A stretch of DNA of 64,000 nucleotides from Candidatus Thorarchaeota archaeon (GTDB lineage: Archaea; Asgardarchaeota; Thorarchaeia; Thorarchaeales; Thorarchaeaceae): positions 20,529 to 84,528 of the forward strand of contig JAWAQK010000002.1 in assembly GCA_038893995.1 (NCBI GenBank). Reading direction: 5' to 3'. Shown piece by piece: positions 1 to 64,000 of the stretch (position 1 is its first letter; every line of letters begins with the position of its first letter). The notes below the pieces were generated by a model. The model had not been told where the DNA came from, searched no databases, and saw nothing but the letters and a program-made list of their open reading frames with translations. The translations under genes and the position numbers were made by a program.

Positions 1-1
1 A

Positions 2-673
2 CGAATATCGATAGTTGGGGTTGGCAGAGAGATCCCTCTCCATGATCCTACTCTTCTTGACTCCAGTACTCTCAGTACTCTTCAGAGGAACATGATCAGG
101 TTCGAACCGTACTCATCCCAGCAGCTCTATGACATACTGAATGCCAGAGCTAAGATTGCGTTTCAACCAGGTGCCGTGATGGATGAAACCTTACAGCTGA
201 TATGCGACATCGCCTCGGAACACGGAGATGCAAGATATGCAATCGAACTGCTATGGCGCGCTGGCAAGCAGGCCGAACGTGAAAGGTCTGATAGAGTTGT
301 ACCTGATCATGTACGACTAGCTAAATCCGACATTCACCCAGAGATACGAAAAGAGGTCATCACCACGCTCCCTCTTCAGCTGAAGCTGCTGTTACTGGCA
401 ATCGCTCGACAGCTGAGAGAAACTCGCAATGCATATGTGACGATCGGTGAGGTGGAAGACATGTACAGGAGTGTTTGCGAGGAATATGGCGAAGAGCCTC
501 GTACACACACACAGATTTGGACGTGGGTCCAGGATCTTGGTGCACAGGACATCATTGAGGCAAAACGATCCAGTGTGGGCAGAAGAGGACAAACCACGCT
601 CATAGGTCTCTCTGAAGTTCCTGCAGAGATGTTGGAAGAATGTCTCCTTGAACTCATCGAGAAGGATGGATGA
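2..673 (+). CDS. cdc6: Orc1/Cdc6 replication initiator, C-terminal part (5' end outside window)
   Basis: Frame is open from the window edge. The lid/winged-helix region (IRFEPYSSQQLYDILNARA ... TQIWTWVQDLGAQDIIEAK) is typical of the archaeal Orc1/Cdc6 C-terminus. Confidence 0.8.
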   Translation, partial: RISIVGVGREIPLHDPTLLDSSTLSTLQRNMIRFEPYSSQQLYDILNARAKIAFQPGAVMDETLQLICDIASEHGDARYAIELLWRAGKQAERERSDRVVPDHVRLAKSDIHPEIRKEVITTLPLQLKLLLLAIARQLRETRNAYVTIGEVEDMYRSVCEEYGEEPRTHTQIWTWVQDLGAQDIIEAKRSSVGRRGQTTLIGLSEVPAEMLEECLLELIEKDG

Positions 674-962
674 AGTCATGGATACACATGGGAAAGACCG
701 GGTGTCGCTCGAACAGGTATTCTCTTCTAGAGGCAGGATCAAGATCATTAGGGAACTCGCCTTCTCAAACGAGCTAAACATATCAGAGATTTGCAAGAGA
801 GTGGGCCTCAACCACAGCACAACTAGGAGTCATCTTGATGTCCTCATTGCATCAGGCTTAATAGACGAAAAGATGTTTGGCCGAATCAAGATCTACAGAT
901 ACCGTCTCGAGGACATGCGTGCACGTTCACTCAAGAACCTGTTTGAGTTGTGGGAAGCATAG
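648..962 (+). CDS. ArsR/SmtB-family winged-helix transcriptional regulator (alternative starts at 666 or 678)
   Basis: 104 aa with an HTH signature: IIRELAFSNELNISEICKRVGLNHSTTRSHLDVLIASGLIDEKMFGRIKIYRL. Confidence 0.5.
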   Translation: MNSSRRMDEVMDTHGKDRVSLEQVFSSRGRIKIIRELAFSNELNISEICKRVGLNHSTTRSHLDVLIASGLIDEKMFGRIKIYRYRLEDMRARSLKNLFELWEA

Positions 963-1790
963 ATGCCATCGTATCTCTGCAGAGTGTTCTATCTGGGAAC
1001 CAACTACTATGGTTCACAGATTCAGCCCGGCTTACCCACCATACAGGGTGAATTGATAGACGCAATATCCCGCTGGAGTGGCGAAACGCATTCTGAAGAG
1101 TCTGTGAGGCTGGCCGGACGTACTGACAGAGGAGTACACAGCATAGGTCAACTTGTTCTAATAAGGACCGGTCTCCCCATATCGCTGAAAGAAATCAATA
1201 AACAACTACCAGACGATATCACCCTCTGGGCATTTCGTCAGGTTCCCTCAACCTATGAGCCTCGGTTTGAAGTTCTCCTGCGTCACTACTTGTACTGTCT
1301 AGAGATCTCTTCTCTCTCTCTTGACCTTGGGAGGATGTGCAATGCGGCCCGAATGTTGATTGGAACGCACGATTACTCTAGCCTGGCAAAACAAGATGGT
1401 AACAGACCAATGACTACTACTCTCCTGAACATCGATCTGTCCATTGCTGGCAATGTGCTGCTGATTGATGTCTATGGGACTGGCTTCCTCTGGAACCTCG
1501 TGCGTAGAATAGTGACCTTTCTCATGGATGTCGGAGTTGGTTTGCTCCCCGACGACGCCGCAAGGCTGATTCTAGATTCCTCCCCGCCCAGAAGATCTGG
1601 AAACAGGCCTTCCTACCCCGAAGGTCTGATTCTGGTTGAGTCTGCTGTTCCACTCTATCTAGCCCCGGATAAGGGGGCCATCAAGAGAATAAGAAAGACT
1701 ATCGCAACGAAGCTCGCCCTATACCAAAGATTATCGACTTCTCTAACCGTTGTAGATTGGATCACGTCAATGCAGCTTCTCATGGCTTGA
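963..1790 (+). CDS. truA: tRNA pseudouridine(38-40) synthase TruA/Pus1-like
   Basis: 275 aa with the catalytic motif AGRTDRGVHSIGQ (RTDxGVHA-type Asp motif). Confidence 0.75.
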   Translation: MPSYLCRVFYLGTNYYGSQIQPGLPTIQGELIDAISRWSGETHSEESVRLAGRTDRGVHSIGQLVLIRTGLPISLKEINKQLPDDITLWAFRQVPSTYEPRFEVLLRHYLYCLEISSLSLDLGRMCNAARMLIGTHDYSSLAKQDGNRPMTTTLLNIDLSIAGNVLLIDVYGTGFLWNLVRRIVTFLMDVGVGLLPDDAARLILDSSPPRRSGNRPSYPEGLILVESAVPLYLAPDKGAIKRIRKTIATKLALYQRLSTSLTVVDWITSMQLLMA

Positions 1791-2970
1791 CCCCGATCCA
1801 GTTCTGCATCAATTGTCCTTGACGCGGATTTCTCCGGACAATCTCTTTGATGACCCATAGAATCTCTGTTCTTGCTCGCGCATGAGAAATGCTTGCAGCT
1901 CTCGATATCATCTCGACCAGCAACTGTGTCTTCTCCAGTGCCTTTCCTCCCCTCCAGATCAATAACGGCCACTGCGGCTCAACATTCTCTACCTCTCTGT
2001 ATGGAGTTTCAGTCCTTGACCTCCCAACTCCGACCGAAATGAAATCGTATACATATCCCAGCATCTTCCAGTCTTGCCTTCTCATGATTCTTCCAAGCAC
2101 ATAGTCTGACAACGAGAGGGCGTCAAACCCACTTTCCAGTTCCTGTTCTGTGAGAAGGTACTTGCTGATGTTCTCTTCGAGCCATAGCACTAGCGTTTCA
2201 TGATCTACGTCTGTTTCCGCAACTGCCCTCCTCGCGCCATCAATGCTCGCAGCCATGAAAAGTCTCCTAATCGAACTAGAAACCCCGCGTAGGTGATCCC
2301 TGTCTGGTGGTTGCCATGTTTGACCATGATCAGACCTGCATGCAACCTCAAGGTCAAGAATGGCCGCTCTGAGGTCTCCTCCGGCTCTTTCTGCGATTGC
2401 CCTAAGGACTTCTTTCTCACACCTGGCGCCGCTTTCTCGCAAGACAACTGACAGGGCTTCCACTATCTTGTCCTCGGAAACTGGCTGGAATTGAAGGATC
2501 ATGCATTTCTTCTGGATAGCGTCAAAGCGTTTGTCCTCGATGTCATTTGCAGTCATTACTATAGGGTGCACTGCATGGTCAATGAGATCCTCGATTGCAC
2601 TTATTCCCCCTCTGTCGCTGGATCCTGAGATCCCATCGATCTCCTCGAGCAAGACAATTCTTCCCCTCCCATCGAGAGTTTCTTGTGTCGCTGATCTCCA
2701 GACCTGCGTTTCCACTACGGCCTTATTCCTGCTGTCGCTCGCATTGTACTCGACCAGTTCCAGGTTCAGGTCTCTCGAAAGTGCTACGACAGCTGATGTC
2801 TTTCCGATTCCTGGTCGTCCGACGAGTATTGCACCCCGATTCCTAGTGGTCTTCGGATCCCATCCTCTTACCCACTCGTAGAGCCTGTCGATCACTTCCT
2901 CATTTCCCACGAGGTCGCTCCGACACGTCGGCCTAAATCTCTCTGTCCACGGTTGGTCCACATTCGTCAT
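1780..2970 (-). CDS. rfcL: Replication factor C large subunit
   Basis: 396 aa, ERFRP...LVG, Walker A GRPGIGKTS, AAA+ clamp-loader architecture; adjacent to rfcS. Confidence 0.85.
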   Translation of the reverse strand: MTNVDQPWTERFRPTCRSDLVGNEEVIDRLYEWVRGWDPKTTRNRGAILVGRPGIGKTSAVVALSRDLNLELVEYNASDSRNKAVVETQVWRSATQETLDGRGRIVLLEEIDGISGSSDRGGISAIEDLIDHAVHPIVMTANDIEDKRFDAIQKKCMILQFQPVSEDKIVEALSVVLRESGARCEKEVLRAIAERAGGDLRAAILDLEVACRSDHGQTWQPPDRDHLRGVSSSIRRLFMAASIDGARRAVAETDVDHETLVLWLEENISKYLLTEQELESGFDALSLSDYVLGRIMRRQDWKMLGYVYDFISVGVGRSRTETPYREVENVEPQWPLLIWRGGKALEKTQLLVEMISRAASISHARARTEILWVIKEIVRRNPRQGQLMQNWIGVKP

Positions 2971-2973
2971 GTG

Positions 2974-3921
2974 CTATCTGTCTCCCATATGAACTAGAAG
3001 CGCAGTCATCTGGATCTCTCCATCCGCCCCCTCGGATATTCGAAACTCGGCCTCCGCAATTCGTTCGTAGATAGCAACCTGTTCCTTGGCTGACATACTC
3101 ATTTCCTCTACTATCCTGTGGACCTGACGGACCAAGTCATGGGGTGCTATCCCCTCTTGGTAGACCAAGTGTTTCATGATTTTCAATGCTTGTTCTAGTT
3201 TTCCGCCTTGCGACAATGTGATCATTTCCCTGATTGTGGCCGGGTCCGCCTGGCCCGAGATTGAATACACGATCTGACTGTTCAAAGTCTGCTTCAGTGA
3301 CGAGGCTGCCTGCAGCAGATTGATGGCTGCTCTCATGTCGCCCTCTGCAAGATAGAGAATTGCATCCATTCCTGTGTTGACAATCTTCACACCTTCGTTT
3401 TTGGCAATGAACTCTAAGCGCATTCGAATCACGTCGTCAGGGAGACGCGCAAATCGAAAGAGTGCACACCTAGACTGGATTGGTGGTATTATCTTGCTAG
3501 AGTAGTTACAAATCAGGATCATTCGACACGAATTTGCATGAGTTTCCATTGTCCTGCGCAGTGCATGCTGTGCGTCCGGCGTGAGATGGTCTGCCTCGTC
3601 CAGAACAAGTATCTTGAAGGGAGCATCCCCTGCCGGTACTGCACGCGCGAAATTTTTAACCTGATTCCGGACAACATCTATTCCTCTCTCATCGCTCGCG
3701 TTAAGCTCCATGAAGTTCTCATCAAAGGAGTCGCCAAAAAGATCCCGAGCCATTGCAATGGCCGCAGTTGTCTTGCTCGTACCTGGAGGTCCGCTAAATA
3801 GGCAGTGGGGGACGGCCTTTGCTTCCACAAAACTTCTTAGACTCTGAATGATGCTTTCCTGTCCCAAGATCTCCCTCAGTGTGCGTGGTCGGTACTTCTC
3901 GGTCCAAAGGCCCATGTCCAT
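2974..3921 (-). CDS. rfcS: Replication factor C small subunit
   Basis: 315 aa, EKYRP, Walker A GPPGTSKTT, Walker B VLDEAD, SRC motif (IQSRCALFRF). Confidence 0.9.
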   Translation of the reverse strand: MDMGLWTEKYRPRTLREILGQESIIQSLRSFVEAKAVPHCLFSGPPGTSKTTAAIAMARDLFGDSFDENFMELNASDERGIDVVRNQVKNFARAVPAGDAPFKILVLDEADHLTPDAQHALRRTMETHANSCRMILICNYSSKIIPPIQSRCALFRFARLPDDVIRMRLEFIAKNEGVKIVNTGMDAILYLAEGDMRAAINLLQAASSLKQTLNSQIVYSISGQADPATIREMITLSQGGKLEQALKIMKHLVYQEGIAPHDLVRQVHRIVEEMSMSAKEQVAIYERIAEAEFRISEGADGEIQMTALLVHMGDR

Positions 3922-4008
3922 TTCACATCACTCGTCCGCGGGACTCGCACTTAGAAACACCCTCAAAAATAGTTTCACATACTCTCAAAATCGAGGTGCA
4001 AACAAGAT

Positions 4009-4570
4009 GATGTCCCCCCTCTTCGCCGCCCAGGTCGCTGAGCGCGTGCAGATGCTCTTCAACAATGATTTTCGTTCATGTCAGTTCTCAAGGCCACTCC
4101 CCTCCATGAAACTGGGTGACCGTACAATCGGTCCCTTCGATGCCGGGAGCAGGGCTGAACTCCCTAATTGGATGATTGATATCCTGATCAGGAATGGTGT
4201 GGTCGAGTTGATGCCCGAAGATGCACTTGAGTCATCCATGAGAGTCAATAGTGCTAACGATCGTGAGAAGAGAGAGCCCGCTCTGCAGTCTGTCTGGCCA
4301 TACCTCTACTCTGCACTGAGATCCAAGATGCACCGGCTATCGCGCGACGCCTCCGAAATGGATCCGAAGACACATTCGGATCTTCAGACCACTAAGAAGA
4401 ACTTTGAGTCACTCTTGGAGAACCGGCTTACAAAGATCTTGCGGGTAGCCAAGTCCGGTTTCTACCAAGATAAGCTCAAGTTGATGACCTACGAAGAACA
4501 GTGGCTTTGCAAATCCATTGCGGACGTCATTACACGTTGGCGTGTAGCAGTATTGTCGTCTCGACCTTAG
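4009..4570 (+). CDS. GINS complex subunit (Gins51/Sld5-Psf1-like); ORF-track start at 3848 overlaps rfcS and is less likely
   Basis: About 187 aa. An A-domain-like helix with ELPNWMIDILIRNGVVEL (the LPxW(L/M)a..L...G motif of GINS subunits). Sits immediately upstream of mcm, as in many archaea. Confidence 0.5.
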
Positions 4571-4635
4571 CACTGCCGCTTATATACGGACATGACAAAC
4601 TAATACTTGCTCGACAGGTCTTCTCTGAGGCGAAT

Positions 4636-6711
4636 CCTATGGCTCTAGCAGACAACAGTTTGCAGTTGCGATTTGAGGACTTCCTTCGAAGCTACAAGGA
4701 TGAACATGGCACTCCCATATACTGGGTAAGAGTCCAGAACATGCCTATAGAGGGATCTACATCACTGACAGTGGACTTTCAGGAACTGGCCAGTTTCGAT
4801 AACGAATTCGCTAGGATTGCGAGAGAAGACCCCGACTTGATGTTGCTTCACTGTAATCGAGCATTGCTTGACGTCCTATCTCGTGAGGACCCAGACTACG
4901 TGAGTTCTCTCAGAGACAAAGACCTCCTTCGTATACGTATTGTCAACTACCCCGAGTACACTCCACTTCGTGCCATCAGATCCAAACACATTGGCAAACT
5001 CATCTACATCCGCGGGATCATGATGAGGGCCAGTGAAGTGAAACCCCTGCTAAGAGAGGCCCTGTTCCAGTGCAGGGTGTGCAAGCATGAATGGCATGAA
5101 CCTCAAGAAGAGGGCCGATATACTGAACCTCTGACATGCCCTGTGTGTAATGTGAAGACTCCTGTCCGTCTGATTCCCGAGAAGTCATATTTCACAGACT
5201 GGCAGAAGGTCCGAATACAAGAAACACCCGAGGAGCTTCCCCCAGGCCAGATGCCCAGGTCGCTTGATGTCATACTCGAGGGTGACATAGTTGACACATC
5301 TAGACCTGGAGACCTGGTGAAGATCTGTGGAATCTTGAGGACGTCTCCTGATTTCTCACGTAAGGGCAGCCGTCTGGCCACATTTAATGTCTACGTCGAA
5401 GCAAATGGCATTGAGATTGGCGAGAAAGAGTACGAAGAGCTAGAGATAAGCCCTGATGACGTGAAACAGATCGAGGAACTCTCACGCGATCCGTACGTTC
5501 ACCAAAGAATCTATGCATCGATCGCGCCGTCGATACAGGGATATGAACGTGTGAAGGAATCGATTGCGTTACTTCTGTTTGGTGGAGTCGGAAAGGTGTT
5601 GCCAGACGGGACTCGATTGAGGGGACGCTCGAATATACTCATGATTGGAGACCCGGGCACAGGCAAGAGCCAGATACTCAAGTTTATTGCAGGACTGGCA
5701 TCCAGGGGTCTGTACACCTCAGGCAAAGGCACCACAGCAGCAGGTTTGACGGCGGCCGTGATCCATGATACAGAAACGGGAGCAATGACTCTTGAGGCTG
5801 GAGCACTGGTACTGGCAGACCAGGGCATAGCTTGTATTGACGAGTTTGACAAGATGGATCCAGACGATAGAACTGCAATTCACGAGGCAATGGAACAACA
5901 TACAGTGAGTATCGCAAAGGCCGGGATTGTTGCCACACTCAATGCCCGGACCTCTATTCTTGCAGCAGCAAATCCCACACTGGGACGCTACGAACCCTCT
6001 CTTTCTCTTCAAGACAATATTCGGCTTCCATTCACGATCCTATCTCGGTTCGATCTAATATGGGTCATGATTGACACTGTTGAATCCACCAAGGACAGAG
6101 AGCTGGCTCGTTTCATCCTGACAATGCACCAGAGTCAGCGGACCCCTGACCAGAAGAGTGCTCCTCCAATTCCTCCCTCCCTGCTGAAGAAATACATCCG
6201 TCATGCAAGCAGGTTGAACCCACAGCTTACACCAGAGGCCGCTGAGGTCATTGAGAACTTCTACGTTGATCTACGAAAAACAGCGGAGGGCGGTGCCGGT
6301 CCGGTGCCGATAACTGCACGTCAATTGGAGTCTCTCGTGCGTTTAGCGGAGGCTCGTGCAAGAATGGCACTGAGGACAAAAGTCACCAAAGAGGACGCAC
6401 AAGCAGTGGTCAATCTGATGGAGGCATCTCTGCGGGATGTGGCCCTCGATCGTGTGACTGGCAAGATCGATATTGACACACTTGTTTCGAAGATGAGCGC
6501 TGCACAGAGGGGATCATCTGACATAATCCTCAAGGCCATGAAGGAGCTGGAGGCAGAGGGCTCCTCGACTGTGAGTGAAGAGGCGCTAGTGCAACGTGCA
6601 GCTCAGATGGGACTCTCTGTCGAACGCGCCCAAGAGGTGATCAAGAAGTTGCTTCAGGAAGGGATTCTATTCAACCCTCGAGAGGGGAAGATCAAGCGTG
6701 CACAGGGGTGA
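4636..6711 (+). CDS. mcm: MCM replicative helicase (alternative upstream start at 4501)
   Basis: Zinc finger CRVCKHEW...CPVCN, Walker A ILMIGDPGTGKSQ, Walker B CIDEFDKMD, arginine finger SRFDL, C-terminal winged helix; about 691 aa from 4636. Confidence 0.93.
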   Translation, partial: PMALADNSLQLRFEDFLRSYKDEHGTPIYWVRVQNMPIEGSTSLTVDFQELASFDNEFARIAREDPDLMLLHCNRALLDVLSREDPDYVSSLRDKDLLRIRIVNYPEYTPLRAIRSKHIGKLIYIRGIMMRASEVKPLLREALFQCRVCKHEWHEPQEEGRYTEPLTCPVCNVKTPVRLIPEKSYFTDWQKVRIQETPEELPPGQMPRSLDVILEGDIVDTSRPGDLVKICGILRTSPDFSRKGSRLATFNVYVEANGIEIGEKEYEELEISPDDVKQIEELSRDPYVHQRIYASIAPSIQGYERVKESIALLLFGGVGKVLPDGTRLRGRSNILMIGDPGTGKSQILKFIAGLASRGLYTSGKGTTAAGLTAAVIHDTETGAMTLEAGALVLADQGIACIDEFDKMDPDDRTAIHEAMEQHTVSIAKAGIVATLNARTSILAAANPTLGRYEPSLSLQDNIRLPFTILSRFDLIWVMIDTVESTKDRELARFILTMHQSQRTPDQKSAPPIPPSLLKKYIRHASRLNPQLTPEAAEVIENFYVDLRKTAEGGAGPVPITARQLESLVRLAEARARMALRTKVTKEDAQAVVNLMEASLRDVALDRVTGKIDIDTLVSKMSAAQRGSSDIILKAMKELEAEGSSTVSEEALVQRAAQMGLSVERAQEVIKKLLQEGILFNPREGKIKRAQG

Positions 6712-6726
6712 TCCGCCAACTTCCAA

Positions 6727-8958
6727 TTGACGGGGATGGTCAAGACGCTTGTAGGAGACCTTCCACTGAACCGAAGAGTCGTTGATGTTCTCAGAAACTT
6801 AGGTATCAATGAACTCTATCCTCCGCAAGAGCTCGCGTTTCGAAGCGGTGTCTTGGAGAGGAGAAACCTGGTACTATCCGCTCCCACAAGTTCAGGCAAG
6901 ACACTGGTTGCCGAGATATGTGCAGTTCACTCGATCCTGGAGCGTGGAGGCAAGGCCCTATACCTTGTTCCATTGAAATCTCTCGCGCGTGAGAAACTGT
7001 CGGAGTTTGCAAAGTACGAGTGTCTCGGGTTCTCCACAGTGGTTTCGGTCAGCGACTATGAGTCGTCACGACCAGAACTCGCAGATGCCGACATACTCAT
7101 TCTGACTAACGAGCGTGCTGACTCACTGATCCGTCAGAGGCCTGATTGGCTGAACGATGTCTCTGTGATGATTGCAGACGAGATTCACTTGGTTGGCGAC
7201 AAGACTCGTGGTCCAACGCTAGAGATGGTCATCGCTTGCATGAAACGTCTCTGTCAGGGCCTGCAGATCATAGCGCTCAGTGCAACAATACCCAATGTTG
7301 ATCAGATAGGTCGATGGCTAGATGCAGTTGTTGTCTCCAGTAACTGGAGACCTGTACCGCTTAGGGAAGGTGTACTGCTCGACAACGAGATCCACTACAG
7401 CGATTCATCAATCAGGGTCCTGACAGATACGGGTCGAACTGGCATAGAGAGTCTAATACAGACAGTCTTGAACGATGGTGGTCAAGTCTTGGTCTTTGTT
7501 TCGAGCCGTCGATCTGCAGTTTCACTTTCGAGAAGACTAGCTCCCTTGGCTGCATCACATCTGAGCGATGACGAACGCCATCAGCTATCCCTATATTCCA
7601 GAAGAATCAGTGTCGATGCATCTTCCCCTGTCTCCTCATCGGTTCTTCGCGAGATGATCGAACGTGGTTTGGCCTTTCATCATGCAGGACTATCAGATCG
7701 TGAGAGAGCAACAGTGGAGGATTGTTTCCGAAAACGTCTGCTAAAGATCATTGTTGCTACCCCTACACTTGCAGCAGGGGTCAATCTTCCGGCCCGCTGT
7801 GTCATAGTTCGTGATTACCGCCGCTTCGAGGATGGGTTGGGTAACAGACCTATCCCTGTATTGGAGTACAAGCAAATGGCTGGTAGGGCTGGCCGTCCGC
7901 TCTACGATACTTGTGGTGAAGGTATACTGATTGCACAGACCCCTGAGGAGCTCGATTTCCTTCATGACAACTATGTACTTGCTAATGCTGAGCCAACCGT
8001 TTCAAGGCTAAGGTCCACAAGGGCCCTTCGTTTTCATCTATTGGCCGCGATAGCTGGAGGGCTATCTAGAAACCTAGAGGAGATTCATGATCTTTTGGGC
8101 TATACCCTGTACTCTGTTCAGTTTCCCAGGCCTCGAATTGAAACAAGGCTGTCCCTAGCTCTGGAGTTCCTCGAACGCAAGGGCTTTGTGAAACACGAGT
8201 CTGGACAAATACTCCCCACATCCTTTGGACTTCGAACGTCTCGTCTCTACATCGATCCGCTGACAGCTGTCCTGTTCAGAAGTCGATTGCCAGACTCAGA
8301 TGACATTCCGGTCATTGGCCTCCTACATCTACTATGTCACACTCCAGATCAACCACTTGCGTATGTTTCACAGTCCGAGATCGATGAGTACTCCAATCTT
8401 CTCGAGTCATACATCGATGACCTCATTTTGAGCCCACCCTCTGAAGGCCCTCGATACTACCGATTTCTGTGCGAGTTGAAGACTGCATGCATACTTCACG
8501 ACTGGATATCCGAGAAGTCAGAACGCGAGATTACGGATCACTATAACATAGGAATGGGTGACGTCCATCGATATGTCGAGTCCACCCAGTGGCTGCTCTA
8601 CTCTGCAGGAGAGATTGCTCGTGTGCTAGGAATCCAAAAACCAGTGAAACTCCTACAAGAGATCCGACAACGCGTGAAGTACGGCGTCAATGCCGATCTT
8701 CTCGAGCTAGTTTCATTGAGGGGGGTGGGACGTGTCAGAGGGAGAATGCTGTACCAGCATGGACTGAAACGGCTTCAAGACCTATGTATGGCACCAGTTT
8801 CTCAGATAGCACGTGTACCGACTATCGGTCAATCACTGGCTGAATCCATAAAGCAGCAGCTGAGTGGTGTTGACAACCATGTCGGTTCACCGCCCCTAGA
8901 TGATGCCACTTTCGACAGCGACTACACAGGTCAGACTGTGCTCGATGACTTCGACTAG
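6727..8958 (+). CDS. hel308: Ski2-like DNA helicase Hel308/Hjm
   Basis: 743 aa with motif I APTSSGKT, DEIH box, motif VI QMAGRAGR, and the C-terminal ratchet/HhH region typical of Hel308. Confidence 0.88.
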   Translation: MTGMVKTLVGDLPLNRRVVDVLRNLGINELYPPQELAFRSGVLERRNLVLSAPTSSGKTLVAEICAVHSILERGGKALYLVPLKSLAREKLSEFAKYECLGFSTVVSVSDYESSRPELADADILILTNERADSLIRQRPDWLNDVSVMIADEIHLVGDKTRGPTLEMVIACMKRLCQGLQIIALSATIPNVDQIGRWLDAVVVSSNWRPVPLREGVLLDNEIHYSDSSIRVLTDTGRTGIESLIQTVLNDGGQVLVFVSSRRSAVSLSRRLAPLAASHLSDDERHQLSLYSRRISVDASSPVSSSVLREMIERGLAFHHAGLSDRERATVEDCFRKRLLKIIVATPTLAAGVNLPARCVIVRDYRRFEDGLGNRPIPVLEYKQMAGRAGRPLYDTCGEGILIAQTPEELDFLHDNYVLANAEPTVSRLRSTRALRFHLLAAIAGGLSRNLEEIHDLLGYTLYSVQFPRPRIETRLSLALEFLERKGFVKHESGQILPTSFGLRTSRLYIDPLTAVLFRSRLPDSDDIPVIGLLHLLCHTPDQPLAYVSQSEIDEYSNLLESYIDDLILSPPSEGPRYYRFLCELKTACILHDWISEKSEREITDHYNIGMGDVHRYVESTQWLLYSAGEIARVLGIQKPVKLLQEIRQRVKYGVNADLLELVSLRGVGRVRGRMLYQHGLKRLQDLCMAPVSQIARVPTIGQSLAESIKQQLSGVDNHVGSPPLDDATFDSDYTGQTVLDDFD

Positions 8959-10010
8959 TCAAAGAACCAGTCGTGGAGCTTCCTTTCTACGTAGTCGGCC
9001 AGCCTATCGGTCTCCTCAATCCGACCACTGGTCTTCACATGCCCCTCATCATAGTCCGTTACATCTCTGCCTGTCAGTTCCTCGACTAGGTTCAGTGATG
9101 CCCGGGCCATGACGTCAAGGTTATACCCCCCTTCTAGAAAGAAGGCCACTCTTCCTCTTGAATGGCTCTTTGCAAGCCTGGTGATTCTACGATTCATGGC
9201 CGCTATTCCACGGAGAGATAGACCGAGGTTGGTCAGCGGATCATCGAAGTGGCAGTCAAATCCCGCCGACACCAGCACGAATTCTGGCTTGTATACCTCC
9301 CCAATGGGCTCGATCACTCTTTCGAAGAGCAACTCGTAGTCCCGGTCTCCTGCGCCAGGATGGAGTGGCAGATTCACGTTGTACCCCCTCCCCTTTCCTT
9401 CGCCAATCTCGTCAGGATATCCAGTGCCGGGAAACAGCGTTCGTCCGTCCTGATGCAGTCCCACATAGAGCACTTGCTCTGTATCGTAGAATGCATTCTG
9501 AGTGCCGTTACCGTGGTGAGCATCGTAGTCTACTATCATTACCCGCTTGGTATCGAGCTCGTCTACCAGGTATTGTGCTGCCACAGCTATGTTGTTTATG
9601 AAACAGAAGCCGAGTGCTCTGCTCCTTTCAGCATGATGCCCGGGAGGTCTGCACATCACGTAGGCATTGTTACTAGCGTCTTGTCGGATCCTTTTGACCG
9701 CTTCTATACCTCCGCTCGCTGCGAGGAGCGCCGCCTCGTACGTATACGGGTTCCCCGCTGTGTCAGGTGTGAAGTATCCCCCTCCCATCTTCGACATTCT
9801 TTCTAGGCTCTGCAGATAGTCCTTACCATGAATTCGCAGCAGCGGTCGAGTGTCTGGCAGAGTTGGAGTCAACAACCTGACTTCCCGCTCCAGTAGGCCC
9901 GCCTCTCGGATCGTTTCGAGGCTTCTCTGGACCCTCTCCGGCCGTTCAGGATGACCGTGAGATATAACATGTTTGAGAAACATCTCATGGAAGACCAAAT
10001 CAGTGACCAT
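8955..10010 (-). CDS. Histone deacetylase-family protein (HDAC/AcuC/acetylpolyamine amidohydrolase-like)
   Basis: 351 aa with the HDAC signature PPGHHA, DYDAHHGNGTQ and FLEGGYN. Confidence 0.8.
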   Translation of the reverse strand: MVTDLVFHEMFLKHVISHGHPERPERVQRSLETIREAGLLEREVRLLTPTLPDTRPLLRIHGKDYLQSLERMSKMGGGYFTPDTAGNPYTYEAALLAASGGIEAVKRIRQDASNNAYVMCRPPGHHAERSRALGFCFINNIAVAAQYLVDELDTKRVMIVDYDAHHGNGTQNAFYDTEQVLYVGLHQDGRTLFPGTGYPDEIGEGKGRGYNVNLPLHPGAGDRDYELLFERVIEPIGEVYKPEFVLVSAGFDCHFDDPLTNLGLSLRGIAAMNRRITRLAKSHSRGRVAFFLEGGYNLDVMARASLNLVEELTGRDVTDYDEGHVKTSGRIEETDRLADYVERKLHDWFFD

Positions 10011-10096
10011 TCTCTACTCTCCTGGAACTCGGACCAGCATTTATCATACTCCTGTGACAACCTTTATTTTTACTTACACATCGAATCACAACACGT

Positions 10097-10232
10097 GGGT
10101 CGGTAGTCTAGCTTGGTATGATACTTGCTTGGGGTGGCCTGTTATTAGTTAGGGCCTCCAATATGCAAGAGGACGGGCGTTCAAGACCGCATGCGACTCA
10201 CGCATGCTCTGGAATTCGCCCCCGGCCCACCA
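10097..10232 (+). tRNA. tRNA-Pro(GGG) with two introns: 29 nt at position 37/38 and 30 nt inside the T-loop
   Basis: Acceptor GGGTCGG pairs with CCGGCCC, then A and an encoded CCA. Anticodon stem CTTGC/GCAAG is perfect; the loop TTGGGG is interrupted by a 29-nt insert containing a GGCC...GGCC hairpin. T-stem GGGCG/CGCCC flanks TTC[30 nt]AATT; the insert holds a 7-bp palindrome GCATGCG-ACTCA-CGCATGC. Confidence 0.6.
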
Positions 10233-10331
10233 CCTTTCCCGATAGCTCACAGATTTCTCCAGTCTGAATCTCTTGATGCGACAACGTTCATCACTAATGT
10301 TATATTCAAGTACCATGGTCCTAGGCATGAT

Positions 10332-10437
10332 GCCGGGGTGTCCCAGCGGCTACGGAGGCGGTCTCGAAGCCATTCAGATGCGGCGATAGAACCGCTGTGC
10401 TTTGCACTCGTGGGTTCGAGTCCCATCCCCGGCGCCA
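10332..10437 (+). tRNA. tRNA-Ser(CGA), class II, with a 21-nt anticodon-loop intron
   Basis: Acceptor GCCGGGG/CCCCGGC plus G and an encoded CCA. Anticodon stem GCGGT/ACCGC, loop CTCGAA, then a 21-nt insert. Long variable arm GTGC-TTT-GCAC. T-arm GTGGG-TTCGAGT-CCCAT. Confidence 0.8.
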
Positions 10438-10470
10438 CCCGATTTCCATGGTATTGTCCACCTATTACAC

Positions 10471-10480
10471 TCTCTTTTCT
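10471..10480 (+). terminator. Oligo-T tract downstream of tRNA-Ser(CGA)
   Basis: TCTCTTTTCT about 35 nt after the tRNA 3' end; archaeal terminators are T-rich. Confidence 0.3.
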
Positions 10481-10512
10481 AGTATTGTGCAAAGCAATCT
10501 CATGGTGGCCTG

Positions 10513-10800
10513 ATGGACTCCATAGGGCAAATGGTCAAGATGGGTCTTAGAGAAAGAGGCATCATCTGTCACTCTGCCTATGTGATTCATGAGGAGTCGG
10601 GATCGATCATACTCCTCTCATTTCCCGCCAAGGAGGGCAATTCCCTTACTCCTGCACGTGTGGAACGTGCACTGAACGCGTTGGGACTGGGTGAATTCTC
10701 AGTGCATAGTGATTTTGCTAGGCTGAGCGCAGCTTTCCTACACCTAGAGGTGTCCATGGGTTCAAGGACAGAATCCGAAAGAGAGAGCAGTGCTCGCTAG
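10513..10800 (+). CDS. Hypothetical small protein (95 aa)
   Basis: The only ORF in 10440-11015 and it does not overlap a better gene; no recognisable motif. Confidence 0.25.
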   Translation: MDSIGQMVKMGLRERGIICHSAYVIHEESGSIILLSFPAKEGNSLTPARVERALNALGLGEFSVHSDFARLSAAFLHLEVSMGSRTESERESSAR

Positions 10801-11015
10801 GGACCGCATCAACACAGTCTTTCCTTGCGTTGGAGCATGTCTCTAGTTCCAACTAGAGAATCCGCCCTTGCTATCTCATACGGCGGCGACTGAGTATTGC
10901 TGACCTGTGTGGACGTCAATTGACAGATTGGACTCCAACCATAAGTGCCGGCTGCCTGAACAACTTTCATGACCTATGGGGTCCATTAGTGCAGTTTGCA
11001 TGACTGTGCTTTTGA

Positions 11016-11160
11016 TGGCGGGCGCGCCAGGATTTGAACCTGGGACATCTTGCTTGCTTCAAGTGACCGTAGAAGACCATTCAAGGATCACAGACCGAAG
11101 GCAAGCGCCCTATTGGCTCTTCGAGGACAATGTCCCGAATCCAAACTAGACTACGCGCCC
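11016..11160 (-). tRNA. tRNA-Arg(TCG), probable, with about 70 nt of insertions: about 25 nt next to the D-stem/position 26 and about 40 nt at 37/38
   Basis: Minus-strand acceptor GGGCGCG/CGCGCCC with G and an encoded CCA. Intact T-arm CCAGG-TTCAAAT-CCTGG. Anticodon stem CTTGC/GCAAG with loop CTTCGG interrupted by about 40 nt. A second insert lies between D-stem 3' strand GGAC and the anticodon stem. Confidence 0.55.
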
Positions 11161-11217
11161 ACACCTACTGAGCTTGGATGTTTACCATAAGTACTTTGTC
11201 CACCTACTCATACAACC

Positions 11218-11457
11218 TTACCTTAAGCCCAACTCCTTCTGCCATGCTTCAATGAAGTGTTCCAGAGATCTATCGTAGGAAGACTCCGCATCCTTGGGGA
11301 ACAGACAACCGGGCAACTCACGATGTGACCAGTGGTACTGCAGACAATCACAACAACGTCCCTTTCGTGCACAGCCAGGATAGCTGCAGGTACAGTGTTT
11401 CAGATTCTTTTCAATCTTGCATTCCGCCATGGACATCCCGATCCCATCACAAAACAA
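11218..11457 (-). CDS. Small cysteine-rich protein with a C..GCAxxGxCC.C motif (putative redox/metal-binding)
   Basis: 79 aa containing CTCSYPGCARKGRCCDCLQYH, which matches the C_GCAxxG_C_C-type signature. Confidence 0.45.
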   Translation of the reverse strand: MFCDGIGMSMAECKIEKNLKHCTCSYPGCARKGRCCDCLQYHWSHRELPGCLFPKDAESSYDRSLEHFIEAWQKELGLR

Positions 11458-11512
11458 GTGAAAGGACCTTAAAACAGATTAGGTAACACATGGTCCGGAA
11501 CTCAGCAAGCAC

Positions 11513-12277
11513 ATGACATGGGAAAGTCGGATTGAAAAAGAGAAAGGAGACCGCCAAGTCATCAGTCTGGACCAGATGCAGTCTCTCGAGAGGATCATTG
11601 TACAAGGTTTCAACAGGAAGAGGTTTGTGATTCGGCGCAGGTTCCGAAGCAGAAAGAACACCGTCCTGCACATAAGAGTGATGTCGGATAGTGGGCCCGA
11701 TGAAGATATTGTTGCAAAGTTGTTTGAGAAGAACACCCTCAGTGTTGAACGCGATGTCCTCCTGGGTTGCACGGAAGCGGGGATTCCTGTCCCCAGGTTG
11801 ATTGCTGCTGACAACGACGTGATACTGATGGAGTACGTCCCAGGTGCGAACATGGTGGACCTAATCAATTGCAGCTACGCGGAATCGATGATAGACGCGC
11901 TTGCAGAATGGTACCACAGGTTCCACCACTCAATGAAACGAAACAGGGGCGACTCAATCCTGAGGAATTTTATCTGGACGCACCGAGGAGTGGTTGGGGT
12001 CGACTTTGAGGAGTCAGCATCAGGGGAATGGATTGACGATATCGCAGGGATTGCTGCGAGTCTTCTCGATACAGATCCAGTATTCGACGTGCGCAAGAGG
12101 GCTTTGGCCTGGCGGTTACTTGACAGATACCTGGCATGTCTGCGGGAGTGCAGGACCCGCGAACTCGAAAGAGTGTTCGTTGAGAGAGTAGCAGACTGTC
12201 TGTCACAGACCGCGGGGAAACGCAACAGCGTCGATATCCACCTGCTCTCTGAACGAGTCAGACGGAGAGGATTCTGA
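11513..12277 (+). CDS. Atypical protein-kinase-like protein (RIO/Bud32/Kdo-kinase-like fold)
   Basis: 254 aa with a hinge-like VILMEYVPG, a catalytic-loop-like DSILRN (D-x4-N) and a DFG-like VGVDFEES. Confidence 0.45.
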   Translation: MTWESRIEKEKGDRQVISLDQMQSLERIIVQGFNRKRFVIRRRFRSRKNTVLHIRVMSDSGPDEDIVAKLFEKNTLSVERDVLLGCTEAGIPVPRLIAADNDVILMEYVPGANMVDLINCSYAESMIDALAEWYHRFHHSMKRNRGDSILRNFIWTHRGVVGVDFEESASGEWIDDIAGIAASLLDTDPVFDVRKRALAWRLLDRYLACLRECRTRELERVFVERVADCLSQTAGKRNSVDIHLLSERVRRRGF

Positions 12278-12372
12278 GACTTGGTGAAACTGAAAAGTCC
12301 AGTACCGCCGATATCACAGTGCCATTCGAGGCCCCGGGGATGGGGGGCCCCGAACTTGGCCATTTGCAGTCG

Positions 12373-13062
12373 CTACCTAGCTGAGCGAGCTACTCGTTCG
12401 CGTTCGTCCTTTCTAGAAACTGCAAAGCTCGCAAGATCTCCCTTGTAGGCCAGAAGCAACTCATCTGCAATGCATTCTTCGAAGGACTTTGCACTGTTGT
12501 GCGTGTTTCTTGATGCCCCTACTACCAGATATCTGAGGGCGATGTCGATTCTACGCTGAGGTCCTATGTCCACGGATCTCGGGTATGCCATACCCCCATA
12601 TGATATTCTGGTCGTTTCCTCGGCAGGAGCTGCGTTCTCGATTGCAGTCACAAGAACCTGAATTGGATTCATTCCAGTGCGGTACTCTATCATCTCAAAG
12701 GCTCTTTTCACGAGTCCTATGGCTCTCGCCTTCTTTCCTGCATTGCGGCCAGTCCGCGTCTTCTTCTCTCGTCTATTGCCTCCGCTTAGGAGCTTGTTCA
12801 CAAATCTCTCAACAATCGGCACCTGCGACTTGTGAAACTTGCGATTTGCATGTCGCCCCGATGTATGTGGTATCAGCATGGGCTTGAGCGAGATATAGCG
12901 TCTGAGACCGACATCTTGCACTTGAACATCATCGGTACTCCATCTTCCAAACAGCAGGAACTTTTCTGCACTGCTATCCCCTGAATGCTGAGTGTCTGTT
13001 TCAATCGGTTTCTCGCCATTCTCCTCTGTAGACTCAGGGGTTCTTCTCTCATCTTCCGTCAT
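12373..13062 (-). CDS. rps7: 30S ribosomal protein S7 (uS7) with an N-terminal extension
   Basis: 229 aa, LLFGRWSTDDVQVQDVGLRRYISL ... conserved S7 core; immediately downstream of S12. Confidence 0.85.
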   Translation of the reverse strand: MTEDERRTPESTEENGEKPIETDTQHSGDSSAEKFLLFGRWSTDDVQVQDVGLRRYISLKPMLIPHTSGRHANRKFHKSQVPIVERFVNKLLSGGNRREKKTRTGRNAGKKARAIGLVKRAFEMIEYRTGMNPIQVLVTAIENAAPAEETTRISYGGMAYPRSVDIGPQRRIDIALRYLVVGASRNTHNSAKSFEECIADELLLAYKGDLASFAVSRKDERERVARSAR

Positions 13063-13067
13063 TCAGA

Positions 13068-13520
13068 TCACCTGATCGGCTTCTCCTTCTTGCCATATAT
13101 GAGGGCTTCCAGAGACACGCCATTCACCTTACATACTCTCCATCTTACGCCGGGGAGATCTCCGTATGCCCCTCCGTAAGCTCCGCCAATGCCCTCGACT
13201 ACGACCTGGTCGTGCTCATCGATGAACTTGAGTCCACCGTCACCCGGTATGAATGCAGTCACTTGCTTACCATTCTTGGAGAGCTGCACTCTGACTGCCT
13301 TCCTTATGGCTGAATTTGGCTGCTTGGATTCGATACCGACCTTCTCAAGGACAATCCCGCGTGCCTGCGGTGCCCCTTCCAGGGGGTCAGTCCTCTTGGC
13401 GAGCTTGAGCACACGCCTCTTGTACTCAGCCTTCTTCCATCGGAATTTCTTGCGTCGGGACTTGAGTGGTCGGGCAGCAAACTCGCCGAGTGGGCTTTTC
13501 GAACGATTCAATTGACTCAT
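13068..13520 (-). CDS. rps12: 30S ribosomal protein S12 (uS12)
   Basis: 150 aa, [13 protein letters not shown] ... KVNGVSL, typical uS12. Confidence 0.9.
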
Positions 13521-13601
13521 CCCCGTTCATTGTTCTCAGTTACTTGCTAGGCAGTGCTCACCACTGGGCTTAACTTAAAAGTATTATGAAAAGGAGGACG
13601 A

Positions 13602-14039
13602 TCAATCTATCATAACACTATCAAGTCCAAAGTGCCTCTTGGCTAACCTTCGCGCACGCTCTACATTCCGTCCGTCCTTGCCTATTGCTATTCCACGATC
13701 CTCAGGCTTGACACTGACAGTCGCCACCAGGGCTCCACTTGCATTTTGACTTATTCTCACTCTCTCAACTCTCGCAGGTGCCAGCGCCCTCTTTACAAAC
13801 TCCTCGGCCGTGTCTGCGTGCTCGACAATATCAACGGTCTTGCCAAGCGCTTCCGATGCTGCACGGACATTTGATCCCCCTTTTCCCACTGCTCGGCCCA
13901 ACTGTTTCTCTCGAACTACAAATATCACTCTGTCCGTTTCATCGTCACGAATGACATCTATAGGAGATACGCCAGTTATCCTCTCGAATGTGGCAATAAG
14001 AGCCATATCTTCCATTGTCAGCTTGAAACTAGGCAACAC
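13602..14039 (-). CDS. nusA: Archaeal NusA-like transcription factor (two KH domains)
   Basis: 145 aa with GRAVGKGGSNVRAASE and GIAIGKDGRNVERARRLA KH motifs; positioned between L30e and S12 as in the conserved operon. Confidence 0.85.
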   Translation of the reverse strand: MLPSFKLTMEDMALIATFERITGVSPIDVIRDDETDRVIFVVREKQLGRAVGKGGSNVRAASEALGKTVDIVEHADTAEEFVKRALAPARVERVRISQNASGALVATVSVKPEDRGIAIGKDGRNVERARRLAKRHFGLDSVMID

Positions 14040-14046
14040 GTCCGCC

Positions 14047-14340
14047 TCATATCAAGTTCAGTATCTTTGAATCGCCAGGATCAATGATTGCAATAGCTGA
14101 AACCATGAATGGTTTTCCAATCAGTTCACCTAGCTCCCACGACGAGCCACTGTACTTGTAGACTGGAACGTTCGCAAGTCTTGCATATCTCTCGATATCA
14201 TTGCTCTCATTGCTGGGACAGTTACCTGAAACGATCACAAGTTTTGCGGTGCCGTTTCTAGTGGCTTGAATGGATGACCTTGTTCCAATATGGCACTTTC
14301 CCGTCCTTACTGCTATTGCTACAGATTGATTGAAACTCAT
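14047..14340 (-). CDS. rpl30e: 50S ribosomal protein L30e
   Basis: 97 aa, GKCHIGTRSSIQATRNGTAKLVIVSGNCP..., L30e/L7Ae fold. Confidence 0.85.
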   Translation of the reverse strand: MSFNQSVAIAVRTGKCHIGTRSSIQATRNGTAKLVIVSGNCPSNESNDIERYARLANVPVYKYSGSSWELGELIGKPFMVSAIAIIDPGDSKILNLI

Positions 14341-14426
14341 CTTGAGCCACCTATCGACTCCTTGTCTTGAACCCAGTCTGAACGTACTCCCGAGGCTCTG
14401 TTTTTAACAATTACGCCCCGTGTCTC

Positions 14427-18305
<3,879 letters not shown>

Positions 18306-18306
<1 letters not shown>

Positions 18307-21300
18307 TAGATCATCTCCTTCAATCTGAGTCTACAGGCGAGACCGAGTGACATCATCTCCTGGATCAGTAGCTTGAACGCATACGATACTACTACGCTGC
18401 TGACCTTCACACTCGGTCCACACACAGGGCAGTAGTACTGGTCCTTGTTTCGGTCGTATACTCCTATGAGCCCACATTGTTCACATACTAGCATGTTGCT
18501 CTTGTCTGACTCATCGAGGAGCCTTCCCTTCAACAGGATTGCTGCGCCATGACCTATCAGCACATCCCGTTCCATCTCACCGAAACGAAGACCTCCTTCT
18601 CTGGCTCTCCCTTCTGTGGGTTGCCTCGTAAGGATCTGCACTGGGCCCCTTGCACGAGCATGTATCTTGTCCGCAACCATGTGATGTAACCGTTGATAGT
18701 ATATCACGCCGATGAAGATGTCTGTCTTAAGCTTCTCTCCTGTGACTCCAGAGTACATGACTTCACGACCATTATACTGGAATCCATGGGACTGCAGGAC
18801 CCTGAATAGCTCATCCTCAGTAACTCCGCAGAAGGGAGTGGCGTCCTGCTGCTTTCCCTCCATGCACCCAGCCTTGCCGGCTATCATTTCCATTATCTGT
18901 CCTATCGTCATCCTGCTTGGAATTGCATGGGGGTTCATGATCAGATCTGGGACAACACCGTCCTCAGTGAATGGAACATCTTCCTGTGGCACGATGTACC
19001 CTATCACACCCTTCTGACCATGGCGTGATGCGAACTTGTCTCCGAGTTCTGGAATCCTGAGGTCCCTGACCTTCACTTTCACGAGCCTGTTACCGTCAAT
19101 GGTTTCGGTCAGTATGACCGTATCTATCACACCTGATTCCCCGTGACGGACCGCATTGGATGTCTCACGCCTATCAGGCAATGGGAACTCAAACTCTGAG
19201 TATTCCTCAAGGAATCTGGGAGGCGATGTCCTTCCTATCAGGACGTCACCTCCCTGAACTTCCACTTCGGTTTCGATGATGCCATCTTCACCAAGATTAC
19301 GATACGACTCAGATGCACGATACCCTCGGACGCTTCGCTCAGGTATCTCAAACTTGTCTTCTTGTCCACCCGGGTATTTTCGTTCCTCACTTTCGTATAC
19401 ACGGGCGAAGCTGCTTCTTCCTAGTCCTCTCTCGATAGAGGCCTTGTTCATTATCAAGGCATCTTCAATGTTGTATCCCTCGAACGATAGCACTGCGACA
19501 ACGAAGTTCTGACCCGCAGGTCTCTCTTCATATCCTATCGAGTCCATTGCACGAGTCTTGACAATGGGAACCTGTGGATAGTGAAAGAAATGCGACCTCG
19601 TGTCTGTTCTGAACTTGAAGTTTGAGGCAGGAACTCCGATTGACTGTTTCGCCATGCCCGCCATGTACACGTTTCTGGGGGATTGATTTCGTTCTGGAAA
19701 CGGTATGAGTGCGGCAGAGATCCCCAGAATAGTTGACGGAACTATCTCCAGATGAGTGGTATTCGGACCTATATTCTCTGGATACAATGCGATCAGAGTG
19801 TTCTCCTCTTCTTCTGCATCCAAGAACTCCACGATACCGTTTCGTAACAGATCTGAGAAACCCCAGGTTCCCTCCGTAATCATTCTGAGATGTTCGTCAG
19901 TCAGTCTGCTACGCCCATTTTCAACGACTATCAGTGGTCTTCTGACACGACCTGCATCGCAGTTTACTTGGACTTCATTCGTCTTCTTATAGTAGGCTAT
20001 GTTGACCTCCTGATCTATTTCGCCTGCTCTTCTTCGTTGACGAATGGTCTTGACAAGCACCTCCGGTGCTGGATGTACTCCTACTAGACGGCCGTTCAAG
20101 AACACGTCTGCTGATTTAGTAGTGCGTTTCCCTCTTATCCTCTCAATGGGCTCTACGTCTGCCTTGATCAGTGCTCTCTCAACCTCCTCCTCGGAGGTTC
20201 CTACTGAGATGTGAGCCATCATTGCGATGTTCTTGACTAGCCCACAGTTGGGCCCTTCGGGAGTTTCATTTGGACAGATCTTTCCCCAGTGTGTTGAGTG
20301 CAGGTCACGTGCCTCGAAATGTGGTTGCGACCGAGAAAGCGGAGAAACAACTCTTCTCAGATGCGACAGTGATGAGATGTAGTTTGTTCTATCAAGTAGC
20401 TGAGACACACCTGCCTTTCCACCGACCCAATTACCAGTTGCAAGTGCATGTTTCATCCTCTGGGTGATCACGTCAGCTCTGACAGCGGTTCTGATGTTGG
20501 GTTTTCTGCCTCTAACTGCGTTTCGCTCGAGCTGGTACTTGATGTCTCTGGTCAGCGAGTAGAGGGCCAGTCTAAAGAGTGACATCAAGAGGTCTCCGGA
20601 AAGCTTCAATCTCTTGTTTGCGTAGTGATCCTTGTCGTCTGGGTCTCGTTTGAGCAGAACTAGTTCGAGGAGTCGCTCGACCATCTGCCCAAGGTAATAT
20701 GCTTTTGCAAGATTGTGTTTCTCTTCTGTACCTATGTGTGGCAGAAAGTATCTCTCAAGGACCTTCTGTGCTCGCACAAGACGGTACTCCTTGGTTTGAC
20801 CGACTGCGACTCGTTTGCCTATGAAGTCGAGTGCATTCTCTCGTGTGGTACCCCCTTCGGCATCAGCCCCAGCATTTATTGGTGCTGCTTGTTCCATCGT
20901 CACAATGAGCTCATTTCGAATCTCCTCATCATCTGAGATGATATCGACAATCTCCTTGTCGGATTCAATACCGAGTGCCTTCATAAGGATCGCGAGCGGT
21001 ATCCTTCCTGGCACAGACGGAAAGACCACACGAAGTTCTCCAGTCCGCTTTCTTTCGATGGTGACTGGTGCCCTGAATCCCTTTGCTGTTGAAAACACCT
21101 TTGCAATATGGGTATAGCTTGAGCTCTTGCTTGCCTCCTCGATCAATACCCTATTGGGCGCCAGATCTTCTTGTGTGACTAGTACTCTCTCTGATCCGTT
21201 GATGATGAAATATCCTCCAGGATCCTTGGGGTCTTCTCCATGTTTGATCAGCTCCTCCGGTGACATGCCATATAGCAGACACTTCTCACTTCGTAGCATG

Positions 21301-21671
21301 ATTGGCAGGTCGCCAATGTACACCCTCTGAGTTTCCATCCTTGTAATATTGGCGCCTTCTTTTCTTACCGGCGTCATCTCCAAGTAAAGCTTGCTTGCAT
21401 AGGTCAGATTCCTGATGCGTGCTTCGTTGGGATAGAGTAGGTGCTCGCTACCGTCTGCCTCCCTCACGGTGGGAGCTTCTACGGTGATCTGGCCGAACTC
21501 CACGTAGTATCCCTCTACCTTCGGAGTCAATCTACCTATGCTATCCACGACTTCCTGGAGTCCGTACTTCACGAAACGGTTAAACGAGTCCAGATGTTGA
21601 CCCACGAGGCCTCTCTCTCTAAAGTAGGCCTCAATCACTGGCCAGTATTTTTGTCGCTCTTCCAGACCCAC
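18306..21671 (-). CDS. rpoB: DNA-directed RNA polymerase subunit B (unsplit)
   Basis: 1121 aa single ORF with a C-terminal zinc ribbon CEQCG...CPVCG. B'/B'' are fused, as in TACK, Thermococcales and Thermoplasmata. Confidence 0.93.
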
Positions 21672-21841
21672 CTTGCCATCACTACCTGACTACTCAGAGG
21701 ACGAAGTAATGTTACAGGTTCCCAAGTGTTCAACATCCTCAGTCTTTGGTCCCATTTGATGCCGACCAGCCACTGTAACAGCCGTCCGTTTTACGCTCTG
21801 CTCGGCCCGTATCTGCAGACCCAGGCATTGAACGTTATACA

Positions 21842-21972
21842 TGGCGGGCTCGGCGGGATTTGCTCCAATACCGAGACACGCTCGGTCCGATTGAACCCGC
21901 AACCCTCAGGTGTCTCTCTCGGTTTCCCTTGAGATAAAAGCCTGCTGCGCTGCCTGGTTGCGCCACGAGCCC
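21842..21972 (-). tRNA. tRNA-Lys(TTT) with two introns: about 23 nt at 37/38 and about 31 nt in the T-loop
   Basis: Acceptor GGGCTCG/CGAGCCC with G and an encoded CCA. D-arm GCGC-AACCAGGCA-GCGC. Anticodon stem GCAGG and loop CTTTTA, then an insert with a TCTC...GAGA hairpin. T-stem GCGGG/CCCGC flanks TTCAA[about 31 nt]AT. Confidence 0.6.
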
Positions 21973-22291
21973 ATGCGGTTCAATCCAGGCGCGATCTGTT
22001 CCTTGTTCGGTACCATCTGGAGTGATGACTCACCCGCTATTGTTCTGACTGGTCACACATGCCTGAGCGGCAGAACTGCCTAGCAACGGAACCGGTGCTG
22101 GAACTGATAAAAGGCTTTCGATGAATCACACATTTCATGACTATGTCATCTCGTCTTACAGTTGTCTGAACTATTCCTTGCGTATCCATTGTCTGATCCG
22201 TCTAGGAGTAGCCATCTGGCCGACAAACTTAATAGGCATTAGGAGTGGCCGTCAATGTGGAGTGCTAGGATACATCTCCGCGTATCGAAGT

Positions 22292-22427
22292 GCCCCTGTG
22301 GTGTAGTCCGGCTAGCATACTAGACTGTCACACTTGGTTGACAGGTGTCCCAAGGGCTAGTCTGGTAACCCGGGTTCAAATTGGGTTGTGGTAAGCACAT
22401 CCCATGAAGGTCCCGGCGGGGGCGCCA
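22292..22427 (+). tRNA. tRNA with two insertions: about 25 nt in the anticodon loop and 30 nt in the T-loop. Anticodon is tentatively CAC (Val)
   Basis: Acceptor GCCCCTG/CGGGGGC (one G-U pair) with G and an encoded CCA. T-stem CCGGG/CCCGG flanks TTCAAAT[30 nt]. Best anticodon arm is AGACT-GTCACA-[25 nt]-T-AGTCT. The D-loop is long and the variable loop would be 6 nt, so the isotype is uncertain. Confidence 0.45.
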
Positions 22428-22438
22428 TCTTCTTTTCG
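22428..22438 (+). terminator. Oligo-T tract after the tRNA
   Basis: TCTTCTTTTCG immediately after the CCA end. Confidence 0.35.
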
Positions 22439-22656
22439 TCCTCTCAGGCTTGTGAACATATGTGAGGGATTCGGTGTGCTTCTCTTCTGGCTATCTGGTG
22501 AGCTTTGGGGACGTTCCCTATTGGCTATATCACTCTCGGACAAGTTTTCCTCTGGCACCTATTCGACGTGTTTGCCATGCCAGTGTTGATCCTTGTTCTG
22601 TGCTGTATCTAGTCACAACGTTTATGTGGAGTTCAGTATCGTTCCTCCTTCGAAGC

Positions 22657-22793
22657 GCCGGGATTTCCTAGCCTGGACGACTCTATGTGTCGGGGCAATA
22701 TGGAGCCAGCCTGCTAAGTTGGTGTGCTTGCACGCGAGGGTTCAAATGGCATCTGCACAGGCCGGATGCCTGAAACTCCCTCTCCCGGCGCCA
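22657..22793 (+). tRNA. tRNA-Ser(GCT), class II, with two introns: about 23 nt in the D-loop and 30 nt in the T-loop
   Basis: Acceptor GCCGGGA/TCCCGGC with G and an encoded CCA. D-arm TCC-TAGCCTGGAC[insert]GGA-G parallels the Ser(CGA) gene. Anticodon arm CCAGC-CTGCTAA-GTTGG. Variable arm GTGC-TT-GCAC. T-stem GAGGG/CCCTC flanks TTCAAAT[30 nt, hairpin GGCATC/GATGCC]. Confidence 0.6.
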
Positions 22794-23195
22794 TGACTCC
22801 ATTGTCGGGCCATTCTCTGTTTCTGAGTGTGACGCTCACGAGTTCATATCTTGAGGTTGGATTCTGCTAGATCTCTTCTACCACGACTCTGTTGACGTGA
22901 TTCTAGGCATTGGCTGCTGAGGTCCCTACATCGCCGGAATCCCGATGCCATGACTTATTCAATCTAGTAAGATTGTACGATTAGGGTGTCGAGTATGGAG
23001 TCGAGAACATGATCTGTCCAACCCTGTGATGTGAGATGTACCAATCCTTCCGACTGAGTCAGAGGGTGTATCACTAGACCGTTCCCATTTGCCACGCAAA
23101 TTCAGTAGCGAGTGGGGTGATGCGGTTCCCGAAACCTGCTGCCTGTAACTGCTGCCATAGAACAGAAAAGAATCGGACTCGGGCCACTCGCCCGG

Positions 23196-23210
23196 TCCGA
23201 AGAAAAGACA
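23196..23210 (-). terminator. Oligo-T tract just after the tuf stop codon
   Basis: The minus strand reads GTGTGTCTTTTCTTCGG immediately 3' of the EF-1alpha stop. Confidence 0.35.
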
Positions 23211-23212
23211 CA

Positions 23213-24538
23213 CTACTGTCTCTTGTTCACTGAGAGCACTATTCCGACCGCCACGGTCATTCCCATGTCACGAACGGCGAATCTGCCAAGCTGAGGTATC
23301 TCCTTGTATGGTTCAATGACCATTGGCTTCAGGGGGACAAGCTTGGCTATCATTGACTCGCCCTTCTTCACAAACTCAGGATTCTCTTGAATGACCTGTC
23401 CAGAGCGTTGGTCGATCTTCTTCAAGATCTGATCAAATCTACAGGCGACCTGAGCCGTGTGTGCATGAATTACGGGTGTGTAGCCCGCCGCGATGGCCGA
23501 AGGATGTTGGATGACCATTAGCTGGCCCGTGAAGTCAAGTGCCACAGTGGGCGGGTTTTCAACGGGCCCCGCAACATCTCCTCTTCCAAGGTCTTTCCTC
23601 TCAATACCACGGACGTTAAAGCCTATGTTGTCACCTGGAACTGCCTCTGGTAGCTGCTCGTGGTGCATCTCAATGGACTTGACCTCTCCCACCTTGTTGG
23701 GTGGCATGAAAACCACCTTCTGTCCTGGCTTCAGGATCCCAGTTTCAACACGTCCGACTGGAACCGTGCCAACCCCCTTTATGGAGTATACATCATTAAT
23801 GGGTATCCTGAGAGGCTTGTCAACCGGTTTCGGTGGGATTGGTGTGGAGTCAAGTGCCTCGAGGAGACAGGGTCCGTTGTACCATGGTGTGAGGTTTGGT
23901 GTCCTGACCTTAAGGTTAGCAGCGTCTATGGCTGAGGTCGGAATGAAGGGGATCTGGTCGACCTTGTAGCCTATTCCCTTAAGGAAGCCACTGACCTCGT
24001 CCTTGATCTCTTTGTATCTTGCCTCACTGTACTTCACTTCGTCCATCTTGTTGATACAGACGATCAGACCCATGACACCAAGAGTCATGGCCAGGTATGC
24101 ATGCTCTTTTGTCTGACCACCAGGTCCCACACCTGCTTCGAACTCTCCGGTCTTGGCGGAGACAACAAGAAGCCCTACGTCCGCTTGGGACGCCCCGGTG
24201 ATCATGTTCTTGATGAAGTCCTTGTGGCCAGGCGCATCGATTATGGTTATGTACCGGTGTTCGGTCATGAACTTGAAGAACGCAATGTCAATTGTGAGAC
24301 CGCGTTCTCTTTCCTCCTTCAGTCTATCCAGAGCGAACGCCCACGCCCAAGACGGACGGCCTAGTCGCTCGGCCTCTGCCTTGTGCTGCTGGAACGTACG
24401 CTCATCCACGGCGCCGGTTTCGTATAGTAGGCGGCCCGTCATAGTACTCTTGCCATGATCAACATGGCCTATGACGACCAAGTTCACATGTTCTTTATCC
24501 TTCTTGCTCAACGTGAGAACCTCGGATTCGTGGGTCAT
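23213..24538 (-). CDS. tuf: Translation elongation factor 1-alpha (EF-Tu)
   Basis: 441 aa with GHVDHGKST, DAPGH and NKMD GTPase motifs and the EF-1alpha domains II/III. Confidence 0.95.
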   Translation of the reverse strand: MTHESEVLTLSKKDKEHVNLVVIGHVDHGKSTMTGRLLYETGAVDERTFQQHKAEAERLGRPSWAWAFALDRLKEERERGLTIDIAFFKFMTEHRYITIIDAPGHKDFIKNMITGASQADVGLLVVSAKTGEFEAGVGPGGQTKEHAYLAMTLGVMGLIVCINKMDEVKYSEARYKEIKDEVSGFLKGIGYKVDQIPFIPTSAIDAANLKVRTPNLTPWYNGPCLLEALDSTPIPPKPVDKPLRIPINDVYSIKGVGTVPVGRVETGILKPGQKVVFMPPNKVGEVKSIEMHHEQLPEAVPGDNIGFNVRGIERKDLGRGDVAGPVENPPTVALDFTGQLMVIQHPSAIAAGYTPVIHAHTAQVACRFDQILKKIDQRSGQVIQENPEFVKKGESMIAKLVPLKPMVIEPYKEIPQLGRFAVRDMGMTVAVGIVLSVNKRQ

Positions 24539-24584
24539 TCGCTCCGCTCTTTGGGAGCCTCACGTGTTGTGATGACCTGTGTGT

Positions 24585-24590
24585 TTAAAG
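24585..24590 (-). promoter_or_regulatory. TATA-like box upstream of tuf
   Basis: TTTAAA about 47-52 nt upstream of the tuf ATG on the minus strand. Confidence 0.3.
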
Positions 24591-24882
24591 GTTACGGCTC
24601 TCACATATAGCCTTCCCAGAAGTAAGGATTGTACGCAGGAACTCTAAGATGCTGCTTTTGAAATCTGGAACTGGAGATGCTGTTTGGGCAGTCCTACTTT
24701 ACGACACTGACTAGCTCCCATCAGAAGCAATCTCGAACTACCCCGTAGGCTCGTAGAAATGACGCCCCGCGACAATATGCGGGGTTCTCCCCTAGAAACT
24801 GCCGTGAGCGAGATGTGGCTTGATTCACGGCCCTGTGTCGTATGGCTTGGCCAGATCGAACGATATTATTAGATTCATTGAC

Positions 24883-24889
24883 AATAAAT
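24883..24889 (+). promoter_or_regulatory. TATA-like box upstream of the SDR gene
   Basis: AATAAAT about 34 nt upstream of the ATG at 24923. Confidence 0.3.
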
Positions 24890-24922
24890 GCATATGATGG
24901 CTGATTGTGGGCCTGATCTACC

Positions 24923-25687
24923 ATGAACCTCAGGCTTGAGAATATGACAATACTTGTGACAGGTGCCTCTAGAGGACTAGGATTTGCAGTTGCAAGGGCT
25001 CTGTCCTCCGAGGGTGCACGAGTCATATTGTGCAGTAGGAACGAAACTCGATTGAGGAAGGCAGTCGATCAGTTGGGAGACTCTGCTTCATACATCGTTG
25101 CTGATGTTTCAAGAGCAGCCGACATCCAAATGATGGTACGGCATGTTCGTGATTCCATAGGCGTCCTTGACGGTCTCTTTGTAAACACAGGTGGTCCTCC
25201 CACTGGCAAGTTCCTCGGACTATCAGACGATGATTGGAGGTCAAGCTTTGAACTCACAGTCATGAGTGCTGTAAGGCTCACACACGAGTGCCTTCCGTTG
25301 CTCACGAAGTCAAGATCCTCCTCCATCCTGTACAACACGTCGATATCCATTAAGGAGCCTATTGAGAACTTGATACTATCAAATTCTCTCAGACTCTCGA
25401 TAATCGGTTTGATGAAGTCCCTCGTAAACGAGCTGGGTCCAGACGGACCGAGGGTCAATGCGGTGTGTCCCGGGTATTTTCGTACAGAACGCATCGAAGA
25501 AGTTCTCGCCAGCTCGAGTGAGAAGGATGAATCGCTCGGCAGGTTAGAACGCAATATTCCTCTTCGCCGAATTGGCGATCCGGCAGAATTTGGAGCATTC
25601 TGCGCCTTCATCATGAGCCCAGTTGCAAGCTATATCCATGGAGCTGTTCTGGTTATAGACGGAGGACTATACCGTGGGATGAGCTAA
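24923..25687 (+). CDS. Short-chain dehydrogenase/reductase (SDR, 3-oxoacyl-ACP-reductase-like)
   Basis: 254 aa with cofactor motif TGASRGLG, NTGG, and the S...Y...K catalytic triad region. Confidence 0.8.
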   Translation: MNLRLENMTILVTGASRGLGFAVARALSSEGARVILCSRNETRLRKAVDQLGDSASYIVADVSRAADIQMMVRHVRDSIGVLDGLFVNTGGPPTGKFLGLSDDDWRSSFELTVMSAVRLTHECLPLLTKSRSSSILYNTSISIKEPIENLILSNSLRLSIIGLMKSLVNELGPDGPRVNAVCPGYFRTERIEEVLASSSEKDESLGRLERNIPLRRIGDPAEFGAFCAFIMSPVASYIHGAVLVIDGGLYRGMS

Positions 25688-26652
25688 GACATTTCATCTG
25701 GATTACTAGTCAACCTGTTGAGTGCCAATCTTGCGTAGTCCCGGACTTGGCTGTCGGAATCATCCAGCAAAGATACTAGTTTGCCCTCCGCGGGAGGATA
25801 TGGTGTCACACTGAGTGCCCATGCAGCCATCCGTCTGACGGAGGCATCCGTGGACTCCAGCAGTTGTGCTATCATTCGAAGAAGCACTTCTGAACGGTTC
25901 TCTAGCACCAGTCTTATCAACCGAGCCTGCTCTGCGGGTGCTGCTCTTTTCATCGCATCAGCTAGACCTTGAAGTGCTCTGGGACTGTTGATGGCTCTGA
26001 GGGCTCTTATTGACCAGTCCCGAACTTCGTCATCCGTGTCCTCCAGTGCTGCTAGGAGACTGACCACAGAGTCCGGTGATGCAATCCTGCAGAGTGCCCA
26101 TGCGCCTGCACGGCGGATCCTGGCATCTGGATCGCCAAGGGAAGCACAGAGTAGTCCGATGTCCAATTCGTCTGGGTCTATCGTCATTGCGTATAATGCT
26201 TCCACCCTTAGCATGACGTCTTCGTTGCAGTTTCGTGCTACTGTTCTAATCAGACTCCCATAGCGTTTGGGGTCGACGGATGCAAGTATGTGAAGTGCCC
26301 ACTTTCTCTCTTCGAAGACCCGATTGCAGTCTTCTAACACCTCTACGAAACACTGAGAGAGCGACTCGATTTTTCCTCGATATGCCACATGAAGTGCCTC
26401 GAGTCTTACTGAGGGGTCACTGTCCTGTAACGCAAGCTTCACGGACATCCTAGCGAGAACGGGGTCCATCAGATCCAGAATGTTCAGGATTCCATGCTTG
26501 AACTCCCTTGTTCCCTTCTTGCTCCAGATTATCTCGAGACTCTTCTGAAACAAGCTGGAATGGGCATTGACATAGTCTGCGGCCTCCGTTCTAGTTACCT
26601 TCTGACCGATGCTGGCGACTAGATCCCGCAGTATTCTCTCTTCTGTTTCCAT
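25684..26652 (-). CDS. HEAT-repeat protein (PBS-lyase HEAT-like repeats)
   Basis: 322 aa with repeated LxDxDxxVRxxAxxAL units (LGDPDARIRRAGAWALCRI, LEDTDDEVRDWSIRALRAI, LLDDSDSQVRDYARLAL). Confidence 0.65.
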   Translation of the reverse strand: METEERILRDLVASIGQKVTRTEAADYVNAHSSLFQKSLEIIWSKKGTREFKHGILNILDLMDPVLARMSVKLALQDSDPSVRLEALHVAYRGKIESLSQCFVEVLEDCNRVFEERKWALHILASVDPKRYGSLIRTVARNCNEDVMLRVEALYAMTIDPDELDIGLLCASLGDPDARIRRAGAWALCRIASPDSVVSLLAALEDTDDEVRDWSIRALRAINSPRALQGLADAMKRAAPAEQARLIRLVLENRSEVLLRMIAQLLESTDASVRRMAAWALSVTPYPPAEGKLVSLLDDSDSQVRDYARLALNRLTSNPDEMS

Positions 26653-26670
26653 TCTGTTTCCTCCAGCATT

Positions 26671-27675
26671 TTAGACGTATATCTTGAATGCATCTGCGTG
26701 TGGTTTCCTGAAACCTTTCAGGTCTGGTTCAGACATACTTGCTCCATGATAGGCCGCCATTTGTAGAGCAATGATGTGAGGTATTACCTGGACAAGCGGA
26801 AACCCGATCCCCGTGGCTCTTGCACAGTTGACGTAGATCGGCCGGGCACCAAGTGATGCAACTACGCTCATGAAGACATCATCTGATGGGTTCTGAAATC
26901 GATTGCCGATCAGAATAACACGGTCTCCACACTGGAGAGACAAAACCTGATGATGTCTAAACTCCTCTGTCAACCCAACAACAGACCTCACCAGTGACAT
27001 TTCGCTGAACTTCATGGCTCCTACCTGGGCAGAAACATAGTTTGCCCCCTCCGATACTATGAACATGACACCATCCTGGGTGAGCACCTCCCCGATCTTC
27101 CTGCCCTCCGTTTCTGACCATCTCATAGCTGTACCGAATTTGCTAGTCAACTGCAAGAGATCGCCTACTAGCCCTGAAATATCTGGGTCTGAGTCGCTGA
27201 TGAGCGCAAGCAAGAGTGCAATCGCCGAAGTAGTCGTTACCGAAGGTGGCAAATCGTAGGTGGCCACTCCGGAATCCGTCCTCAATACGTAATCTGCTAT
27301 CTCGGAAGCGGGACTATGTTCCGCGTCGGTCAGGAGCACCACCGGGGTCCCTCTGCTCTTTGCGTGTCTCATCGCCCTCAACGTTTCGATACTGCGACCC
27401 GATGCAGTGACGGCAACCAGCATGCCGTCATTTCCCAAATAGACTTGCTCGATCTCTGTTGGAGAAATCGCTGCCGACGGTATGCCGATCGATTGGAGCG
27501 CCCATTCACCGAACTGCGCCACACCGTACGAGTCTCCGCACCCGGTGAATATCAACCGACGTGCCTCAATGAATCGTTTCTTGATTTCATCATCAATGTT
27601 CTTTCGGAGCACACGCGGAATCGTGTGTTCCTGTGATTTGATGGTCTGATAGTACTGGTCTAGAAACTTCGACAT
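26671..27675 (-). CDS. Two-SIS-domain sugar phosphate isomerase (GlmS C-terminal-like; possibly GlmD-type glucosamine-6-phosphate deaminase)
   Basis: 334 aa with two SIS modules (GCGDSYGVAQ ... VAVTASGRSIETL and a second module ending VSEGANYVSAQ...). Confidence 0.55.
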   Translation of the reverse strand: MSKFLDQYYQTIKSQEHTIPRVLRKNIDDEIKKRFIEARRLIFTGCGDSYGVAQFGEWALQSIGIPSAAISPTEIEQVYLGNDGMLVAVTASGRSIETLRAMRHAKSRGTPVVLLTDAEHSPASEIADYVLRTDSGVATYDLPPSVTTTSAIALLLALISDSDPDISGLVGDLLQLTSKFGTAMRWSETEGRKIGEVLTQDGVMFIVSEGANYVSAQVGAMKFSEMSLVRSVVGLTEEFRHHQVLSLQCGDRVILIGNRFQNPSDDVFMSVVASLGARPIYVNCARATGIGFPLVQVIPHIIALQMAAYHGASMSEPDLKGFRKPHADAFKIYV

Positions 27676-27849
27676 CTTAGACGCACAGGCTCTTGAGCAC
27701 AGACTAACAGAGGATGCTCGAATTCCTTTAAGTGCAAATCTGTGTGTCCCTTAGGCTTGCGGTGTATCGCATAGTCAAGTTTGTGAAGTGTAGAATCGAG
27801 ATGGACTTCAGGAACTGCATATAACCTGCTCTCAGACTGCTGTACTAGA

Positions 27850-28326
27850 TCACACCACTGACTTCGACTGACCGACGCCTGTCTTATGACTCACGTAATC
27901 CGCGTAGGCCCTTCGTGCAAGATCATTAGCTCGCATATTCTCCTCTCTAGGTATCCATCTGATTTCGATCTCGATGCCTCTCCTGCTAAGCTCTCCAATC
28001 AGTTGCTTCAGTCTGCTGTGCAGAGGTCCAATCCTCTTGGACTTGACTGCATATTCCCCCCTGATCTGTCTTATCACCAACTGACTGTCTCCACGTATGA
28101 CCACACGGTCCCCCTCACCTACTAGAGGCGCGACCGCCTCCAGCGCGCTGATGAGACCTGAGTACTCTGCCACGTTATTTGTCATATCGGATCCTTCCCC
28201 CACAATACCACCAGCAGAGGCTATTTCCACTCCACTCTCTATCACCGTATATCCCCAGCTTGCCACTCCTCCTGGGTTGACAGGCTCACATGCCCCATCG
28301 AAACTAATGTGGAAGACCCTTGACAT
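27850..28326 (-). CDS. rnhA: Ribonuclease H (RNase HI-like, RVT_3 family); ORF-track start at 28359 is also possible
   Basis: FDGA ... NNVAEYSGLISALE ... GDSQLVIRQI ... WIPREENMRANDLA carry the DEDD catalytic residues of type-1 RNase H. Confidence 0.7.
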   Translation of the reverse strand: MSRVFHISFDGACEPVNPGGVASWGYTVIESGVEIASAGGIVGEGSDMTNNVAEYSGLISALEAVAPLVGEGDRVVIRGDSQLVIRQIRGEYAVKSKRIGPLHSRLKQLIGELSRRGIEIEIRWIPREENMRANDLARRAYADYVSHKTGVGQSKSVV

Positions 28327-28378
28327 CTGACATACCCTCTTCTGTCTACGCATTCTCACAAGTATTCGGCAAGTAGGT

Positions 28379-28688
28379 GCAGCGGCCCACTCAGCGTCGA
28401 TTGTCCTTCCCAGTCAGCTCTCTCGTCGCTCTTCTCGGGGCGGCTTCCTCTGGGGCTCCTCCGCTCTGCCTTAGGGCTGTTCCCGCCAGGGCCTGACCCG
28501 GTTCGGCAGTCTAAGCACACCTGCATCAGTTCTACAACTGATGTTGTGGCCGCGTCGGACTCCAGAGACCACCCGTCACCGTCCTTCGACGAATGCTGTC
28601 CTGGTCCGGTTTCAACCTCTGCGGTGTTACTGGCGCCACTATTGCCTTGTGGTTTAAGCCGTGGCAAACGGCCCGCCCTTCCCGCTGC
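28379..28688 (-). ncRNA. Signal recognition particle RNA (7S/SRP RNA), probable
   Basis: The minus strand has the helix-8-like segment GGUCAGGCCCUGGCGGGAACAGCC (compare the bacterial/archaeal consensus GGUCAGGUCCGGAAGGAAGCAGCC). A terminal helix pairs GCAGCGG with CCGCUGC about 310 nt apart. The region has only low-complexity ORFs. Confidence 0.5.
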
Positions 28689-28750
28689 AAATCTTTACTG
28701 GCCGGCTTCTCATAAAAGGATTCTCCTGGGTTGCATAGTTGTCCAAGTCC

Positions 28751-30553
28751 TCAGATGATGACGCCGGCATTCCTCTTGATCTGTATGATCTCTTCAAGAA
28801 CATCAAGTTCTGACTGTGACAATTCTGTACGGAATCTTTTCTTGATCGCCATGATATGTTTCTGGGGAACGTCGACATAGAGTGTCTCCCCAGGCTTAAT
28901 CTGCCTTCCCACAGTTGGTCCCCGGATTGATATGGCGACCTCCATTCCATCAGACGCTTCATCAATCGTTACTCCTCGATCCTGGATCTGCATTACGGTC
29001 CCAATCCGCTTCCCACTGGAGTTGATCAGGTCATTCTTGGCTCTGAGCAAACCATGAACTCTGACTCCCACAATCGCTGGATCCTTGTTACGAAACACGT
29101 ATTCCGGAAGGAGTTCAATCTTTGCAGGTCTGACGATGCTGTTCAACGATTCTGCCTTAGCTTGTTCTCTCTTCAACATTACCCATGCGTTGTATTCATC
29201 GAAGAGCCGATAGATCACAGTGTTCACAAAGAGCTGAACTCCGTATTCAGCCGCCAGATCTTCAATATCGGGGGCTATCTTTACGTTGAAACCGAGGACA
29301 ACCGCATTGATGGGATCTGAGTCTCCAGCTGCCCTCGCCTCCAAGATATCCCTTTTGACGATAGGTCCCACGTCTGCTATCCTCACTTGCACTTTTCTCT
29401 CCTGGAGGTACTGAGTTACGGCCTCCAAAGAACCAAGTGTATCCGCCTTCAGGACTATCCCCGAGGAATCTCTCTGTATTCTGATTGCATTGATCTCCTC
29501 TCTTATTCTTCTGCTGATCTCCTCGAGGTCATCGTCTTCGCCGATGGCATAGACTGGTGCACCAGCAACTGCTCCATGAATGTCGGGGGACACGATCTTG
29601 ACTCCTGCTGCTGCATGGACCTCATCAACGGGGGTAAATCTTTCCCTGGGATCTCGTATCTCGTCTAGTGGTTTGGGGAGCAACAGACTTCGGATCTTGG
29701 CAACAATCACATCTTCAAGCCCGCCAATAACAACAGTGTCAGTTCTCTTCAGCACACCTTCATAGATTATGGTGTCGAGTGTCATGCCGAGGCCCGGTTC
29801 CTCTCTAACCTCAAGCACTGCTCCTCGGGCGGGTCCCTCTGACATTCTTAGTCTGTCCTTCATGTACTGCTGAGTCAATCCCGAAAGAACCATCAGCAAT
29901 TCGGGGATGCCCTCTCCCGTCCGGGCACTGGTCGGTATTATCGCGACGGTCCTTGTGAAGTCCTTTACACGGTCGAATCTCTCGGAGTCAATTCCATTCG
30001 CAGAAAGTGCGCCAACGATCTCATAGATGAGTTTGTCAATCTGTCTACGAGTACCCTCATCCTGTGCGTTGATGCTCTGAACGAGAGTCATATTCGGTTT
30101 CTCTCTCCAACCGGGCACTTTGTCCAACTTGTTTGCCGCCACAACGAACGGTGTCTTCCCTGACCGTAGTATCTTCAGCGACTCGTAGGTCTGAGTCATA
30201 GGTCCATCATTAATGTCTATCACCAGTATTGCAATATCCGCAATGGCTCCCCCACGTCTCCTGAGGTTGAGATATGCCTCATGCCCTGGTGTGTCAATAA
30301 ATAGCAGGCCATCTATCAGGAGTTCCACCTTTGTCAGATCGAGCAGGTTTCCACACATTGACCTTATGGTTTCGAGGGGAAAAAATGAGGCTCCGATGTG
30401 TTGCGTCATTCCTCCCACCTCCCGCTCTTGAACAGCAGTTCCCCTCATCTTGTCTAAGAGGGAGGTCTTTCCGTGGTCGATGTGCCCAAGTACAGTGACA
30501 ATCGGCGATCTCAACTTGGCCTTTCCAGGAGTCACAGATTCAGGCATGGTCAC
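28751..30553 (-). CDS. infB: Translation initiation factor aIF5B (IF-2 homolog)
   Basis: 600 aa with GHIDHGKTS, DTPGH and NKLD motifs and the beta-barrel domains of IF2/eIF5B. Confidence 0.92.
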   Translation of the reverse strand: MTMPESVTPGKAKLRSPIVTVLGHIDHGKTSLLDKMRGTAVQEREVGGMTQHIGASFFPLETIRSMCGNLLDLTKVELLIDGLLFIDTPGHEAYLNLRRRGGAIADIAILVIDINDGPMTQTYESLKILRSGKTPFVVAANKLDKVPGWREKPNMTLVQSINAQDEGTRRQIDKLIYEIVGALSANGIDSERFDRVKDFTRTVAIIPTSARTGEGIPELLMVLSGLTQQYMKDRLRMSEGPARGAVLEVREEPGLGMTLDTIIYEGVLKRTDTVVIGGLEDVIVAKIRSLLLPKPLDEIRDPRERFTPVDEVHAAAGVKIVSPDIHGAVAGAPVYAIGEDDDLEEISRRIREEINAIRIQRDSSGIVLKADTLGSLEAVTQYLQERKVQVRIADVGPIVKRDILEARAAGDSDPINAVVLGFNVKIAPDIEDLAAEYGVQLFVNTVIYRLFDEYNAWVMLKREQAKAESLNSIVRPAKIELLPEYVFRNKDPAIVGVRVHGLLRAKNDLINSSGKRIGTVMQIQDRGVTIDEASDGMEVAISIRGPTVGRQIKPGETLYVDVPQKHIMAIKKRFRTELSQSELDVLEEIIQIKRNAGVII

Positions 30554-30683
30554 TCACCGCGATAGGTATGATGGCCTCAAGTGGGTCTATTTATCAAATT
30601 GCCGGAGCGTCTTCTGATCGATGCTCTTCGGAATCCTAAAAAAGAGGCACCGTTGCTGCGAGCTAAGAAACTGACATGAGACA

Positions 30684-31373
30684 ATGGATGGATACATCAT
30701 GGAAAGCTCGTTGGTAGTGATAAAGCCTGATGGTACCGTCCGCAGACGGGTGGGCGCTCTGACAATAGAACGCATCATCGGGATGGGGTATCAGGTGTCT
30801 GCATTCAAGGAGATGCATGTTTCCGAATCGCTTGCGCGTGCCCACTACTCTGTACATCTCGGGAAGCCATTCTTCTCTTGGTTGGTCCGGTTCATGACCT
30901 GCGCTAGGGTTGTGGCTATGATCATAGATGGACCAGATGTTATTCAAGGCATACGTGCTCTGCTGGGCGCGACTTTCGTCCAGAAGGCAGATCCAGAGTC
31001 CATACGTGGTCGTTACGGGCTAATAGGGGGCATTAACATAGCTCACGCGTCAGATGGCCCCGAGACCGCAAGACAGGAGATTGAACTATGGACCAAGCAT
31101 GGCGGTTTGAAACGATCTCGAAATGCAGGAACTGAGGCCCTATCATACATATCTCGGTATGCTCACGGTGAGGTCGATCTCACGATGCAGATTCGGGGGT
31201 TGCTGCAGTCAACAATCCTCAATGGCCATGTAGGCGAATCTGTGCAGACTGAGCTTGAGTCCCTGTTAAGGCAGGAGGCATGTGACATCACTGACGAAGA
31301 AGTCATGAAGCTATCAGAAATAATCCTCGATCTTGTAAGGGAAGAATGTGAGAAGGCCAAGAGTCACGCGTAG
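30684..31373 (+). CDS. ndk: Nucleoside diphosphate kinase with an approximately 80-aa C-terminal extension
   Basis: SLVVIKPDG, RGRYGLIGGINIAHASDG (active-site His) and EIELW. The C-terminal 80 aa has no NDK homology. Confidence 0.8.
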   Translation: MDGYIMESSLVVIKPDGTVRRRVGALTIERIIGMGYQVSAFKEMHVSESLARAHYSVHLGKPFFSWLVRFMTCARVVAMIIDGPDVIQGIRALLGATFVQKADPESIRGRYGLIGGINIAHASDGPETARQEIELWTKHGGLKRSRNAGTEALSYISRYAHGEVDLTMQIRGLLQSTILNGHVGESVQTELESLLRQEACDITDEEVMKLSEIILDLVREECEKAKSHA

Positions 31374-31426
31374 ATACCTCTACTTGACTACTGTGTAGAC
31401 TTAGGGTATCCCCCGTCATTCTTAGA

Positions 31427-31627
31427 TCATGTGCCAGTTCCCACGCCCTTCTGGTACAGGAGCGTCCACTTAGTTTCCCTTGGTTTCATTCCTCTGTCGA
31501 TACTACTGACCTTGCACTTGTTGGAGCAGAACCATAAGACTGCTCCATCCTTCGTCCTCACAAATGCGATACCGGTCCCCGGCTCTATGTCCCGCCCACA
31601 GAATGTACACCTCTGTGTTCCGACCAT
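31427..31627 (-). CDS. rpl24e: 50S ribosomal protein L24e
   Basis: 66 aa, CTFCGRDIEPGTG...FCSNKC zinc ribbon. Confidence 0.85.
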   Translation of the reverse strand: MVGTQRCTFCGRDIEPGTGIAFVRTKDGAVLWFCSNKCKVSSIDRGMKPRETKWTLLYQKGVGTGT

Positions 31628-31630
31628 CTC

Positions 31631-31855
31631 TCAGCGCCTCCTCATCTTCCTTGCTTCGCGTTCCGTCTCACGTAGGATCAGTATGTCCCCCACCCTCACG
31701 GGTCCCTTAACATTCCTTGTGAGAACTCGCCCCTCATCCCTCCCCTCCAGCACCTTGACCCGTACTTGTGTGATCTCGCCGGTTACCCCAGTACGTCCCA
31801 GTAGCTGGATCACCTCGGCAGGAATGGATGGCTCCTTTTCCTCACTCATGAACAC
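31631..31855 (-). CDS. rps28e: 30S ribosomal protein S28e
   Basis: 74 aa, [47 protein letters not shown]. Confidence 0.88.
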
Positions 31856-31868
31856 TGCTCACCTCGAC

Positions 31869-32240
31869 CTACTTGCGGAGGCCCTCTATCTTCTGGATGA
31901 TATCTACGACCATGTCCTTGGCCTTTCCCTCGATCAGGATTGCAACAGCAGCGGTTGGTCGTTCAATACCTGCTGCAGCGCCAAGGCCCTTCCGACTGTC
32001 CACAAATATATACGGTGTCTTCTTGTCGTCACAGAGTCCTGGCAGATGCATGATCACCTCCGACGGTTCGACGTCTTCCGCGATTAGAACAAGACGAGCA
32101 CTGCCACGCTCTACACACTTGGTTGTTTCGTTGATTCCCTTCTTGATACGACCTGAGTCTCTGGCGATCTGCAGGGCCTCCAAGGCCTTCTTTTTGAGTT
32201 CCTCTGTCGCTTCCCAATTGACAAAGCTTGGTCTTGGCAT
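31869..32240 (-). CDS. rpl7ae: 50S ribosomal protein L7Ae (K-turn binding)
   Basis: 123 aa, KKGINETTKCVERGSARLVLIAEDVEP ... L7Ae/L30e fold. Confidence 0.88.
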   Translation of the reverse strand: MPRPSFVNWEATEELKKKALEALQIARDSGRIKKGINETTKCVERGSARLVLIAEDVEPSEVIMHLPGLCDDKKTPYIFVDSRKGLGAAAGIERPTAAVAILIEGKAKDMVVDIIQKIEGLRK

Positions 32241-32355
32241 ACCTTCTACCTCTGTTCTTCTACATCATTGGTGAAGTAGCACGACTAGATGTCCTCTCTA
32301 GCTGTGTTCCACCGGTTTTCTGACGACCATCTTTTAAAACTGTCGAACCGATCCG

Positions 32356-33348
32356 TCAGTAGAGTGATCTGATACTATCAACAAGATCTTCGTCTGTGAA
32401 ATTGTCTAGGACCGAGTACCTTCCCCGCTTCTTCATTATTTCGAGCGCGTGATGTATGTCATCCAGGAACGTTTCCAAGGTGATCGGAAGCTCATGCAGC
32501 CTACAGGGTAATCCTCTAGTTCGCATGACCCGTCGGATCTTGTTCAAGTCATGGATCGCATATCCTATCTCCTCAAGAAAATGTACACATATGGGTGTTG
32601 CAAAGGCCACCTGTATCCCATGCAGGCCTACTCCTCTTCTATCCATCGCGTGAGATATGGCATGTTCTGTTCCAGAGCATGGTCTCGAGCTTCCTGCAAG
32701 ACACATCGCCCTTCCCGCGTCTATCTCGGCATGTACGAGTGTTTCCAAGTCATCGTGTTCTAGCACTTTGCAGAGCGCCGATGCCATTGTTCGATAGCTG
32801 TCCTCAACGAAGGACTCCCCCACTGCCTCAGCAGCAAGTTTCCACTCAGCTAGGCTTGATGCCTTACTGATAATGTCCCCTGTCCCGGCTCGTTTCAACT
32901 CCTTGGGTGCTCTTGACATTATGTCGAGGTCCGCAATGACGGCCACCGGAAGCTTGCACTTCCTAGAGTACCGGTAACCATTCTGACTTACGGAAGCCGC
33001 TTCGCTGGCAATTCCATCATGAGACGCTGCCGTTGGCACGGATATCCAATCTAGCCCAGTTTCGGCAGCTAGCAGCTTGGCCGTGTCGATACTCCGCCCT
33101 CCCCCGAAACCAAGTATGACCGACGCAGAATCGGTTTCGATCCCACGAATCTCGTGGGATGACAGCACCCATCTGATGTCTGATGAAACTATGCTCTCTA
33201 TCTGCTTTCTGTAGATGGACAGTATAGACTCGTCGGTGACACATATTACCCGATGTCCTGCGGTGTATTGTGAGAGCTTCTCTATCGCACCCCTTGCAAC
33301 TACTACATGGTTGGGACAAACATCGTTCATGTCAAGGACCCCTATCAA
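32356..33348 (-). CDS. egsA: Glycerol-1-phosphate dehydrogenase [NAD(P)+]
   Basis: 330 aa with GFGGGRSIDTAK and DHDG-like metal-binding residues; an archaeal lipid-backbone enzyme. Confidence 0.82.
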   Translation of the reverse strand: MIGVLDMNDVCPNHVVVARGAIEKLSQYTAGHRVICVTDESILSIYRKQIESIVSSDIRWVLSSHEIRGIETDSASVILGFGGGRSIDTAKLLAAETGLDWISVPTAASHDGIASEAASVSQNGYRYSRKCKLPVAVIADLDIMSRAPKELKRAGTGDIISKASSLAEWKLAAEAVGESFVEDSYRTMASALCKVLEHDDLETLVHAEIDAGRAMCLAGSSRPCSGTEHAISHAMDRRGVGLHGIQVAFATPICVHFLEEIGYAIHDLNKIRRVMRTRGLPCRLHELPITLETFLDDIHHALEIMKKRGRYSVLDNFTDEDLVDSIRSLY

Positions 33349-33467
33349 CTAGATCTGGTGGGTTCACTAGTCATATCGCTAACATTCGACTCAATGTTAT
33401 CACTGTAACACGACATCTGAAATCCTCTTCATGTGGTCTATTCACCGACCGTTAGGAGCATGAGCAA

Positions 33468-33965
33468 ATGACGCAGTACATCAAAGTTGCCCTTATGGGC
33501 TCTGGATATGCGGGAAAGTCCACGCTGATTAAGCTATTGACTGACACGCCCGCCAGGCTCGACGGCAATTACAAACCTACAGCCGGAATGGACTGTGGGA
33601 CCATCACACTCGATGGCGGAACAAAGATAACGTTAGTTGAAATGGGTGGTCAGAGCCATTTCGAGTTCCTATGGCCAGACTTCCTGCAAGGCAGTAGTAT
33701 GGTCGTGGTCGTCACCGAGAGCACCCCCAAGGCTGTCCTGAAAACCCGTCAACTGCTTGAGAGCTACAAGGACCATCTTGCTGGGCGTCAAGTAGTTGCA
33801 ATAGCTAACAAGCAAGACCTGCCAGGCTCGATGAAACCAGAGTCTGTACAAGATCTTCTGGGTGTCCCTACCTACGGCATGGTCGCGATAGACCCCAAAC
33901 AGAGAATGCAGGGCTACAAGGTATTGATCGAAGGTCTTAGAGGTCTGGTCCAAGTGGCAGGCTAG
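33468..33965 (+). CDS. Small Ras-superfamily GTPase (Arf/Sar/Rab-like)
   Basis: 165 aa with P-loop GSGYAGKST, switch I T in DCGT, DxxG as EMGGQ, and NKQD (ANKQDL). Confidence 0.7.
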   Translation: MTQYIKVALMGSGYAGKSTLIKLLTDTPARLDGNYKPTAGMDCGTITLDGGTKITLVEMGGQSHFEFLWPDFLQGSSMVVVVTESTPKAVLKTRQLLESYKDHLAGRQVVAIANKQDLPGSMKPESVQDLLGVPTYGMVAIDPKQRMQGYKVLIEGLRGLVQVAG

Positions 33966-34103
33966 TCCATCGCTGCAGTGTCTTGCTTGCGCTTCCACCG
34001 TACAGTAATCCTTTTATGTGCTCTGGCTCGAAAGCATCCCAGCCCAGGACACGGGCGAGTGAGCCAACCAGGCTGTCTGTTGTTGGCGAGTCCGTCCGGG
34101 ACA

Positions 34104-34943
34104 ATGTCTTTTGGGTCAAGTGTACTGGAGTACGATTCAGAATTGGAGGTATCCGTCCTTCGCAAGGAAAGCGACTCAATCACCCTTCTAGTCGAGGGTA
34201 TTGATGTTGCCTTGGCTAATGCATTGCGAAGAACAATGTTGGCAGGACTACCTACCATGGCAATTGATGAGGTCCTTATCCTCGAGAATACAAGTGTCAT
34301 GTACGACGAGATACTTGCTCATCGACTAGGTCTCATACCCCTCACTACTCCACTCGACGACTACAACCTGCCAGATGACTGTGAGTGCGGTGGCAAGGGT
34401 TGTAGTCTGTGCCAATGTACACTGACTCTTGAAGTGGAGGCAAACAACCAGGAACTGATGGTGTACTCTCGAAATATTTTATCACAAGATCCCAAGGTCG
34501 TTCCCGTAACGGGCGATATTCCCATCGTGAAACTCGCGCCTCACCAGAAGATCATCGTGGAGGCGTATGCACGTCTCGGAAGAGGCAGTGAACATGCGAA
34601 GTTTCAGCCTGTGTCCACAGTAGCATACAAATATGTTCCTGTTGTCAGTATCAACAGAGAGAAATGCACTAGATGCGGTGCATGTGCAGACTCGTGTCCC
34701 AAGGGGATATTGGTACTCGAGAACAATGTCATATCGACCCAGAACACACTTGAGTGTACTCTGTGTGAGATGTGTGTTCGGGAGTGCGAACCGGGTGCAA
34801 TCTCTGTAGAACACAGAGAAGGTAGTTTCATTTTCAAGATCGAAACTACCGGTGCTCTCTCAACAAAGGAGATTGTAGAACGTTCAGCGGAAATTCTGAA
34901 GGGAAGGATCCAAGTGGCCCTCGACTTTGCAAACACATTATGA
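34104..34943 (+). CDS. rpoD: DNA-directed RNA polymerase subunit D with a 4Fe-4S ferredoxin-like insert (ORF-track start 33978 is probably too far upstream)
   Basis: ANALRRTMLAGLPTMAIDEV... plus CTRCGACADSCP and CTLCEMCVREC cluster motifs. Confidence 0.88.
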   Translation: MSFGSSVLEYDSELEVSVLRKESDSITLLVEGIDVALANALRRTMLAGLPTMAIDEVLILENTSVMYDEILAHRLGLIPLTTPLDDYNLPDDCECGGKGCSLCQCTLTLEVEANNQELMVYSRNILSQDPKVVPVTGDIPIVKLAPHQKIIVEAYARLGRGSEHAKFQPVSTVAYKYVPVVSINREKCTRCGACADSCPKGILVLENNVISTQNTLECTLCEMCVRECEPGAISVEHREGSFIFKIETTGALSTKEIVERSAEILKGRIQVALDFANTL

Positions 34944-35323
34944 ATGGAGCTGATCAAATTATGGCTCGAATGGGAACAACTAATCCTAACACGCTCGCGC
35001 TTATCCGCGCACTCCGTCGCGCCTCCGTGCAGCACAACGCAGGAATTTGGAAACGGGTCGCTGAGATAGTTTCACGGCCCGCTAGGAAGCGCGTTGTAGT
35101 AAACGTTGGTGAGATCGAGAGGCACACTCATGACGGTGACCTTGTGGTCGTGCCTGGCAAAGTACTGGGCTCAGGAAATCTCAATCATCGCGTCACTGTT
35201 GCTGCACTGAGCGCATCTGCCTCAGCGCGTCAGATCATTATCACCGCAGGTGGGTCGTTGATGACCATAGAGGAAATGCTCAAGTTGGCTCCTACTGGAG
35301 CCGGTGTAACCATACTTGTTTGA
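34940..35323 (+). CDS. rpl18e: 50S ribosomal protein L18e
   Basis: 127 aa, TNPNTLALIRALRRA...; follows rpoD as in the conserved cluster. Confidence 0.8.
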   Translation: MNGADQIMARMGTTNPNTLALIRALRRASVQHNAGIWKRVAEIVSRPARKRVVVNVGEIERHTHDGDLVVVPGKVLGSGNLNHRVTVAALSASASARQIIITAGGSLMTIEEMLKLAPTGAGVTILV

Positions 35324-35790
35324 GGGTGTTCATGATGAGCCAGCAAGACATCAAGGTGTTTGATGCTGAACAAATGGTCATTGGGCGTCTGCTGACAGTC
35401 GCCGCGAAAGCTGCCCTCATGGGGAGCAACGTAGTCATAGTCAACGCAGAGAAGGCGATAGTCACCGGCGATCGAAGGGCGCAAATAGAGTCGTTCAAGA
35501 GGAAACGTGAGATACGCGCCAACTACAATCCGCGTAAGGGCCCCTTTCACGAACGTCGTCCAGACAAGCTTGTCAGAAAGATGATACGGGGCATGCTTGC
35601 TTGGCCAACTCCACGTGGAAAGGCTGCGTACAAACGGGTGTCCGTTCACGTCGGCGTTCCACCAGAGTATTCTGCTGTGGAGAAGATAGTGCTTGAGGAT
35701 GCACGTTACGACAGTCTGAGAAACAAATGCATTACCATCGCAGACCTTTGCTATGAACTGGGCTGGAGAAACAGGGGGGCGATGAGTTGA
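35320..35790 (+). CDS. rpl13: 50S ribosomal protein L13 (uL13)
   Basis: 156 aa, VIVNAEKAIVTGDRRAQIESFKRKREIRANYNP. Confidence 0.85.
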   Translation: MRVFMMSQQDIKVFDAEQMVIGRLLTVAAKAALMGSNVVIVNAEKAIVTGDRRAQIESFKRKREIRANYNPRKGPFHERRPDKLVRKMIRGMLAWPTPRGKAAYKRVSVHVGVPPEYSAVEKIVLEDARYDSLRNKCITIADLCYELGWRNRGAMS

Positions 35791-36188
35791 TGAAAGTGGT
35801 AGTCAGTTCTGGAAAAAGGAAGACATCTGTCGCAAAGGCAACTGTGAAGAAGGGCTCCGGTCGCATTCGAGTGGATGGGAAACCACTCGCCATCATCCAA
35901 CCCGAGATAGCAAGAATGCGAATTATGGAACCATTGATGCTCCTTGGAGAAGGTTGGAAGCAGTATGACATCTCGGTCAAAGTACGGGGTGGTGGGTTCA
36001 TGAGCCAGGCGGATGCTGTACGTATGGCGATAGCCACCGGCCTTGTAAAGATGAGCCAGGACTACGAGGCAAAGGCTAGAATGATGCAACACGACAGGTC
36101 GATGCTCGTGGGCGATCCAAGAAGAACTGAGTCAAAGAAATTCGGAGGTCCCTCAGCACGATCGAGGTATCAGAAGTCATACAGATGA
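35787..36188 (+). CDS. rps9: 30S ribosomal protein S9 (uS9)
   Basis: 133 aa, SGKRKTSVAKATVKKGSGRIRVDG ... C-terminal SRYQKSYR. Confidence 0.88.
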   Translation: MMKVVVSSGKRKTSVAKATVKKGSGRIRVDGKPLAIIQPEIARMRIMEPLMLLGEGWKQYDISVKVRGGGFMSQADAVRMAIATGLVKMSQDYEAKARMMQHDRSMLVGDPRRTESKKFGGPSARSRYQKSYR

Positions 36189-36203
36189 TCGAGGTGTACA
36201 CAG

Positions 36204-36419
36204 TTGATAATCCCGGTCAGATGCTTTACTTGCGGAAAAGTTGTTGCTGACAAGTATGAACAGTTCCGACGTGAGATACAGCAGGGTGAGACTCCAGCGG
36301 CAGTGCTTGATCGACTAGGCCTCAAGCGGTACTGCTGTCGCAGAATGCTCATGTCACACATCGACATAATTGACAGTTTCATTGCGTTTTCGGTTGTTGA
36401 TTCATCGGAGGCAAGATAG
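36204..36419 (+). CDS. rpoN: DNA-directed RNA polymerase subunit N (Rpb10)
   Basis: 71 aa, [21 protein letters not shown]...YCCRRML zinc-binding motif. Confidence 0.88.
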
Positions 36420-36420
36420 A

Positions 36421-37056
36421 ATGAGTGAAGAGGAAACTGCCGAGGTCAATCTTCTCATATCAATGGACAAGTATCTCGCCGCTGGTTGTCACATTGGCAC
36501 ACAGGTGAAGACGAAGGATATGGAACCATTCGTCTATCGACAGAGGCCGATTGGACTCTATGTCCTAGACGTACGGAAGACTGACGAACGGATTCGAACT
36601 GCTGCACGATTCATATCACGATTTGAGCCTGACAAGGTCGTCGTTGTTTCTGGAAGAGTCTACGGAAAACGTCCAGTTCAAGAATTTGCAAGGTACACTC
36701 GTGCAACTGCCTTCACTGACCGATTCGTGCCTGGCACATTCACCAACCCTCAGCTTGCTGGTTCAAGGCCATATACCGAACCAGAGGTAGTACTGATTAC
36801 GGACCCCCGTACAGATCAGCAGGCTCTTTCAGAGGCGTCTCGAATCGGTGTTCCTGTGATTGCTTTGTGCGATACCGACAATGTCACGACTAATGTAGAC
36901 CTGGTGATTCCGTCCAACAACAGGGGGCGTAAGGCGCTAGCCCTTGTGTACTACCTATTGACAAAGCAGGTCCTTATTGAGAGGGGTGAGATTCCCGCTG
37001 ATGGAGAACCTGCATTCACCCCCGATGACTTCGAACCTCAAGCACAGAAGCTCTAA
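36421..37056 (+). CDS. rps2: 30S ribosomal protein S2 (uS2); the ORF track extends to 36370
   Basis: LLISMDKYLAAGCHIGTQ ... LVIPSNNRGRKALALV; the ATG at 36421 lies 1 nt after the rpoN stop. Confidence 0.85.
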   Translation: MSEEETAEVNLLISMDKYLAAGCHIGTQVKTKDMEPFVYRQRPIGLYVLDVRKTDERIRTAARFISRFEPDKVVVVSGRVYGKRPVQEFARYTRATAFTDRFVPGTFTNPQLAGSRPYTEPEVVLITDPRTDQQALSEASRIGVPVIALCDTDNVTTNVDLVIPSNNRGRKALALVYYLLTKQVLIERGEIPADGEPAFTPDDFEPQAQKL

Positions 37057-37445
37057 CTGAGTATCGTGACTGTTCCATTGGTGGCATCAACTTCGGCAGT
37101 CCGTCCAGTTACGAGCTTGCTGAGATCTACTTTGTCAACTGCAGGTATTTCTCCAATGATACACCCTACCGCTACCACGGGGTCCATCGACTCATTGATG
37201 ATGGCAAGCGGCGCCTTTCCCGCCTTGCTCAACGCATAGAGAACGTATGAACCAACCGTGCTACCCTTTCCAGTTGGGAATGCAAGTATCTTGTTGGATA
37301 TCGATACTCCCTCGAGGGGGTGTCCTTTTTCTACGATCTGTCCCGTCTTTGGGTCGCATCCCCCGAAGAACGATATGTCCGATCTACTTACGAGGAGCTC
37401 ACCTGTGACCTTTCCCCTGAATATGCTACGACAACGAATGATCAT
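37053..37445 (-). CDS. AcnX small subunit (DUF126 swivel domain): phosphomevalonate dehydratase small subunit
   Basis: 130 aa from MIIRCRSIFRGKVTGELLVSRSDISFFGGCDPKTG ... The ATG overlaps the stop of the preceding AcnX large subunit (ATGA). Confidence 0.7.
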   Translation of the reverse strand: MIIRCRSIFRGKVTGELLVSRSDISFFGGCDPKTGQIVEKGHPLEGVSISNKILAFPTGKGSTVGSYVLYALSKAGKAPLAIINESMDPVVAVGCIIGEIPAVDKVDLSKLVTGRTAEVDATNGTVTILS

Positions 37446-38599
37446 CCCTGTACAGCCTCCCTTATGCACTCCTCCACGGTCCTTATCTCCGTCTTGAACT
37501 TGTTCTTCCCACGAGCATAGAAGCATGCCTTTGCTGAGTCTGTCATCAGACCCCTGAACATTCCCTTGAGTGGTGCAACTGCGCAACAGGCATCACTCAC
37601 TAGGAATGCTCCCGCTTTCTCAATCATGTCGTAATAGCCCATCTTGACGGCAAGCTCCTTCGTAGGTTTGGCCGTCGTTATCCACACAGTCTTTCCGTGT
37701 GCCACATGTTTCCCCCTAAGAAGTCGGGCAATCTCAGCGATTTCAGCTATGCTTGCATGCGGGCAACCAATGCTGATGAAGTCTATGTCTGCACCCTCGT
37801 CGTCCAGTTCCGCCTTTGCTTTCTCCAGGTCTTCCTGTGAGATAGTTTCGACCTTCTCTGGAATAGTTGTGCGGTTTGGTGTGATCCCCTCGATATGAAA
37901 GATCGCAACTCCTCCGTATGTTGCAATGGACGCGCAGAGCGCCTTCAGTTCATCGGTCGAGGCGCGTGATATGCCCTCAATGTACGGGATCGAATTTCTG
38001 GTCCTGTTACCAATTACCTGCCCGAGTAGTCCGAAGTCCACTGTATTCTCGAGCCTTGCCTCAACCAAGTACCTGACTTGAGCCATCCTATTCTTGTCTA
38101 GGTGAAGACCATATTCTGCTGTTCGGCCAGTCAGAGCTGCAGCGATTGCACTCGGTCCGCCCTCGCGGTTCGTATAGGCCCCAATGACGGAGTTCGCAAA
38201 ACAGACGGCGGAGGACTCTGCCCATGCAATGTGTTCGCCATAGTGTGGCAGATTACCGATCAGGTATGGTGTGCATGTGCAAGTCGTAATGACGCCCATT
38301 CTCCTGAATGCATCTATTACTCTCTCTTGGTCGCGTGCAAATTCCTCTGATATTCCGTGCTTTTTCCATTCTGTCAGGTCCATCCCTGCTGGGTTGAGGG
38401 TCGTCAGGACGCGTACTTGTCCGTCCTCCGCCATTTCTGCAAGGTACTCAAGGCCATACTCCCCTAGGTTGTCATAGGACACCCCTGCTATCTGAACACT
38501 GGAAACAGGTATGAGTCTTGTGGCACCATAGATCTCTCCCAATGCCGTAATGATCTCCATTGCCTTCCGGGTGGCCTTTCCGTACTCTCCATTCAGCAT
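37442..38599 (-). CDS. AcnX large subunit (DUF521 aconitase-X catalytic domain): phosphomevalonate dehydratase large subunit
   Basis: 385 aa of the aconitase-X family (SVQIAGVSYDNLG ... CTCTPY ... ISIGCPHAS). Confidence 0.75.
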   Translation of the reverse strand: MLNGEYGKATRKAMEIITALGEIYGATRLIPVSSVQIAGVSYDNLGEYGLEYLAEMAEDGQVRVLTTLNPAGMDLTEWKKHGISEEFARDQERVIDAFRRMGVITTCTCTPYLIGNLPHYGEHIAWAESSAVCFANSVIGAYTNREGGPSAIAAALTGRTAEYGLHLDKNRMAQVRYLVEARLENTVDFGLLGQVIGNRTRNSIPYIEGISRASTDELKALCASIATYGGVAIFHIEGITPNRTTIPEKVETISQEDLEKAKAELDDEGADIDFISIGCPHASIAEIAEIARLLRGKHVAHGKTVWITTAKPTKELAVKMGYYDMIEKAGAFLVSDACCAVAPLKGMFRGLMTDSAKACFYARGKNKFKTEIRTVEECIREAVQG

Positions 38600-38633
38600 G
38601 CGTTTCTCTTCAGATGTAAGTTCTAACGTGCCC

Positions 38634-39941
38634 TCATTCCTCCGAGTACTTTCTTATGTCGACCTCATGAAACTTGGCCTTCTCAAAGCTCTTTCCCTTC
38701 GTTGTCAGCTTCTTGGTACAATCAAAGCCTATCTTCGTCGTGAGCTTTGTATCGGGTTCGGCGCTAGGGTCCAGAGAGCTCCCAGGTTCGCGTCCTCTGA
38801 CTATCATGTCAGAGTCTCCCTGAAATCTGGTCGCCATTGCCCATTCTCGCTCTTGTTCATCATAGATGTCTATGTCATCGTCATACACCCAGACATGTTT
38901 TGCACTTGTGTGTCCTCGGAACGCACCTTCGATCGCCAGCTTTCCGTCATCGTCCTTTTGTTTCTTGATCTTGACTGCAACGTGTAGCCAGCTGGCACCT
39001 CCAGGAGTCATGCTGACATCGAGAACCTGAACTCCCTTCTCGCGCACGCTCTGGTATATCGTTGGTTCTCTCGGCATTCCCATGAGAATCTTGTGCTCAA
39101 GACGTCCTGGCAAGAGCGCCTGCCAAATGGCATTTCTTCTGTGCGTGATTCGCTTGACTTCAAATACTGGTTCTTGTCTTACCACATCGACGGTTTCCGT
39201 AAGGTCTATGAACGGGCCCTCAGCGGCCTTTTCATTCAAGTAGACTCTTCCCTCCAGAACAAACTCACAATCTGCGGGGATCCTTAGATCAACCGAACTT
39301 GCATGGGTCAGTCTTATGGGGCGCAAGGCATTGGCAATCTCGAGCTCATCGATCCCCGTCTTGACCGAAGTTGCAGCCGCTATCAATACCTCTGGCGTGT
39401 TTCCGACACAGAATGCGGCATCGAGTTCTCCAGCCCTCTGAAGGAACTTGTGAAAATCTCTGCCAGACACGATCCTCACTGAGAAATGTCGTGAGTCAAT
39501 CTGCATGGCTCTGTGGAAATCAAGGTTCTGTCCATACTCCGGATCCTTTGCAACAACAACAGCAGATGAAATGTAAGGCCCCCCGTCTACGACGTTATGT
39601 CGAAGTATTGGCAGATCGTTGAGATCGACAACGGATCTGGTGACCTCCTGGCACGGTGCTCCATCGATAAGCTCCGGAGGACTCCTCTTCTCAATGGCTT
39701 TAGCTAGTGTTGGTATGATGTCTTGAACACCTATGCCAAAGTAGTCTGCTATCTGTTGCTTTGTACAGAACAGGTTCCCCGCAACACGAAATGAAGACTC
39801 CTTTACCTTCTCGAAGAGAGCTGGCTTTGGTTCTAGACACTTGAGAATACCAGCAATCTCAAGATCCTTCGAAACTGCGGTCCTAATCGTTCGAATGCTT
39901 CCCTTTTTGATCAGTTGGTTGATGTATTCCTCTAGTATCAT
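38634..39941 (-). CDS. UbiD-family decarboxylase (candidate trans-anhydromevalonate-5-phosphate decarboxylase)
   Basis: 435 aa with UbiD-fold signatures; clustered with mvk and acnX. Confidence 0.7.
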   Translation of the reverse strand: MILEEYINQLIKKGSIRTIRTAVSKDLEIAGILKCLEPKPALFEKVKESSFRVAGNLFCTKQQIADYFGIGVQDIIPTLAKAIEKRSPPELIDGAPCQEVTRSVVDLNDLPILRHNVVDGGPYISSAVVVAKDPEYGQNLDFHRAMQIDSRHFSVRIVSGRDFHKFLQRAGELDAAFCVGNTPEVLIAAATSVKTGIDELEIANALRPIRLTHASSVDLRIPADCEFVLEGRVYLNEKAAEGPFIDLTETVDVVRQEPVFEVKRITHRRNAIWQALLPGRLEHKILMGMPREPTIYQSVREKGVQVLDVSMTPGGASWLHVAVKIKKQKDDDGKLAIEGAFRGHTSAKHVWVYDDDIDIYDEQEREWAMATRFQGDSDMIVRGREPGSSLDPSAEPDTKLTTKIGFDCTKKLTTKGKSFEKAKFHEVDIRKYSEE

Positions 39942-39950
39942 GCTCTCACC

Positions 39951-40892
39951 TCAGACTCCAAAGGATGTTACCCAGACATCCGTCGCTCCAGCTTCTCTCA
40001 ACGCGCCAGCGACAACTTGCGCTCCTTTCTCATCGTCAGTGAGTGCGATCATGTTGCCTCCCCTTCCTGTACCCGTGAGTTTTGCACCAACTGCACCTCG
40101 CCTGATTGCAGTGTCAACCAGAGTATCGAGTTCGGGACAGGACACGGTCAGCTGTTGAAGTAGTCTGTGGTTCTCATTCATTAGCTTTCCAACTCTCTTC
40201 TTGTCGAGCTCAAGTAGCGCATCTCGTGCTTGCACTATGAGCCTGTCATATTGTTGTAGAATATTGTCAAACCATGATCTATCACTCTGAGCCAGTCTTC
40301 TCACATCATCAACCACAGCTTTTGTACTAGATGTCAGACCCGTTGCTGCTATCACCAAGTTCAGAGGTCTTTTCAGTTTGAGAACCTCGAACACGGGCTT
40401 GTCGGAGGATGTGGGTTTCTGATACCACACTAGTCCGCCGAATGTGGAGGCCGTGTTGTCTATGCCCGACGGAGTGCCATGGTATCCCTTTTCCCCCTCG
40501 TACGCTGCGAGATTGATTTTTTCATCGTCGTAATTCAAATCGAACTCTTCGTTCAGTGCTCGCGCAATTGCTACACAGCTCGCAGCACTAGCGCCAATCC
40601 CAGAGGCACACACAAGATCTCCCGAAAGCTGTATGTGAATGCCTTTCTCTGAGAGATCTATGCCCATGTATCGAATTATGTTGTCTATCGATGCTGTCTG
40701 CTCGTCTGCTTTCTCTTTCTTGTAACCTGGTACTTCCGGGCGCAGGTCCTCAAGTTTCCATCCTGGTGTTGATGTTCGATGAACGGTGGCAATGGTTTCG
40801 GCAGAGATACCTGCGGCCAGTGCTGGTCTACCGTAGACCACAAAGTGTTCGCCAAAGAGAATGGCCTTGCCTTTTCCAGATCCTACAGCCAT
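39951..40892 (-). CDS. mvk: Mevalonate kinase (GHMP kinase)
   Basis: 313 aa, N-terminal GKAILFGEHFVVYG, GHMP motif ASGIGASAAS, C-terminal GAKLTGTGRGG. Confidence 0.85.
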   Translation of the reverse strand: MAVGSGKGKAILFGEHFVVYGRPALAAGISAETIATVHRTSTPGWKLEDLRPEVPGYKKEKADEQTASIDNIIRYMGIDLSEKGIHIQLSGDLVCASGIGASAASCVAIARALNEEFDLNYDDEKINLAAYEGEKGYHGTPSGIDNTASTFGGLVWYQKPTSSDKPVFEVLKLKRPLNLVIAATGLTSSTKAVVDDVRRLAQSDRSWFDNILQQYDRLIVQARDALLELDKKRVGKLMNENHRLLQQLTVSCPELDTLVDTAIRRGAVGAKLTGTGRGGNMIALTDDEKGAQVVAGALREAGATDVWVTSFGV

Positions 40893-41100
40893 GTTCTACA
40901 CGCCCTGTAGTTTGTTGATGCGACGACATTCGGTGCTTTTGAAGTCTTCCTTCGACGGATCACCAATCCCGAAAAGGCGTCTTCATCGTGCGTGGTTGTT
41001 CATGACTACACGGGCGATGTTGTCGCATGAGAACCAGGTCAGAGTCGTGGATTATTTGATAATATCAACTGCGGTCGTCGTCTGCTAGAATGTTACAATC

Positions 41101-41178
41101 TGGTGGGCCGGGCCGGATTTGAACCGGCGGCCTCTTGGTCCCGAACCAAGAATCATAGCCAATCTAGACCACCGACCC
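41101..41178 (-). tRNA. tRNA-Pro(CGG), intronless
   Basis: Acceptor GGGTCGG/CCGGCCC with A and an encoded CCA. D-arm GTCT-AGATTGGCTA-TGAT. Anticodon arm CTTGG-TTCGGGA-CCAAG. T-arm GCCGG-TTCAAAT-CCGGC. Confidence 0.9.
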
Positions 41179-41203
41179 GCCAACTATCGCCAGGAACGGC
41201 GTC

Positions 41204-41211
41204 GATTTAAT
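41204..41211 (-). promoter_or_regulatory. TATA box for tRNA-Pro(CGG)
   Basis: The minus strand reads ATTAAATC, centred about 26-30 nt upstream of the mature tRNA 5' end. Confidence 0.45.
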
Positions 41212-42043
41212 CGTTTCGTTGAGAGTTCCGTAATTGTTCTACTGTACCGATATACAGTCCTTCTGTGGTGTATGCATCTATCCGTGAAGAATCGATACAT
41301 CTCAGGTCAAGAATGGGGCCTTCTAGGTTGACCCCTGAGTCATCGACTGGCCTACCATGGATCAGAGGGTTGTAGCAGGGCAACACAACAATCTTCAATG
41401 TTGTTCTGTTGATGTTGATTCCTGTTGCCTCTGAAATACAGTGTCCCCTCACCCTACACACTAGAACGACTGGAGTGGTTCCAATGCCAACTCTTCTGGC
41501 AGGTTGGCCAACATCTTTAGCCGTGAGTGTGCGCATTCTCCTAACACACGGATGGTGATGCCCCATGACGACCATATCACACCGAAGTACGTCACCGGAT
41601 GGCCATGCATGACCATGTACAAGTCCTACTCTTGTTCCGTCCATCACTATGACTTGGCCTCTTGGATCAGAAACTTCCACATCGCGCGGCAGTAACGCAC
41701 GGAGACCTCCATCATGATTTCCAGGAATGATGTGGACCTTGCTGTGCTTCGCTATTGCCTCAACAAATTCTGGAATGACACTCCAGTTGTAGAGTCTATC
41801 AATGAGAATGGTATGTTTCAAGTCTCCAACGATGTACAGACTGTCTACACTGTGTTTCTCTAGGAGGCCTGAGAGTGACACCATCATTTCATTCTTCTCG
41901 TCCTGAATCAAGGTGTCACTGAGTCCCTGAATCTCAGATGAGTATCCAATGTGCAAGTCGGATACGATCGCGATCGTTTCGCGAGTCGAATGGATGACAA
42001 GAGCTCTGCTGTCTAGTACTGATCGCACAAGTGTTGGATTCAT
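41207..42043 (-). CDS. Calcineurin-like metallophosphoesterase (the ORF track extends to 42133; start probably MNPTL at 42043 or M at 42079)
   Basis: Motifs DLHIG, GDLKH, GNHD, GHAWP and GHHH of the MPP superfamily. Confidence 0.65.
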   Translation of the reverse strand: MNPTLVRSVLDSRALVIHSTRETIAIVSDLHIGYSSEIQGLSDTLIQDEKNEMMVSLSGLLEKHSVDSLYIVGDLKHTILIDRLYNWSVIPEFVEAIAKHSKVHIIPGNHDGGLRALLPRDVEVSDPRGQVIVMDGTRVGLVHGHAWPSGDVLRCDMVVMGHHHPCVRRMRTLTAKDVGQPARRVGIGTTPVVLVCRVRGHCISEATGININRTTLKIVVLPCYNPLIHGRPVDDSGVNLEGPILDLRCIDSSRIDAYTTEGLYIGTVEQLRNSQRND

Positions 42044-42091
42044 AATATCGTTAAAAGGCAAATGAAGTGTGAATGACATCTGTGACCAGAA

Positions 42092-42475
42092 ATGCTCTCG
42101 AGTCTTGAGATCGAGCTGCTCTCTGAACCACACCTAGCTCAGAAGGTCATCGAGTATTTCAAGGACAAGTACGGTAAGAGATTCATCAGCGCCCTAAGGG
42201 CGGCAGAAGAAGGAAGAGTCCTGAAGTACCAATTTGTCCCAAGTGGGGTGATCGCCTGGACTGTGCAGGGTCGCAAGCGGGAGTACCTTGTTGTCCCGGA
42301 GGTCTACTGCAGCTGCAGGAGTTTCTATCAGAGTGTTGTGATATCTCGGCAGTGTGACGTCTGCTACCATCTTTTGGCTCAGAAGATCGCCGAATCAAGA
42401 GGAACGTTCGTAACCAAACACCTTGATGATGACGCACGTCGAAGGCTCTACAAGTCCTGGCGACGTACAGACTGA
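42092..42475 (+). CDS. SWIM-type zinc-finger protein
   Basis: 127 aa with CSCRSF...C.VCYHLLAQ (CxC-x(n)-CxH SWIM signature). Confidence 0.5.
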   Translation: MLSSLEIELLSEPHLAQKVIEYFKDKYGKRFISALRAAEEGRVLKYQFVPSGVIAWTVQGRKREYLVVPEVYCSCRSFYQSVVISRQCDVCYHLLAQKIAESRGTFVTKHLDDDARRRLYKSWRRTD

Positions 42476-42529
42476 TTCTGGGATAGATTTAAAACTCGGT
42501 CATTGGGTAGGCCTCCGAAGTGAGATCGG

Positions 42530-43633
42530 GTGGGCCCTATTATGGAACGTGGTGCCTGTTTCAAGGTCTGTGTCCTGCTGCTCGTTGTGCTCATGACCTG
42601 TAAGCCCGTTACTGTAAGTGCCCAGGTTCTGGATCAAGTCGTGGTACTTTTTGATGCCTCCCACTCGCCTCAGTTTGCTCCTGATGATGACGAACAGGGT
42701 CTGGGCCTGATACTCAAGATGGTGAACTCTTCAACAAGGTACATGGTGCGTGTTCACAAGGGTTCCCCGCTCAACACGAGTATCCTTGATGACGTGGACA
42801 TACTGATCGTGGCATCGCCAGACAAGTCCAATCCATTCTCCCGCTCCGAAATCTTAGCCATATCGGAGTCAATTGCAAACGGAACTTCTCTTCTTGTTCT
42901 CGGAGACCCCTGTATTGACCAGAAATCAAAATACTGGTCTACTGAGCGACTTCGCGACATGGGCGAGAATATAGCTCTGAACCAGTTTCTTGACTCATTG
43001 AACATCAGTGCTGTTCGCTTCAGTATCAACTATACTGTTGGGGGTGATGCCTGGGGCGATACGATGTTCGACTATGATCACGCCCTGAATAAGACATCTC
43101 CCTCTGTAATCCGACTTGGCTCTGCATCGTGGGCCTCCGCGCACCCAATATTCCGGAACATAAACGAGCTGGTACTTATGACATCGACTCTCAAACCGCT
43201 CAATAGTTCCACATTGATCGGTAGGAGCGAAAAGAGCTCGTTTGCACAGTTCAGAAAGGGGCCAAATACCTTTGCGAACTTGAGTTTTCCGAACATGAGT
43301 CTTGAGGAATTCAGAAATCGTCCTCTCTCATATTCAGCCATCAACGGTACTTTCCCATCATGGCTCAGTGCTTTTGAGTATGGATCGAGTAGGGTTGTGA
43401 TCTCCGGATCGACGATAATGTTCTCCGGCCTATCTCTTGACCTTCCTAGTTCTGATGCGCGGAAAGATGACAGATGGTTCTATACTGCGGACAATTCCAA
43501 GCTGTTCCTGAACATATTGAGTTGGCTCTCTGAACGCCACGTCAGTCCTCCCAGTGCAATCACTCAGGTCTTGATAGTTTCATCAGTCCTTCTTGCAGTA
43601 GGGGTACTTTACTACGTTGTTCGAAGAGAGTAA
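42530..43633 (+). CDS. Secreted, membrane-anchored hypothetical glycoprotein
   Basis: N-terminal signal peptide (CFKVCVLLLVVLMTCKPVTVSA), a C-terminal transmembrane helix plus RRE, and more than 10 N-x-S/T sequons. Confidence 0.55.
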   Translation: MGPIMERGACFKVCVLLLVVLMTCKPVTVSAQVLDQVVVLFDASHSPQFAPDDDEQGLGLILKMVNSSTRYMVRVHKGSPLNTSILDDVDILIVASPDKSNPFSRSEILAISESIANGTSLLVLGDPCIDQKSKYWSTERLRDMGENIALNQFLDSLNISAVRFSINYTVGGDAWGDTMFDYDHALNKTSPSVIRLGSASWASAHPIFRNINELVLMTSTLKPLNSSTLIGRSEKSSFAQFRKGPNTFANLSFPNMSLEEFRNRPLSYSAINGTFPSWLSAFEYGSSRVVISGSTIMFSGLSLDLPSSDARKDDRWFYTADNSKLFLNILSWLSERHVSPPSAITQVLIVSSVLLAVGVLYYVVRRE

Positions 43634-43702
43634 CATCATCAAGCACAGCGAGTGAATGAGGTGTTTCGACGCGCTGGCCACTCTACTGACATAGAGATTG
43701 TT

Positions 43703-46519
43703 CTACCAGAAACCCCGTGTCCTGGCGTATTGCTCTTCTGCTGCAGCAATTGCCCTAAGTAACGAGACTCTGTCCATTCTGCTAGGCGACAATATCCTGG
43801 ATGCCATAGTCGGCCCGATGCCCCTTCCAGCTAGGACCATGACTGCCCTCTTGCCGTACTCAGCCACTAGCTGAGCAGTAAGATCCATCTGTCGTACTAG
43901 CCTATTCGACGAAACCCTGTTCCGACGACCATCATAGGTACTATCCTTCTGGTCCCCCCTCCGGATCTTGAATACAGATATCATCCTTGATAGGCAGGTC
44001 GGGCACGTCACGATTTCGTCCAGTGAGTAGACCTTACGAACTGCGCTCCAGCTGCAGTTTCGGCACTGGAGCCGGAGTTCTGTGGATAGAAGCCTTCGCT
44101 CGAGCAGGGCGAGGATCTCTTCTTCCTCCAGGGTTTCGCCAACCAGTTCAAACCTGGACCTCCCTTCGACTATCGACTGTGCAAGTGGGGACATTGACGC
44201 TGGAATCACGATTTGAAATTGTATTCTGCCATTCCTGCAGTCTTCGAGGAACTCAATCACGCGTTTCTCATCCGTTTTCTGAAAGAGGACCTCGTTGAGT
44301 GCCTCATCGAACACGGGCGTGTTTCTCAGCAATCTGATAAGATTTCTTGCTACGTTCGAGCTAGCCTCCGGTTCTATGACGCCCATTCTCTTGGCAACTT
44401 GTGCAAATCTGGACAGAAACGCATCTGTATTCTTTAGAGCCAACCGCAGCAGTGTTCTTGTCTGTGCAGCTTCAAGCCCTTTGAGCACGCATTCAATCTC
44501 GGAAGGGTCAATGTGCTGAGAGGTAGAGAGTAGTATCCTGTATGGATCGCTCTCCATTCCTATGTCAATCCCATGTCTTGTGGACAGAAGAGCAGACAGC
44601 AGCAGGCCAAGTGTCTCATTGGCCCTTGTTCCCAGAGGCACATGAACAACGAGCCCCATACTTGTGCTCTCGATGACGACGCGCTTGACAGATGGAATCA
44701 CGCCAAGTATATGCATGCTAGCGTCGATGCACTGTATCACATACTCTGCTGCTTCCTTAGTCAGCCGATATCGTTTCTCTAGCCATTTGCAAGCCCTCTT
44801 CTTTGTCATGGTTGCGACGTGATTCCAAACGGAAGACACTTCGACAGCCACCTCATAAGGAACTGGAATCATCTCTCCCGTCCATCGCGGAGGCGCAGTA
44901 TCAGTACTGACTGCAGGTCTGCATAGTACCTCCTCATCTATGCTGACGACATCGTACGTCCTACCTGCAATCACAAGGCTCGTACCTGCCGCCACATTGG
45001 TCTTGACATACTCCTCATCGAGGACTCCTACAGTTCTCCTTGTCAGTATGTCCAATACTGGTACTTGTCTGACATCGGGTATTGTTCCCAGATGTTCGTA
45101 GTAGAACTTCCTTGTCCTCCTCGTGGCTGCAACACGGTCTCCAATAACTGAGATCAGAGATCTCCGCTTCATGAACTCTATGAGACGCTCGATGTGTGAT
45201 CTGTTGAACATCCTGAACGGACATGTTTCCCTTGTCATCTCAAGCAGCTCGGTCAAGCTCACACTCCCGGAATCCAAGACAGCACCACATATCTGATGGC
45301 AGAGGACATCCCACGATTCCATCGGTATCTCGACATGCTCGACCTTGTTCAGAATTGCTCTCCGCACAATTACACCTGACTCAGTCACATCATCGAGGTT
45401 CATTGTTGCGATGACAACACCCTCTGCAGCACCCCCTACCCGATGAGATGCTCTCCCTGCCCTCTGCAATTCCCTTGATACATTACGTGGACTGCTATAC
45501 TGTACCACGAGGTCCGCCTGGCCTATGTCTATTCCTAGCTCCAGACTGGAAGTAGCTATCATTGCTTTGCAAGAGCCATTCTTGAACTCGTCTTCTGCCT
45601 CAAGCCGTTCGGACTTCGAGAGAGAGCCATGATGGACTCTGAGCTTGAGTGACGGATCGATTACCCTCATCTTAAGACCTAGTAGTTCAGCAAACGATCG
45701 CGTGTTGGTGAATATCAATGTCGAACTGTGTGTGTTTATCAGATCTAGGATCCTCTTCAGTCGCGCCACGTTGTATGGTGAGACCTTGATCTCCCGAGCA
45801 ATCCTCATGTCTTCGTCATCTGGCACGGGCATCTCAACCCGTAGAATCATCCGTCGTGATTCAAATCCTCCCCAGATGATTCTGACGTACTGATCCGTTC
45901 CGCCCAACCATCCAGCAACAGTCCTGGGGTTACCAACAGTGGCCGAGAGTCCTATGCGCTGAATTCGTGAACCGGCTATTCTCTCAAGTCTCTCCAGACC
46001 GAGACTGAGCTGTACACCTCTCTTGCTACCGGCCAGTTCGTGTACCTCATCAATCACGGCCGTTCGTACGTTTCTGATGTGCATCTGCATTCTCGGAGCA
46101 GGGATGATCGCCTGTAGTGTTTCGGGAGTGAGGATCAGCAGGTCTGGTGGATTCTCCAATTGCTTCTTGCGGAAGTGTTGTGATGTGTCTCCGTGACGTA
46201 CACTCACACTCAGACCAACATGGGTACAGATTCTCTCGATGCGCTCGAGCAGATCCCTGTTCAGCGCACGAAGTGGGGTTATGTATAGCAGCCTCACGCC
46301 GCCTGAAGAACGATCGTCAGTCTGTTCTAACATCTTACTTAACAGTGGAAGCAGTGCTGCCTCCGTCTTTCCAGATCCCGTGGGAGCTACGATCAGGAAG
46401 TTATCTCTGGACCGAAGAATCTCGGGTATTGCTGCTACCTGAATTGGAGTTGGTTCGACTATTCCTCTATCTGCTAGGACTTCTCTTATCCGATCATGCA
46501 ACAGCTCAAACACATTCAT
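43703..46519 (-). CDS. lhr: Lhr-family large ATP-dependent helicase
   Basis: 938 aa with APTGSGKTEAA, DEVHE and QRAGRA superfamily-2 motifs, plus the long C-terminal Lhr-specific domains. Confidence 0.85.
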   Translation of the reverse strand: MNVFELLHDRIREVLADRGIVEPTPIQVAAIPEILRSRDNFLIVAPTGSGKTEAALLPLLSKMLEQTDDRSSGGVRLLYITPLRALNRDLLERIERICTHVGLSVSVRHGDTSQHFRKKQLENPPDLLILTPETLQAIIPAPRMQMHIRNVRTAVIDEVHELAGSKRGVQLSLGLERLERIAGSRIQRIGLSATVGNPRTVAGWLGGTDQYVRIIWGGFESRRMILRVEMPVPDDEDMRIAREIKVSPYNVARLKRILDLINTHSSTLIFTNTRSFAELLGLKMRVIDPSLKLRVHHGSLSKSERLEAEDEFKNGSCKAMIATSSLELGIDIGQADLVVQYSSPRNVSRELQRAGRASHRVGGAAEGVVIATMNLDDVTESGVIVRRAILNKVEHVEIPMESWDVLCHQICGAVLDSGSVSLTELLEMTRETCPFRMFNRSHIERLIEFMKRRSLISVIGDRVAATRRTRKFYYEHLGTIPDVRQVPVLDILTRRTVGVLDEEYVKTNVAAGTSLVIAGRTYDVVSIDEEVLCRPAVSTDTAPPRWTGEMIPVPYEVAVEVSSVWNHVATMTKKRACKWLEKRYRLTKEAAEYVIQCIDASMHILGVIPSVKRVVIESTSMGLVVHVPLGTRANETLGLLLSALLSTRHGIDIGMESDPYRILLSTSQHIDPSEIECVLKGLEAAQTRTLLRLALKNTDAFLSRFAQVAKRMGVIEPEASSNVARNLIRLLRNTPVFDEALNEVLFQKTDEKRVIEFLEDCRNGRIQFQIVIPASMSPLAQSIVEGRSRFELVGETLEEEEILALLERRLLSTELRLQCRNCSWSAVRKVYSLDEIVTCPTCLSRMISVFKIRRGDQKDSTYDGRRNRVSSNRLVRQMDLTAQLVAEYGKRAVMVLAGRGIGPTMASRILSPSRMDRVSLLRAIAAAEEQYARTRGFW

Positions 46520-46931
46520 CGGCTAGCTTTCCTTTCTTGATGCGGCGCTGAAAGTCATTGATGACTATCCGTATGTCGGTCGATAGGGTGATATCCGCTT
46601 GTCTTGCAAGCTCTTGAAGCTTGTCCAATGCGCTCTCACATAGAACATTCTCTGAAACTATCTCTTCGATTATCGTTCTCATCTCTCGAAGATACACTAG
46701 ATATGGGGCACATGACTGGAATGACTCGGCAAGCAGTGTCCTGCATGAATCTATACGTTCACCATCATTCTTCAGATTGTTCCTGCCCCCAAACGCTGTA
46801 GGCCAGAATGAACACCAAGGCGAACAATCCAAGCATCAACATGACTATGTAGAGCACATTCTGAAGCGTCTGCATTGGAATCTGGCGACTCTGCGTCTAG
46901 TGCACTTAAAACAGTTGCTACTGCCCGTTGC

Positions 46932-47180
46932 CTACTCAGATCTTTGCATCTCTGAGAATCTGTCGACAAATGTCCCGTAGACGTCAACCGGTTCAGTTAG
47001 AGAGGTCACCTTCTCGATCGTCATGTCAAGCCCGCACGACCCACATCTGACGGTGGCAATGCCCTCCTCCTGATACACTTCAATCTTTATTGCAACCTCT
47101 CCGCAGTTAGGGCACGCGTACACGTCGGGAATTCGCTTCTGGGGTCGTCGAATCACCTTTTGCCTACGTCTTCTTCCCAT
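46932..47180 (-). CDS. elf1: Transcription elongation factor Elf1 homolog (zinc ribbon)
   Basis: 82 aa with a basic N-terminus, CPNCG...RCGSCG and EPVDVY, matching the Elf1 family. Confidence 0.6.
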   Translation of the reverse strand: MGRRRRQKVIRRPQKRIPDVYACPNCGEVAIKIEVYQEEGIATVRCGSCGLDMTIEKVTSLTEPVDVYGTFVDRFSEMQRSE

Positions 47181-47330
47181 TAGATCACCCTTGTCGTTTC
47201 TTCATCTGGATGAGCAAGGATTATGGAGAATAAAGCCAGCCAAGGGTCCCGGGGGCCTGTTTTAAGCATTTTGATGCCTCAGTGACCCAAACAAAAGACT
47301 TCTTATTGGGAAGGTGTCGCACTTGCCCAA

Positions 47331-47570
47331 ATGTCCTCCCTCAGTAAGAACCTAAGATGTATTCTCCGGATCTTGGAAGACAAAGGTCCCCTCACCACAG
47401 CAGAGATACTTCAGGCTGCTAACTCTGAAGCATACCGCGGTATATGCGATGAGTGTGTGGGAGGCGACTCGTTTGTTGCTGCTGCAAATCAGCTCGTGGA
47501 AATGGGACTTGTGACGAAACAGCTGCGAAAAGGTGGATACCACTGGCAAAGGACGGGTGTGAGCGCGTGA
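47331..47570 (+). CDS. Small winged-helix-like protein (hypothetical)
   Basis: 79 aa, LRCILRILEDKGPLTTAEILQAAN...; its stop overlaps the likely GTG start of the downstream cysteine desulfurase. Confidence 0.3.
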   Translation: MSSLSKNLRCILRILEDKGPLTTAEILQAANSEAYRGICDECVGGDSFVAAANQLVEMGLVTKQLRKGGYHWQRTGVSA

Positions 47571-48811
47571 CGGACTGGAAGAGAATCAGAGGGGACTTTC
47601 CCGTTCTCAGTAGACTGATTCGAGGAAAGCCCATAGTGTACCTTGACAGTGCATGTATGGCACTCAAGCCAAGACAGGTCATTCGTGCCATGAACGACTA
47701 CTATGAACTCCAGTCTGCGTGTGGCGGTCGCAGTCTGCATACACTTGGTAAGGAGGTTTCCGACGCTGTTCATGTAGCACGAGAGAGTATGTGCAGATTC
47801 ATCAATGCATCCGACAGTCGCGAGTGCATATGGACGAAGAATGCCACCGAATCCTTGAATATCGTTGCACATTGCGTGGAACTTCCAAAGGGGTCGAAGA
47901 TCGTCACAACATCACTGGAACACCATAGTGGCTCGTTGCCATTTGTTGAACGCGCTCGGCATGACGGACTAAAACTGGAAGTGGTAAAGTCCAGGGATGA
48001 CGGGACGTTTGACATTGAGGATTGGAAACGTGCAATCGACTCAGACACTCGACTTGTATCTGTTGTGCATTCATCGAACGTCACTGGAACAGTCGCCCCC
48101 CTACGAGAGATTGTTGAGATCGCACACGACAGGAACGCACTTGTTGTTTCTGATGACGCGCAATACGCTCCACACCATCCCATGGACGTTCGTTCCTCCG
48201 ACGTAGACTTCTCTGCAATCTCGATCCATAAGATGTGCGGACCTACCGGGATGGGCCTTCTCTACGGCAAGCTCGAGCATCTTGAGTCGATGAAGATGTT
48301 TGTCACAGGTGGTGACACGGTCAGCGATGTACGTTTCGAGGACGGTGAGATCCTGCCTACTTACCTCGGTCCTCCCGCCAAGTTTGAGGCGGGGCTTCAA
48401 AACTACGCTGGAATAATAGGATCGGGAGCAGCCGTCGACTATCTAACTTCTGTCGGTATGCATAATGTGGAGCACAGAGAGTATGCTCTCCTTCGTGCAA
48501 CACTCAGACAATTGAAGGACATCAAGGGAATCAGAATCATTGGTCCCGACGATCCTGACCTTAGATCTGGCGTGGTTACATTTACGGTGGACGAGATTAG
48601 ATCCGCACACGATGTTGCACTCTTTCTGAGTGAAGAGCATAACATCATGTGTAGATCCGGTTGGCACTGTACCGGCCCCTATCATTACCAGGTCGGAATA
48701 CCCCCCGTCTATGGTACCGTCCGTGCAAGCTTCTACTTGTATAACAATATGGATGATGTTCGCACGTTCCTTCACGCGCTCTGCGACCTTCTGGAATCTA
48801 GCATGGAATAG
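47567..48811 (+). CDS. Cysteine desulfurase (SufS/CsdA-like, class V aminotransferase). GTG start inferred; the ORF track begins upstream at 47453
   Basis: RGDFPVL...YLDSA N-terminus, SIHKMCGPTG (PLP lysine) and CRSGWHC (active-site Cys). Confidence 0.75.
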   Translation: MTDWKRIRGDFPVLSRLIRGKPIVYLDSACMALKPRQVIRAMNDYYELQSACGGRSLHTLGKEVSDAVHVARESMCRFINASDSRECIWTKNATESLNIVAHCVELPKGSKIVTTSLEHHSGSLPFVERARHDGLKLEVVKSRDDGTFDIEDWKRAIDSDTRLVSVVHSSNVTGTVAPLREIVEIAHDRNALVVSDDAQYAPHHPMDVRSSDVDFSAISIHKMCGPTGMGLLYGKLEHLESMKMFVTGGDTVSDVRFEDGEILPTYLGPPAKFEAGLQNYAGIIGSGAAVDYLTSVGMHNVEHREYALLRATLRQLKDIKGIRIIGPDDPDLRSGVVTFTVDEIRSAHDVALFLSEEHNIMCRSGWHCTGPYHYQVGIPPVYGTVRASFYLYNNMDDVRTFLHALCDLLESSME

Positions 48812-48897
48812 CCATTGTCAAACTGTTTCTTTGGACACCTGCATCCGGATTCCTTTCGTTAGACGCACGGCACGGTCTCACGTTGCGGTCTGACCTC

Positions 48898-50655
48898 TCA
48901 ACCCAACTTACTGAGGTCCTCTTCGACCTCCTGTCTCAAGCGCCTTATCTCCTCAAACAGACTGGATTCCTGGACCTCCCTGGCTGACACCTCGAAAGAG
49001 TCTCTGAATTTCCTCACAGTACCACGGACTGTAATTCTGGCCCCTCTTATCTCTTCTAAGAGTCCGGTTCCCCCTTTCCCCTTCTCGCTGATTTCAATCG
49101 CACTGGCCCGTGCCAACTCCTCTGCAACAGAGTCGAACAGAGTGACCCTCACTGTGTTTCCAGATCCATCATCCAGCGTGATCTTGTATAGGAGAATTGG
49201 CACCGGCTTGTGCACCTTTCCGTGTGCACTACACGCGTATCCTTCCTCAGATTCATCCACCTTCTTTCTACATCCCGGGTGATCACAGGCCAAGTAGAAT
49301 ATGTCCGACTCCTGTACTGCCACTACTATTCCCTCAACCTCAATGTATTTCTTCTCGAATGAATCGTCTATGTCGCACATTCTGACCCTCTTAGGTCTAG
49401 GTTGCAAGTGTTCCTCGAGAGATGAGATCTCCACATCTGTGATCACGATGTCCTCTGGGTTTCTCTCCAGTTCTCCCTGTCTTCCCACATGAAGTTCCGG
49501 TTCTCCTCGAATCCCCTCCTTCACATAACAATGCCTGATCCTTACCAGATCTCCTTCTCTGAGTTGAGAAGCCAGCTCCGCCTTCTCGTTCCAGAATGTG
49601 ACTCTGACGGCTCCTGAATTGTCCGCGACCACGACGTTTCTGAGCCTGCCACTTCTCCCCTCCTTCTCGAATCTCCTTTCCTCCATCACACTTATGACCT
49701 TGGCCTCTATGTCCACATCGGTCATGCTGGTTTCGAGTCTCGAAATGGGTGTGAGTCCAACAGATCTAGTCTGCGTTTCGAAACTGGCCTGGTCAACATC
49801 GATCTTGTAATCCAGGTTTCTTTCAATCACTGATGATCTGCCGGCATGAACCTCTATCTCGCCATTAAGTCCCTGCTTGGTGTAAGCCCCCGTGAGTCTT
49901 ACTACCTCCCCCACATTCACATCCTTCATCTTCTCTGCATGGGCGTCCCAAAACACTATTCTGGCCGATCCTGTTTCATCAGCGCCTCTGATACTCATGA
50001 TCGTCCCTTTCGTGCCATCTCGACTGCGCGTAAATGTCTTGAGTCCCTGTGTTTGGACAACTTTGAATACTAGTGTGATGTCGCTTGCTGGAACCTGAAG
50101 ACTACCGATCTTGACCGTTTCCTGTTTCACATTGACTACGGACTTGAATACATCCGCTTCTTCTCCGTCCATGACCCTCATCTCCCCTGTGTGGCCGAGG
50201 CTCAACTCAAGGGCATCTCTTAGTCCCCTCCTTGCAGAGGCTCCTCGTATCTGGATCACATCACCGACAGAGATCTCGCCTTCTTCTACGACCTTCGTCT
50301 TGTCATCCCACAGGGCAACTCGTATCTGTCCTGACTCATCTGCTACGACGATACTGGCTACCTTGCCTTCTCCACTACTCTTAGAGAAGGTCCTCACTGG
50401 GTCAATCCTTACTATCATTGCTGTAAGCACAACATTCCTCATGTTCTCATTCAGATCTGATATGCGCATCCTTGAAGACCTGGGCTGCTGTAGGTCGACA
50501 CCAAGTTCTCTCGCGACGATCATGGCCGCAGACTCGTCATTGATCAGGTCCATTCCAATATGCTGACGCTTCTTTCGGATGAGGTCCAGGATCTGCTTTC
50601 GGTCGTACTCCGTGTTTCTCAATACTATCTCAATCATTTCTTCTAGTGTTAGCAA
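48898..50655 (-). CDS. rpa: Replication protein A (multi-OB-fold ssDNA-binding protein with a C-terminal zinc finger)
   Basis: 585 aa with about four tandem OB folds (repeated ...V.V.G.V... blocks) and a CDHPGCRKKV...CSAHG zinc motif. Confidence 0.8.
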   Translation of the reverse strand: MLTLEEMIEIVLRNTEYDRKQILDLIRKKRQHIGMDLINDESAAMIVARELGVDLQQPRSSRMRISDLNENMRNVVLTAMIVRIDPVRTFSKSSGEGKVASIVVADESGQIRVALWDDKTKVVEEGEISVGDVIQIRGASARRGLRDALELSLGHTGEMRVMDGEEADVFKSVVNVKQETVKIGSLQVPASDITLVFKVVQTQGLKTFTRSRDGTKGTIMSIRGADETGSARIVFWDAHAEKMKDVNVGEVVRLTGAYTKQGLNGEIEVHAGRSSVIERNLDYKIDVDQASFETQTRSVGLTPISRLETSMTDVDIEAKVISVMEERRFEKEGRSGRLRNVVVADNSGAVRVTFWNEKAELASQLREGDLVRIRHCYVKEGIRGEPELHVGRQGELERNPEDIVITDVEISSLEEHLQPRPKRVRMCDIDDSFEKKYIEVEGIVVAVQESDIFYLACDHPGCRKKVDESEEGYACSAHGKVHKPVPILLYKITLDDGSGNTVRVTLFDSVAEELARASAIEISEKGKGGTGLLEEIRGARITVRGTVRKFRDSFEVSAREVQESSLFEEIRRLRQEVEEDLSKLG

Positions 50656-50787
50656 TGGAATTCCCTTCGATTCCAGTGTGTTTCACCTGAAATTACCCGC
50701 TGGCCACCTTTAAACGTCTTCATTGATGGATCTCTTCACCGTCATGATGATAAGCGACCAGATCATCCTCTGCGTTCGCGAACTGAC

Positions 50788-53700
50788 TTGAGTGGTCAAG
50801 ATTACTCTCTGCCAAAACATAGCCCAAGCTACGCAGAGTACTTCAGGACGATAAGCGACGAGATTGGAAGGATATACGAAATTGCCTCTCGTGCCAGGGC
50901 AAAGGGCATTGATCCCTCAGAGAAAGTCGAGATCCCGCCAGCACACGATCTTGCTGCCCGAGTCGAGGCCACTCTTGATGGCCCTGTAGGTATTGCAAGG
51001 AGAATCCGCGAGCTGCAAAGATCAATGAGCCGCGAAGAGGTGGCTTTCCAATTAGCACGAGAGGTTGTAGAGGGCCGATTTGGTGAAATAGGCAGCGACG
51101 AAGTGACCAATCCAGCCCTGAGAGAGGAGAAGGCCGCTGACAAGGCGGTCCGTGTTGCTCTCTCCATTCTGACTGAAAGCATAACAGCCGCGCCCCTGGA
51201 GGGAATTGCAAAGGTCAAGATCCATGGTTCGAATGAAGACCGGTACTTGGCCCTCTACTTGGCTGGTCCAATCAGGGCCGCTGGTGGTACCGAGGCAGCG
51301 GTCACAGTACTGGTCGCAGACTACGTTCGACAGGTCCTGGGGTTGCCTCCACTAAGACCTACAGAGAAAGAGGTAGAACGTGCAGTTGAGGAAGTCGAGC
51401 TTTATGCTAGAAACGTACATCTCCAGTATCCCGTGAATTCTGACCTGATACGGTTTGCTGCAAGGCACCTCCCCATCATGCTCACAGGCGAACCTACTGA
51501 AGAGATAGAAGTGTCCGGGACACGAGATCTAGAACGAATTGAAACAAACAGGGTTCGGGGAGGCGCGGTACTGGTTCTGAATGATGGAGTGGTGGGTAGG
51601 GCTGCAAAGTTGGCCAAGATCGTGAATCGCCTGAACATTCCCGGCTGGTCCTGGTTAGACGAGATTGTCGCTAGGACATCAAAGACAAAGAGCATTGAAA
51701 CCGATGACGAACGTCAGAAGCTACTCGCTCCGAAACAAGACTATCTTGTCGATGTGATTGCTGGTCGCCCTGTGTTTTCACACCCATCCAAGATTGGAGG
51801 TTTTCGTGTCAGATATGGTCGATCTCGCAATACCGGTCTTGCTGCAGTGGGGCTCCATCCCGCGACCATGGTCGTTCTCAGTGAGTTTCTCGCATCCGGG
51901 ACGCATATCCGAACAGAGAGACCCGGTAAGGGTTCCATTGTGGCGCCGGTCGACACAATCGAGGGCCCAATCGTCCTACTGGTTGATGGTTCCGTCAGGC
52001 AGCTGAATGATGTGAATGAAGCACGCGCCTGCATGGGATCTATCAAGAAAGTGCTTTACCTTGGCGATATACTGATCGCACTGGGAGAGTTTCTCGAGAA
52101 CAATCATCCCCTTGTACCTTCTGCATACTGCGAGGAATGGTGGTCTCACGACCTAGAGCAGAAGACACAGGCCCTGTCTCGAAATCAGCTCGCGAGCTTG
52201 CTTCGAGATTCTGGAGTTTCTCCAGAAGAGTATGAGTCTTTCGTGCATAATCCACTGACCCACTACCCGACTCCGCAACAGGCAGTCCTGATGTCCAAAC
52301 TACTTGATATTCCATTGCACCCGAGGTATGTATATCGTTGGAATGCGTTGAGCCCGGTAGAGTTTGATGAATTCAGAACCTGGCTTCTGACATCGTACGG
52401 GGAAATAGTGGAAGACGGTCGCAGACTGATAAAAGCGCCTGACAATTCACGATTCAAGGCCATGTTGGAGCGTATTGGTGCGCCTCACAGGTACCTGCAG
52501 GGCTCAAGAGAAATTGTACTCCTTGATGATCCGCTCACTATACTAGAACAGCTCGGCAACAGAGAGCATGAACCACAGGGCTCAACCACGCTCGACGCAG
52601 TCAACTCGGTTTCGAACGTCAGAGTCGGTGACAGACTCGGGTTTCACATAGGTGCGAGAATGGGCCGGCCTGAGAAGGCAGAAGCAAGAAGAATGAAACC
52701 CCCCGTTCAAGTGCTCTTCCCAGTAGGCCGAGATTCCTCAACCGAGAGAAACTTGGAGAGGGTGGCACGAAATCAGGAGTCCTTACCCCCACTGGACACC
52801 TATATGAGTCCCATGGAAACCGGGTATGGAATACCCAGAAACGTCGAAACTGATTCCGGTAGAGGTGTACTGGTAGAGCTGGTTGTGAGAGTGTGTCCTA
52901 ACTGCGGAAACGAGACTTTCGAGCCCATGTGTCCCGTGTGTCGAGTACGTACGCAGGTGAAGCGATGGTGTTCGCAGGAGGGATGCGGTCTCTATGTTGA
53001 CGAGACTAGGGGTCTCTGTCCACGCAGCCACAATGTGAATCTTATCAGATCAACGAAGGTCCGCAGGGTCGATATCGATGCATATCTCGAGCGCGTCAAA
53101 CAGGAGATTTCGGAGAGTGACGCGTTCGATGTCAGAGGGGTACTTGGCCTAACCAGTGAACTCAAGATTCCCGAGTATCTCGGCAAGGGCATTTTGCGCG
53201 CAAAACATGGCGTGTATTGCTATCGAGATGGTACTGCAAGATTCGATGCGACTGATGCACCTTTGACTCATTTCACACCTAAAGAGGTGGGGGCGTCAGT
53301 CGGTCGCCTGCGCAGCCTCGGATACTCAGTTGACTATCAAGGGAACCCGTTGGTGTCCGACGACCAGATACTCGAGTTGAAGGTTCAGGATATTGTCGTG
53401 TCAGAGGCATGCGTTGAGTATCTATTCCGCGTTGGTCAGTTTGTTGATGATTGTTTGGAAAAAATCTACGGGCTGGATCGATACTACCGTTTTGCCAGTC
53501 TTGAGGACCTGATTGGGCATCTGGTCATCGGTCTTGCACCGCACACATCCGCGGGGATTGTCGGACGCATCATTGGCTTCACTGATGCAAGTGTCTGCTA
53601 CGCCCACCCATACTGGCATGCTGCAAAACGCCGCAACTGTGATGGTGATGAGGACTCAGTGATGCTCGTTATGGATGCTCTTCTCAACTTCTCCAAGTCC

Positions 53701-54378
53701 TTCCTACCCGCCGGAAGGGGTGGCTTCATGGATGCTCCTCTGGTCCTCTCGGTGATACTGAACCCACAGGAGGTCGATGATGAAAGTCATAACATGGATG
53801 TCTGCTTCCGATACCCATCTCGATTCTACGATGCAACTCGTCAGATGGTCAGCCCAAAGACCTTTGAACGTGTAGTGGACACTGTCAAGGCTCGTCTGGG
53901 GACAGAGGCTCAGTATGAGGGTTTCGGATTCACGCACGGGACGTCTTCAATTCATATGGGTCCTAGAGTGTCCCGGTACAAATTGTTGAACACCATGGCG
54001 GACAAGTTGAAGGCTCAGCTCGCCCTGGCCAAAACCATAGCAGCTGTTGATCCTCGCGATGTCGCTGAGAGGGTCTTGTCCCATCACTTCATTCGTGACA
54101 TTCGTGGCAATCTCAGGGCCTTTACCACACAGAGGTTTCACTGTTTCAGATGTCGAAGGATTTTTCGTAGAGTCCCGTTGTCCGGTCGCTGCACATGCGG
54201 TGCCCCCCTTTCACTGACAGTGCGGAAGAAAAACATCTCCAAGTATCTTGAGATTGCAGAAACCACGATTGCAGAGCATGGTCTGGGCCCCTACCTATTA
54301 GATCGTCTGCGTTTGATGAAGTCATCACTGGACTCGATGTTTCTCTCTGAGCAGACCAGTCTGACAGATTTCTACTGA
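50788..54378 (+). CDS. polC: DNA polymerase II (PolD) large subunit DP2
   Basis: 1196 aa with the conserved DP2 N-terminus (YFRTISDEIGRIYEIASRARAKGID), zinc motifs CPNCGNETFEPMCPVCR and CFRCRR...CTCG; no intein. Confidence 0.9.
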   Translation: MSGQDYSLPKHSPSYAEYFRTISDEIGRIYEIASRARAKGIDPSEKVEIPPAHDLAARVEATLDGPVGIARRIRELQRSMSREEVAFQLAREVVEGRFGEIGSDEVTNPALREEKAADKAVRVALSILTESITAAPLEGIAKVKIHGSNEDRYLALYLAGPIRAAGGTEAAVTVLVADYVRQVLGLPPLRPTEKEVERAVEEVELYARNVHLQYPVNSDLIRFAARHLPIMLTGEPTEEIEVSGTRDLERIETNRVRGGAVLVLNDGVVGRAAKLAKIVNRLNIPGWSWLDEIVARTSKTKSIETDDERQKLLAPKQDYLVDVIAGRPVFSHPSKIGGFRVRYGRSRNTGLAAVGLHPATMVVLSEFLASGTHIRTERPGKGSIVAPVDTIEGPIVLLVDGSVRQLNDVNEARACMGSIKKVLYLGDILIALGEFLENNHPLVPSAYCEEWWSHDLEQKTQALSRNQLASLLRDSGVSPEEYESFVHNPLTHYPTPQQAVLMSKLLDIPLHPRYVYRWNALSPVEFDEFRTWLLTSYGEIVEDGRRLIKAPDNSRFKAMLERIGAPHRYLQGSREIVLLDDPLTILEQLGNREHEPQGSTTLDAVNSVSNVRVGDRLGFHIGARMGRPEKAEARRMKPPVQVLFPVGRDSSTERNLERVARNQESLPPLDTYMSPMETGYGIPRNVETDSGRGVLVELVVRVCPNCGNETFEPMCPVCRVRTQVKRWCSQEGCGLYVDETRGLCPRSHNVNLIRSTKVRRVDIDAYLERVKQEISESDAFDVRGVLGLTSELKIPEYLGKGILRAKHGVYCYRDGTARFDATDAPLTHFTPKEVGASVGRLRSLGYSVDYQGNPLVSDDQILELKVQDIVVSEACVEYLFRVGQFVDDCLEKIYGLDRYYRFASLEDLIGHLVIGLAPHTSAGIVGRIIGFTDASVCYAHPYWHAAKRRNCDGDEDSVMLVMDALLNFSKSFLPAGRGGFMDAPLVLSVILNPQEVDDESHNMDVCFRYPSRFYDATRQMVSPKTFERVVDTVKARLGTEAQYEGFGFTHGTSSIHMGPRVSRYKLLNTMADKLKAQLALAKTIAAVDPRDVAERVLSHHFIRDIRGNLRAFTTQRFHCFRCRRIFRRVPLSGRCTCGAPLSLTVRKKNISKYLEIAETTIAEHGLGPYLLDRLRLMKSSLDSMFLSEQTSLTDFY

Positions 54379-55331
54379 GGTTTGTCCTCCCTGAAGAGTA
54401 TTGGGAGTAGGTCCATGTCCTCAATCATTCCGATCAGACTTCCGGCATATGAGAGAACAGGGGCCTGATCAATGTCACTCTTACGTAGCGTCCTGACACA
54501 CTCTGAAACGGATGTGACTTCCGTCACAGTGATGACATTTCTTGTCACAATCCTCTCAACCGGTACGTCGGGTAGTTTCAGCAGCTTGCTTGTGACTACA
54601 AGGAAGTCCTTCGAAGTCCATCCCCACTCGACTGAGGACTCTGTTTCGCTGTGGGTTACCATCACCTTGTCCTCGGTGGATTCCTCTGACATTTTGATGA
54701 AGTCGCTCACCGAGATTACCCCGGTGACACCCCCTCTCGAGTTGAGCACGACTAGGGCATTCTCGCCCGCCATCTCCATTATCATATAGGCCAGGGGCAG
54801 CGGGGTCTGATCCCAGACCGCTGACACCTTCCTTCTCACGAATCCACTTATGTTCTCTTCTTCGAGGCCTTTCGAATCCTTCAATGCGGCATCAAGTACA
54901 TCGAGTACTGAAACTAGTCCTACCAGGTCATGCTGGGCATCTACTACTGGCACCACGCGATTTCCGGTTTCAACCATCTTCTTGGCAACAGTTGCTAATT
55001 CGTCGTCCTCCGTGACCGTTGTCGGGTTCCTGTTCATCAGCATCGCAAGCTGGTCCTCATCCGCCTTTCTCAGCAGGTCGAACCTTGTGACCATACCCAC
55101 CAAGTTTCTCGTCCCTTTCTTGACTACTGGAATGCTGTCTAATTGTTTCTCCGCCATCAGGTGCAATACATCCTCTCTCGAACCTGGTACGGAAACGTAG
55201 ACCATGTCTGTCCGCATGCACTTGGATACCCTCATAGTCGAACACTCCGGTACTCGAGATGACCACTCATCACTGCTTCCGCCAAAGATGATATTGGCTC
55301 TCTCAGAACGTTGAACAAGCTGGAATTTCAA
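54372..55331 (-). CDS. CBS-domain protein (four CBS domains); start may be the downstream M at 55235
   Basis: Repeated CBS pair motifs (VVDAQHDLVGLVS, VLNSRGGVTGVISVSD, etc.). Confidence 0.7.
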   Translation of the reverse strand: MKFQLVQRSERANIIFGGSSDEWSSRVPECSTMRVSKCMRTDMVYVSVPGSREDVLHLMAEKQLDSIPVVKKGTRNLVGMVTRFDLLRKADEDQLAMLMNRNPTTVTEDDELATVAKKMVETGNRVVPVVDAQHDLVGLVSVLDVLDAALKDSKGLEEENISGFVRRKVSAVWDQTPLPLAYMIMEMAGENALVVLNSRGGVTGVISVSDFIKMSEESTEDKVMVTHSETESSVEWGWTSKDFLVVTSKLLKLPDVPVERIVTRNVITVTEVTSVSECVRTLRKSDIDQAPVLSYAGSLIGMIEDMDLLPILFREDKPQ

Positions 55332-55503
55332 GCGTACCTTTTTAAGATATCTTCAGCTGGGAAGAGGTCAAGCTATCAGTTCATCAAGCTCGATTTCTAG
55401 CTCACAGCAGTGTTGAGCTTCGTCATGGAATCAGGGCTCTGGCCACAAGCGATATAACGACCCCCTCATATGCAACACCCAGAATCAGCTCAGAGGGACA
55501 GAC

Positions 55504-56826
55504 TTGAAGAGCACCAGAGAGGTCTACGATCACATCTTCAGCCTTATCGAGCAGCACGAAAAGTGGATGACGAAGACAATCAACTTGATCGCGTCTGAGA
55601 ATGTTTCATCGCCAGCCGTAAGGTCTGCAATAGTATGTGATTTTCGTGACAGGTATGCTGAGGGCTGGCCTGGAGAGAGAGTCTACGCGGGCTGTGTCTA
55701 CATTGACCAAGTGGAAACAATGTGTATCGACCTTGCAAAGGAACTCTTCAGGGCAGAATTTGCGGATGTAAGACCGGTGTCCGGCGTGGTAGCCAATCTT
55801 GTGATGTACACTGCAATGATGCAGCCGCTGGACAGGATGATGGCACTGTCGATCGCTGATGGTGGACACATATCTCATGCAAGAGCGAACCTGGGCGGGA
55901 CTGCTGGAGCAGTCAGAGGACACAAGGTACGGAACTGGATCTTTGACGAGTCTGAGTTCAACATAGATGTCGATGCTAGTATCAAGGAGATTCGGAGGCT
56001 TGAGGCCGAGGGAGATCACATAAGCTTCCTCCTGTTTGGTGGAAGTGTGTTCCCATTTCCTCACCCGGTCAAGGAGTTCAGGGACGTCGCGGATGAGTTC
56101 AGTATGACCATAGGCTATGATTCCGCGCACGTTTCAGGTCTTATTGCAGCCGGCCGGTTTCAAGATCCATTAAGGGAGGGCGCCGACATCATGACTGCCT
56201 CGACCCATAAGACATTGCCTGGTCCCCAGCACGGCATTGTCTTGTCCAAGGCCAAGTATGCCGACGCAATCAAGACCGCTTCGTTTCCAGGGTTGTTGAG
56301 CAACCACCACCTCCATAACGTGGCGGGGTTGGCAATTGCGCTCACAGAGATGCTGGAGTTTGGAAAGGCCTATGCGGATCAAATCATAAGGAATGCAAAG
56401 GCTCTTGCTCAGTCGTTGCATAACAGAGGCTGGAATGTGGTTGCTGAGCACAAGGGCTTCACTCAGTCACATGTGGTCCTATGTGATGTTTCCGAGACTC
56501 CACTGAAGAACGGTCGTGCTGTTGAAGAACGGCTGGAACGAGCTGGCATCATCATCAATCGTAATCTGCTACCGTGGGACAAACGAATGGGCCGTGACTA
56601 CAAGACTCCCGGCGGAATTCGACTTGGGACCAGCGAAGTCACACGGCTTGGGATGAAGGAATCAGAGATGGACGAAATTGCCGATTTCATTCACAGGGTC
56701 GTCATGAAGGACGAGGATGTCTTGAAGATAAGCGATGAGGTCAGGGAGTTTCGTAGTGAGTATCAGCGTGTCCACTATGCATTCGAGAATGAAACGCCTG
56801 CATACGCACATCTCAGATTCAGGTAG
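55504..56826 (+). CDS. glyA: Serine hydroxymethyltransferase (archaeal type)
   Basis: 440 aa, INLIASENVSS, PLP lysine region TASTHKTLPGPQHG. Confidence 0.9.
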   Translation: MKSTREVYDHIFSLIEQHEKWMTKTINLIASENVSSPAVRSAIVCDFRDRYAEGWPGERVYAGCVYIDQVETMCIDLAKELFRAEFADVRPVSGVVANLVMYTAMMQPLDRMMALSIADGGHISHARANLGGTAGAVRGHKVRNWIFDESEFNIDVDASIKEIRRLEAEGDHISFLLFGGSVFPFPHPVKEFRDVADEFSMTIGYDSAHVSGLIAAGRFQDPLREGADIMTASTHKTLPGPQHGIVLSKAKYADAIKTASFPGLLSNHHLHNVAGLAIALTEMLEFGKAYADQIIRNAKALAQSLHNRGWNVVAEHKGFTQSHVVLCDVSETPLKNGRAVEERLERAGIIINRNLLPWDKRMGRDYKTPGGIRLGTSEVTRLGMKESEMDEIADFIHRVVMKDEDVLKISDEVREFRSEYQRVHYAFENETPAYAHLRFR

Positions 56827-56846
56827 TTACAGGGAGGTGGACACTC

Positions 56847-57131
56847 GTGGACATCTGTGAGGCCCAGTCTCATATGAAACAGATCTACGGCTTACGCGAT
56901 CGAGATGCCGGAGTAAATGTGGCTCTGCTTCGTACCTACCAGGAACTGGCAGAGCTTAGCGAGGCGGTGATGTCAAATCTATCAACCAGAGAGTTGGCTG
57001 GAGAGCTGGCCGACCTACTTGCGTGGGTATGCTCTCTGGCCAACCTCCTTGATATCGATCTGAATGGTGCATTCTTGGCAAAGTATGGTCGAGGTTGTTC
57101 GAGGTGCCATTCCTCGCCATGTATCTGCTAG
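56847..57131 (+). CDS. MazG-like nucleotide pyrophosphohydrolase domain protein with a C-terminal Cys cluster
   Basis: 94 aa, E..EL.EL.EA / ELADLLAW all-alpha NTP-PPase signature, ending CSRCHSSPCIC. Confidence 0.6.
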   Translation: MDICEAQSHMKQIYGLRDRDAGVNVALLRTYQELAELSEAVMSNLSTRELAGELADLLAWVCSLANLLDIDLNGAFLAKYGRGCSRCHSSPCIC

Positions 57132-57319
57132 CTTCGAGTCTGTTCACTGTTCAGATGTGTCAGGTACCTGGTAGACGACTCCTGATGTAAAGAACAGGTC
57201 GGGAATGTGATCTTGCACTGACCTCAGTATCCCCTCCCCTGCCCTGTTCGATCGTAGACACCCCCAGTCAAAAGAGATAAAAATGGTTCAGTTGAGCTCG
57301 TTGCTGGAGGCTCCAGACG

Positions 57320-57502
57320 GTGCCCAAGACAACAAAGAAGCGCAGTGGGAAGAAGGGATCCGGACCGATGCCATCCGGTGGGGCGGGTCTCATAAGATTC
57401 TTCGAAGACGAAACCCCTGGTGTCAAGGTCGGTCCCGTCGTGGTGGTCGTACTAGCCGCCATGCTCATTGTTGCTACGGTACTTGCGCATGTGCTGACTT
57501 GA
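57320..57502 (+). CDS. secG: Preprotein translocase subunit Sec61beta (SecG)
   Basis: 60 aa, GAGLIRFFEDETPGVKVGP followed by one transmembrane helix. Confidence 0.8.
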   Translation: MPKTTKKRSGKKGSGPMPSGGAGLIRFFEDETPGVKVGPVVVVVLAAMLIVATVLAHVLT

Positions 57503-57571
57503 ACGAACGTATCCGAGCCTAAGAATTATAAGGCCTTCCCAGTGCACCCCACCAGGGTCGGTGAAGCAGCA

Positions 57572-57850
57572 ATGAAAGTGAGTTCATCCGTGAATCGGTA
57601 CTGTCCCAGATGCAGGGGATACAGAGAACACTCAACATCGATCTACAAGAAGGGAAAGGACCGATCCTTGTCCGCTGGCGCCCGAAGAATGAGGCGACGT
57701 ACCAAGGGTTACGGATCGTTTCCAAAACCAATTCAAAAACGTTTTTCGAAGACCACCAAGAAAGTTTCATTGAAGTATAAGTGCAAGGAATGTGGTTATC
57801 AAAGTCAGAAGAAAGGCATGCGTCTCAAGAAGGTCGAGATTGAGCGATAG
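57572..57850 (+). CDS. rpl44e: 50S ribosomal protein L44e (eL42); ORF-track start at 57542
   Basis: NRYCPRC...H..IYKKGK...KGYGS...KTTKK...KCKECG. Confidence 0.85.
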   Translation: MKVSSSVNRYCPRCRGYREHSTSIYKKGKDRSLSAGARRMRRRTKGYGSFPKPIQKRFSKTTKKVSLKYKCKECGYQSQKKGMRLKKVEIER

Positions 57851-57971
57851 ACCCTTCACTGTTTTCTACTACTCATGTCGATAGAGTTATAATCACCAGA
57901 AGAAGTGTGGTCCTAGCTGCCCCAGAAGCAGCCTCCATTCCCGGAGTCATGTGGATTGAAACCAGAGGTGA

Positions 57972-58178
57972 TCAGATCTGAGTAAGGGTGATATTATTCC
58001 CCAGCCCACATCACGCTTCCTGCGAGTGAAATGTCTGGACTGTGATAACGAGCAGATCATATTCGGTTGCGCCTCTACGGAGGTCAAGTGTCTGAAGTGC
58101 GGAAAGCTTCTTGCACGACCCTCTGGAGGAAAGGCGCGTCTTGAGCCCACAGCCCGAGAATTGGAGATTCTGCAGTAG
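57972..58178 (+). CDS. rps27e: 30S ribosomal protein S27e, with the start codon unresolved (no ATG, GTG or TTG in the first 18 codons)
   Basis: Translation gives ...TSRFLRVKCLDCDNEQIIFGCASTEVKCLKCGKLLARPSGGKARLE, the C4 zinc ribbon of S27e. It is missed by the ORF track. The open frame follows an in-frame TGA at 57969; the first GTG is at 58026. Confidence 0.7.
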   Translation, partial: SDLSKGDIIPQPTSRFLRVKCLDCDNEQIIFGCASTEVKCLKCGKLLARPSGGKARLEPTARELEILQ

Positions 58179-58210
58179 ACTCCTTTCTGGCTTCACAAAC
58201 TGGAGATGAA

Positions 58211-59011
58211 ATGTGTATGGTCCTCAGGAGAGCTGAATGGCCCCAGGTCGATGACTTCGCAATTGCGGTCGCGACGAAAGTTACGTCCTACGGCGCATAT
58301 GTGACTCTACCCGAGTACAACAACAAGGAGGGTTTCATTCACATCTCTGAGATCAGCAGCACATGGGTACGCAATATTCGAAATCACATACACGAGAACC
58401 AGCGGGTCGTCGTCAAGATCTTGCAGGTCGATCCAGAGAAGGGACAGATTGACTGCTCGCTCCGAAGAGTATCGGCCGAGGCTGCCCGTGCCAAGAACAA
58501 CGAGTGGAAGCGAGCCCAGAAGGCAGAAAGAATCCTCGAACAGCTTGCAAGCGACTCGAATATGACCCTTCAGGAGACCTATCGGGCGGTGGGCTGGCCC
58601 CTCGAAGATCATTTTGGAGAGATCTACACAGCGCTCGAGAAGATAGCCGTAGAAGGGGAGGCTGCACTTGTGTCGGTTGACATACCCCGCGAGCTTCGCG
58701 CGCGTCTAATAGAACTTGCCAGGTCAAGGATTGAGACTCCCTCAGTGGAGTTGGATGGCGAGCTGAATATACAGGTCCCAGGGATTGATGGCGTTGAGGT
58801 GATCAAGAAAGCGCTATTAGCTGGTCTCAGTGTTGCGAAGAATAACAGGAGCTCCACAGTTGATATCTACACGTTAGGATCTCCTCGTTACAAGTTGAGG
58901 ATCACTGGTCCTGACTACAAAGAGGCAGAGTCAGTCCTGTCCGCGGTCGTTGAGGCTGTTTCTGGTATCGTTCGTGCGCAGGGTGGAGTTGTTTCGCTCA
59001 CCAGGAAGTAG
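58211..59011 (+). CDS. eif2a: Translation initiation factor aIF2 alpha subunit
   Basis: S1 domain (VATKVTSYGAYVTL...GFIHISEISSTWVRNI), then helical and alpha/beta domains; about 265 aa. Confidence 0.88.
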   Translation: MCMVLRRAEWPQVDDFAIAVATKVTSYGAYVTLPEYNNKEGFIHISEISSTWVRNIRNHIHENQRVVVKILQVDPEKGQIDCSLRRVSAEAARAKNNEWKRAQKAERILEQLASDSNMTLQETYRAVGWPLEDHFGEIYTALEKIAVEGEAALVSVDIPRELRARLIELARSRIETPSVELDGELNIQVPGIDGVEVIKKALLAGLSVAKNNRSSTVDIYTLGSPRYKLRITGPDYKEAESVLSAVVEAVSGIVRAQGGVVSLTRK

Positions 59012-59018
59012 ATCGCAT

Positions 59019-59207
59019 ATGCCATCGCTATTCAAGTGCGCCCAGTGTGGTTCATACACACTGCGGGACACATCTTGTCCAAAATGCAATGGCAAGGTAT
59101 TTGATCCAGAGCCTCCGAAGTTTAGCCTAGTTGACAAGTATGCGGAGTATAGACGAAGGGCAAGGAAGATGGGCCGAAGTGCCACAGGCATGAATCAGTC
59201 AACATGA
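59019..59207 (+). CDS. nop10: H/ACA ribonucleoprotein subunit Nop10; the ORF track begins at 58950
   Basis: MPSLFKCAQCGSYTLRDTSCPKCNG...PPKFSLVDKYAEYRRR; conserved L44e-S27e-aIF2alpha-Nop10 neighbourhood. Confidence 0.8.
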   Translation: MPSLFKCAQCGSYTLRDTSCPKCNGKVFDPEPPKFSLVDKYAEYRRRARKMGRSATGMNQST

Positions 59208-59391
59208 TGGACCTCGTCTGCAGCGGGCGGCAGTCGACGGTCGAATTCTGGACTGTGTGCCTTGTTTCAACAGTTTGCTTTCGCCGCCCGTGCAGTCTAT
59301 TTGATGTCCACTCCTCACCTCTTGGTCTCGGCATCGACCTGTCCTACGCATGTTCACCCTGTCACATCTAGTCTTTCGGATCTGTCCGTAC

Positions 59392-62130
59392 CTAATACAG
59401 ATCTACGGGTACCCAGAATGAGTACCAATTGGTCATCAGTGTTGGCAGACCTGATTGGGTGTTCCTCCAGTACAGGAACTGGATCTGATAGTTCATTCCC
59501 GGTTTCATGGATAGATCCTGGGAGTCACGAGAGTTGAGTGGTATTATGTACTCAACGACTTTGTTTCCAGCACCGGACTCCGATGGGTTAATACCCGTGC
59601 TGTCCTGCTTCCAGGCGCCTCCTTCGACTGAGTAACCGTCATAGTGTGCCTGACCGTTGTAATTGACTGCATGGATATCCACGAAATCGGTTCTTCCGAT
59701 CTGAGACAATTGGATACCGATTGCGTCATTGGCATAATCGTAGTTCTCCATCTCAATCCCGATGTACATATGGGTCTCATTTGCCCTCATGTAGATGTCA
59801 GCATAGTGCCCCGCGCCGAATACTACGCTTCGCTTGGCAAATGTGCGCTCGGTAGCCCCGATTTGTCCATCCGCCTTGGCAAAGTGGAGAGATCCCTTCT
59901 CCGTCTTCCATTCCGCGCTGGTGCGATTCTGATATTGGTAGAGCATTGTGTAATCTATCTCGTATATCTTGACCAATCCGTATCGGTAACTGACAAAGAC
60001 CGGCTTGAATGCACCGTGGAGAGTGGTCGGAATGTTATTGACCCACCTGGTATCAGTTTCCTTCTCTATGTAGTACCTGTCGTATGCCAGTCGGTCACTT
60101 GACAGGGTTGTGCCCTGAGTTGACCTTGGTTCTTCAAATAGCATCAGCTTATAGAGGGTCGAACGGAAGAATGCATCAAGTGTATACTCGTCCTCCTTTA
60201 CGTCTGCCGTATTCGGATTGTCACCGAGGTAGATTGCATCATCTATCTTACTTGATCCAAGTCTGTCCTCAGCTATGCGTACCATCCAGGGCCATTTTCC
60301 GTCATCTCCTCCCACTCCAGGGACACGATGTCCCCAGTACACAAGGACATGAGTGGCATTCCAGATCTTGAACGTCTTCAGTGACTCGGTGAGGTTCAGC
60401 GCCATCAAGGCGTATCCCATCAGTGCTATTTGTGTGGAATTATGCGTGGAGTTATCCACGATTGTACGGGCTCCGCCTGCGGTGCCAATCCAGTATCCGT
60501 AGTCCCACCAGGAAGCTATTGTTGCTGATGGTGGGAGCGTCCTGATGAACGTCATCGCAGTCTGCCAGTCTGTATGTGAAGAATCATATGCAAACTCAGG
60601 ACGATTGGACGCGCTTGTGGCAAAACTGACGCCTGTGAAGACAGTCATTGAAAGCATTAGACCAACCACAAGGTATGCGGCGAGTGCATGTTCTGAAGTC
60701 AGAGCCGAGCTCACCCTGAACCTTCGTCTCTCGAAAACTGATTTCTGGACGACTATTCTTGCAAAGGGTGCTAACACTCCATTGACCGCGACGGCACCCA
60801 ATACGGCTGCTCCCACAGACAGAATCAGTGCTAGCCTTATCATACTACCCGTAAAGTACACTGAGGAGATCCCGTAGAGCACTAGCAGGATGTCCTCGTC
60901 TCTTCGTCTCTTGAATAGGAAGTACATTCCCAGCGGCATGAACAGGACAAGTACTGAGAGGTTGCTGTAGAAGCTTGACCACGGACTTGGAAGGTGTTCT
61001 GCAACTGATGCAAATATGCGTTGTTCCATCCTGAAGAACGGGTTTACCACTGTGAGAAACTTTCCGCCGATGGTCAGGAATGGTGTGGACTCAAGTGTAG
61101 CTATCTGCAACCCGATGTTGCCTGTATAGACGAAGTATCCTACCACTCCAATCGCCGACGTGATGGCTCCGAACAATATCGGACGCAAGTATGAACCAAA
61201 CGCGTCCATTGCAGCTGCACGTTGCCCCGCCATCCTGATCCAGATTTCATACCCAACCAGGAGTACTCCAATCCCAACAGGTACCATGAATGACACCGAG
61301 CTGATATCGGAGAATCCGTTGCGAGGAACCAAGTTGCCTATGAACAGCCCAAGTGCAATAGTGATTGTGTAGGTGGACAACAATCTCTGGCTGTATCTTC
61401 CAAAGAGTATCATCAAGAACGCATACAGTGCAAATAGGCTCACTAGGAAGTCAGCTGCACCCCATGATGCATTGAGGTACGCAATGGCAAGGCCTGCTCC
61501 TACTGCGGACAGTGTCGAGTTTCGTTTAAGCGACCTAACAAACAGCCAAAGAGCCAGTACGATCGCAAAGACTCCTAAAGACTCGTTGTCAAAGAACCCG
61601 GCTATCGATCTCTGCATGTATGCAGGGAGAACCGCCATGAAAAGGGCTGTGAGCATGCCGACTGTGTTGTTAGACGTCTCCCGTCCGAGAAAGAATGAGA
61701 GCAGAACAGTAATTGCTCCCATGATTGCTGGGAATACCAGTGCCACATAGGTGATACTCACCTCTATTCCCAACGCGTTGGCCAGATAGTACACAAATGC
61801 TCCCGTGAACGGTACACCCAGGTACGCTCTCTCCGCGATCTGACGCCCAAATGGAACCCAGCTCGTGTCGTCATACCAGCTGAAGAAAGCCACATAGCCA
61901 TGTTGAGCTACATACTCAACTAACTTCAGCTGGAACCATGGGTCAAAGGCACGTGGAATTGGCTGGGACTGCATCAATGGATATAGCCGCATCATGAGTG
62001 CCAATATCAGAATCATTGGCATTGTCACTGCTACTATCACAGTTCCACGGGTGATCTTTGCCTTTGGTCTATGAAAGACAAGCGACAGAAACTTTGATGC
62101 GGACTTCTTGAGTCTGCTGAGTTGGGGCAT
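59392..62130 (-). CDS. aglB: Oligosaccharyltransferase AglB (STT3 family)
   Basis: 912 aa with about 13 N-terminal transmembrane helices and the WWDYGYWI motif. Confidence 0.88.
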   Translation of the reverse strand: MPQLSRLKKSASKFLSLVFHRPKAKITRGTVIVAVTMPMILILALMMRLYPLMQSQPIPRAFDPWFQLKLVEYVAQHGYVAFFSWYDDTSWVPFGRQIAERAYLGVPFTGAFVYYLANALGIEVSITYVALVFPAIMGAITVLLSFFLGRETSNNTVGMLTALFMAVLPAYMQRSIAGFFDNESLGVFAIVLALWLFVRSLKRNSTLSAVGAGLAIAYLNASWGAADFLVSLFALYAFLMILFGRYSQRLLSTYTITIALGLFIGNLVPRNGFSDISSVSFMVPVGIGVLLVGYEIWIRMAGQRAAAMDAFGSYLRPILFGAITSAIGVVGYFVYTGNIGLQIATLESTPFLTIGGKFLTVVNPFFRMEQRIFASVAEHLPSPWSSFYSNLSVLVLFMPLGMYFLFKRRRDEDILLVLYGISSVYFTGSMIRLALILSVGAAVLGAVAVNGVLAPFARIVVQKSVFERRRFRVSSALTSEHALAAYLVVGLMLSMTVFTGVSFATSASNRPEFAYDSSHTDWQTAMTFIRTLPPSATIASWWDYGYWIGTAGGARTIVDNSTHNSTQIALMGYALMALNLTESLKTFKIWNATHVLVYWGHRVPGVGGDDGKWPWMVRIAEDRLGSSKIDDAIYLGDNPNTADVKEDEYTLDAFFRSTLYKLMLFEEPRSTQGTTLSSDRLAYDRYYIEKETDTRWVNNIPTTLHGAFKPVFVSYRYGLVKIYEIDYTMLYQYQNRTSAEWKTEKGSLHFAKADGQIGATERTFAKRSVVFGAGHYADIYMRANETHMYIGIEMENYDYANDAIGIQLSQIGRTDFVDIHAVNYNGQAHYDGYSVEGGAWKQDSTGINPSESGAGNKVVEYIIPLNSRDSQDLSMKPGMNYQIQFLYWRNTQSGLPTLMTNWYSFWVPVDLY

Positions 62131-62259
62131 TCAGTACCGCTTCTCCCTTAGGTTGGGTTGTGCATCGTGCCCCCAGTAGCGCTAAAAAGATTACGTTCGG
62201 CCTAGGCATGTACAGCTTCGTCCCCCGATGGAGGGACAGGCAGTACGTCGCCTGCGACC

Positions 62260-62673
62260 CTAGAGCGACTTGATGTAATCGGCGTACTCCGTGTCGTTCA
62301 TGAGCTTCTTCAAATCTGGATCCAGCGACGAGGGTTTCATCTTGAACAACCATCCCGCACCATAAGGATCTTCGTTGACGATCTCGGGCGATTTCTCAAG
62401 GTTCTTGTTGACCTCTATCACTGTTCCAGAGATAGGTGAGAAGACATCTGAAGAGGCCTTCATGGATTCGACCAGGCCGCATGGGGCGCCTGCCTTCAGT
62501 TCTGTACCCACTTCACTTACCTCCACGAAAGTTATCTCGTGGAGCGCATTCTGTGCGTAGTCTGTAATTCCGACTATGACCACATCACCCTCGACCCGTG
62601 CCCATTCGTGGTCTTTCGTGTAGTATAGCCCGGGTACGACCCTTTTCCCATCAGTCATTGAATACACCACCAA
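62260..62673 (-). CDS. gcvH: Glycine cleavage system H protein
   Basis: Lipoyl-lysine motif ESMKASSDVFSPISG, and N-terminal HEWARVEGD. Confidence 0.85.
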   Translation of the reverse strand: MVVYSMTDGKRVVPGLYYTKDHEWARVEGDVVIVGITDYAQNALHEITFVEVSEVGTELKAGAPCGLVESMKASSDVFSPISGTVIEVNKNLEKSPEIVNEDPYGAGWLFKMKPSSLDPDLKKLMNDTEYADYIKSL

Positions 62674-62712
62674 CTTCCCGCATTGTTCGTGCTTAAATGA
62701 ATTCCTTCTCGA

Positions 62713-63852
62713 CTACTGCTGCACCCTGTCTTCTCCGTACCTTCTCGTGTCGTAGAATGGCCAATCAACTACTCTCGCCTTTCTCACCCGACCCTTTATG
62801 TCTATCCCGACCTCGGCTCCTGTACTGACAGTATCAGGTTTGACGTATGCCATTCCAATGCCGTTCTCAAGAGTTGGCGAGAGGCCACCGCTTGTCACCT
62901 CCCCAATCTGAGTGTCATCCAATAGGACCGCATAATGCTGGCGCGGAATTCCTCTCTCTATCATTACTAACCCTATTCGTGTTTTCTTCCCTCCTTTCTC
63001 CTTGTGCTGCCTAACAATGTCGTATCCAATGTAGTGGGGTTCGACCTTGAATTTCACAGCGTAGGCTATTCGCGCCTCAATGGGGGAGGTGTCCTCATCG
63101 AGTTCATGGCCGTAGAGCACGAATCCCGCTTCCAGTCGGGTTGAGTCTCTTGCTCCCAGTCCACACGGCTTTACTCCAAACTCGGCACCCTGGTGAAGTA
63201 GTTCCTCCCAGAATGATATCGCCTTATTCTTACCCTCGGCGGTCATTGGCGTGTCGAGAAGGAGGATCTCGCCCCCTGCTTCTCCTGTGTAACCCGTCCT
63301 GCACAGATAACAGTCGTAGCCCGCCAGCTTCAACCGGTGGCAGCTGAATCGTGGAAACTCACTCACATCTCTACCCGCGAGCCTGGACAGTAGTTCTAGT
63401 GCTCTGGGTCCCTGAACGGCAATCATGCTGACCTCTGCAGATCTATCAATGACCTGCACATTGAAACCTCTTGAATGGTCGATCATGTGTCTGTAGATCT
63501 TTGGCCCGTTTGATGCATTTGTGACCCATATGTATTCCAGATCTCCCACACGGTATAACAACAGGTCGTCCATTACCCCCCCTCTCTCGTTTAGGCAGGT
63601 AGAATAGTGCCCCTCCCCTACTTGCAGCTTGGTCACGTTATTTGTGGTCAGAGTTTGGAGAAACTCCGCAGATTGCGGACCGCTGACAAAGAATCGGGAC
63701 ATATGACTGGTGTCGAATATACCTACACTGTTGCGGACCGCCATGTGCTCTTCCCGGATGTCTGTGTAACGGACCGGCATTTCCCATCCGGCGAATTCTA
63801 CCATGTCGGCATTGTTCACATGCCAGTCGTAGAGTTGTGTTCTCATAGGCAT
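62713..63852 (-). CDS. gcvT: Glycine cleavage system T protein (aminomethyltransferase)
   Basis: 379 aa, LYDWHV...GWEMPV...GIFDTSHM, typical GcvT. Confidence 0.88.
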   Translation of the reverse strand: MPMRTQLYDWHVNNADMVEFAGWEMPVRYTDIREEHMAVRNSVGIFDTSHMSRFFVSGPQSAEFLQTLTTNNVTKLQVGEGHYSTCLNERGGVMDDLLLYRVGDLEYIWVTNASNGPKIYRHMIDHSRGFNVQVIDRSAEVSMIAVQGPRALELLSRLAGRDVSEFPRFSCHRLKLAGYDCYLCRTGYTGEAGGEILLLDTPMTAEGKNKAISFWEELLHQGAEFGVKPCGLGARDSTRLEAGFVLYGHELDEDTSPIEARIAYAVKFKVEPHYIGYDIVRQHKEKGGKKTRIGLVMIERGIPRQHYAVLLDDTQIGEVTSGGLSPTLENGIGMAYVKPDTVSTGAEVGIDIKGRVRKARVVDWPFYDTRRYGEDRVQQ

Positions 63853-64000
63853 TCATAGTCACCTTTATGATGGTTGTTCAATCATAGAACCGCAGCTGTG
63901 CCTCAAAACAGCGACTGACGAGGCATGTCATTTGGTACTGTATAGGACAGTCACGATAAGGAAGCTCAGCTGTGGCCATGGACATGGCCCCCGTGTGATG

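Follow-up and report, generated by a model that had tools for sequence, protein, structure and literature searches.

SRP RNA is a universal housekeeping RNA, and its presence in a genome is thus expected rather than surprising. In the archaeal SRP RNAs (Rfam family Archaea_SRP, RF01857), such as those of Methanocaldococcus jannaschii, Sulfolobus solfataricus and Archaeoglobus fulgidus (PMC2905702), about 310 nt are closed by helix 1, which joins the two ends, helices 2–4 are held by a covarying loop–loop contact, a long helix 5 carries a 5e motif, helix 6 has a GNAR loop, helix 8 contains an asymmetric loop and a symmetric loop with an A–C pair and an adjacent G, and helix 7 is absent. The 5e motif has been described as four base-pairs, two symmetric G–C pairs among them, broken by a 3-nt loop (PMC2905702), and the binding site for the M-domain of SRP54 as a symmetric loop with an invariant A–C pair and an adjacent G–G/A pair (PMC4605306). 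In 81 archaeal SRP RNAs surveyed, the helix-8 loop was only GGAA, GGGA or GAGA (PMC2905702), and the adenosine clamp between helix 6 and helix 8 was considered in that 2010 survey to be probably universal in Archaea and eukaryotes (PMC2905702; also PMC4605306). In bacterial SRP RNA, the URRC tetraloop is a ‘widespread alternative’ to GNRA (PMC4091067). The RNA described here shares the entire list of archaeal features. Compared with the bacterial RNAs (4.5S, RF00169; large type, RF01854), which lack helix 6 and, for the small type, also the Alu domain, it has both of these parts and shares with them a helix-8 loop of the URRC type. It follows the same Alu/S-domain plan as eukaryotic 7SL RNA, including helices 6 and 8 as well as a motif of the 5e type, but has the archaeal helix 1 and is without the UGUNR U-turn that binds SRP9/14. 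Despite the Asgard origin of the DNA, no specifically eukaryote-like features were identified in the SRP RNA, nor any sign of SRP9/14 or SRP68/72 partners.

The window, i.e. the whole stretch of 64,000 nt that was analysed, almost certainly carries at 28378–28689 on the minus strand the SRP RNA (7S RNA) gene of a Thorarchaeota-like Asgard archaeon. The gene and its immediate surroundings are as follows.

28378–28689, minus strand: SRP (7S) RNA gene, complete, 312 nt (RF01857 match, MFE fold, synteny, covariation)
28751–30553, minus strand: aIF5B/IF-2 gene, upstream neighbour of the SRP RNA gene
27850–28359, minus strand: RNase H-like gene, downstream neighbour of the SRP RNA gene
28709–28720, minus strand: promoter-like element TCCTTTTATGAG, with the TATA-like TTTTAT at 28717–28712, about −28 to −23 from the mature 5′ end

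Using Infernal in E-value mode on positions 28000–29000, the 312-nt segment was found to match RF01857 over the complete model (1–317 of 317) with 81.9 bits and E = 1.6e-18. A sequence-only reading of this DNA had proposed a probable SRP RNA on the minus strand and had suggested precisely this search; the match runs from end to end, though below the family's curated gathering score of 96.5 bits, and is obtained outside the default gathering mode. Its estimate of a domain of about 310 nt was right, whereas the boundaries it gave, 28379–28688, fall 1 nt short at each end. A scan of the whole window against Rfam at gathering thresholds returned two tRNAs only and no SRP RNA. Since the window RNA scores below the gathering score, a default Rfam scan is silent and the gene remains hidden from routine annotation, and gene callers consequently place meaningless ORFs over the locus. 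The shortfall is shared within the clade: the scores of the window RNA and 14 orthologues, all of them full-length Archaea_SRP, range from 81.3 to 111.8 bits, with nine of the 15 (the window counted) under the gathering score and six relatives at 99.6–111.8 bits. That relatives lie on both sides of the cutoff implies that the shortfall reflects sampling of the model's seed and not non-membership. Departures in the helix-8 loop, the symmetric loop and the UGUNR site, combined with an RF01857 seed presumably devoid of Asgard sequences, plausibly explain the sub-threshold score.

Because no Rfam family reaches its gathering score at the locus, one could also think of some other structured RNA, or of a GC-rich hairpin occurring by chance in the 3′ region of aIF5B. 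In the sensitive mode, however, Archaea_SRP was the sole significant family and covered the whole length, the other matches being to snoRNA models with E-values of 4–6, and both the helix-by-helix architecture and the diagnostic motifs are those of SRP RNA, so that we regard this explanation as having a negligible probability. When the window RNA was folded without constraints, its MFE was −131.9 kcal/mol (z = −3.45, with none of 100 shuffles equally stable), and this model-free fold has the SRP topology: a helix closes the molecule, the 5′ part forms a three-way junction, and a long helix 5 is present together with two apical hairpins. For covariation, an alignment (A1) of 29 sequences was used, comprising the window and 28 orthologues, with the end-truncated copy of L003 omitted. 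RNAalifold gave 70 consensus pairs on this alignment, 34 of them with compensatory double changes; its assignment of helices 2 and 4 was wrong, and an explicit SRP structure, including the loop–loop pseudoknot between helices 3 and 4, was tested in its place, with the pairing partners slid by 1–3 columns serving as controls. Across the 29 sequences, 84.6% of the cells were paired in the explicit structure against 38–46% in the slid controls, 45 pairs were changed on both sides against 14–20, and the covariation score was 0.27 against 0.07–0.11; none of 500 shuffles reached the observed values. Helices 1, 3, 4, 5, 6 and 8 all covary, and numerous invariant G·U pairs fix the RNA strand. Helices 1–6 and 8 are thus recovered by folding and comparative analysis, as had been anticipated for helices 2–6 and 8 when a fold was proposed as a check. 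The SRP RNA of the window has hence been demonstrated in sequence, structure, conservation and covariation, and its parts can be placed as follows.

28682–28689, minus strand: helix 1, 5′ strand (UGCAGCGG), pairing with 28378–28385
28378–28385, minus strand: helix 1, 3′ strand (CCGCUGCA), pairing with 28689–28682, a perfect 8-bp helix enclosing 312 nt
28633–28677, minus strand: small (Alu) domain with helices 2, 3 and 4 (pairing and loop–loop contact)
28514–28551, minus strand: helix 6 with its apical GNAR tetraloop GUAG at 28535–28532 (alignment, covariation)
28466–28509, minus strand: helix 8, the SRP54-binding helix (Rfam alignment; helices 14–16, 86–100% paired and covarying)
28443–28449, minus strand: 5e-like motif, 3′ strand AG[GAA]GC, pairing with GUCU at 28569–28566

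Helix 1 is paired in 98.3% of cells, with three pairs doubly changed (e.g. AG/CU to GA/UC). The closing helix noted by the sequence-only reading is therefore present, its length being 8 bp and not 7. Within the small domain, helix 3 is paired throughout (100%) and shows CG/UA covariation that divides the sequences 14 versus 14, and its loop UUGCC (28667–28663) pairs with GGCAA in the helix-4 loop (28646–28642). This contact is paired in 96.5% of cells and is compensated where it varies, as UUGGC:GUCAA in L025 and UUGCG:CGCAA in L024; its polarity differs from that of the Rfam consensus, the loops of helices 3 and 4 in the window containing GCC and GGC, respectively. The 5e-like motif of helix 5, judged against the verbal description in PMC2905702, reads G–C, U·G, 3 nt, C–G and U–A, and its four pairs, which flank a variable 3-nt bulge, are invariant in 28–29 of the 29 sequences. 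The GNAR loop of helix 6, the SRP19 site, is GUAG in 28 of the 29 sequences and GAAG in L020, on a stem with double changes at 10 of its 14 pairs. In helix 8, an asymmetric loop (GAACC/UAA) is followed by the symmetric loop formed by CAGG (28495–28492) and AACA (28481–28478) and by the apical loop UGGC (28488–28485). The symmetric loop still has its A–C pair and invariant G, the latter with an A as partner, in agreement with the description in PMC4605306. The helix-8-like, SRP54-binding segment that had been picked out from the letters alone, GGUCAGGCCCUGGCGGGAACAGCC, lies exactly here, on the minus strand at window positions 28498–28475, corresponding to RNA positions 192–215.

The window RNA departs from the archaeal consensus in three places. 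Its helix-8 loop is UGGC instead of GRRA, as in 26 of the 29 clade members, the remaining three (L017, L023 and L024) having GGGA; with UGGC, the fourth-position adenosine of the clamp between helices 6 and 8 is lacking. The 3′ side of the symmetric loop is AACA instead of AGCA, giving a G·A for a G·G pair, and at the UGUNR site between helices 3 and 4 the window has UUAAA together with a 2-nt deletion common to its subclade, while the sister subclade has UGUGA, UGUUA or UGUAA. We considered each of these as a potential novelty and rejected it as such. The pair concerned by the AACA variant has been described as G–G/A (PMC4605306). Deviations from UGUNR are documented in several archaeal orders (PMC2905702), and the motif is thus not a strict requirement. 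As to UGGC, the URRC type is widespread in bacteria, and a metagenome scan for helix-8 cores of this type, from which 20 loci were sampled among the matches listed, yielded at least 12 archaeal SRP RNAs of full length that score 128–179 bits and combine UGAC in the helix-8 loop with GGAG in that of helix 6 (L097, L164, L126, L106, L103, L176, L102, L155, L087, L109, L195 and L142); L155 comes from a human gut metagenome. These RNAs have the full architecture and a URRC-type loop in common with the window RNA, but lie above the gathering score, have UGAC where it has UGGC, and carry AGCA on the 3′ side of the symmetric loop in 11 of the 12, with AACA in L164. The remainder of the sample included bacterial small and large SRP RNAs, in which the URRC loop was confirmed in L098, L107, L117, L124, L132, L101 and L190. 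Thus, a GRRA loop does not strictly define RF01857, the GRRA loop and the adenosine clamp are not universal in Archaea, and the URRC loop type is not special to the Thorarchaeota clade. Whether UGGC in the helix-8 loop pairs with GCCR in the helix-3 loop was also considered, and the match was dismissed as coincidence, since L025 alters the helix-3 loop yet keeps UGGC, and L017 retains GCCG with a GGGA helix-8 loop. The three departures represent known variation and not a new kind of RNA.

Open reading frames do overlap the gene in the window, and it could be argued that the locus is a coding region for one or several small proteins rich in Gly, Ser and Pro (from 28356–28667 and/or 28532–28690) and that the RNA-like features are incidental.

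28356–28667, minus strand: overlapping ORF of 103 aa, no Pfam match
28532–28690, minus strand: overlapping ORF of 52 aa, no Pfam match
28546–28758, plus strand: overlapping ORF of 70 aa, no Pfam match

A Pfam scan of the three ORFs gave nothing at E ≤ 0.01. The 103-aa frame is open in the window only, being interrupted by 2–9 in-frame stops in all 28 orthologues, whose segment lengths moreover vary by numbers not divisible by three. Of the 28 orthologues, 19 interrupt the 52-aa frame by codon 43, and a further six terminate it close to the position of the stop in the window. Substitutions follow base-pair covariation rather than codon structure. We therefore give a protein-coding explanation practically no credence. 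Two ORFs over the locus had already been described as free of motifs, which the scan bears out, and a protein homologue for 28356–28667 coupled with an empty Rfam SRP search had been named as the outcome that would speak against an RNA; the RF01857 match was obtained instead, along with no Pfam match and a disrupted frame in every orthologue.

The SRP RNA gene also occupies a conserved position. The adjacent aIF5B is 72–76% identical to proteins from MAGs of Thorarchaeota/Promethearchaeota (Asgard archaea), and in a local nhmmer search 29 Thorarchaeota loci were found to have this RNA immediately downstream of aIF5B. The gene order orf218–NDK–aIF5B–SRP RNA is kept throughout the clade up to the SRP RNA gene and is lost directly past its 3′ end: among the related loci, only L013 shares the window's RNase H-like neighbour, and no counterparts of the SIS and HEAT-repeat genes, which follow further on in the window, occur in the flanks fetched for the relatives. 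A T-rich, TATA-like box is found about 23–29 nt (around −26) upstream of the mature 5′ end in all 28 orthologues, reading RCAAYGTTTTTAGG in most of them. In the loci with inverted copies (L018, L022, L023 and L024) the box reads CCTTAATTCC, having moved along with the SRP RNA gene. A T-rich tract also follows the 3′ end in most orthologues; it is weak in the window, with no clear oligo-T terminator there. The upstream and downstream tracts presumably act as promoter and terminator, respectively.

One might still ask whether the window copy is a decaying or redundant pseudogene, the functional gene being located elsewhere in the genome. The RF01857 score of the window copy is the joint lowest of the 15 clade members scored, more of its consensus pairs are broken (7 of 76) than in any other sequence of the set, it has six private changes at near-invariant columns, and the relatives L022 and L024 do carry SRP RNA fragments beside an intact copy. 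Nevertheless, the gene is collinear with the model over its full length, sits in the slot that in 25 relatives holds the sole intact copy, and retains its promoter-like box, and the helix-6 GNAR loop, the A–C pair and G of the symmetric loop, the asymmetric loop, the 5e-like motif and the loop–loop contact all read as intact. The window keeps 69 of the 76 consensus pairs; five of the seven breaks fall in the central part of helix 5, which is variable and poorly aligned, and the other two are a tandem G·A/A·G at positions occupied by wobble pairs in relatives. Pairing is maintained by three of the six private changes (U·G to U–A, U·G to C–G and C–G to U–A), and comparable numbers of private changes occur in other divergent lineages, with six each in L025, L023 and L024 and 11 in L017. 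In addition, a local profile HMM search detected no second copy or fragment within the 64-kb window. That the gene is a pseudogene is accordingly very improbable; it is a genuine and ordinary SRP RNA gene, an unannotated and sub-threshold member of a well-known family.

The wider neighbourhood consists of core information-processing genes, namely those for RNA polymerase B, A′ and A″, EF-1alpha, aIF5B, Rpb3/RpoD and the ribosomal proteins L18e, L13, S9 and S2. No SRP19 or SRP54 gene was found among the 28 window ORFs scanned (14.4–46.5 kb). Between an iron-containing alcohol dehydrogenase-like gene (32356–33348) and the RpoD/Rpb3–ribosomal protein cluster, the plus strand encodes an Arf/Ras-family small GTPase at 33468–33965 (Pfam Arf, E = 9.6e-14); eukaryote-like signature proteins such as Arf/Ras GTPases are typical of Asgard archaea. 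At 21845–21972 on the minus strand is a tRNA (Rfam, 38.9 bits) with insertions of 24 nt at the canonical anticodon-loop position and of 33 nt in the T-loop, to which the Rfam alignment assigns the anticodon UUU (Lys) and which ARAGORN did not report; a multi-intron tRNA of this kind fits an archaeal origin. Some aIF5B loci of relatives are themselves unusual. On the chromosome CP070658.1 (L066, L071), aIF5B residues 9–242 and 197–600 match at two distant places, and in CP070761.1 (L026) the match ends at residue 575, with no SRP RNA detected in the 4 kb of downstream sequence retrieved. The aIF5B match is extended to about 2.65 kb, as compared with 1.75 kb, in L053 and L076, which suggests an intein or other insertion.

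Several relatives show rearrangements at the SRP RNA gene. In L020 (CAYWJO010000047.1), the last 101 nt of the gene (5866–6179) are repeated with 99% identity 2.28 kb downstream (8462–8562). The repeat is direct, the 2.28 kb of bracketed DNA are unique to L020, and just past the second repeat comes a gene that in ten relatives lies within about 150 nt downstream of the SRP RNA, i.e. an ‘empty-site’ pattern. This arrangement is an att-like signature, as would be expected if DNA had been inserted into the SRP RNA gene at its 3′ end. Pfam, PHROGs and PDB sequence searches of the L020 insert revealed no integrase; its 340-aa ORF encodes a secreted or anchored Ser/Thr-rich protein. In L022 (CAYHAA010000003.1), a diverged SRP RNA is split at about position 200 into two parts (5862–6061 and 9673–9788, positions 1–200 and 201–317) that are 81% and 77% identical to the intact gene and lie 3.6 kb apart; the intervening DNA contains an intact, inverted SRP RNA gene (6882–7197, minus strand) and genes for an ABC-transporter ATPase and permease. 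The SRP RNA gene is inverted at its usual site after aIF5B in L018 (5820–6134), L023 (5829–6142) and L024 (5829–6142), all on the minus strand and each with its own promoter-like box. A weak 3′ fragment on the plus strand (6229–6303, model positions 200–278) is located beside the inverted gene in L024, and L071 has a weak 60-nt 3′-end fragment (7598–7657) 2 kb downstream of its SRP RNA gene.

The direct repeat in L020, the split gene in L022 and the in-place inversions in L018, L023 and L024 suggest that the 3′ half of the Thorarchaeota SRP RNA gene, around and after the helix-8 apex, might be a recurrent site of insertion or recombination, a proposal that we put forward tentatively and hold to be rather unlikely as it stands. 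If so, the SRP RNA gene in Thorarchaeota would be comparable to tRNA genes as a target of integrative elements, and the break in gene order 3′ of the window SRP RNA gene could be a scar of the same process. The window SRP RNA itself bears no signs of insertion, these being confined to relatives.

Going by its family membership, the window RNA would be transcribed, bound by protein and active as are other SRP RNAs. It is apparently transcribed from a TATA-type promoter of its own, immediately downstream of aIF5B. The product of this presumably single-copy gene would have helix 1 joining its ends, a compact Alu domain (helices 2–4) held by the loop–loop contact, a long helix 5 with the 5e-like motif as a hinge, and an S domain made up of helix 6 (SRP19 site) and helix 8 (site of the SRP54 M-domain). 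By homology with described particles, the RNA may scaffold SRP54 through the loops of helix 8, and SRP19 through the apices of helices 6 and 8, with the Alu-like domain and the 5e hinge spanning the ribosome. The particle would then bind signal sequences on translating ribosomes and hand nascent membrane and secretory proteins over to FtsY at the membrane.

Such a gene is of low intrinsic interest, and its practical value lies in the annotation of Asgard genomes. Since nine of the 15 clade genes tested are below the RF01857 cutoff, standard pipelines will miss the gene and predict spurious Gly/Ser/Pro-rich ORFs over the locus, and it is likely that SRP RNA is unannotated in most genomes of this Thorarchaeota clade. 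The 29-sequence Thorarchaeota alignment could be used to extend the RF01857 seed. For the family as a whole, the GRRA loop and its clamp, once deemed probably universal in Archaea, are replaced by a URRC-type loop in this clade and in metagenomic archaeal SRP RNAs.

Follow-up and report, generated by a model that had tools for sequence, protein, structure and literature searches.

A four-gene operon predicted to encode three consecutive steps of the archaeal mevalonate pathway in Candidatus Thorarchaeota

We analysed a stretch of 64,000 nucleotides (the window) from a metagenome-assembled genome of Candidatus Thorarchaeota, a member of the Asgard archaea. The minus strand of the window carries four genes (Table 1): a mevalonate kinase (MVK), which comes first, a decarboxylase of the UbiD family assigned here to anhydromevalonate phosphate decarboxylase (AMPD), and the large and small AcnX subunits of a phosphomevalonate dehydratase (PMDh-L and PMDh-S). 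An earlier note, made from the DNA sequence, had placed these four genes on one strand, and their identities and coordinates were borne out by the open reading frames and the family matches. Of the gaps it had given, the 34 nt and the ATGA overlap agreed with direct reading, but the first gap is 9 nt and not 10. The HMM searches which it had suggested as a check returned PF04412 with 487 bits for the large AcnX subunit, PF01989 with 119 bits for the small one, and UbiD_N, UbiD and UbiD_C, all at full length, for the decarboxylase. The mechanically called reading frame of the small AcnX subunit reaches position 37586 by way of an upstream TTG. From the archaeal 16S 3' end we infer that the GGTGA in the spacer between MVK and AMPD is Shine-Dalgarno-like.

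Table 1. Positions of the operon genes and of the intervals between them, counted from the first nucleotide of the window.
Feature	Position	Strand	Remarks
Non-coding 208 nt, tRNA-Pro to MVK start	40893-41100	-	presumed site of the operon promoter
Mevalonate kinase (MVK)	39951-40892	-	313 aa, first gene of the operon
9-nt spacer GGTGAGAGC, MVK/decarboxylase	39942-39950	-	direct sequence reading
UbiD-family prFMN-dependent decarboxylase, assigned AMPD	38634-39941	-	435 aa
34-nt spacer, AMPD/PMDh-L	38600-38633	-	direct sequence reading
PMDh-L (AcnX large, type IIb, domains 1-3)	37442-38599	-	385 aa
ATGA stop/start overlap, PMDh-L stop with PMDh-S ATG	37442-37445	-	direct reading
PMDh-S (AcnX small, swivel domain)	37053-37445	-	130 aa, ATG at 37445

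All four reading frames are intact, their products are full length in comparison with homologues, and the G+C content is flat over the region (~0.50). In 13 related loci of the Thorarchaeota type from other assemblies the four genes have the same arrangement and converge on rps2, with which the operon of the window has overlapping stops, and the surroundings (Lhr helicase, a metallophosphoesterase, the rps2 cluster and G1P dehydrogenase) are likewise conserved in Thorarchaeota, at 58-80% protein identity. Such conservation of layout and neighbourhood is what vertical inheritance would lead one to expect. Contamination or a foreign island was considered as well, and is rejected in view of the flat G+C content and the Thorarchaeota-conserved neighbourhood.

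The product of the first gene matched the equivalog model TIGR00549 with 237.1 bits (cutoff 163.05), together with GHMP_kinases_N and GHMP_kinases_C, and stayed far under the cutoffs of the other GHMP equivalogs (galactokinase, homoserine kinase, PMK and archaeal PMK). Its best solved relative is the MVK of Leishmania major (2hfs; 1e-77, 264 bits, ~46% identity), with which it has in common the short form (~315-330 aa) and, in the alignment, the catalytic motifs GKxILFGEH (GK-ILFGEHFVV), SGIGASA, PSGxDNT (HGTPSG-DNTA) and GTGRGG (GAKL-GTGRGG), whose roles we take to be those familiar from GHMP kinases. The L. major enzyme differs in its eukaryotic (kinetoplastid) host, where it feeds the classical PMK/DMD pathway. 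The archaeal MVK of M. mazei (6mde) is far more distant from the window MVK (113 bits), which departs from the usual euryarchaeal type. Separately, we observed that the MVKs closest to it are those of some eukaryotes (Euglenozoa, diatoms).

The second gene, named only 'UbiD family decarboxylase' in the public record, scored 350 bits with TIGR00148 (cutoff 245). Five residues of its product (N139, R144, E199, E241 and D246) do not vary among 33 members of its clade, and the core residues align with N147, R152, E254 and E259 of HmfF, the nearest solved UbiD structure (6h6x, 4.5e-71); their catalytic roles are presumably those established for Fdc1 and UbiD. In a crude neighbour-joining tree of 50%-identity representatives, calculated without support values, the protein falls into a large, apparently mostly archaeal clade, whose taxonomy is thinly labelled, as names were obtained for just a few out of 30 representatives. 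Among these are a protein of Methanosarcinales and one of Marsarchaeota (47% identity) that bears the automatic UniRef name 'Anhydromevalonate phosphate decarboxylase', and HmfF (6h6x) lies outside the clade in this tree without support values. The terminal peptides of the M. mazei AMPD (MTYRDFIG... and ...IIPEE, taken from the primers in PMC12547664) found no match among the retrieved proteins.

The linkage of UbiD and AcnX was followed through the best 80 loci from named genomes. AcnX-L comes after the UbiD gene in 66 of these 80, most of the others being cut short by a contig end, and the full trio is present in about 60; none of the 80 is from Aeropyrum, Methanosarcina or Thermococcus. Taken over all sources, the trio AMPD-PMDhL-PMDhS is adjacent in Asgard archaea, DPANN, Methanosarcina, Chloroflexota and Gemmatimonadota, and UbiX adjoins the module in many bacterial and DPANN loci. 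The earlier note had called the operon a convenient marker of lineage; this holds only in part, since the trio spans several phyla and it is only the MVK-first layout convergent on rps2 that is typical of Thorarchaeota. In at least 13 loci of the Promethearchaeota type and in a DPANN genome the AMPD orthologue stands among HMGS, HMGR, MVK, IPK, IDI2, UbiX and GGPPS.

The archaeal pathway of A. pernix and M. mazei comprises MVK, PMDh, AMPD and IPK (Hayakawa 2018 and Yoshida 2020, in the accounts given by PMC10040528 and PMC12547664), and in M. mazei the genes for AMPD (MM_1526), PMDh-L (MM_1525) and PMDh-S (MM_1524) are consecutive, in the same order as here, and have been functionally reconstituted (PMC12547664). 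The operon thus resembles these systems in having the same set of enzymes leading from mevalonate to isopentenyl phosphate; it differs from M. mazei, in which MVK and IPK are located at MM_1762/1763, because here MVK is joined to the trio as its first gene, and from both species in the other subfamily of its MVK and in its Asgard host, the likeness being one of gene set and order. We assign the UbiD gene to AMPD because it lies outside the HmfF clade, is adjacent to AcnX-L/S, occupies the place of AMPD in the trio order of M. mazei and has its counterparts in the Asgard superclusters. Its putative orthology to AMPD rests on synteny, on membership in a clade of a tree with no characterised anchors, and on an automatic UniRef name.

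The gene could instead encode a decarboxylase for aromatic or heteroaromatic acids (HmfF-like or similar) that merely happens to be located between mevalonate genes, as might be suspected from its best PDB match and from the annotation of its relatives, which is 'furandicarboxylate decarboxylase' in JGI/KEGG style and, for many of the close ones, '2,5-furandicarboxylate decarboxylase 1' at JGI. HmfF (6H6X/6H6V) shares the three-domain fold family and the conserved Asn/Arg/Glu core, and the equivalents of its H296 and R304 are kept in the alignment as H283 and R291. However, some 50 cluster representatives outscore HmfF, which sits in a separate clade, has EGPFGE where the clade of the window protein has EGPFxD, has R331 in place of Trp318, and occurs in an unrelated genomic context. 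Furthermore, genes for the catabolism of furans or aromatics are absent near the window gene, which stays linked to PMDh-L/S in several phyla and occurs inside full mevalonate superclusters. We therefore regard a decarboxylase of aromatic acids as very unlikely, and retain the assignment to AMPD.

The match of PF04412 to the 385-aa reading frame and of PF01989 to the 130-aa reading frame identified the large and small AcnX subunits as separate, neighbouring genes; the small one also matched NF003046 (168 bits, cutoff 163). The best solved relatives are the two subunits of TkAcnX (7CNR/7CNS), TK1249 for the large (7cnr_A; 3e-106, 48% identity) and TK1248 for the small (7cnr_B; 7e-36, 54% identity). 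In the large subunit the Fe-S ligands, C109, C279 and C338, align with Tk Cys110/283/342 (Ap Cys122/297/356), positions defined in PMC8184944 and PMC10040528. Of the TkAcnX residues that bind Fe-S and mevalonate-5-phosphate (MVA5P) as listed in PMC8184944, among them the phosphate-binding Gly48-Val49-Ser50, Asn53 and Asn79, all are conserved in the window pair: the large subunit keeps A38, G39, V40, S41, N44, N69, E128, S129, S130, K357 and Y361, where N69 is the equivalent of Asn79(L), singled out as specific to TkAcnX (PMC8184944), and the small subunit keeps the catalytic Ser62-Thr63-Val64. The pair is like TkAcnX in its split into L and S, its Fe-S ligands, its catalytic Ser and its MVA5P-binding residues, and differs in having 9 residues inserted behind the TTLNPAG motif and Phe27(S) instead of Leu27(S).

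According to the earlier note, a grouping of these proteins with other AcnX subfamilies would have spoken against its reading; the comparison gave no such result, and every landmark residue of an MVA5P dehydratase is present. That the pair is a hydroxyproline (C3LHyp) dehydratase is hardly credible: the NCBIfam model for that enzyme, NF051439, did match the large subunit (295 bits) and the small one (82 bits), and homology to the bacterial type I enzymes is clear, but 295 bits is far under the cutoff of 700 and the score of TkAcnX is nearly double that of the proline dehydratases. In addition, the place of the third Fe-S ligand is taken by Cys279 of the PMDh type (Tk Cys283) instead of the site-C Cys of type I, the phosphate-binding G39-V40-S41, N44 and N69 are there, and the residues by which the At enzyme recognises C3LHyp (Thr72, Asp203, Trp35 and Ile206) are replaced by V64(S), A38(L), F27(S) and S41(L), all of them as in TkAcnX except Phe27(S). 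The genomic context, MVK and AMPD, also argues for the dehydratase of the mevalonate pathway.

Taken together, we are highly confident that this co-directional, translationally coupled operon of Thorarchaeota encodes the enzymes for three successive steps of the mevalonate pathway in its archaeal (Aeropyrum-type) form. The earlier note had proposed the phosphomevalonate dehydratase/anhydromevalonate-phosphate decarboxylase route, with which the gene identities and the AcnX landmark residues agree. Gene presence and order, family membership, catalytic and ligand residues and the conserved synteny were read directly, whereas the enzymatic activities of the four products and their co-transcription are predicted from them. 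MVK would phosphorylate (R)-mevalonate to mevalonate-5-phosphate, which the AcnX-L/AcnX-S heterodimer would dehydrate to trans-anhydromevalonate-5-phosphate, its [4Fe-4S] cluster presumably bound by the large-subunit residues C109, C279 and C338, and Ser62 of the small subunit acting as the base. A UbiD-type AMPD with prenylated FMN would then decarboxylate trans-anhydromevalonate-5-phosphate to isopentenyl phosphate.

The operon covers only these steps, from mevalonate through mevalonate-5-P and anhydromevalonate-5-P to isopentenyl-P. A six-frame tblastn search of the 64-kb window (1e-6), with the proteins of a Promethearchaeota (Lokiarchaeia-type) supercluster, L021, as queries, found no IPK, UbiX, IDI2, HMGS, HMGR, GGPPS or GGR, and Pfam scans of the large window ORFs found no AA_kinase, Flavoprotein, HMG-CoA or FMN_dh domain. 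The description of the locus as a complete gene cluster thus did not hold, as IPK, UbiX, IDI, HMGS, HMGR and GGPPS are absent from the whole window, while the statement that no UbiX is adjacent was correct and extends from the flanks of the cluster to the entire window. The genes for IPK, UbiX, IDI, HMGS and HMGR would have to lie in other parts of the genome, where IPK and UbiX are expected to exist, and a complete functioning pathway in this organism is assumed. In L021 the set is complete (HMGS-HMGR-AMPD-PMDhL-PMDhS-MVK-IPK-IDI2, the other strand carrying UbiX-GGPPS-GGR), whereas the Thorarchaeota operon consists of the four-gene core. The two have an identical trio order and share 63% identity in AMPD, 60% in PMDh-L, 51% in PMDh-S and 50% in MVK, but in L021 the MVK follows the trio and no ribosomal cluster was detected beside it.

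An archaeal-type mevalonate pathway is also known from the Chloroflexota (Ca. Promineifilum breve; Kanno 2024, as cited in PMC13001223). The trio of the Anaerolineae shows 52-61% identity to the window proteins in AMPD and 55-69% in PMDh-L, often with UbiX adjacent, and differs in its bacterial host and in having no MVK within 10 kb. The AMPD-PMDh module was seen to be common to the Anaerolineae and, judging by the binning of contigs CAZBBK010000015.1 and CAZFNT010000032.1, apparently to the Gemmatimonadota as well. It is barely conceivable that the cluster is a cassette of recent transfer, or one in decay, outside the main isoprenoid route of the organism: the sharing of the module with Chloroflexota, Gemmatimonadota and DPANN at 51-61% identity does imply that it moves between lineages, and the unusual MVK type would fit, but the intact, full-length reading frames, the flat G+C content and the conservation of layout and whole neighbourhood within Thorarchaeota all speak against it.

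We tentatively suggest, as a possibility that we consider rather doubtful, that an Asgard-specific lower mevalonate module has been exchanged across domains; the trees that bear on transfer between archaea and bacteria are neighbour-joining trees without support values. On this reading the trio would belong to a sub-clade with DPANN, Anaerolineae and, by binning, Gemmatimonadota, and the MVK would be sister to those of Euglenozoa, diatoms and other protists. If so, Asgard-like archaea would be the donors of the 'archaeal-type' pathway of bacteria, to which a second bacterial phylum would be added, and the protists in question would have inherited or acquired this type of MVK from Asgard archaea.

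The locus itself is an ordinary four-gene operon, which contributes a further example rather than something new. AcnX1, AcnX2 and AMPD are carried by most Asgard archaea (PMC11052028), and both the archaea-type pathway in Asgard and the proximity of mevalonate genes to the L18e ribosomal cluster have already been published. Its value for annotation is that synteny justifies the name AMPD across Asgard genomes. The archaeal route in Asgard and its relation to membrane lipids and to the origin of eukaryotic isoprenoids have been treated in the earlier literature (PMC11052028, PMC12872458); for Thorarchaeota, the operon predicts that isoprenoid precursors are made by the ATP-saving archaeal route, which bears on the lipids that make up Asgard membranes and on the origin of eukaryotic isoprenoid synthesis.

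The window carries, on its minus strand between 37053 and 40892, four head-to-tail ORFs for mevalonate kinase (MVK), a UbiD-family decarboxylase and the large and small AcnX subunits, with identities and coordinates as in the earlier note and borne out by ORF calling and profile scores. ORF 1 reached 237 bits against TIGR00549 mevalonate kinase (cutoff 163), and ORF 2 contains UbiD_N, UbiD and UbiD_C, each at full length, and scored 350 against TIGR00148 (cutoff 245). ORF 3 matched PF04412 AcnX with 487 bits, and ORF 4 matched PF01989 with 119 bits and also exceeded the cutoff of NF003046, so that all profiles proposed in the note (PF04412, PF01989, UbiD) found their match; these scores leave no room for chance in the four family assignments. 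The archaeal mevalonate pathway is known from A. pernix and M. mazei (as cited in PMC10040528 and PMC12547664), and AcnX1, AcnX2 and anhydromevalonate phosphate decarboxylase (AMPD) occur in most Asgard archaea (PMC11052028); therefore, the locus is a further instance of an already known system.

Features of the mevalonate operon and other parts of the window
Feature	Positions	Strand	Remarks
ORF 1, mevalonate kinase	39951-40892	-	313 aa
ORF 2, UbiD-family decarboxylase	38634-39941	-	435 aa
ORF 3, AcnX large	37442-38599	-	385 aa
ORF 4, AcnX small	37053-37445	-	130 aa counted from ATG at 37445
tRNA-Pro(CGG)	41101-41178	-	ARAGORN and Rfam; 208 nt upstream of MVK start, same strand
Arf-family small GTPase	33468-33965	+	165 aa; between glycerol-1-phosphate dehydrogenase and RpoD
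Glycerol-1-phosphate dehydrogenase	32356-33348	-	~4 kb from mevalonate operon; distance kept in Thor loci
tRNA match	21845-21972	-	Rfam, 128 nt, 38.9 bits; between RNA polymerase B and EF-1alpha genes
127-aa ORF	42092-42475	+	CxC...CxH pattern; no Pfam match
ORF beside S7/S12 genes (in 10550-12373)	11513-12277	+	no Pfam match
ORF beside S7/S12 genes (in 10550-12373)	11875-12363	-	no Pfam match

Direct reading of the sequence gave 9 nt, not the 10 noted earlier, between the MVK and UbiD genes (GGTGAGAGC, which includes the Shine-Dalgarno-like element GGTGA), and agreed with the note on the 34 nt between UbiD and AcnX-L and on the ATGA stop/start overlap of AcnX-L and AcnX-S; a mechanical ORF list starts AcnX small at an upstream TTG (37586). 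With such short spacers and an ATGA overlap, the genes are probably translated in a coupled manner from a single transcript, whose synthesis would start at a putative promoter within the 208-nt stretch downstream of the tRNA-Pro gene. At the other end, the convergent stop codons of AcnX small (TAG, 37053-37055, minus strand) and ribosomal protein S2 (TAA, 37054-37056) overlap, leaving zero intergenic space for terminators; in other Thor loci, the ends of the tblastn matches for this gene pair are separated by a few to ~40 nt. A 'Candidatus Thorarchaeota archaeon' MAG (GCA_038825165.1) encodes proteins with 100% identity to the kinase and the decarboxylase. The intact AcnX-large ORF has no product in the NCBI gene table of the contig (L002:11343-12497, a locus of our genome scan, is the same DNA as 37442-38599), and an exact look-up of its protein matched only on a Logan contig; the missing product may reflect an indexing or annotation gap.

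The UbiD-family protein is predicted to be AMPD, genomic context being the strongest argument. Among the best 80 loci with UbiD relatives, obtained by scanning a single genome for each species, tblastn placed AcnX-L directly after UbiD in 66 and the full UbiD-AcnX-L-AcnX-S trio in ~60; in most loci lacking AcnX-L there, a contig end intervenes. The gene order is identical to that of the consecutive tags MM_1526 (AMPD), MM_1525 and MM_1524 (phosphomevalonate dehydratase large and small subunits, PMDhL and PMDhS), with which the M. mazei pathway was rebuilt in E. coli (PMC12547664). Of the solved structures, the closest is that of HmfF, a furandicarboxylate decarboxylase (6h6x, 4.5e-71), and annotation pipelines give relatives that label; it very probably does not apply here, because ~50 clusters among 1.84 billion representatives are closer than HmfF, because neighbour-joining trees (computed, like those for MVK, without support values) place HmfF with bacterial relatives in a group of their own, and because the clade signature EGPFxD differs from EGPFGE in HmfF. 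The clade of the UbiD-family protein is large and apparently mostly archaeal, judging from the few members named, has N139, R144, E199, E241 and D246 invariant, and includes a Methanosarcinales protein and a Marsarchaeota cluster with the UniRef name 'Anhydromevalonate phosphate decarboxylase'.

The AcnX pair best matched the Thermococcus kodakarensis enzyme (TkAcnX, PDB 7cnr; TK1249, 3e-106; TK1248, 7e-36), and all residues defining the archaeal type IIb AcnX enzyme (PMC8184944) could be mapped by global alignment, so that we assign it to type IIb and predict it to be phosphomevalonate dehydratase. The large subunit has the Fe-S ligands C109, C279 and C338 (these three cysteines are necessary in the A. 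pernix enzyme; PMC10040528), the phosphate-binding G39-V40-S41, N44 and N69 (the equivalent of N69 is described as TkAcnX-specific; PMC8184944) and the remaining substrate contacts E128-S129-S130, K357 and Y361; the small subunit has the catalytic S62 together with T63 and V64. Grouping with other AcnX subfamilies, which would have spoken against the note's reading, was not found: a hydroxyproline dehydratase is rejected, since bacterial cis-3-hydroxy-L-proline dehydratases matched at only 8e-58 (large) and 4e-16 (small), the NCBIfam model scored 295 against a cutoff of 700, and the four hydroxyproline-recognising positions carry TkAcnX-type residues (Leu27(S) to Phe).

The type IIb residues and the UbiD context support the proposed phosphomevalonate dehydratase/AMPD route. 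MVK would form mevalonate-5-phosphate, the AcnX-L/S heterodimer, with its [4Fe-4S] cluster and Ser62(S), would dehydrate it to trans-anhydromevalonate-5-phosphate, and prFMN-dependent AMPD would release CO2 to give isopentenyl phosphate. The cluster had been called complete, but the pathway is not: in Pfam scans, none of the window's large ORFs matched AA_kinase (IPK), Flavoprotein (UbiX), the HMG-CoA synthase and reductase families (HMGS, HMGR), FMN_dh (IDI2) or polyprenyl synthase, and six-frame tblastn with Promethearchaeota HMGS, HMGR, IPK, IDI2, UbiX, GGPPS and GGR (geranylgeranyl-reductase-like flavoprotein) gave no match at 1e-6. UbiX is thus not only not adjacent, as noted earlier, but absent from the whole window; all these proteins would have to be encoded elsewhere in the genome.

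At least 13 Promethearchaeota-type loci (including L017, L019-L025, L029, L030, L034 and L039 of the scan) contain a complete isoprenoid supercluster, in L021 (6881-18593) HMGS-HMGR-AMPD-PMDhL-PMDhS-MVK-IPK-IDI2, with UbiX, GGPPS and GGR on the opposite strand (Pfam); a DPANN genome has HMGR-HMGS-MVK-UbiX-AMPD-PMDhL-PMDhS-IPK-IDI2. L029 (DATKTW010000113.1, 'Nanopelagicaceae bacterium'), with the full supercluster, and L026 (CP070835.1, 'Bathyarchaeota bin106') carry Promethearchaeota-type AMPD/PMDh/MVK (68-86% to L021), and both records have probably been binned or labelled wrongly. Thirteen Thor-type loci in other assemblies share the arrangement of MVK-AMPD-PMDhL-PMDhS converging on rps2 and of glycerol-1-phosphate dehydrogenase ~4 kb on; in Promethearchaeota (AMPD orthologue 63% identical) MVK lies downstream of the trio, and in a Hermodarchaeota locus rps2 lies upstream on the same strand. 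As a lineage marker, which the note had seen in the operon, only the specific layout (MVK first, convergent on rps2) is informative, not the trio alone.

The surroundings are archaeal housekeeping genes (profile searches, gene table), with G+C flat at ~0.50. Convergent with the gene for AcnX small is an RpoD-L18e-L13-S9-RpoN-S2 block, followed by an Arf-family GTPase, a typical Asgard eukaryotic-signature protein whose position is kept in related loci, and glycerol-1-phosphate dehydrogenase, the enzyme that forms the backbone of archaeal lipids; farther out are L7Ae-S28e-L24e, NDK, aIF5B, RNA polymerase A/B, MCM, RFC, PolD and others. The 127-aa ORF is kept beside a metallophosphoesterase gene in a related locus. 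ARAGORN reported no tRNA at 21845-21972, and the length of the Rfam match suggests an intron-containing archaeal tRNA. Archaeal mevalonate genes beside a partial L18e ribosomal cluster have been reported in Odinarchaeota and Desulfurococcales (PMC10833476).

The MVK is of a short type and resembles Leishmania major MVK (2hfs; 264 bits, ~46% identity) far more closely than it does the M. mazei enzyme (113 bits). It shares 43-50% identity with the MVKs of Euglenozoa, diatoms and other protists, about as much as with those of Promethearchaeota (49-51%). The reciprocal search from Leishmania MVK returned Euglenozoa on top and then, at 45-49%, diatom, MMETSP protists and Thorarchaeota together, and in a crude neighbour-joining tree, two members of which lie on gene-sparse, eukaryotic-looking contigs, the Asgard cluster-linked MVKs are sister to the Euglenozoa/diatom/protist group. 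This affinity fits the Asgard-eukaryote links already published for the pathway: the eukaryotic mevalonate pathway has been linked to Asgard archaea (PMC12872458), and MVKs of some Asgard lineages, Heimdallarchaeia especially, belong to a mixed clade that also holds bacterial, eukaryotic and DPANN sequences (PMC11052028).

Among the matches listed, the nearest AMPD relatives outside Thor, Promethearchaeota, Hod and Hermod came from Anaerolineae, two Gemmatimonadota-binned contigs and DPANN, not from other archaeal phyla. The Anaerolineae proteins are 52-61% identical to the Thor protein, on contigs of up to 2 Mb; AMPD-PMDhL-PMDhS occurs in ~35 Chloroflexota loci within L033-L079 (e.g., L059:10001-12942), and in the Anaerolineae loci UbiX often lies next to the trio and MVK was not found within 10 kb. 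PMC13001223 cites an experimental demonstration of an archaeal-type pathway in Chloroflexota. Together with the MVK affinity, these bacterial and DPANN relatives suggest, on neighbour-joining trees without support values, inter-domain movement of the module. The two Gemmatimonadota-binned loci (L077:9407-13693 and L078) carry UbiX-AMPD-PMDhL-PMDhS-IPK at a G+C of 65-70%, uniform over cluster and flanks; if this binning is right, the archaeal-type lower mevalonate module reaches a second bacterial phylum.

Follow-up and report, generated by a model that had tools for sequence, protein, structure and literature searches.

A ribosomal protein S27e gene of Thorarchaeota that probably initiates at a near-cognate CUG codon behind a long Shine-Dalgarno sequence

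Where translation of the ribosomal protein S27e (eS27) begins, and whether its gene is intact at all, are the questions raised by a Thorarchaeota locus that lacks a canonical start codon at the expected place. The window, that is, the whole 64-kb stretch of DNA that was analysed, holds a conserved S27e frame (…TSRFLRVKCLDC…) whose open part begins at 57972 and contains no ATG, GTG or TTG before the GTG at 58026; initiation at this GTG would cost the protein 16 residues, among them those of the conserved PxSRFLRV block. These statements of the original prediction were borne out by translating the reading frame, as was its remark that S27e had been missed in the mechanical list of open reading frames, which gives just a 50-aa ORF from the GTG (58026-58178).

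The gene is part of a conserved archaeal cluster formed by Sec61beta, L44e, S27e, aIF2alpha and Nop10, and the neighbourhood of L44e, S27e, aIF2alpha and Nop10 is common to archaeal eS27 genes. The cluster and its surroundings comprise the following features:

57320-57502: Sec61beta
57572-57850, plus strand: ribosomal protein L44e, the upstream neighbour, with a TAG stop at 57848-57850 and a Pfam Ribosomal_L44 match of 94.6 bits; the exact protein is found on contig L081
57978-58178, plus strand: S27e (eS27) coding sequence of 66 codons and a TAG stop, with the proposed start CTG at 57978-57980
58026-58028, plus strand: GTG, the first canonical in-frame start, being Val17 of the conserved SRFLRVKC block and rejected as the real start
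58217-59011, plus strand: aIF2 alpha subunit, the downstream neighbour, with Pfam S1 and EIF_2_alpha matches; the exact 264-aa product is found on L081 and L082
End at 59207: Nop10
Strand opposite to the cluster: STT3/AglB-like gene

Two observations concern these neighbours in their own right. The aIF2alpha gene has ATG codons at both 58211 and 58217 (in the segment 58206-58219); the latter (264 aa) is the one chosen in public gene calls and in alignments of homologues, an exact-protein look-up of the 266-aa form starting at 58211 gave no match, and the spacing of the GGAG at 58202-58205 favours the ATG at 58211 over the other. In addition, one of the nearest relatives (L165 1-1214 and L166 1-1032, from GCA_027031705.1 and GCA_029855925.1) carries upstream of Sec61beta a 752-aa protein with weak LAGLIDADG and HTH matches, where L163, L164, L168 and the window have SHMT and MazG genes instead; an insertion of the homing-endonuclease or intein type may account for it.

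Regarding the product, translation from the CTG gives (M)SKGDIIPQPTSRFLRVKCLDCDNEQIIFGCASTEVKCLKCGKLLARPSGGKARLEPTARELEILQ, a protein of 66 residues whose N-terminal peptide is (M)SKGDIIPQPTSR. The frame matches Pfam Ribosomal_S27e (PF01667) with 76.4 bits against a gathering cut-off of 24.5 (E = 1.4e-21), from residue 12 onwards when the frame is translated from stop to stop, and the C4 zinc ribbon is present as C19-L-D-C22 and C38-L-K-C41. The 66-aa product is collinear over its whole length with archaeal eS27 chains of known structure (E = 1e-18), which measure 62-67 aa and include those of Thermococcus and Pyrococcus (6tmf_Y and 4v4n_BW), and it belongs to the same length class; query residues 5-65 align with residues 4-62 of a 63-aa chain, the full N-terminus being recovered only with the start at CTG 57978. 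Both the zinc ribbon and the N-terminal I-I-P-x-P-x-S-R-F-L-R-V-K-C block are shared with archaeal eS27, whereas the start of those genes is ATG, GTG or TTG and that of the window gene would be CTG. Moreover, the 15 codons from the CTG to the GTG at 58026 differ from those of the relatives mostly by synonymous changes (pS ~0.6-0.97, pN ~0.21-0.36), and the resulting N-terminal pN/pS of ~0.3, a weak measure on a short segment and over long branches, is consistent with constraint on these codons at the protein level.

Upstream of 57972 the frame is closed by three stops in the spacer, at TAG 57882-57884, at 57957-57959 and at TGA 57969-57971, the last of them two codons before the CTG. Two further features of this segment bear on how that closure has been read:

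57949-57981, plus strand: out-of-frame uORF of 10 codons, MWIETRGDQI*, from ATG 57949-57951 to TGA 57979-57981, whose TGA overlaps the CTG (cTGa)
57965-57973, plus strand: Shine-Dalgarno sequence GAGGTGATC, 4 nt upstream of the CTG, including the in-frame TGA 57969-57971 (GAGG-TGA-TC)

The original prediction had placed an ATG at 57948 in the S27e frame, with an in-frame TGA seven codons later and the peptide MWIENQR*. The TGA at 57969-57971 is present in that frame, sitting inside the Shine-Dalgarno sequence, but the ATG is located at 57949-57951 and is shifted +1 relative to S27e, so that the distance of seven codons was a miscount and the ATG opens an ORF of its own, ending at the TGA 57979-57981. 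Read from 57948, the S27e frame gives HVD*NQR*SDLSKGDIIPQPTSRFLRVKCLDC… (HVD*NQR*SDLSKGD…), and the proposed peptide turns out to be a splice of two frames, joining four residues of the uORF to three of the S27e frame.

This arrangement bears directly on recoding, one of the explanations first offered, in which S27e would be reached either by readthrough of the TGA or by a programmed -1 frameshift from the ORF of ATG 57949, which does overlap the beginning of the S27e frame in a -1 relationship. Such an event is effectively excluded by the sequence, since the ATG is out of frame and readthrough of the TGA at 57969 leads back only to the TGA at 57957 and the TAG at 57882, with no usable start; the 8-nt overlap (57972-57979) contains no X XXY YYZ slippery site or homopolymer run, an N-terminal extension is found in no relative, and the fold of the leader is unremarkable (z = +0.46). 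A tiny spliceosomal intron (GTAAGG…CAG, 57981-58003) was considered separately and rejected, as the TGA would still close exon 1 and the operon is of the archaeal, prokaryote type.

The start codon was compared across Thorarchaeota in loci retrieved by means of aIF2alpha, 80 of them from species-representative genomes and another 80 from metagenomes. The S27e peptide was compared with all of them by tblastn, the codon aligned with 57978-57980 of the window was read, and duplicates were removed, leaving 79 distinct Thorarchaeota loci and defining one feature:

57978-57980, plus strand: CTG at the family start position, from the alignment of the 79 distinct Thorarchaeota loci

TTG stands at the aligned position in 37 loci, ATG in 34, GTG in 5 and CTG in 1, which is the window genome, with an ATG one codon away in the other 2; a canonical start is therefore found at exactly this codon in 76 of the 79. 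The relatives' canonical start corresponds to 57978, and a clean ATG at the equivalent of 57948, a pattern that the original prediction had raised, was not found among them. TTG starts so common (37/79, over loci L001-L168) are unusual for the gene of a highly expressed ribosomal protein, and the members of the clade with a long L44e-S27e spacer all carry TTG except for the CTG of the window and the ATG of L048.

The best of the fetched relatives share only 65-69% identity in aIF2alpha with the window. The four nearest (L084/L168, L164 and L165), the closest relatives standing at 67-69%, have TTG in all cases, so the CTG likely arose from a TTG start through a single T-to-C transition in the first base. 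It is seen in one lineage only. The search of genome contigs, metagenome contigs and 5.8 billion proteins returned nothing between 69% and 100% aIF2alpha identity, and for this reason there is no closely related sequenced sister in these collections, whose closest relatives reach ~69% identity in aIF2alpha or 83% in S27e.

The sequence in front of the start codon is also shared by the family. All 79 loci have a Shine-Dalgarno of the GGTGA(T) type a few bases upstream of the aligned codon, and its spacing, counted from the end of the longest anti-Shine-Dalgarno match, is most often 4 nt (49/79), followed by 5-6 nt (25/79). In the window, GAGGTGATC is followed by AGAT and then by the CTG. No ATG, GTG or TTG is found by direct reading in any frame within 12 nt downstream of it, leaving the CTG as the sole plausible partner of this site. 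Initiation at CTG, which was among the options of the original prediction, hence gains strong support from both the aligned starts of the relatives and the position of the Shine-Dalgarno.

Regarding the strength of the pairing, the anti-Shine-Dalgarno GGAUCACCUCCU, that of the canonical archaeal 16S 3' tail, was assumed for this genome, whose 16S rRNA would under this model be expected to end in GGAUCACCUCC. With this assumption, the window shows complementarity over 9 contiguous nt while the remaining 78 loci reach 4-8 nt, and its predicted duplex of -16.3 kcal/mol is the strongest of the 79 (median -10.4, next best -13.6). The window Shine-Dalgarno CAGAGGTGATC differs from the clade consensus CAGCGGTGATA at exactly two positions, both extending the pairing, which would be the expected direction of change if a weak start were being compensated. 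The strong Shine-Dalgarno probably compensates for the weak CTG start, as judged from a single case and from the assumed anti-Shine-Dalgarno.

A start further downstream was considered as well, either at the ATT codons 57993 or 57996, behind GGGTGAT (57986-57992), or at the GTG 58026, giving an S27e shortened at its N-terminus. The GTG is the first canonical start in the frame, and GGGTGAT followed by ATT ATT does resemble a Shine-Dalgarno with its start codon; however, GGTGAT (57987-57992) codes for the conserved Gly-Asp within K-G-D and is again coding sequence in the relatives, and its spacing to the ATT codons would be 0 or 3 nt instead of the 4-6 nt of the family, so that the ATT option of the original prediction fits less well. 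No Shine-Dalgarno-like motif precedes the GTG, a start there deletes residues that align with the solved eS27 chains, and any downstream start would leave the strong Shine-Dalgarno at 57965-57973 without a partner. Taken with these points, a downstream start is improbable.

The reproducibility of the CTG is relevant to another explanation, namely that of a consensus or sequencing error, or of a minority allele, with T as the true base at 57978. A single base is enough to turn the CTG into the TTG of all nearest relatives. The DNA is nevertheless 100% identical to the window, including the CTG, across 3,470 and 2,030 bases in two further assemblies, which are a 3.5-kb contig of GCA_038825165.1 and the Logan assembly of SRR27730047. 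The three assemblies, which agree at every base that they have in common, could go back to shared reads or to read sets that overlap; on the other side, they were made by different pipelines and agree, substitution errors in a consensus are uncommon, and the adjacent Shine-Dalgarno is also altered, in a direction that is sensible only if the start is weak. An error at this base is therefore unlikely, as is the sequencing or assembly error that the original prediction had listed among its explanations.

The CTG start is also already adopted by public automated GenBank annotation. GCA_038825165.1 has a 66-aa gene called at the matching coordinates (L081 885-1085), and the exact 66-aa protein, with Met at the CTG, is deposited as MEM2143660.1 and MEM4734267.1 under the name "30S ribosomal protein S27e". 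An exact-protein look-up of the 50-aa S27e starting at GTG gave no match.

The upstream ORF, although out of frame, could take part in initiation in a different manner, with ribosomes that terminate at its TGA (57979-57981) reinitiating at the CTG. This would be a sub-mechanism of the CTG start and not another gene model, comparable to translational coupling of the ATGA/TGATG type, where the upstream stop overlaps the downstream start as it does here (cTGa). The overlap is exact and the uORF, from its ATG at 57949, is read through the Shine-Dalgarno. Reinitiation is nonetheless rather unlikely, as the uORF is not conserved in the sequences of the relatives, its ATG is preceded by a GGAG at a distance of only 2 nt, a poor spacing, and no TATA-like element is positioned to make it leaderless. 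The overlap is likely to be a matter of chance, since any upstream ATG in the matching frame, together with an A directly following the CTG, suffices to produce it. Unlike coupled genes, the uORF is a non-conserved element of 10 codons with no evident initiation signal, and coupling is not needed to account for the start.

Another option had been an incipient pseudogene, that is, a decaying or silenced gene, with S27e supplied from another copy or dispensable. The lack of a canonical start agrees with this, and the search for a second copy covered the 64 kb of genome at hand, where none was found. The ORF is otherwise intact, without frameshift or internal stop, all four cysteines (C19, C22, C38 and C41) are kept, the product is collinear with the solved eS27 chains, and the low N-terminal pN/pS points the same way; in addition, synteny and the Shine-Dalgarno are retained, the latter even strengthened, and eS27 is established as universal and single-copy in archaea. 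Decay of the gene is thus very unlikely.

In the region between L44e and S27e, Thorarchaeota form two groups. In one of them, the L44e stop overlaps the S27e Shine-Dalgarno (TAGGTGAT) with a spacer of 9-12 nt, while in the other the spacer measures 119-686 nt; the window, with 127 nt, belongs to the latter, whose members differ from the other Thorarchaeota also in having a promoter-like motif of their own. The elements of this spacer are as follows:

57877-57893, plus strand: BRE/TATA-like motif GTCGATAGAGTTATAAT, near-invariant in the Thorarchaeota clade with the long L44e-S27e spacer
57916-57932 and 57933-57946, plus strand: two tandem hairpins of an inferred 5' leader, GCTGC-CCCAGAA-GCAGC and CTCC-ATTCCC-GGAG, from single-sequence folds

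The 17-nt motif GTCGATAGAGTTATAAT is present in 22 of the 22 distinct long-spacer loci, at a constant 91-102 nt upstream of the S27e start (the window and L002-L007, L016, L023, L030, L033, L035, L048, L053, L084, L086, L087, L110, L114, L115, L164, L166 and L168), and is conserved far above the surrounding spacer across lineages at ~60-70% protein identity. It resembles an archaeal BRE/TATA promoter and is likely the one of S27e.

As to the leader, per-sequence folds place two hairpins at a similar position in most related leaders, which is weak evidence of a shared structure, and RNAalifold found no consensus pairs in an automatic alignment of 18 leaders. In the relatives, a first hairpin GAAGAAGCCC-loop-GGGYCCTTTTC is often followed by a second one, CTGCC-loop-GGCAG, the two being separated by a T-run that is absent in the window. 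Folded as a single sequence, the spacer does not exceed shuffled sequences in stability (z = +0.46), the scan of 57300-58300 against Rfam yielded matches at chance level only, all far below the gathering scores, and a scan for bacterial-type terminators and promoters was uninformative. The predicted two-hairpin element could be a ribosomal-protein leader or an attenuator. Together, these elements suggest that in the long-spacer clade S27e is served by a promoter of its own and by a structured leader, with functions assigned from sequence, which fits Shine-Dalgarno-dependent initiation, a mode that tolerates non-AUG starts (PMC4705826, PMC5622118).

The reading preferred for this locus, to which a probability of about three in four is given, is that of a functional and intact S27e gene at 57978-58178 that would initiate at the near-cognate CUG at 57978. 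The mRNA would carry a leader, with the conserved TATA-like element (57887-57893) as its probable promoter, and the 30S subunit would be placed by the long Shine-Dalgarno pairing (GAGGTGATC, 57965-57973). In the P site, initiator Met-tRNA would then accept the near-cognate CUG despite a mismatch at its first base, and the outcome would be a normal eS27 of 66 residues beginning with Met.

In those prokaryotes in which it has been tested, CUG initiates poorly, which makes its use surprising for an abundant and essential ribosomal protein. In the study of prokaryotic start-codon switches by Belinky, Rogozin and Koonin (2017, PMC5622118), changes from UUG to CUG are documented but very rare, with one case among 2,468 ancestral UUG starts, and stronger or better conserved Shine-Dalgarno sequences tend to go along with weak starts. 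The S27e gene of the window is likewise a probable UUG-to-CUG switch, led by a Shine-Dalgarno that is stronger than in its relatives; it differs from those cases in being from an Asgard archaeon and in affecting a highly expressed, essential ribosomal protein, the class with the most pronounced selection for strong starts. In Archaea, UUG and GUG starts are tolerated on mRNAs led by a Shine-Dalgarno (PMC4705826).

A comparison can also be made with CUG initiation in eukaryotes, where the first-position mismatch by the initiator tRNA would be common to both, and the archaeal aIF1, aIF1A and aIF2 are homologous to the eukaryotic fidelity factors (PMC4705826). Eukaryotic initiation, however, proceeds by scanning and depends on the Kozak context, whereas in the window a prokaryote-type mRNA would be recognized by Shine-Dalgarno pairing.

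The use of CTG does not appear to extend beyond S27e in the 64-kb window, a small sample, which gave no sign of genome-wide use. The scan for a Shine-Dalgarno with a CTG before the first canonical start returned six sites, five of them in shadow or junk frames and one ambiguous, and no other convincing CTG start was seen. The ambiguous case is an OB-fold/RPA-like gene on the minus strand (48898-50682, 585-594 codons), whose first canonical start is TTG 50655; a CTG with a Shine-Dalgarno-like site lies seven codons before it, at 50676 (segment 50655-50682).

With respect to its role, the CUG start could be more than a tolerated mutation and form part of a translational control device that tunes S27e, to which the near-invariant promoter-like motif, the two-hairpin leader of constant length, the weak TTG start of the clade, here weakened further to CUG, the strongest Shine-Dalgarno of the family and the overlapping stop of the uORF could all contribute. 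It might act, for example, through autoregulation by eS27 or a neighbouring protein on the leader, or through termination and reinitiation at the CUG. Such a device is doubtful on the present sequence features; if true, it would provide an Asgard example of functional near-cognate initiation.

For annotation, the consequence is more immediate, as ORF finders limited to ATG, GTG and TTG miss this essential gene or truncate it to 50 aa, while the GenBank pipeline calls it correctly, and a missed or truncated S27e can distort completeness estimates of metagenome-assembled genomes (MAGs) as well as the concatenated ribosomal-protein phylogenies of Asgard archaea. The locus is a rare case of a known type of start-codon switch and reveals no new mechanism; its value lies in being a clean natural switch from UUG to CUG in a highly expressed, essential gene, in which the strengthened Shine-Dalgarno fits compensatory evolution. 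The case suggests that the Asgard initiation machinery may be able to use CUG when given strong Shine-Dalgarno pairing.
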